From contig WAKA01000157.1 in NCBI GenBank assembly GCA_015523565.1, positions 1 through 21,852 on the forward strand: a stretch of DNA of 21,852 bases, read 5' to 3'. Each line of letters starts with the position of its first letter. Position 1 is the first letter of the stretch. A program made the position numbers and the translations under genes. Of the stretch, positions 1-21,852 are shown one piece after another. The notes beneath the pieces are model-generated. The model was not told the origin of the DNA. It worked only from the letters and a program-made list of their open reading frames with translations, and did no database searches. The DNA comes from Candidatus Heimdallarchaeota archaeon. GTDB lineage: Archaea > Asgardarchaeota > Heimdallarchaeia > Heimdallarchaeales > Kariarchaeaceae.

Positions 1-57
1 ACTATTAATTGTCAAAATTATTCAATATTGTTCGCGAACTAAAAGTGCGCGTCTAAG

Positions 58-65
58 TATATATT
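58..65 (+). promoter_or_regulatory. Possible TATA box of the 23S rRNA transcript
   Basis: TATATATT lies upstream of a structured leader (c-UACG-g hairpin at 106-121) and the 23S processing stem. The region is AT-rich, so placement is uncertain. Confidence 0.3.
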
Positions 66-282
66 AATAAAACAACATGAATAGATAGAGATTAGACAAC
101 AAACATTCGCCTACGGGCGAACTTAATTAAACTGTTTGAATGTCAACAACTGAAGCCTTTAATAATGAGGCTAAATAATTAATATTGCTCAATAGATGTG
201 CGTTGACCATGCAGGTGCATGCGAGGCATCTCCTTTAAATGCCAAGCCCATGGGTTTCGGCATGACAAGGTTTCACAGATCC

Positions 283-377
283 GTATATACAGCCAATTAA
301 ATCATCTAAACACTGGATTAATTCCAAGAGTACGACAATTTTGCTGAGGCAAAATGTGGGAAATATATCTTTGAACC
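283..377 (+). other. 5' strand of the 23S pre-rRNA processing stem with BHB motif
   Basis: GTATATACAGCC(283-294) pairs with GGCTGTATATAC(3706-3717); TCTAAACAC(305-313) with GTGTTTAGA(3697-3705); TACGACAA(331-338) with TTGTCGTA(3689-3696); TATATCTTTGAACC(364-377) with GGTTCAAAGATATA(3665-3678). Central helix TGGG(357-360)/CCTA(3679-3682), 3-nt bulge AAA(361-363). Confidence 0.9.
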
Positions 378-384
378 AAGTAAG

Positions 385-3300
385 ACAAAGTCTGCCGCAC
401 GGCAATTGGTGGATACCTTGGCTAGCTAACCGATGAAGGGCGTGGCAAGCTGCGATAAGCGCAGGGTAGGTGCAAGCAACCAACGATCCTGCGATTCCCG
501 AATGAGAATCTTTTGCACATCCAATAAGTGTGCAAAATCCCTCTGGGATGGGGAACCCACGGAACGAAAACATTCAAGTACGTGGTGGAAGAGAAAGCAA
601 TAGCGATTTCCTGAGTAATGGCGAATGAAAGGGAACTAGGTCAAACCGAATGACCATATGAAAATATGGTTAGATGTGGTGTTGTGGATCCTAGCTAATG
701 CGTAACGAATTGAAGCCGAAATGATTTGGAACAATCTGCAATATAGGGTGAAAGCCCCGTAGGCATAAATTCGTCGCTATAAGCTGGGAAATCCGGACTA
801 GGGCGGATTGGATGTTCCGTCCAAACTTCGAGAACTAACTCGAAAACCTAAATATTCAGCTAGACCGATAGCGAACTAGTAACGTGAGTCAAAGGTGAAA
901 AGCAGCGGTAACACGCGTTGAAAAGAGCTTGAAACCAATTGTCTAAACAGTGTAATAGTGTTGAAGGAATAACGCTCCGTGAATCCAAGCTGGGTGACCA
1001 GTGGTCGAGAACGGAGAGAGACCGGCACTATTGCGTCAGTCTTGAAACACTGGCCAGGGAGTTTATCCGAGTGGTGAGACTAAGGTTATATCGTAATCGT
1101 AGGGAAACCAACCAGTCCGCAGCATTTGCAAGGGACGACGTGTGAAAGCGCGTGAAATCACTCGGATAAGATGCGAAAGGCGTTGATCTATGCGTGGCCA
1201 AACTGAAGCCGTGGGAAACTGCGGTGGAGGGTTGAAGGGGTATTGATATACAACTCATTCCTCTGAGCTGCGTATAGTGGTTAAAGGCCAATCGAAGCGC
1301 CTGATAGCACATTCCGGTAGAAGTGGAGCCGCAGTCCAGCGTGGCACGAGTATGAACCGTTGGTAGAGTACAGACAGTGTCGGAATGGGGAGTGAAATCC
1401 TCGCCACACCATCTAACTCCGAATGACGGTTCTACGTAGACTGCCGCAGTTGGGTGTGTCGCCGTAAGGGTGGCAACCGAGAAGCGAATAAGCTAGACTT
1501 GGGTTAAGGGCCCTAAATGTTGATTAAGTGTAAAAAGCGAAGGACGTCGTATCGCTAAGACAATGAGGTGGTAGGCTTAGAAGCAGCAATCCACTAACAA
1601 AAGCGTAACAGCTTACTCATCGAGCGGTACGGCTCTGAAAATGGACGGGGCTAAAATCAACTCCCGATACCCAAGGGCACCATTATAACATGGTGATCCG
1701 GTATACCGGCGTTTGGCGAGGGTAGAAGCAGGTTGGAAATGACCTGTGGACCTCGTTGAAGTGCAGATCCTGGTAGTAGTAGGCAGATATATGGGTGAGA
1801 ACCCCATAGGTCGAAAAGGCTAGGGTTCCTGGACAATGTCCATCAGTCCAGGGTCAGTCGATCCTAAGAAAGACCTTAGTATGGCTCTTTCAAAAGGGAA
1901 ACAGGATTAATATTCCTGTACCGCGTGTGAATCCGGCAACGATATTGGTGGATCAGACGGTTGTGGATAGGTGGTCTTAGTTTCTATAGCTAAGTTAAGT
2001 GTATATGTCCGACGAGTAGTGTTGCACTGAGACTCGGATGAAATCACGAATAGGCGCACTAATTTACGTCGCTACCATCGATTTCCAAAACCCCATGAAA
2101 ATGATCCCCCATTGTAGCACGCGATCGTACCGAAAACCGACACGGGTGTCCTTAGGCTTAGAAGGCTAAGACCTCTTGGAGTAATCTAGGCAAGGGAATT
2201 CGGCAAAATAGATGGGTAACTAAGGGATAACCATTGCCTTTAGCTGTTTACGCGGCCGAAGGTGTCACTAACAAAGGGAACCCGACTGTTTAACAAAAAC
2301 ATAGCAAACTGCTAGGGCGAAAGCCTGTGTATAGTTTGTGTATCCTGCTCAGTGCCCGTAAGTCAAATCCCCGTACAAGGGGGCTAAGCTCGGGTTAACA
2401 GCGGGAGTAACCATGACTCTCTTAAGGTAGGCAAATGCCTTGTCGGATAATTACCGACGTCCATGAAGGGACCAACGAGGTTCCCACTGTCCCTGCCTAG
2501 AATCCAGTGAACCTGCGATCCGGCGAACAGACCGGATAGCCCAGTTGGGAAGAGAAGACCCTGAGAGCTTTACTACAGCTTCCAGCTGTTTATTTGGCGA
2601 TCATACAGAGCGTAGTCAGGAGCGTCGAACCAAGGTCTCCGGGCCTTGGGGATGCAACAATGGAACACTGACTATGGTCGTTGAATAAACTTACCCGTTG
2701 CGACGGGGACACCTGGTGGTGGGTAGTTTTGCTGGGGCGGCAAACCTCCGATAAGAAAACAGAGGTGCCCAAAGGTCAGCTCAGGAGGGACAGAAATCCT
2801 CCGTAGAGTGCAAGGGCATAAGCTGGCTTTACCGTGAACGTACCAATAGCGTTCGCTGTTACGAAAGTAGGGCCTAGCGATCCATCCGATTGTCCTTAGT
2901 AGACGCGGGTGGTGACAGAAAAGTTACCTCAGGGGTAACAGAGTTGTCGTGCGTTAGAGTTCCCAATCGCTTGGAATTCTAAACAATTTTCAAATTACCT
3001 CCACCACTGCACAGCTGCAGTAAGCGGTTTCACAAACTTAAAGGTCTTCTATCATCCTCACATTTTTAATAGACAAACGTCGATGATTTAAAAATTGGCT
3101 GAACTCAGAAGTCCTTTAACCCAAATGCCGATTTGCTGTGCAAAGATTAGCTACTTTACAAAAAGTTGCAACGGTAGGCGATGAACACATCGACCGCACG
3201 GCTTGCTTCCTCGATGTCGGCTCTTCCTCGTTTGGTGTTGCACAAGGCACCAGGAATAGGGTTGTTCGCCCGTTAAAAGGGAACGTGAGCTGGGTTCAGA

Positions 3301-3658
3301 CCGTTGTGAGACAGGTTGGTTTCTATCTAACTGGGCTGTTGGGTAAGTGCAAGCAAAGTGCCATCAGTACGAGAGGAACGTGGTGTTGTGGCCTCTGGTG
3401 TATCGGTTGTCGTTAGGCATTGCCGAGTAGCTACGCCATCCCAGATAAGAGCTGAATGCATCTAAGCTCGAAGCTGGTCTTAAAAAGACTTACCCACTCT
3501 GGAACTAAGGGAAATTATTTCTCATTGGGGGCTGGTGACAGCAACCAATAGTTCTGGACGAGTGCACGGGCAAAAGACCCGCTTGCAATGAATGCCGTGT
3601 AAGCGTCGAGCTCTGCGAGATGTTTAGCGGACATTTAATTAAGCACGAGGCGCTTTGT
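385..3658 (+). rRNA. rrl: 23S ribosomal RNA (archaeal), intron-containing; about 3050 nt after splicing
   Basis: Conserved LSU motifs: GGTGGATACCTTGGC near the 5' end, CCGATAGCGAACTAGTA, CTCTTAAGGTAG, P-loop CTGGGGCGG, PTC CCTCGATGTCGGCTC and GAGCTGGGTTCAGACC, sarcin-ricin loop AGTACGAGAGGAAC (3366-3379). Ends estimated from helix-1 pairing ACAAAG..GCC / GGC..CTTTGT. Confidence 0.97.
2965..3188 (+). other. Archaeal BHB intron in 23S rRNA helix 89 (E. coli 2477/2478), no ORF
   Basis: AT-rich 224-nt insertion. GTTC(2959-2962)/GAAC(3183-3186) 4-bp helix with bulges CCA(2963-2965) and ACA(3187-3189); intron stem ATCGCT/GGCGAT. Cutting after the 2nd nt of each bulge gives AGAGTTCCCATCGACC, the same length as E. 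coli AGAGTTCATATCGACG. Confidence 0.92.
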
Positions 3659-3664
3659 AAGAAA

Positions 3665-3717
3665 GGTTCAAAGATATACCTAGAACATTTGTCGTAGTGT
3701 TTAGAGGCTGTATATAC
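3665..3717 (+). other. 3' strand of the 23S pre-rRNA processing stem with BHB motif
   Basis: Continuous complement of four segments in 283-377; bulge GAA at 3683-3685. Confidence 0.9.
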
Positions 3718-3720
3718 AAC

Positions 3721-4800
3721 CTATTCCAAATTAATTTCTTTTATTTCGTCGTTAACAACTTTAATGTATATTTTTGTATCATTCCATCTTCCAATTATAA
3801 TTTTATCATTTTCGTTATTTTCAATGATTAAGTCTTTCCACTGTAATTTTTTTAATTTCTCTACTAAATTTGATGTCATGTCTTGATTATCAAATGAATT
3901 TTCGCTATTCCAAATAAGGCTATTCATTTTTTTTGCTAAAGACAGGTGGTTTTTTTGATCTTCATTATTGTCATATGTTGCCGTTTTGTCGGTCTTGATT
4001 GGCATTGAAATGACATTTTCTCTTTTTTTCTCGATATGGGGTCTTGCAAATACTTTCCGAAATTTTTCTTTTCGATGTTTGCAATCCAATTCTATTGACT
4101 TAATTAAAAAATCTATAAATAAAGGATTTATTTTCTCTTTTTTTAATGTGAAACAATCGTTTAGTAACCTAATGCGTTCCTTTTTTTTTGTAATTATCTT
4201 AATGCTTCCCTTTATGTCTCCTTTTCTTAATATTTCCGCAATTTTTTCTTCTTTTGTCTGTATATCTTCCCTTGATGATCCTTGGACAATCAATGTAAAT
4301 GAATGGCTGTTTTCTTGGTGATTCCCAAATCCCAAAAGAATTCCTATCCCCCCAAGTTCTAAAATATCAAAAAAGTCAAGTGAAAACTTTGTGTTTTTTA
4401 TTTCTACACTTTCAAATCTATATGCCTTATATAACTTGTTCTTATTTTTAATCAATTCTTTTGATATCCAATTGCCTTTCAAAACAAGATTGAATGGAAT
4501 GCTTTCACTCAATTCAAATCCCGTAGACTGTTCAACTCCCCACCCTTCTCCAATAATATCTTTTAACTTCTCATGCTTGATTTCTTTGTCATTTTTCAAA
4601 ATTATATCTCCAATCAATAACATTAACTTTCCATTGAAATAAATCAATGATGAGAAATCTTTATTCAGTTTGTTCACTATTTTTCTAAATACTCTTTTTC
4701 CAATGGGTCTATTTACCTCAATTGAATAACCTTGGAATCTGATTTTCCTTTTTTTATTTTTATAAATCAGGCTGCTTTTCATAATTACAAAATTATCCAT
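3721..4800 (-). CDS. Hypothetical protein (359 aa), Lys/Ile-rich; weak resemblance to the N-terminal non-ATPase region of VirB4-like proteins
   Basis: Long ATG-initiated ORF divergent from the secretion ATPase. FTLIVQGSSREDIQTKEEKIAEIL is a strand-helix pattern reminiscent of VirB4/TraC N-terminal regions (weak). No Walker A motif. Confidence 0.75.
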   Translation of the reverse strand: MDNFVIMKSSLIYKNKKRKIRFQGYSIEVNRPIGKRVFRKIVNKLNKDFSSLIYFNGKLMLLIGDIILKNDKEIKHEKLKDIIGEGWGVEQSTGFELSESIPFNLVLKGNWISKELIKNKNKLYKAYRFESVEIKNTKFSLDFFDILELGGIGILLGFGNHQENSHSFTLIVQGSSREDIQTKEEKIAEILRKGDIKGSIKIITKKKERIRLLNDCFTLKKEKINPLFIDFLIKSIELDCKHRKEKFRKVFARPHIEKKRENVISMPIKTDKTATYDNNEDQKNHLSLAKKMNSLIWNSENSFDNQDMTSNLVEKLKKLQWKDLIIENNENDKIIIGRWNDTKIYIKVVNDEIKEINLE

Positions 4801-4875
4801 TCTATATTACTGTAATTAGCTAATTATTTAACCTCATATTCTGACTTTTTATGTTCAATACCCTATCTATCCCAA

Positions 4876-6003
4876 ATGCAACTGAATTGTTTGGATGACA
4901 CATGCAATAATGATTCATTGTTTGTCCCCATAAAAATCGATAGCCCTAACTTCTATTCGAAAAAACTTATTGAAGAATATCTACAAATCCGTTCAAAAGA
5001 AAAATCTCAGTTGCTTGACTTTTCCCAATCTTTAGAAAAGTTAGAAATGATTGCCTCTGAATACCCTGTTAGTTGCCCATTAGAACTTGCATTATATGCC
5101 ATTGACCTTTTCCCTCTTATCATTTTTAATCATTACCCCACCATTACTGAACTTTATTGGAATGAAGGTATGTTTGGTATCACTGATCGAATAATGGGAC
5201 GAAAAAAAATAATTTTTGACCCTAGGATAAATACTTCTCGATTTTATGAATCCTTAAAAATTCAGCTTGAATTGGTCACTAATGAGATCTTAAATTCTAA
5301 AAATGCTTCTTTGATTGGGAATTTAAACAGTAACATTGGTCGACTGAGGGTAAGCATGAAACACCCTCCTTTTGGCAAAAGTATTGTAATTAGGAGACTT
5401 CCCACAAATCCAATCCCAATCGACATTCTTATCAAAGAAAATCAGATATGCCTACGTTATGCTGATTTTTTGAAAAATGCAATCTTGGAACGAAAGAATA
5501 TAATAATTGCTGGAGAACCTGGTTCTGGAAAGACTACTCTTCTAAATGCACTTTTGTTATTGATTCCATCTGCATGGCGGGTTGTAGTGCTGGAGGATAC
5601 TAATGAAATCACTCTCTCCGGTGTTTTTGTTGATAAGCTTTCAATTCCCCAAATTAGATTTGCAAATATTTCTTTATCTGCTAAAAAAGAGAATGCGATT
5701 GCCTTTGTTCTTCGAAACTCTCCAGATTATCTGGTATTTGGGGAAATACAACAAAAACAAGATACTCTTCGTGTTTTCGAAGCTCTTTCATCTGGATTAA
5801 GAGGAATTGTTACAATCCATGCAAAAGATTTTAACACTCTTATGATGAGATTATGTGACAGTCACAATTTATCACAAGAGCTCTTGTCACAAATCGATGT
5901 ACTTGTGATTACAAAACGTGAAATTGATCATGCGGGGCATATAAAACTTTCAGTTCCAGAAATTTATTCTCAGAAAAATGGGGTCTTAGTAAAAATGGAT
6001 TAA
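4876..6003 (+). CDS. VirB11/CpaF(TadA)/FlaI-family type II/IV secretion ATPase
   Basis: Walker A GEPGSGKTT, Asp box VVVLEDTNEI, Walker B LRNSPDYLVFGEI, His box GIVTIHA, upstream SIVIRR motif. TATA-like TTTTTATG at 4846-4853, 30 nt before the ATG. Confidence 0.92.
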   Translation: MQLNCLDDTCNNDSLFVPIKIDSPNFYSKKLIEEYLQIRSKEKSQLLDFSQSLEKLEMIASEYPVSCPLELALYAIDLFPLIIFNHYPTITELYWNEGMFGITDRIMGRKKIIFDPRINTSRFYESLKIQLELVTNEILNSKNASLIGNLNSNIGRLRVSMKHPPFGKSIVIRRLPTNPIPIDILIKENQICLRYADFLKNAILERKNIIIAGEPGSGKTTLLNALLLLIPSAWRVVVLEDTNEITLSGVFVDKLSIPQIRFANISLSAKKENAIAFVLRNSPDYLVFGEIQQKQDTLRVFEALSSGLRGIVTIHAKDFNTLMMRLCDSHNLSQELLSQIDVLVITKREIDHAGHIKLSVPEIYSQKNGVLVKMD

Positions 6004-6024
6004 TGATTGCCTGATTTCTACAAC

Positions 6025-6759
6025 TTATTCCTCTTGTTTTCTTAAATCTCGGATTATAATTTTTCCACCCCCATCGAAAAATAAACGGTCTTCAATCTCT
6101 TTTTCTATCTCATTGTTTTCAAAAATCTTATTTTGGTTCTCATTTGGGAATTCCGATTTAAATTTTTGGAAAATCACCTCTGGAGATGCCATAAAGTAAA
6201 TTTTTCCATTTTTTATTGCGAAAAGCTTTTGAGCTAATCCATATGATACAATCTGCTTTTCAGTTGCTGCTGGAAAATAAAGCAAAAGTGCAGTTACCAA
6301 TTTTCTCACATCTCGATTTTCATTTATTAATGTGTTCTGATATTTTTGATGTGTTTTTTCATACTGTGCGAGCATTTCTTCAAAAGAAAGCTTTGTTTCA
6401 ATAAAATCATCAATAACTTTAACCTCCTCATTGAAAATATGTAGCACTTGTGAAAAAAATTGAATGTCTAAGAATCTTCCAGATAAGATCTGTAAGAGTT
6501 CCAAAGAAATTACATTTTTGTTTCCTTGTCTTTTCTGAAATGTATTTTTGATTAATCCATGATAATGTTTTAGTCTATTTGCTATTTTTTCTATTTCTCC
6601 TTTATCTCCATAAAGTTTTACTTTGATTGTATTGAGTTTTGTTTCAACAATTGAATCTTGGCTCTTCAAAGCCTTTTTTAAAACTTCAAAAAAAACTTTC
6701 AGTTCTTTGTTTCCTTCAACTTTGAATAATAGTTGTACCGTTGGTTTTATTTTCTTCAT
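6025..6759 (-). CDS. DUF2067-like archaeal protein
   Basis: N-terminus LLFKVEGNKELKVFFEVLKK...NTIKVKLYGDKGEIEKIANRLK resembles the archaeal DUF2067 pattern, and the length fits. Recognised by eye only. Confidence 0.6.
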   Translation of the reverse strand: MKKIKPTVQLLFKVEGNKELKVFFEVLKKALKSQDSIVETKLNTIKVKLYGDKGEIEKIANRLKHYHGLIKNTFQKRQGNKNVISLELLQILSGRFLDIQFFSQVLHIFNEEVKVIDDFIETKLSFEEMLAQYEKTHQKYQNTLINENRDVRKLVTALLLYFPAATEKQIVSYGLAQKLFAIKNGKIYFMASPEVIFQKFKSEFPNENQNKIFENNEIEKEIEDRLFFDGGGKIIIRDLRKQEE

Positions 6760-6790
6760 AATGCTAACAAGGACAGAAAAATATATTATG

Positions 6791-6940
6791 TTATGGACAT
6801 GTTCCCCCTAGCCCAAAAATGCATTGTAGATCATTTATGCTTTTTATTGCAACATTTGCCAAATTAAATAATGCCACTGCCAATAATGCAAGTAAAGCGG
6901 CATAAAGAAGTACGATCCCTATTTCTTCTGCAATACCCAT
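6791..6940 (-). CDS. Small single-TM, pilin-like protein (49 aa), not in ORF track
   Basis: Translates MGIAEEIGIVLLYAALLALLAVALFNLANVAIKSINDLQCIFGLGGTCP*. TATA box TTTATAAT (complement of 6967-6974) lies about 30 nt upstream, and the ORF fills the intergenic gap. Confidence 0.75.
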   Translation of the reverse strand: MGIAEEIGIVLLYAALLALLAVALFNLANVAIKSINDLQCIFGLGGTCP

Positions 6941-6966
6941 GTTTATCAAATTTGATTGAACATTTT

Positions 6967-6999
6967 ATTATAAAAAGTCCAATTCCAACTTTATATGCT
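6967..6999. promoter_or_regulatory. Back-to-back TATA boxes of divergent genes
   Basis: Minus-strand TTTATAAT (6967-6974) and plus-strand TTTATATGCT (6990-6999), each about 30 nt from an ATG, consistent with leaderless or short-leader transcripts. Confidence 0.55.
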
Positions 7000-7019
7000 A
7001 AAATGATGAAACAACCAAT

Positions 7020-7433
7020 ATGAAAACAAAAAGCATGTTCTATTTTATTTTGACATTGGTGTTCATTATTTGGACATTTCTTATGCTTCTATTTGTATTG
7101 GTTTTATGGAATGTTTCTGCTTTGTTATTGCAGGTTAATGATTTTTCATACTCTTTTACGATTAAGCCAGATAATGTGGTTGTTAATGTATCTTATTTTA
7201 TCACCAATTTACAATATACCCCTGTTAATGAAACCACTTCCATTATTTTTTTAAAGATTAATGGGATATTGATTTCCTCCATTGATTTTTTCAATATGTC
7301 GCCCTATGCAAACCATTCTCTGAAACTTCCCAATTATTATTATAAGATTGCGTTGACAATTCAAATCTTAAAAGAAGGCTATCGGAGTTTAAATAATTTC
7401 ACTACTGTCATCTATTTAGAAAAAAATAGCTGA
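7020..7433 (+). CDS. Membrane-anchored beta-rich surface protein (LEA_2/Ig-like pattern)
   Basis: N-terminal hydrophobic helix, then alternating beta pattern VVVNVSYFITN..PVNETT..LKING..NMSP..SLKLP, with several N-x-S/T sequons. Confidence 0.7.
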   Translation: MKTKSMFYFILTLVFIIWTFLMLLFVLVLWNVSALLLQVNDFSYSFTIKPDNVVVNVSYFITNLQYTPVNETTSIIFLKINGILISSIDFFNMSPYANHSLKLPNYYYKIALTIQILKEGYRSLNNFTTVIYLEKNS

Positions 7434-7538
7434 AATTCTGAATAATCCAACATCTGATTGCTCTGTGTTGAGACACCATCGATGAAGTTATATTATCATA
7501 AAAAAAAAAGAACATACGGACTATATGTGGTCCTTATT

Positions 7539-7623
7539 GCAGGGGTCGCCCAGCCTGGTCAACGGCGCTAGGTTGAGGGCCTAGTCCTTTAGAGGTTCGT
7601 GGGTTCAAATCCCACCCCCTGCA
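7539..7623 (+). tRNA. tRNA-Leu(GAG)
   Basis: Acceptor stem GCAGGGG/CCCCTGC plus discriminator A; anticodon arm CTAGG-TT GAG GG-CCTAG (GAG at 7575-7577); long variable arm; T-arm GTGGG-TTCAAAT-CCCAC. No intron, no encoded CCA; followed by a T-run. Confidence 0.97.
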
Positions 7624-7698
7624 TTTTTCTGAATTTCAACTTGATCTGAATTGATTGTCATGGTGTGAGTTTATATGCTTTCCTTATGAGTTATTCAC

Positions 7699-7845
7699 AT
7701 GAGACAAATTGAAACTATTTTTGCATTTGCGTTTTACTTTTTTATAACTGGTATAGGGCTTATCTTTTTTCTTTCGGCATTGTCTTGTCTTGTAAATAAT
7801 CATGATTTTTCTTCTTTAATTGAAAAACTAAGTCCACAACCATGA
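7699..7845 (+). CDS. Small single-TM protein (48 aa), not in ORF track
   Basis: Translates MRQIETIFAFAFYFFITGIGLIFFLSALSCLVNNHDFSSLIEKLSPQP*. Preceded at 7670-7679 by TTTATATGCT, the same 10-mer at nearly the same spacing (29 vs 30 nt) as upstream of the 7020 gene. Confidence 0.6.
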   Translation: MRQIETIFAFAFYFFITGIGLIFFLSALSCLVNNHDFSSLIEKLSPQP

Positions 7846-7902
7846 ATGTTCTGAAAATGGTGCCATTTCAAAATTGAAAAAAACACTATAAATGAAAATT
7901 AA

Positions 7903-8388
7903 TTGATGTATACTGTCTTGGATTCTTCAGTGTTCATGAATGTTAATAGTCTTGATCACTTGGATCTTACCTCATCATTCTATATTTCTGAAAATTGCTA
8001 TGACGAAATAAAATCAACATGTTCACACCTTCTTTCCTTACTTGTGAAGCTTAATATTGTTTCTCCTACTTCCAATTCAATAAAATATATTGAAGAAACA
8101 CTAAAAAAAATTGGTGAAACAAAATTATCTTCTGCTGATAAGTCTGCCTTGGCGTTAGCTCTTGATCTCACACAAGAAAACAAGAATGTTATTTTACTTT
8201 CCGATGATTTTTCCGTACTTAATGTGGCATCATTTTGCAACATCCCCTCCAAAAGTATAAAAACAAAAAAGAAAGTGAAAAAACGAACGTATTTTTTTGT
8301 TTGTAGGGCTTGCAAAAATAATAATGGTGTCAATAATGTAGAATGTGAAACATGTGGCTTTCACCTGTTTTTCAGAAAGTATAGATAA
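7903..8388 (+). CDS. nob1: Nob1-family PIN endoribonuclease with Zn ribbon
   Basis: PIN acidic residues VLDSS, YDEIK, LSSADKSALALA, SDDFSVLNVA; C-terminal CRAC..CETCG. Start may be ATG at 7906. Confidence 0.88.
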   Translation: MMYTVLDSSVFMNVNSLDHLDLTSSFYISENCYDEIKSTCSHLLSLLVKLNIVSPTSNSIKYIEETLKKIGETKLSSADKSALALALDLTQENKNVILLSDDFSVLNVASFCNIPSKSIKTKKKVKKRTYFFVCRACKNNNGVNNVECETCGFHLFFRKYR

Positions 8389-8483
8389 CATTTTATGGAT
8401 GTTCTTCAAATTTTTTTCGATTTCAATCAAAGGATTTTAAGGGATAATTATTAGATGAAAAATAAATAAAAAGAGGTATAAGT

Positions 8484-9920
8484 GTGAGTGTCAAAAACGA
8501 ACTAAAATCATACAAAACTGTAAGGGAAGTTTCAGGTCCCCTTCTTTTTGTTGACCTTCAAGGAAGGGGTGGTGTCAGTTATGGTGAAATATGTGAAGTT
8601 GTTACTGGTTATGGTGAAAGACGACGCGGTCAGGTACTTGAAATTACAAATGATCTTGCAGTAGTTCAGGTATTTGAAGGCACAAGTGGTCTTGATACTA
8701 AAGAGACATCTGTCAGATTCATTGGACAAACCCTCCAAATAGGAGTTTCTGAAGAAATGCTTGGTCGTGTCTTTAATGGTCGTGGTATTCCAATTGATGG
8801 TGGTCCACAAATTATTAGTGAAGAAAAAAGAGATATCGCTGGCAATCCTCTTAATCCTGTGGCACGAGAATATCCTCGTTCCTTTATTCAGACAGGAATT
8901 TCAACTATTGATGCACTTTTGACTTTAGTGAGGGGTCAAAAGTTGCCATTATTCTCTGGATCTGGTCTTCCTCATAATCAGGTAGGTGCCCAAATTGCAA
9001 GACAGGCAAAAGTTTTAGGGGAAGGGGAATCATTTGCAGTGGTTTTTGCAGCAATGGGTATTACCGCTGAAGAGGCAAGATTTTTCCAATCTGACTTCGA
9101 AAGGACTGGTGCTCTTGAAAAAGTGGTTCTTTTCCTAAATCTTGCAGACGATCCTGCCGTTGAAAGAATTATTACTCCCCGGATCGCCTTGACTGTTGCC
9201 GAATATCTTGCCTTTGAAAAAGATTACCATGTTTTGGTTATTCTGACAGACATGACGTCTTACTGTGAATCACTGCGTGAAATTGGTGCTGCAAGAGAAG
9301 AAGTTCCTGGTCGTCGTGGTTTTCCTGGATATTTATATTCTGACCTTTCTACAATTTATGAACGTGCTGGTAGAATCATCGGAAAGAAAGGGTCAATTAC
9401 CCAAATTCCGATATTGACTATGCCTAATGATGATTTGACACATCCAATCCCCGACCTTACTGGTTATATTACTGAAGGACAAGTTTATATCGACCGTGCC
9501 CTTCATAGGAAAGGGGTTTATCCTCCAATCAACCCATTGCCGTCACTTTCTAGATTAATGAAGGAAGCAATTGGTAAAGGATCAACTAGGGTGGATCATG
9601 CTGCCCTTGCATCCCAGCTATATGCTGCATACGCACGTGGAAGGGAATTAAGAGATCTTGTCGCAGTTGTTGGGGAAGAATCCCTATCTGATGAGGATCG
9701 TCTTTATCTCAACTTTGCCCAACAATTTGAAGATAGGTTTATATCTCAAGGGTATGAGGAAGATCGTTCCATCTTTGATACACTCGATTTGGGATGGGAG
9801 CTCTTAACCATATTTCCAAATCCAAAAAGACAGCTTAAACGAATTGATGAGGAATTGATTGAAAAATTCTATCCCCTCAATCGTGATCCAAATTACAATT
9901 TCCATGATGTCAATGCATAA
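8484..9920 (+). CDS. atpB: A/V-type ATP synthase subunit B
   Basis: [74 protein letters not shown] before the GTG start. Confidence 0.98.
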
Positions 9921-10055
9921 CTGCTTCATTATATGTCTTCTATCCTCTTTTGATTACATCCCTAACATTAATCTTTAATCATCTAAATTTTTCTCAAATG
10001 ATAAGTGATTCGATGGAAGTAATTAATAAATAAAACTTCTATTGGAGGTTAGTCA

Positions 10056-11831
10056 ATGAGCTCACAAATTGAAGGCACTATTATTCGTATTTCTGGACCT
10101 GTTGTTCAGGCAAAAGGAATGCTTGGCGCAAGACTATATGATGTTGCACGCATCGGAAACCTTGGATTGATCGGGGAGATTATTCAAGTAGATGGTGATA
10201 TTGCAACTATTCAGTGTTATGAAATTACTGATGGAATTAAACCAGGGGAACCAGTTATTGGAACTGGTGAACCCCTTTCAGTAATGCTTGGCCCAGGCAT
10301 AATGTCACAAATCTATGACGGTATTCAGCGACCACTTCCTGCAATTAAGGATGTAACAGGGGCTTTTATTAACAGAGGTGTTGAAACTCCTGCCTTGGAT
10401 TTGAAAAAAGAGTGGGAATTTGAAATTGTTGCAAAAGTTGGGGATGTTGTGTCTGGTGGAGATGTTATTGCAACAGTACAAGAAACTCCTGCTTTTCTTC
10501 ATAAAATCATGATCCCTCCCAATATTTCCGGAAAAATCATTGAAATTGTCGAATCTGGGAAATATACTATTGAAAAAGTGTTGGCTGTCGTTGAAAGTGA
10601 AGACGGTACTCGCCATGAAATTTTAGGTTATCAAAGATGGCCTGTCAGGATTCCAAGACCTTTTAAACGAAGGTTGGCATCTGATGAACCCTTAATCACA
10701 GGTCAAAGAATTTTTGATACATTTTTCCCCATTGCAAAAGGTGGTGTCGCAGCCATTCCAGGTCCTTTTGGAACAGGTAAAACTGTCAGCCAACACCAAT
10801 TGGCAAAATATTGCAATGCCCAAGTTGTAGTGTACGTTGGGTGTGGGGAACGTGGAAATGAGATGACTAATGTGTTGGAGGAATTCCCACATTTGGATGA
10901 CCCTACTACTGGGTTAAAACTTATGGCACGAACTACAATGATTGCCAATACATCAAATATGCCTGTTGCAGCACGAGAGGCGTCTGTGTATACTGGAATA
11001 ACAATGGCAGAATATTTCAGAGATCAAGGCTATGATGTTGCAATGATGGCTGATTCAACATCTCGTTGGGCAGAAGCTATGAGAGAAATTTCTGGAAGGC
11101 TTGAGGAAATGCCTGGTGAAGCAGGCTATCCTGCATATTTGGCATCAAAAATTGCAGCATATTATGAACGTGGAGGAAGGGTTGAAATACTTAACTCCAA
11201 AGAGGAAAAAACAGGGTCTGTTTCAATAATTGGTGCTGTTTCACCTCCTGGTGGTGATTTCTCAGAACCAGTCACACAAAACACTTTGAGAATTGTCAAG
11301 GTATTTTGGGCACTTACCAAAAAACTTGCTGAACAAAGACATTTTCCTGCCATTTCTTATCTCGAAAGCTATACTTTGTATTGGGATGTCCTTAAAGATT
11401 ATTACAAAAAACATTTCTCTGATGATTTTGATAAACTAAGAACAAGAGCATTCAGATTGCTTCAAGAAGATAACGATTTGCAGGAAATTGTGCAACTTGT
11501 TGGACCAGATGCACTGTCTCCTGCTGAAAGAATTACTTTAGAGGCGGCACGGATGCTCAAGGAAGATTATTTGCAACAAAATGCATTTCACCCTGTAGAT
11601 TCTTACTGTTCACCAGAAAAACAGGCTTGGATGCTTCGTAATATTTTTGCCCTTTATGATAAAATGAGGGAATTATTTGATGCAGGTGTTGACCTCAAAG
11701 ATATGATGGAAAATGAGATTTTTGACAAAATCCCACGTATGAAATATGAGCCTGAGATTGAAAAATTAAAATCCTTGAATGAAGAAATCCAAAAACTCTC
11801 TCCCACTAATTTTGAAATAATTACGATATGA
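10056..11831 (+). CDS. atpA: A/V-type ATP synthase catalytic subunit A
   Basis: Walker [78 protein letters not shown]; no intein. Confidence 0.98.
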
Positions 11832-11888
11832 TTGCAATTATGCACAACTGCATGGAAATTTTGAATAAGATGTCGTTTATTTTTCATT

Positions 11889-13028
11889 ATGATTGAGTTA
11901 AATGAAGACCATAAATTAATACAACAAACTGCAAGGGATATCGCGGAAGATGTTATTGCTCCCAATGCAGCATATTATGATTCCCACGAAGAATTTCCAC
12001 AAAAATCATTTGAGGCATTAAGGGATGCGGGTTTTTTAGCAATGATGGTTTCTCCAGAATATGGTGGTGCTGGACTAGATACCATTAGTTATGTTCTTGC
12101 TATGATTGAAGTAAGCAAAGCATGTGCCAGCACTGGTGTGATGATGAGTGTCAATAACTCATTAGCCGCATTTCCACTAGAAACGTACGGTTCTGAATAT
12201 ATTAAAAACACTTTTCTTCGGAAAATTTCTGAAGGCGGCAAATTAGGTGCATTCGCCCTTTCAGAACCAGATGCGGGGAGTGATCCCGCGGGTGGAAGAA
12301 CAACAGCTGTTTTAGATGGGGATGAATATATCTTGAACGGTAGCAAGATGTGGATCACAAATGGTGGTGTTGCGGATGTGTATGTAGTTTTTGCAAAAAC
12401 TAACCCTGATTTGAAACACAAGGGGATGTCTGCTTTTGTTGTTGAAAAGGGAACCCCTGGTTTTGAAATCGGTCCAAAAGAGAAAAAATTAGGGATAAGG
12501 GCTTCTCCTACTACTCCTCTATCATTTGATGATTGTCGTATCCCAAAGGAAAACCTTATTGGCACCGAGGGTGAAGGATTTAAAATTGCAATGTCTACTC
12601 TTGATGGTGGTCGCATTGGTATTGCCGCGCAAGCACTAGGAATTGGTCAAGCGGCATTGGATGCTGCAATTTCTTATTCAAAAACACGGCGTGCGTTTGG
12701 ACAACCGATTTCTAAATTTCAAGGACTTCGATGGATGATTGCTGATGCCGCAATGGATATGGAAGCTGCAAAACTTTTGACTTTTCAAGCGGCTATTTTA
12801 AAAGATAAGAAACTCCGATTCACAAAAGAAGCAGCAATGGCAAAACTTTATGCTTCTGAAGCTGCTGTGAGAACTGCAGATATGTCTTTACAAATTCATG
12901 GCGGTGCAGGCTACTCGCGTGACTTCCCTGTAGAACGATATTATCGTGATGCAAAAATCACCGCAATATATGAAGGTACTTCTGAAATTCAACGGGTTGT
13001 TATCTCTCGTGAAGTTATTGATAAATAA
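11889..13028 (+). CDS. Acyl-CoA dehydrogenase (short-chain/butyryl-CoA-like)
   Basis: GAFALSEPDAGSD, LNGSKMWITNG, LDGGRIGIAAQ, QIHGGAGY, catalytic IYEGTSEIQR. Confidence 0.96.
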   Translation: MIELNEDHKLIQQTARDIAEDVIAPNAAYYDSHEEFPQKSFEALRDAGFLAMMVSPEYGGAGLDTISYVLAMIEVSKACASTGVMMSVNNSLAAFPLETYGSEYIKNTFLRKISEGGKLGAFALSEPDAGSDPAGGRTTAVLDGDEYILNGSKMWITNGGVADVYVVFAKTNPDLKHKGMSAFVVEKGTPGFEIGPKEKKLGIRASPTTPLSFDDCRIPKENLIGTEGEGFKIAMSTLDGGRIGIAAQALGIGQAALDAAISYSKTRRAFGQPISKFQGLRWMIADAAMDMEAAKLLTFQAAILKDKKLRFTKEAAMAKLYASEAAVRTADMSLQIHGGAGYSRDFPVERYYRDAKITAIYEGTSEIQRVVISREVIDK

Positions 13029-13104
13029 ATTTCCCATCAACTCTTTCTATAAATTTAAATTGGAAATGATGGTGAATGACTTAAAGAACATTGTGTGATG
13101 CCCT

Positions 13105-13404
13105 ATGGTTGATTTAGAAACAAGTATCAGTGTTGCCCGAAAATCAGGAAAAACAAAATTAGGTATGAAATATGCAATAAAAGCCGCTAAACTAAAAGAA
13201 GCTAAGGCAATAGTGGTTGCCTCAAACGCTCCAAAAGAGCTCCGAGAGGATTTGGAATATTATGCTCGGCTTTCTGGCGTTCCGATTATTGAATATCCAA
13301 AAACATCTCAGGATCTCGGTGTTGTATGTGGACGCCCTCACTTAACCGCGGCTGTAACTATCATAAATGAAGGAGATTCTGACATCCTCAATGCAATCGA
13401 ATAA
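13105..13404 (+). CDS. rpl30e: 50S ribosomal protein L30e (eL30)
   Basis: KSGKTKLG, IVVASNAP, LEYYARLSGVPI, DLGVVCGRPH, EGDSDIL. Confidence 0.95.
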   Translation: MVDLETSISVARKSGKTKLGMKYAIKAAKLKEAKAIVVASNAPKELREDLEYYARLSGVPIIEYPKTSQDLGVVCGRPHLTAAVTIINEGDSDILNAIE

Positions 13405-15585
13405 TCAGATAAATTCTTCTCCATAATTAATTTCTCCCACTTTTGGGGGTTGTAATTTATATTCTTCCCTTGCTGGAATGACTTCATTCAATCCTTTTTG
13501 AAAATGCTTCCATTTTAATTTGACTTTTGATTGCGTTGTTGTAATCTTTCCACTTTCAATCAACTCTTCAATCAAGTCTTCTTTTGCCAAATTGACAATC
13601 TCTGTAAGTTCTGCTCCAGTATACCCTTCTGTTAAATTAACTAATTTTTCAATATCGCTATTGTCAATGATGACATTCCTCAAATGAACTTCCAATATTT
13701 CTTTTCTTGCTTTTGCATCTGGGTGACCAACTTTTATGATTTTTGTTAATCTCCCCGGTCTTCTTAACGCAGGGTCAATTATATCTGGTCTATTGGTTGC
13801 TGCAAGGATATAAACTCCATGAAGCTCTTGTAATCCATCCATTTCTGTCAATAGTTGACTTACTATTCTTTGTGAGACCTCATTAACTCCTCTTCTTCTT
13901 TGTGATGCGATGGCATCAATCTCATCGAAAAAAATGATTGTTGGTGATGCTCTCCTTGCTTTTTCAAAAATTTCCCTTATTGCCCTCTCTGTTTCTCCCA
14001 CAAATTTACTTAAAAGTTCAGGACCCTTTATGGAAATGAAATTTGCATTGATCTCTCCTGCAACTGCTCTTGCCATCAGTGTTTTTCCAGTTCCTGGGGG
14101 GCCATGCAACAGTATTCCCCTTGATGTTTTCATCCCTAAAGCCCGATAAAGGTCTGGATATTTGATTGGCCACTCTATTGTTTTTATTAACTCTCGTTTG
14201 ACTGTTTCTAAGCCACCAATGTCATTCCAATTCACTTCTGGTTTTTCAACAAAAACTTCCCGTAATGCTGAAGGCTTGACTTCCTCCATCGCCTTTAAGA
14301 AATCATCCATTGTCACTTGTATTTTGTTAAGTGTAACCCCATCCAATGGAAATCCCTCGTTAATGTTTGTTTCGGGAATATTCCTTCTTAAACTTACCAT
14401 TGCCGCTTCTTTTACCAAAATAGCGATATCTGCCCCCACATATCCATGAAGTCTTTCTGCGATATTTTCAATATTGACATCGGAACTTAACGGCATTCCT
14501 CTTGTATGTATTTCTAATATTTCTGCTCTGCCTTTCTTGTCAGGGACACCAATTTCAATTTCCCTATCAAATCTTCCTCCTCTCCTTAATGCTTCATCTA
14601 CCGAATTTGGGCGGTTTGTTGCTGCAATCACTACAATTTGCCCCCTATCATCCAATCCGTCCATCAGCGTAAGTAATTGTGCTACAATTCGGCGTTCTGT
14701 TTCTCCACCACTTTCACTTCTTTTTGGAGCAATTGCATCGATTTCATCAATGAAGATTATTGTTGGGGCTTCGTTTTTTGCTTCCATAAAAATACTTCTT
14801 AACTTCTCTTCACTTTCTCCATAATATTTTGACATAATCTCTGGTCCATTTATGGTGATGAAATGTGAGTTGGTTTCCGTTGCCACTGCTTTTGCTAACA
14901 ACGTTTTTCCAGTTCCAGGTGGTCCAAACATTAAAACTCCTTTTGGTGCAGAAATTCCGAGATGATCAAAAATTTCTGGGAATTTTAGTGGGAGCTCAAC
15001 CATTTCCCGTATTTTTCTAATAGGCTCACTTAATCCTCCAATATCCTCATAACTAACTTCTATGTTTTTTGTATCTTCTCTATAATCCCCTGTTTGCTTT
15101 TCTCCTTTCAATATTTTTGTGGTTGTTGTTACAATTGCTGGTGTACTTGGAATAATTTCTTCCACCTTGATTGTAATGTAATTCCCAAATCCAATACTAA
15201 CTGGGATAATATCTCCTCTACCAACAATTTTATTGTCCATTGCCCTTAAAATCTGTGCAAAGTAATCGTCTGGAAGATTTTCAGAAAGAGAAATTGTTAT
15301 GGATTTTGCAGATATAATCTTTTCAACTTTTGTTACCTCCACTATGTCGTCTAATCCTACCCCTGCATTTCTTCTAATTGCTTTTTCAATTTTTATCACA
15401 GCTGTACCACTATCTTGATTTGATCTCCATGCTTGGGCATATGTGGCCCTTTTCCCCTTTATCTCTAATACGTCTCCTGTTTTAACGCCAATGCTCTCTG
15501 CAAGATCTGCAGGTATCCTTGCTATTTGTCTGCCTACATCTCCTTTAGACGCTTCTTGAACTCTTAATTTGATTCTTTTTGCCAT
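13405..15585 (-). CDS. cdc48: Cdc48/VCP (p97) family AAA+ ATPase
   Basis: N-domain ([24 protein letters not shown]) plus two AAA modules: [25 protein letters not shown] and [24 protein letters not shown]. Confidence 0.97.
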
Positions 15586-15627
15586 TCAAACTCAAATTGT
15601 TTATAGCTTTATTTTTTTGTCTATTGT

Positions 15628-16272
15628 TTAGTCTATATTAATTATAAAATCTTCGTCAATTTGGGCTCCTGGAAGATGAGGCATTTTAACTTCTAAAATT
15701 CCATTTGTTATTTTTGCACTGATTTTTGACTTATCCAGTTGCTTTACATGATCAATTGGAACTAATTTTGCATAAACTATATCATTTGTGCTTGTCCGTC
15801 CTTTAATGAATAATCCTTCCTTTTTTAACTTGATTTGGACGCCTTCTTTTTCCACTCCTGGCAATTCCGCTACTACCGTGGTTACGCCTTCTGTAATCGA
15901 TGTTTCTGTATAGGGTTCTATTGTGCCATCCGGATTGATTTTTTCACTATTTTGCGCGGTGGGAAATGGTGAAAATCCTTCAAATGGGTTAAATGCCTTG
16001 CCTCCAAATTCAAAAACAGGTTTGCCATCCTTCATTACAAATTTAAATGTTTTCACGTTCGGCATGTTGTTGGGATCCATGTTCCCAAACATGTTTATAA
16101 AATCTGCAAAACTTGCAGGATTGAATTCTCCTGGGTTTTGACTGCCAAAAAGCCTTGTCAAGTCATTTTGCAATCTTTCCATGAGCTCCTTAAATGAAAT
16201 TCCAAAAAATTGTCGTACAAATTTGTCTATCTCTTTAAAATCGTCATTCTCGTCGAAATCCATATGCACCAC
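15628..16272 (-). CDS. hsp20: Archaeal small heat-shock protein Hsp20
   Basis: Alpha-crystallin motifs VVAELPGVEKE and AKITNGILEV, C-terminal I-x-I (IINID), F/P/M-rich N-terminus; directly upstream of cdc48. Start may be ATG at 16263. Confidence 0.92.
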   Translation of the reverse strand: MVHMDFDENDDFKEIDKFVRQFFGISFKELMERLQNDLTRLFGSQNPGEFNPASFADFINMFGNMDPNNMPNVKTFKFVMKDGKPVFEFGGKAFNPFEGFSPFPTAQNSEKINPDGTIEPYTETSITEGVTTVVAELPGVEKEGVQIKLKKEGLFIKGRTSTNDIVYAKLVPIDHVKQLDKSKISAKITNGILEVKMPHLPGAQIDEDFIINID

Positions 16273-16480
16273 GCTATTGTATTTTATGTATTATACATGT
16301 ATTCATTCACTACCACCTATTTATATTTGTCTATCGCGGAATGGTCTTACAACCATCAATAGGTGGTTACTGTTTAATTTTTTCTTTTAAATATAAACAT
16401 TCTTGTATATGGGGAATAGTCTGTTCTAATCTAAATGTTTTTTAAAGAATTTTCTTGTTTTTCAATTAGAGGTTTTGTAA

Positions 16481-16774
16481 ATGGCACTTGGAGGACAGGA
16501 AGTCTTATTGATCATTGGGTTGGCATTGCTCCTATTTGGCCCTCAAAAAATTCCACAATTTGCTCAGGCTCTTGGGCAGGCCCATGCCAAATATAAGGAG
16601 GGGTTGAATCAAGTTACTTCATCAATCACACAACCGCAATTGTCTGAGGGCGTTGGTGATTCTTCTTTAACTCCTGAAGAACGGGAAATTATCCGAGCTG
16701 CACAAGCTAAGGGTATCCCTACAGAACATAGATCAATTGAGGCAATTGCGCAGGATCTCTTGAATTCCTCTTAA
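16481..16774 (+). CDS. tatA: Twin-arginine translocase TatA
   Basis: GGQEVLLIIGLALLLFGPQKIPQFAQALGQ (TM, FG hinge, amphipathic helix). GAGGT RBS. Confidence 0.95.
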   Translation: MALGGQEVLLIIGLALLLFGPQKIPQFAQALGQAHAKYKEGLNQVTSSITQPQLSEGVGDSSLTPEEREIIRAAQAKGIPTEHRSIEAIAQDLLNSS

Positions 16775-16781
16775 CGGTGTT

Positions 16782-17804
16782 TTGATGCCGAAAAATGAAT
16801 CTTACGTCCCTGCTTGGATGAAAGAAGGTCAAGCTACTGCACGCGCACTAACTGAAGAAATTATAGCGACATCTGCTCCTGGTGAGGCGGTTCCAACCTT
16901 TGTTCAGGAATTTTTAGATGAAAGTAAAAAAGAAACTCCCTTGTTTGGAATGACGACGCCCTCTTTGGATCCGTCTTTTAAATTAAAATATGATGGTTCT
17001 CCTCTTCCTTTAGATGTACATTTAATGGAACTTTGGGCACGTCTAAGAAAAATTGCTCGAATTGTTTTCTTGCTTACTTTTATCATTATGGTAATTCCCT
17101 CTGTAGACCATGGGAAATTAGCCATCGACCCCTATCGCCCATTTGTTTTGGATTTGCTTAATTATGTTGTCACCTATGGGGTTCAGTCGTTACAGCAAGG
17201 GTCTCGCAATATCACTGTTTATGTGGGGACTCCTATTGCATCTATCTCTCTCTATATTAATTTTGCAGCTTCAATTGCAATATTGATATCCCTCCCCGTT
17301 ACTGTCCGGGAATTATATGCCTATGTACGCCCTGGTCTAACAAAAAAAGAAGATGAGGTGCTTAAACAAATATCGCTTGTTGCCTCCGCTCTCTTTCTTC
17401 TAGGTGCATTCATATCTTTTACCACTATAATCCCTGTCACTCTAAAAATTCTTTCTATCACTTCGACTTTTATTAAGAATGTACAACCTTGGTTTGATCT
17501 GCAGTCTGTTCTTGCCGTGCTAATTTGGGGAACTATTGGTGCGGGGATTCTTTATGCTTCCCCTATGGTTTTAGTCGCCTTGGTTCAGTTGGATTTGATT
17601 TCTGCTGAACAGATCTCTTCTCGACGCCGCGAAATGATTTTTGGAGTATTTACATTGGCCGCAATTGTCACACCAGATCCCACGTTGATTTCAATGGTAA
17701 TTCTTTCATTGCCGATGGTTTTTGTAATTGAAGGGGTGATTCTCTGGTCATTGAGGATTGAAACAAAACGATATTTAGATGAATATGGTAAAATTTTGAT
17801 TTGA
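16782..17804 (+). CDS. tatC: Twin-arginine translocase TatC
   Basis: HLMEL..RL, PGLTKKE, AAIVTPDPT; about six hydrophobic helices; adjacent to tatA. Confidence 0.93.
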   Translation: MMPKNESYVPAWMKEGQATARALTEEIIATSAPGEAVPTFVQEFLDESKKETPLFGMTTPSLDPSFKLKYDGSPLPLDVHLMELWARLRKIARIVFLLTFIIMVIPSVDHGKLAIDPYRPFVLDLLNYVVTYGVQSLQQGSRNITVYVGTPIASISLYINFAASIAILISLPVTVRELYAYVRPGLTKKEDEVLKQISLVASALFLLGAFISFTTIIPVTLKILSITSTFIKNVQPWFDLQSVLAVLIWGTIGAGILYASPMVLVALVQLDLISAEQISSRRREMIFGVFTLAAIVTPDPTLISMVILSLPMVFVIEGVILWSLRIETKRYLDEYGKILI

Positions 17805-19075
17805 CACGATTTCCTAAGCGTAACTTTTTCAGCATTATGGTTTGTCTAGTTTATATGGAAGTGTATGTAAGATTAGTGGTCTGGCATGTCATTTTGATAG
17901 CATATGTTGCTCTCTATCCATTACTGCATCAAATTATTGGCCGTACAAAAATTTCAATTATTGACATCCCAAAATATTTTGGATTTGTGTTTCTTATTCT
18001 AACTGTTGAAATTGCATTTTTCTTCTTTGATTTGGGCTATTCTGAATTTCGAACATTTCTTTTGCTTATTATGTTTTTCTTTCATTTAAACACATATCGT
18101 GAACTTACTATTGTAAAACTTTCTTCTCCATTGGATGTTTCTTCATTCAATCCCGAGGTCATTAAAAAACTAAATCGATCTCTGCACGGTGTTTTTTCTG
18201 TTGACGATGATGAATCCACAACCTTTGAAATTAAAAACCCATATCAAATGAAATTTATTGTAAATGCTCTTTCTGCCAATGAATATTCATATTTCCAAGT
18301 AAGCTCAATTCATTCCCCTTTAACACTTGTCATTCATCTCTTGGCTGTTTTCCTGTCTCTCTCCTCTCTTGAGCCATCCTCTACACCAACTACGGAACTG
18401 CTTATTGGTCTGTTAAACACAAAAATAGATATCATAACTTCTATAATTCTTATGATTGTTGCCAGCGGATTTTTATTTTATGAGGAGCTAAGGACTATTT
18501 CCTCATTAATATTGGAGCTTCCCCTATTGTACAAAAAAATACTTACAAAAACATCGTTAGACGCCTCAAAAAAACCAATTGATGCTATGGCTGATGAACC
18601 TGCGGATATGGAAAGGGCTAGGGAGCGTGCAAGGGAGATTCTCAATGCACGTAGGTCTGATGTTTTGTACAGAAAAAGAGATGAGCTCAAAAATAAGGTT
18701 GATGATATCTTTGGAACAGAAGATAACAAAATTGGATTGGATCCAGAAACCTTGGAACGAGTCCGCCTTTATAATGCAGTAAAACGGGTTCTTATCTCTA
18801 CTCCACCATGGTCCTCTGCTTCACTAAAGAAAATTGTTGAACTGGCTGGTGGCTCTGAAGAAGCCGTTGAATTGGTAATCTCGAATCTCATCGAAAAGAA
18901 CGAGGTTCCGGGTATCTATGATATTTGGAATCAAATTTACTATGGGGTTCCTTATAATCATTGGTTTACCAATGAAATCTATAAACAAGTCAAGCAAAAT
19001 CTGTCCACCATTGGACATATTCGTGTTTTACCTGATGGATCTGCAGAAATTTCCATTAATTCTGAAAAAAAATAA
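17801..19075 (+). CDS. Polytopic membrane protein with coiled coil and C-terminal PCI-like winged helix
   Basis: About 5 hydrophobic segments in the N-terminal half, charged helix MERARERAREILNARR, then PWSSASLKKIVELAGGSEEAVELVISNLIEKNEVPGIYD. True start may be ATG at 17837 or 17855. Confidence 0.8.
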   Translation: MTRFPKRNFFSIMVCLVYMEVYVRLVVWHVILIAYVALYPLLHQIIGRTKISIIDIPKYFGFVFLILTVEIAFFFFDLGYSEFRTFLLLIMFFFHLNTYRELTIVKLSSPLDVSSFNPEVIKKLNRSLHGVFSVDDDESTTFEIKNPYQMKFIVNALSANEYSYFQVSSIHSPLTLVIHLLAVFLSLSSLEPSSTPTTELLIGLLNTKIDIITSIILMIVASGFLFYEELRTISSLILELPLLYKKILTKTSLDASKKPIDAMADEPADMERARERAREILNARRSDVLYRKRDELKNKVDDIFGTEDNKIGLDPETLERVRLYNAVKRVLISTPPWSSASLKKIVELAGGSEEAVELVISNLIEKNEVPGIYDIWNQIYYGVPYNHWFTNEIYKQVKQNLSTIGHIRVLPDGSAEISINSEKK

Positions 19076-19093
19076 AAATGTTCAAGTTTTTTC

Positions 19094-19109
19094 AGAAACG
19101 TACGTTTCT
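19094..19109. promoter_or_regulatory. Perfect 16-bp palindrome upstream of the respiratory operon
   Basis: AGAAACGTACGTTTCT is its own reverse complement and lies about 20 nt upstream of TATA-like TATAAAG (19130-19136). Confidence 0.35.
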
Positions 19110-19188
19110 CCAGATAAACAATCGATGACTATAAAGGCATGTGGTTTATTGACCATATAGAAAAACTTCGGTATGGTGAAGTTATCTC

Positions 19189-20373
19189 ATGAAATCTAAA
19201 TGGAGTTATATCTCGATACTTTTATTTTTTTTACTTACCTTACAAATTGTAAGTAATGGGAATGGTAATGTCGTTGCAAGTCAAAACCAATCCCCCACTT
19301 TCAATTATTTCATGTATTACAGCCAAATTAACCAATCTGAAGTGGACGGAACAATTGGAAACACGGAATATCCTGAAGCCAATCAGATTCTTTCTGTTGA
19401 TGGATATAATTTTGCCGATGTTTCCTTCGTTCATAATGGCTCATACATGAAAATTGGAATCAAGGCACACAACCTGTTTGGTTGGGTTGGTTTTGGTGTT
19501 GGTGACAACGGAATGCTGAATGGTACCTTAATTACTACAGGTGCCTCTGGAAATACTCCCGTTGGCGCATCAATTTGGAAGGGCATTGGAAATGAATTCC
19601 CCAATTTCATTTCCAGCTTTGAAAACGCTAATGCATCTGTTGCAGTCAATGAAGATAGTGAGGGCACTACTGTTGAATTCCTTCTTCCTCTTAATTTAAC
19701 AAGCATTGGTGGTTATGATTGGAGTGTTGGTGGAACATATGGATTTTTCTTGGCTGCTCATAAAGATTCAGATGCTCTCACTTATCATACCTATCATGCC
19801 CCTAGAAATCTTAAAGTAACTTTATTGTCTCAAGCTGTAGGATTGCCGCAAACTGTCTCAATTTCATCATTTTCTGCATCTGTGCTTAATGGTGAAGTCT
19901 ATCTTCTGACTGCAAAATTATCCAACGCACCGACTGGCACAGATGTTGAATTTTATATGAATACAACATTTGGTGGCGTCCTATTGGGAACGAATCAGAC
20001 TGATTCAACAGGAAACGTCCAATTGACTGCAAATCTTTCAATCTCTACCTTCGAAAAAGCTACGGTTTGGGTCAAAGTGAATCCCCAACAAGGATTTACT
20101 GGTGCAATGGCTACTGCAACAATTTCTGGTCTTCAAGCTGAATTTGAGGATATTTATGTCCACAATATTGTTGCAGACCCTGAGTATGACAATAAAGAAT
20201 TGTTCCTAATCAATCCAAACTTGCTAAATAATGCAGGTCACCTTATTGGTGCTGTATTGATTTATGGGCTCATGTTAATTATTGTAATGCTTATCTGGGA
20301 ATATGTCGCTGCTATTATGAAGCTTGCCTACATTTCCCTTGTTGGTAAAAGAATGGAGGCGGAAAATGAATGA
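19189..20373 (+). CDS. Secreted, C-terminally anchored DOMON (heme b-type) plus Ig-like domain protein
   Basis: Sec-type signal peptide; DOMON motifs GWVGFG..GM, EDSEGTTVEF, FFLAAH..LTYH (candidate Met/His heme ligands); Ig-like segment LTAKL..DVEFY..LGTNQTDSTGNV; C-terminal TM helix; many sequons; no CxxCH. Confidence 0.82.
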   Translation: MKSKWSYISILLFFLLTLQIVSNGNGNVVASQNQSPTFNYFMYYSQINQSEVDGTIGNTEYPEANQILSVDGYNFADVSFVHNGSYMKIGIKAHNLFGWVGFGVGDNGMLNGTLITTGASGNTPVGASIWKGIGNEFPNFISSFENANASVAVNEDSEGTTVEFLLPLNLTSIGGYDWSVGGTYGFFLAAHKDSDALTYHTYHAPRNLKVTLLSQAVGLPQTVSISSFSASVLNGEVYLLTAKLSNAPTGTDVEFYMNTTFGGVLLGTNQTDSTGNVQLTANLSISTFEKATVWVKVNPQQGFTGAMATATISGLQAEFEDIYVHNIVADPEYDNKELFLINPNLLNNAGHLIGAVLIYGLMLIIVMLIWEYVAAIMKLAYISLVGKRMEAENE

Positions 20374-21326
20374 GTGAACAAAAAAAGAAACCTCTTGAAT
20401 CCTTAGTGGAAACCTCTCAAAACCTCACACCAACCCGCCGAACTATGGTGAAACTGCTGGCTTATGGTGGGGCAACATTCTATGGTTTAAAAAGCAAATT
20501 TATCACAAAAAGCCGATTACCGCCTGGTCTTGAAGTGGATGAGAAAAGAGACCGGACTCGTCGTTATCATCAGTGGCGAATCGATAATACCATGTGGGGT
20601 ATGGTAATAGACCTTGCAAAATGTGACGGGTGTGTAGATTTAACATCTCAAGGAAAACCTCCTCGATGCACTACCGCCTGCCAAGATGGGCATTATGCCC
20701 CTACAAAAGGATATGGTTTTGATGAAGGTGGCACTTGGCAAAATCCAAAAGACCCCCAGTTAGTGCATGAATACATTAAGGTTTTTGAAGTAAAGGACAA
20801 TCCTTGGTCTGAACCTTATTTCTTCCCACGACCTTGTCAGCAATGTATTGACCCACCTTGTGTTCATGTGTGTCCTGTTCAGGCAGCATGGCAAAGATCT
20901 GGTGACAGGTTGACTCTTGTCGATCAGGAACGATGCATCGGATGTCGTCTTTGTATGGCTGGTTGTCCTTATGAGGTTCGTTTCTTCCATTGGGAAGAAA
21001 ACCATAAATTCGAGGGTGCTGATGAAAACAGCCAAATCGTGAAAGACTTCCAAATGCAAATGCCGTTTTCTATCGTTAAGCAAAAAGGTGTTATTGCAAA
21101 ATGTGACTTTTGTGGGAACCAATTTTTAGGAAAGCTTCCACACTGTGTAGCATCATGCCATAAAGGTGCTTTGTATTTTGGAAATCTTCTTGAAAACGCA
21201 GTCACCAATAATATGGGTGAAACAATTCTTGTGGACGAGACAATCAAGAAAAGAAAAGGATTCAGATGGAAGGAAGAGGAAGGTACACGCCCCCGTGTCT
21301 TTTATCTTCCTGCTAATACGAGGTGA
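20370..21326 (+). CDS. NrfC/PsrB/DmsB-like 4x[4Fe-4S] protein with twin-arginine signal
   Basis: TRRTMVK Tat motif; WGMVIDLAKCDGC..CTTAC, CQQC..PPCVHVCP, CIGCRLCMAGCPY, KCDFC..PHCVASC (16 Cys); EEEGTRPRVFY. ATGA overlap with the upstream gene. Confidence 0.94.
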   Translation: MSEQKKKPLESLVETSQNLTPTRRTMVKLLAYGGATFYGLKSKFITKSRLPPGLEVDEKRDRTRRYHQWRIDNTMWGMVIDLAKCDGCVDLTSQGKPPRCTTACQDGHYAPTKGYGFDEGGTWQNPKDPQLVHEYIKVFEVKDNPWSEPYFFPRPCQQCIDPPCVHVCPVQAAWQRSGDRLTLVDQERCIGCRLCMAGCPYEVRFFHWEENHKFEGADENSQIVKDFQMQMPFSIVKQKGVIAKCDFCGNQFLGKLPHCVASCHKGALYFGNLLENAVTNNMGETILVDETIKKRKGFRWKEEEGTRPRVFYLPANTR

Positions 21327-21331
21327 AATGA

Positions 21332-21852
21332 ATGGCAACTGCAACACATAATATCGAAAAAGTACATCCTGCAAAAACAAGCCTTTATACTCCTGACGGA
21401 AATCCAATGACTGAAAACGAAGTTAGGAGACGAAGGGCCATTGTTGAACGAGCTTTTCTTACAACTAGTAAAACCGAAGTTTTTTTCATGTCAATTATGG
21501 TTTTATTTATGATTATTGGCTTTGGCTATTGGGTAGTTTACCAACTTGTAGTTGGTTTGACCATTACCGACCTAACCCAAAAAGTTTTTTGGGGAATCTA
21601 TATTACGAATTTTGTTTTTTGGATAGGTGTGTCCCACGTTGGAATGCTTATTTCCGCTGTTCTTCGTATTCTTAATGCAAAATTCCGAACTCCAATCACT
21701 CGCATTGCAGAAGAGGTCACAATAGTTTCCCTCGTTATGGGTGCGGCATCTGTCTTGATTGATATGGGTCGGTTGGATCGTGCACAGCATATTGTAATTT
21801 ATGGTAACATTACTTCTCCATTAGTTTGGGATGTTATCTCTATTACCTTTTA
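21332..21852 (+). CDS. NrfD/PsrC (ActC/QrcD-like) integral membrane quinol-interacting subunit, truncated by window end; not in ORF track
   Basis: Open from ATG 21332 to the window edge: MATATHNIEK...FWGIYITNFVFWIGVSHVGMLISAVLR..FRTPITRIAEE..IDMGRLDR..SPLVWD. GAGGTGA RBS at 21320-21326. Confidence 0.93.
   Translation, partial: MATATHNIEKVHPAKTSLYTPDGNPMTENEVRRRRAIVERAFLTTSKTEVFFMSIMVLFMIIGFGYWVVYQLVVGLTITDLTQKVFWGIYITNFVFWIGVSHVGMLISAVLRILNAKFRTPITRIAEEVTIVSLVMGAASVLIDMGRLDRAQHIVIYGNITSPLVWDVISITF

Follow-up and report, generated by a model that had tools for sequence, protein, structure and literature searches.

The DNA analysed here, referred to below as the window, is a stretch of 21,852 nt from a Heimdall-group Asgard archaeon which shares its GTDB order with Ca. 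Heimdallarchaeum aukensis and Ca. H. endolithica. It carries a 23S rRNA gene that is single-copy in the assembly (one match in the window's own genome) and is interrupted in the terminal loop of helix 89 (H89). In the local alignment with the Rfam model RF02540, 227 nt stand against 3 model positions in this loop, a net insert of 224 nt; without it the 23S rRNA is 3054 nt in length. Comparison with the 23S rRNA of a member of another family that has no H89 insert (genome G061) revealed no further insert larger than about 25 nt. The gene and the features of the insert, including the predicted bulge-helix-bulge (BHB) motif and a putative exon-complementary element (ECE), are as follows.

383-3660, forward strand: 23S (LSU) rRNA gene (Rfam RF02540, LSU_rRNA_archaea, 2404 bits, model positions 1-2987)
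2946-2958, forward strand: exon-side 5' strand of H89, predicted outer helix h (Rfam consensus structure line and sequence)
2954-2963, forward strand: distal 5' strand of H89, putative exon target of the ECE (fold, pairing across genomes and covariation)
2959-2962, forward strand: exon strand of the predicted central helix of 4 bp, GUUC, E. coli 2472-2475; pairs with 3183-3186
2963-2965, forward strand: predicted 5' bulge of 3 nt, C2963 C2964 / A2965; predicted cut after 2964
2965-3188, forward strand: predicted BHB intron of 224 nt in the H89 terminal loop, E. coli 23S 2477/2478 (cmscan insert and BHB geometry)
2966-2973, forward strand: 5' strand of the predicted intron helix h', 8 consecutive standard pairs with 3175-3182
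2973-2982, forward strand: putative ECE, GGAAUUCUAA, intron nt 9-18; pairs with exon 2954-2963 (E. coli 2467-2476)
3175-3182, forward strand: 3' strand of the predicted intron helix h', partner of 2966-2973
3183-3186, forward strand: intron strand of the predicted central helix, GAAC (covariation across 18 genomes)
3187-3189, forward strand: predicted 3' bulge of 3 nt, A3187 C3188 / A3189; predicted cut after 3188
3190-3202, forward strand: 3' strand of H89, lying in exon 2 and pairing with 2946-2958 (sequence and Rfam alignment)

The position of the insert was determined by alignment to the E. coli 23S rRNA. Aligning window positions 3189-3328 placed 3189 at nt 2478, and the spliced window sequence aligned to E. 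coli 2445-2512 without gaps (47 of 68 positions identical); therefore, 2964 corresponds to 2477 and 3211 to U2500. When the insert is removed at the bulge cut sites, the conserved sequence and spacing of a mature rRNA are obtained in both the Rfam and the E. coli alignments. The resulting H89 spacing, 51 nt, is the same as in the Asgard genomes that have no intron.

The splice motif and its occurrence in Heimdallarchaeia

The ends of the insert and the distal part of H89 can form a complete hBHBh' motif, comprising a central helix of 4 bp, two 3-nt bulges on opposite strands, an outer helix in the exons and a helix in the intron. In the outer helix, 2946-2953 pair with 3195-3202 and 2957-2958 with 3190-3191; the exon pairs beside the bulges, as read from the sequence, are G2957-C3191 and A2958-U3190. 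In tRNA introns, cleavage takes place after the second nucleotide of each bulge, and by this rule the intron comprises positions 2965 to 3188. In the unconstrained fold of H89 plus intron from the window the BHB is not formed, and forcing it costs 5.9 kcal/mol.

The central helix, one strand of which is exon and the other intron, was compared across 18 genomes that carry an insert at the same bond. The results showed that 71 of the 72 cells pair and that the helix is complete in 17 of the 18 genomes. When the 3' partner was slid by 1-8 nt as a control, 0-45 of the 72 cells paired and at most one complete helix was obtained. Compensatory changes in exon and intron, from U-A to C-G, were observed at 2473 and 2474.

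A sequence-only reading of this DNA had described a BHB intron that is AT-rich, lacks an ORF and occupies 2477/2478 in the loop of H89. The coordinates it gave are matched exactly by the BHB cut rule, and its numbering (2964 as 2477, 3211 as U2500) agrees with the E. coli alignments above. The G+C content is 38.4% in the intron and 49.4% in the exons, as the AT-richness implied, and the longest stop-to-stop frame in the intron is 41 aa; motif, numbering and ORF scan together support the description.

Inserts at this bond were found in 19 genomes of the class Heimdallarchaeia; they range from 46 to 470 nt and occur in five families, the majority of those in the class. Among genomes in which the region is assembled, the insert is present in all members of families f1 (9/9), f3 (1/1), f4 (3/3) and f7 (5/5), in 1 of 3 of family f5 and in none of the 18 of family f2. 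Independent assemblies of three species of the window's genus carry it. A single genome of another Asgard class has a sporadic 52-nt insert at the same bond. Family f2 has its own intron, located at 2450/2451.

The inserts fall into two size classes: long introns of 186-470 nt, and hairpin-like mini-introns of 46-71 nt which retain only the BHB. Sequence blocks are common to the introns of related genera. Between families, neither nhmmer with an f1 profile nor short-word BLAST detected homology above shuffled controls, so that common descent across the class is argued from position and architecture only. RNAalifold on MAFFT alignments of whole introns yielded little beyond two local hairpins, because the intron interiors align poorly. 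The interior of the intron thus diverges fast, with compensatory changes keeping the splice motif.

Splicing enzymes and RNA-derived contigs

The genome to which the window belongs encodes two paralogues of the splicing endonuclease EndA, each with the N-terminal and the catalytic domain (PF02778 and PF01974), and therefore probably has a two-subunit form of the enzyme. One paralogue is 197 aa in length; its best solved relatives, labelled only 'tRNA-splicing endonuclease' in the PDB, are presumably subunits of crenarchaeal heterotetramers. The ligase RtcB is also encoded (564 bits).

Evidence from RNA comes from metagenome contigs. Contig L067 matches the 23S rRNA gene of genome G010, from a sister genus in the same family, in three stretches of 2605, 309 and 179 nt, with identities of 99.77%, 100% and 100%, respectively. 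The 451-nt insert of G010 is missing from this contig exactly at the predicted junction (...UUCAC/AUUGACC), and the 3' end of the 23S runs on into the 5' end, the arrangement found in circular 23S rRNA. Since such a join is impossible in collinear genomic DNA, the contig is derived from RNA. A total of 17 contigs were found, of which at least 12 are circularly permuted in this way; in all 17, H89 is uninterrupted and carries f1-type exon variants, and none is closer to the window than 83%. Thus the junction that corresponds to the predicted 5' cut is found joined in RNA of relatives, and in a confamilial species the insert is removed precisely and the exons are ligated. The segment 2965-3188 is probably spliced likewise in the window's own species. 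Retention of the insert in mature rRNA, which the sequence-only reading had named as the result that would count against an intron, was not found for the confamilial species, whose insert the RNA-derived contigs lack.

As a whole, these data are best explained if the pre-23S rRNA contains an intron of the archaeal (BHB) type, and we regard 2965-3188 as very probably such an intron. We propose that the ends of the insert and distal H89 would fold into the hBHBh' motif, that EndA would cut after C2964 and after C3188, and that RtcB would join the exons, giving the normal H89 loop back; the intron would be released, presumably as a circle.

An element in the intron that pairs with exon 1

In addition to the splice motif, the long introns contain a putative ECE. 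In the window the unconstrained minimum-free-energy fold includes this element, and since its exon partner is 2954-2963 it cannot coexist with the central helix. The element is present in all 12 long introns, just past the 5' strand of helix h'; it is 9-11 nt in length, and its partner always lies at the end of exon 1 (E. coli 2465-2477). It belongs to the minimum-free-energy fold of 8 of the 12 long precursors.

The register of the ECE was first found by optimising each sequence on its own, which is biased toward pairing, and only the test on an unfitted alignment is free of this bias. On the unfitted MAFFT alignment, 84% of the cells pair in register, compared with 30-57% when slid, and 12 cells show a change on both sides, compared with 0-2 in the slid controls. 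Four pairs have changed on both sides, and none of 500 shuffles reached the covariation score. Among the long introns of family f1, a change of exon U2474 to C is matched by a change of A to G in the ECE, and another genome shows the G-U intermediate.

It is possible, although in our view not probable, that the ECE has no function of its own and represents either a remnant of the insert's origin, in which upstream exon sequence was copied in inverted form, or a coincidental match in AT-rich sequence. In line with this, the duplex of individual sequences has only a modest advantage over shuffles (p between <0.002 and 0.28), the RNAduplex z-scores of whole introns for exon pairing are unremarkable, the mini-introns manage with the BHB and no ECE, and no significant ECE-like element turned up in a search of the 2450/2451 intron of family f2. 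Position, conservation and covariation have to be considered jointly for the signal to emerge. A leftover or a chance match would not readily account for the constant place and the same exon partner in every long intron, for the compensation at 2474 in related introns, for the two-sided changes and the covariation score, or for the recurrence of the element in minimum-free-energy folds. From this comparative evidence, the ECE appears to be a new feature, whose pairing shows covariation among the 12 long introns and is in competition with the splice motif.

If the ECE does act in the precursor, the incompatibility of its hairpin with the splice motif would give the precursor two alternative folds. 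During transcription of the intron the hairpin may sequester the free 5' strand of H89; it would have to open before cutting, so that splicing would be a late step in the maturation of the peptidyl-transferase region. Any role of the ECE in timing or as a chaperone is a matter of speculation. In its strongest form, which we consider doubtful, the proposal makes the H89 intron a built-in assembly device and no mere passenger: the ECE would clamp the distal 5' strand of H89 as soon as it is transcribed and hold the peptidyl-transferase region immature, in a defined fold, and as the clamp would have to be displaced before EndA can cut, tRNA-type splicing would serve as a late checkpoint in the maturation of the large subunit.

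Alternative readings, known introns and significance

The sequence-only reading had suggested that the insert might be a decayed homing intron. Such an insert would be a recently acquired, horizontally spread selfish element which has lost its LAGLIDADG gene, like many rRNA introns of Crenarchaeota. Endonucleases are frequent in crenarchaeal rRNA introns, and ORF-less 'remnants' are a recognised category (PMC4496867). The AT-richness relative to the exons would agree with this origin, the absence of detectable sequence common to the inserts of different families would fit separate arrivals, and the 52-nt insert in another Asgard class is sporadic. However, the suggestion found no support in the coding content: none of the 20 alleles, which reach up to 470 nt, carries an endonuclease ORF or Pfam domain, a search with the 10 longest open frames from the longer alleles gave no Pfam match even at E <= 1, and no LAGLIDADG domain was found in the window intron. 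Moreover, the presence of the insert tracks taxonomy, from every assembled member of f1, f3, f4 and f7 to none in f2, and related genera have intron sequence blocks in common. We consider a recent decayed element rather improbable. A homing-endonuclease relic within the insert was rejected, there being no ORF and no Pfam match. A group I or group II relic was likewise rejected, as three alleles gave no Rfam match; searches of the 470-nt and 451-nt alleles returned none at E <= 1.

The archaeal tRNA-Trp intron harbours a box C/D guide, and the main role of the H89 intron might similarly be to deliver a trans-acting small RNA. At 3080-3102 of the window, UCGAUGA, 12 nt and CUGA succeed one another with a spacing like that of a C box, a guide and a D' box, and the same arrangement occurs in genome G003. 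Against this, no Rfam family, C/D or other, was assigned in the window intron even at E <= 10, apart from a partial sR44 match (9.3 bits, E = 6.3); the CUGA is not conserved in other genera of family f1, no C'/D pair follows, the ECE has no D box after it, and GAUGAU forms one strand of a helix in the fold. A box C/D sRNA in the intron was rejected on the absence of Rfam support, the unconserved D'-like box and the helix strand, and the delivery of a guide or similar RNA as the main role is highly unlikely. A K-turn reading of the AUGA...UGAA blocks was dropped, as flanking stems and covariation were not established.

In bacterial rRNAs, inserts that are excised without ligation are known, and such a process would here leave a fragmented 23S rRNA. 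This is extremely unlikely, as the RNA-derived contigs of confamilial species are continuous across the junction, RtcB is encoded, and the BHB is a substrate of a cut-and-join pathway. Although large expansion segments occur in Asgard LSU rRNAs (PMC7594248), an insert retained in mature rRNA is practically untenable, since the H89 loop is a conserved loop and no known expansion site, the BHB covaries and the relatives' insert is missing from the RNA-derived contigs, which contradicts retention for the family; misassembly is equally so, given the independent assemblies of three species.

The BHB intron reading agrees in many respects with the 23S introns of Crenarchaeota reviewed in PMC3608112 (Desulfurococcus mobilis with I-DmoI, Staphylothermus marinus, Pyrobaculum and Aeropyrum). 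Both have a BHB junction, a substrate for cleavage by the tRNA splicing endonuclease and for joining by a ligase, and both lie in highly conserved functional regions of a single-copy 23S gene. The present introns differ in their site (the H89 loop at 2477/2478) and host (Asgard Heimdallarchaeia), in having no homing endonuclease in any allele, in being present by whole families where those are sporadic, and in the covarying element that pairs with the exon and competes with the splice motif. Long ORF-less introns and small hairpins of less than 50 nt that would be spliced by the same pathway are also found in the 16S rRNA of Thermoproteales (Jay and Inskeep 2015, PMC4496867), a different gene and lineage from the 23S of Asgard archaea. 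In that study, conservation of predicted structures within an insertion locus was not the general case, and persistence was held to require frequent horizontal transfer by homing endonuclease; the present introns keep one pairing across families, and none was seen to encode an endonuclease.

The enzymes and motif are shared with the BHB processing and circularisation of archaeal 23S rRNA (PMC12918454, PMC7758197), and the RNA-derived contigs with a spliced H89 likewise represent 23S molecules with circularly joined ends. Whereas that processing acts by trimming the rRNA at its ends, the H89 element lies internally, and a loop beside the peptidyl-transferase centre is restored when it is removed. 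The ECE resembles P1 of group I introns (the internal guide sequence) in that an intronic element pairs with about the last 10 nt of exon 1. It is a resemblance only: the H89 intron has no catalytic core (no Rfam match) and has splicing signals of the BHB type, and its splice site lies in the loop of the ECE hairpin, outside the helix. A preprint on BHB introns in Asgard tRNAs (bioRxiv 10.64898/2026.10.13.758758) reports two EndA paralogues in most Asgard genomes; phylum, motif and enzyme are shared, but the present inserts are in rRNA and far longer, and the preprint does not mention rRNA.

The sequence-only reading had also raised the possibility of a new site and host lineage, and no earlier report was found in the literature searched. 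No H89 intron is reported there (the CRW intron tables and Jackson et al. 2002 lay outside the search), nor are BHB introns in Asgard rRNA genes, and positions 2477 and 2478 are both absent from the text of PMC6125680. Within this literature, the insertion site 2477/2478 and an Asgard host for a BHB rRNA intron thus look unreported.

In practical terms, work with Asgard genomes is affected because inserts of 46-470 nt, together with others nearby, lengthen and break predictions of the 23S as well as its alignments and probe sites. BHB rRNA introns are classically crenarchaeal; the present data extend them to the Heimdallarchaeia, usually placed closest to eukaryotes, where, in entire families, the peptidyl-transferase domain is interrupted by them in its core. 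Here BHB rRNA introns appear to persist without a homing endonuclease, with the splice motif and the exon-pairing helix kept by compensatory changes, which conflicts with their description as selfish, endonuclease-driven elements whose structure is not conserved. A two-state precursor, with clamp hairpin and splice motif as its alternatives, could tie tRNA-type splicing to the timing of ribosome assembly, and if this is true, the clamp would parallel, as a cis-acting element, the snoRNA chaperones in eukaryotic ribosome biogenesis.

Position and architecture of the helix 89 insert

The source genome is a metagenome assembly of 3.57 Mb and 90% completeness, in which the window is an entire 21.9-kb contig. 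The Rfam archaeal LSU model locates the 23S rRNA gene at 383-3660, and in the local alignment to this model a domain V hairpin has 227 nt opposite 3 model positions of its terminal loop. Window 3189-3328 was aligned to an annotated E. coli 23S gene, which equates 3189 with nt 2478, and the window without 2965-3188 aligned to E. coli 2445-2512 free of gaps; this places the insert in the helix 89 (H89) loop, at the 2477/2478 bond. The features of the region are as follows.

Features of the 23S gene and of the H89 insert in the window
383-3660, plus strand, LSU (23S) rRNA gene
2946-2953 with 3195-3202, plus strand, proximal H89 helix, which continues below the exon pairs
2957-2958 with 3190-3191, plus strand, exon pairs of the motif, read from the sequence
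2959-2962 (GUUC) with 3183-3186 (GAAC), plus strand, central helix of 4 bp
2963-2965 (CCA) and 3187-3189 (ACA), plus strand, 3-nt bulges on opposite strands
2966-2973 with 3175-3182, plus strand, intron helix of 8 bp
2973-2982, plus strand, exon-pairing element GGAAUUCUAA (intron nt 9-18), pairing with exon 2954-2963 (E. coli 2467-2476)

The junctions show a canonical hBHBh' motif, namely bulge-helix-bulge (BHB) with an outer exon helix h and an intron helix h'. In tRNA introns, cleavage follows the second bulge nucleotide; this rule, applied to both bulges, gives an intron of 224 nt at 2965-3188. The sequence-only reading had proposed an AT-rich, ORF-less BHB intron at 2477/2478 in the H89 loop, and each part of this was confirmed: the site by the tool-checked E. 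coli alignment, the geometry by the hBHBh' motif, the lack of an ORF by a longest frame of 41 codons within 2965-3188, and the composition by a G+C content of 38% vs 49% in the exons. The intron matched no Rfam family even at E <= 10, and no second copy of it was found elsewhere in the genome. The 23S gene stands at the contig start, and the 382 nt ahead of it (1-382) contain no 16S gene; an opposite-strand ORF starts 61 nt downstream of it (3661-3720), and no 5S gene follows.

In 18 genomes with the insert, 71 of 72 central-helix cells are paired and 17 of the 18 helices are complete; with the intron strand slid along by 1-8 nt, 0-45 of 72 cells paired and at most one helix was complete. The exon strand occurs as GUUC, GUCC or GCUC, and the intron strand tracks it (GAAC, GGAU, GGAC, GAAU, GAGC, GAGU), thus U-A pairs are replaced by C-G at 2473 and 2474. 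The bulge length of 3 nt is maintained among the inserts compared and the intron helix follows in nearly all cases; the 5' bulge is relaxed in some of the short introns of family f7.

Evidence for spliced and circularised 23S rRNA in the family

A degenerate pattern that describes an H89 free of interruption, with exons of the type found in the window's family (f1), was run over metagenomes and gave 17 contigs. One of them, L067 (3090 nt), matches the 23S locus of G010, an f1 genome of genus g3, in three collinear pieces (99.77% over 2605 nt, 100% over 309 nt and 100% over 179 nt). At its first joint, ...GUUCAC to AUUGACC..., exactly the 451-nt insert of G010 is missing, at the bond predicted from the BHB. 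At its second joint, the 3' end of the 23S (...GUACCUAG) runs onto its 5' end (UACUGAUCC...), although in the genome these lie 3.6 kb apart and in reverse order. Since both joints occur in one molecule, L067 is not collinear DNA; it is what the assembly of a circularised, spliced 23S rRNA would yield. H89 is uninterrupted in 17 of 17 contigs and at least 12 of them show the 3'-end-to-5'-end adjacency, which suggests that 23S rRNA is circular in this Heimdall family. Such circles are already reported from archaea, Asgard among them (PMC12918454). The joints read in L062, L065 and L067 run through ...GUACCUAG|UAC..., and the window has a matching processing stem (363-377 with 3665-3678) and a UACCUAG motif in the 3' flank (3677-3683).

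The joints of L067 and the set of 17 contigs as a whole show that an insert at the same bond is spliced out and its exons ligated in another species of the family and, less strictly, in the family at large; none of the 17 is closer than 83% to the window. For the window's own gene, we infer with high confidence, from the shared position and architecture, the same removal and exon ligation by the splicing endonuclease EndA and the ligase RtcB. The genome encodes RtcB (564 bits) and two EndA paralogues, which measure 197 and 209 aa and both have N-terminal and catalytic domains. For the 197-aa paralogue, the only one searched, the nearest solved chains are 3p1z_B, 3ajv_B and 2zyz_B, named in the PDB merely as 'tRNA-splicing endonuclease', which we take to be catalytic subunits of crenarchaeal heterotetrameric enzymes. 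Two EndA paralogues are present in most Asgard genomes, according to a study that treated tRNA genes only (bioRxiv 10.64898/2026.10.13.758758).

Distribution and origin

We searched 83 species genomes of the class and 250 of the phylum, and inspected H89 in every locus retrieved. The window's family differs from Heimdallarchaeaceae (f2) of the same order, which includes the single-contig genomes of Ca. Heimdallarchaeum aukensis PM71 and Ca. H. endolithica PR6.

Inserts at 2477/2478 in families of the class
f1 (the window's family): 9/9 with the region assembled, 186-470 nt; one contig terminates within the insert
f3: 1/1, 221 nt
f4: 3/3, 329-339 nt
f7: 5/5, 68-71 nt
f5: 1/3, 46 nt
f2 (Heimdallarchaeaceae, with the two named Heimdallarchaeum genomes among them): 0/18, none

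Outside the class, where the H89 sequence was read in 12 genomes and 10 more were assessed by the adjacency of BLAST pieces, one genome only carries an insert at 2477|2478, a 52-nt BHB hairpin (L053, G105:C17), and its two classmates are without.

The presence of the insert follows families, and sequence blocks are common to related genera; no similarity is detectable between inserts of different families. One old gain with later losses (in f2 and part of f5) and repeated gains at 2477|2478 are both conceivable. A decayed homing intron had been one suggestion of the sequence-only reading, and nothing supports a homing endonuclease past. Misassembly is no reasonable reading, as three species of the window's genus carry the insert in independent assemblies.

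It is textbook knowledge that Desulfurococcales and Thermoproteales carry BHB introns in 23S genes (PMC3608112), and ORF-less and hairpin-sized classes have been catalogued in 16S genes of Thermoproteales (PMC4496867). The paper on circular Heimdallarchaeum genomes mentions rRNA introns solely with regard to a mobile element beside the 16S gene (PMC8813620), and a paper on Asgard expansion segments removed 'known intronic regions' without giving details (PMC7594248). Our literature search found no paper on an H89 intron or on BHB introns in Asgard rRNA genes, which supports the earlier suggestion of a possibly new site and host lineage.

Other inserts were observed in Asgard 23S genes. The bond between E. 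coli A2450 and A2451 (window 2937|2938 equivalent), within the peptidyl-transferase centre's central loop, is the site of a second BHB intron, 189-423 nt long; its central helix consists of GGGG with CCCU or CCCC, and in most cases its bulges read UAA and GAA or AAA. This intron occurs in 14 of 14 f2 genomes parsed (Ca. H. aukensis, L017; Ca. H. endolithica, L019; 12 others), all without the H89 intron; two f7 genomes (L038, L039) have both introns, and the window's gene lacks that at 2450|2451. Several genomes of genus g11 (e.g. G026:C14:1181-1330) carry an extra insert of ~148 nt at the equivalent of window ~3311 (about E. coli 2600). Relative to the window, the f7 locus L038 (G075) has an 848-nt insert (524-1373) at the 2420/2421 equivalent, which is long enough for an endonuclease gene. 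Another Asgard genome (L057, G093) has a 32-nt insert, possibly a mini-intron, just upstream of UCGAUGUCGG in the otherwise invariant GCUUGCUACC (about E. coli 2497). For roughly a dozen f14 genomes, alignment with the window does not start until query 420 (window ~3259, near E. coli 2548), which suggests another insert site there.

An exon-pairing element in the long introns

When the window's H89 and intron were folded without constraint, the BHB was absent and intron nt 9-18 paired with the exon instead; imposing the BHB cost 5.9 kcal/mol. We searched for the best duplex between the last 14 exon nt and the first 60 intron nt, with the register optimised per sequence. In 12 of 12 long introns (186-470 nt), it uses one exon stretch, from 2464/2467 to 2476/2477, and the element, or clamp, lies directly past the 5' strand of the intron helix. 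The exon varies among lineages (UUAGAGUUCC, GCUAGAGUCC, GCUAAAGUUCAC, GUAAGAGCUC) and the element is complementary to each, with two-sided changes at six positions in the per-sequence register. Because the register had been optimised in this way, the pairs were recounted on a plain MAFFT alignment unfitted to structure, where 84% of cells pair in register vs 30-57% when slid, and two-sided changes fall in 4 pairs and 12 cells vs 0-2 when slid. The covariation score was reached by 0 of 500 shuffles. Among related long f1 introns, where exon U2474 has become C the element has G in place of A, and the G-U intermediate occurs in another genome.

The element is within the minimum-free-energy fold of 8 of 12 long precursors, and the BHB-forced fold is 0.4-5.9 kcal/mol higher. 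Its helix and the BHB central helix both need exon 2472-2475, so the two folds are mutually exclusive. The introns of 46-71 nt are without the element, and their minimum-free-energy fold includes the BHB central helix.

We tentatively propose that the exon-pairing hairpin would form first, since its transcription comes immediately after that of exon 1, and that, while the intron is transcribed, it may hold the distal 5' strand of H89, which would have no other partner at that stage. The hairpin would have to open before the BHB could form, which would place splicing late. H89 extends from the peptidyl-transferase centre in the direction of the factor-binding site, and in large-subunit assembly it is one of the parts that settle last. 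We assign the H89 insert to the BHB intron class, new in its site, its host lineage and its covarying exon-pairing element; it is ordinary in kind, and what is unusual is the site, the persistence and the clamp, in a helix where an unremoved insert should be incompatible with function.
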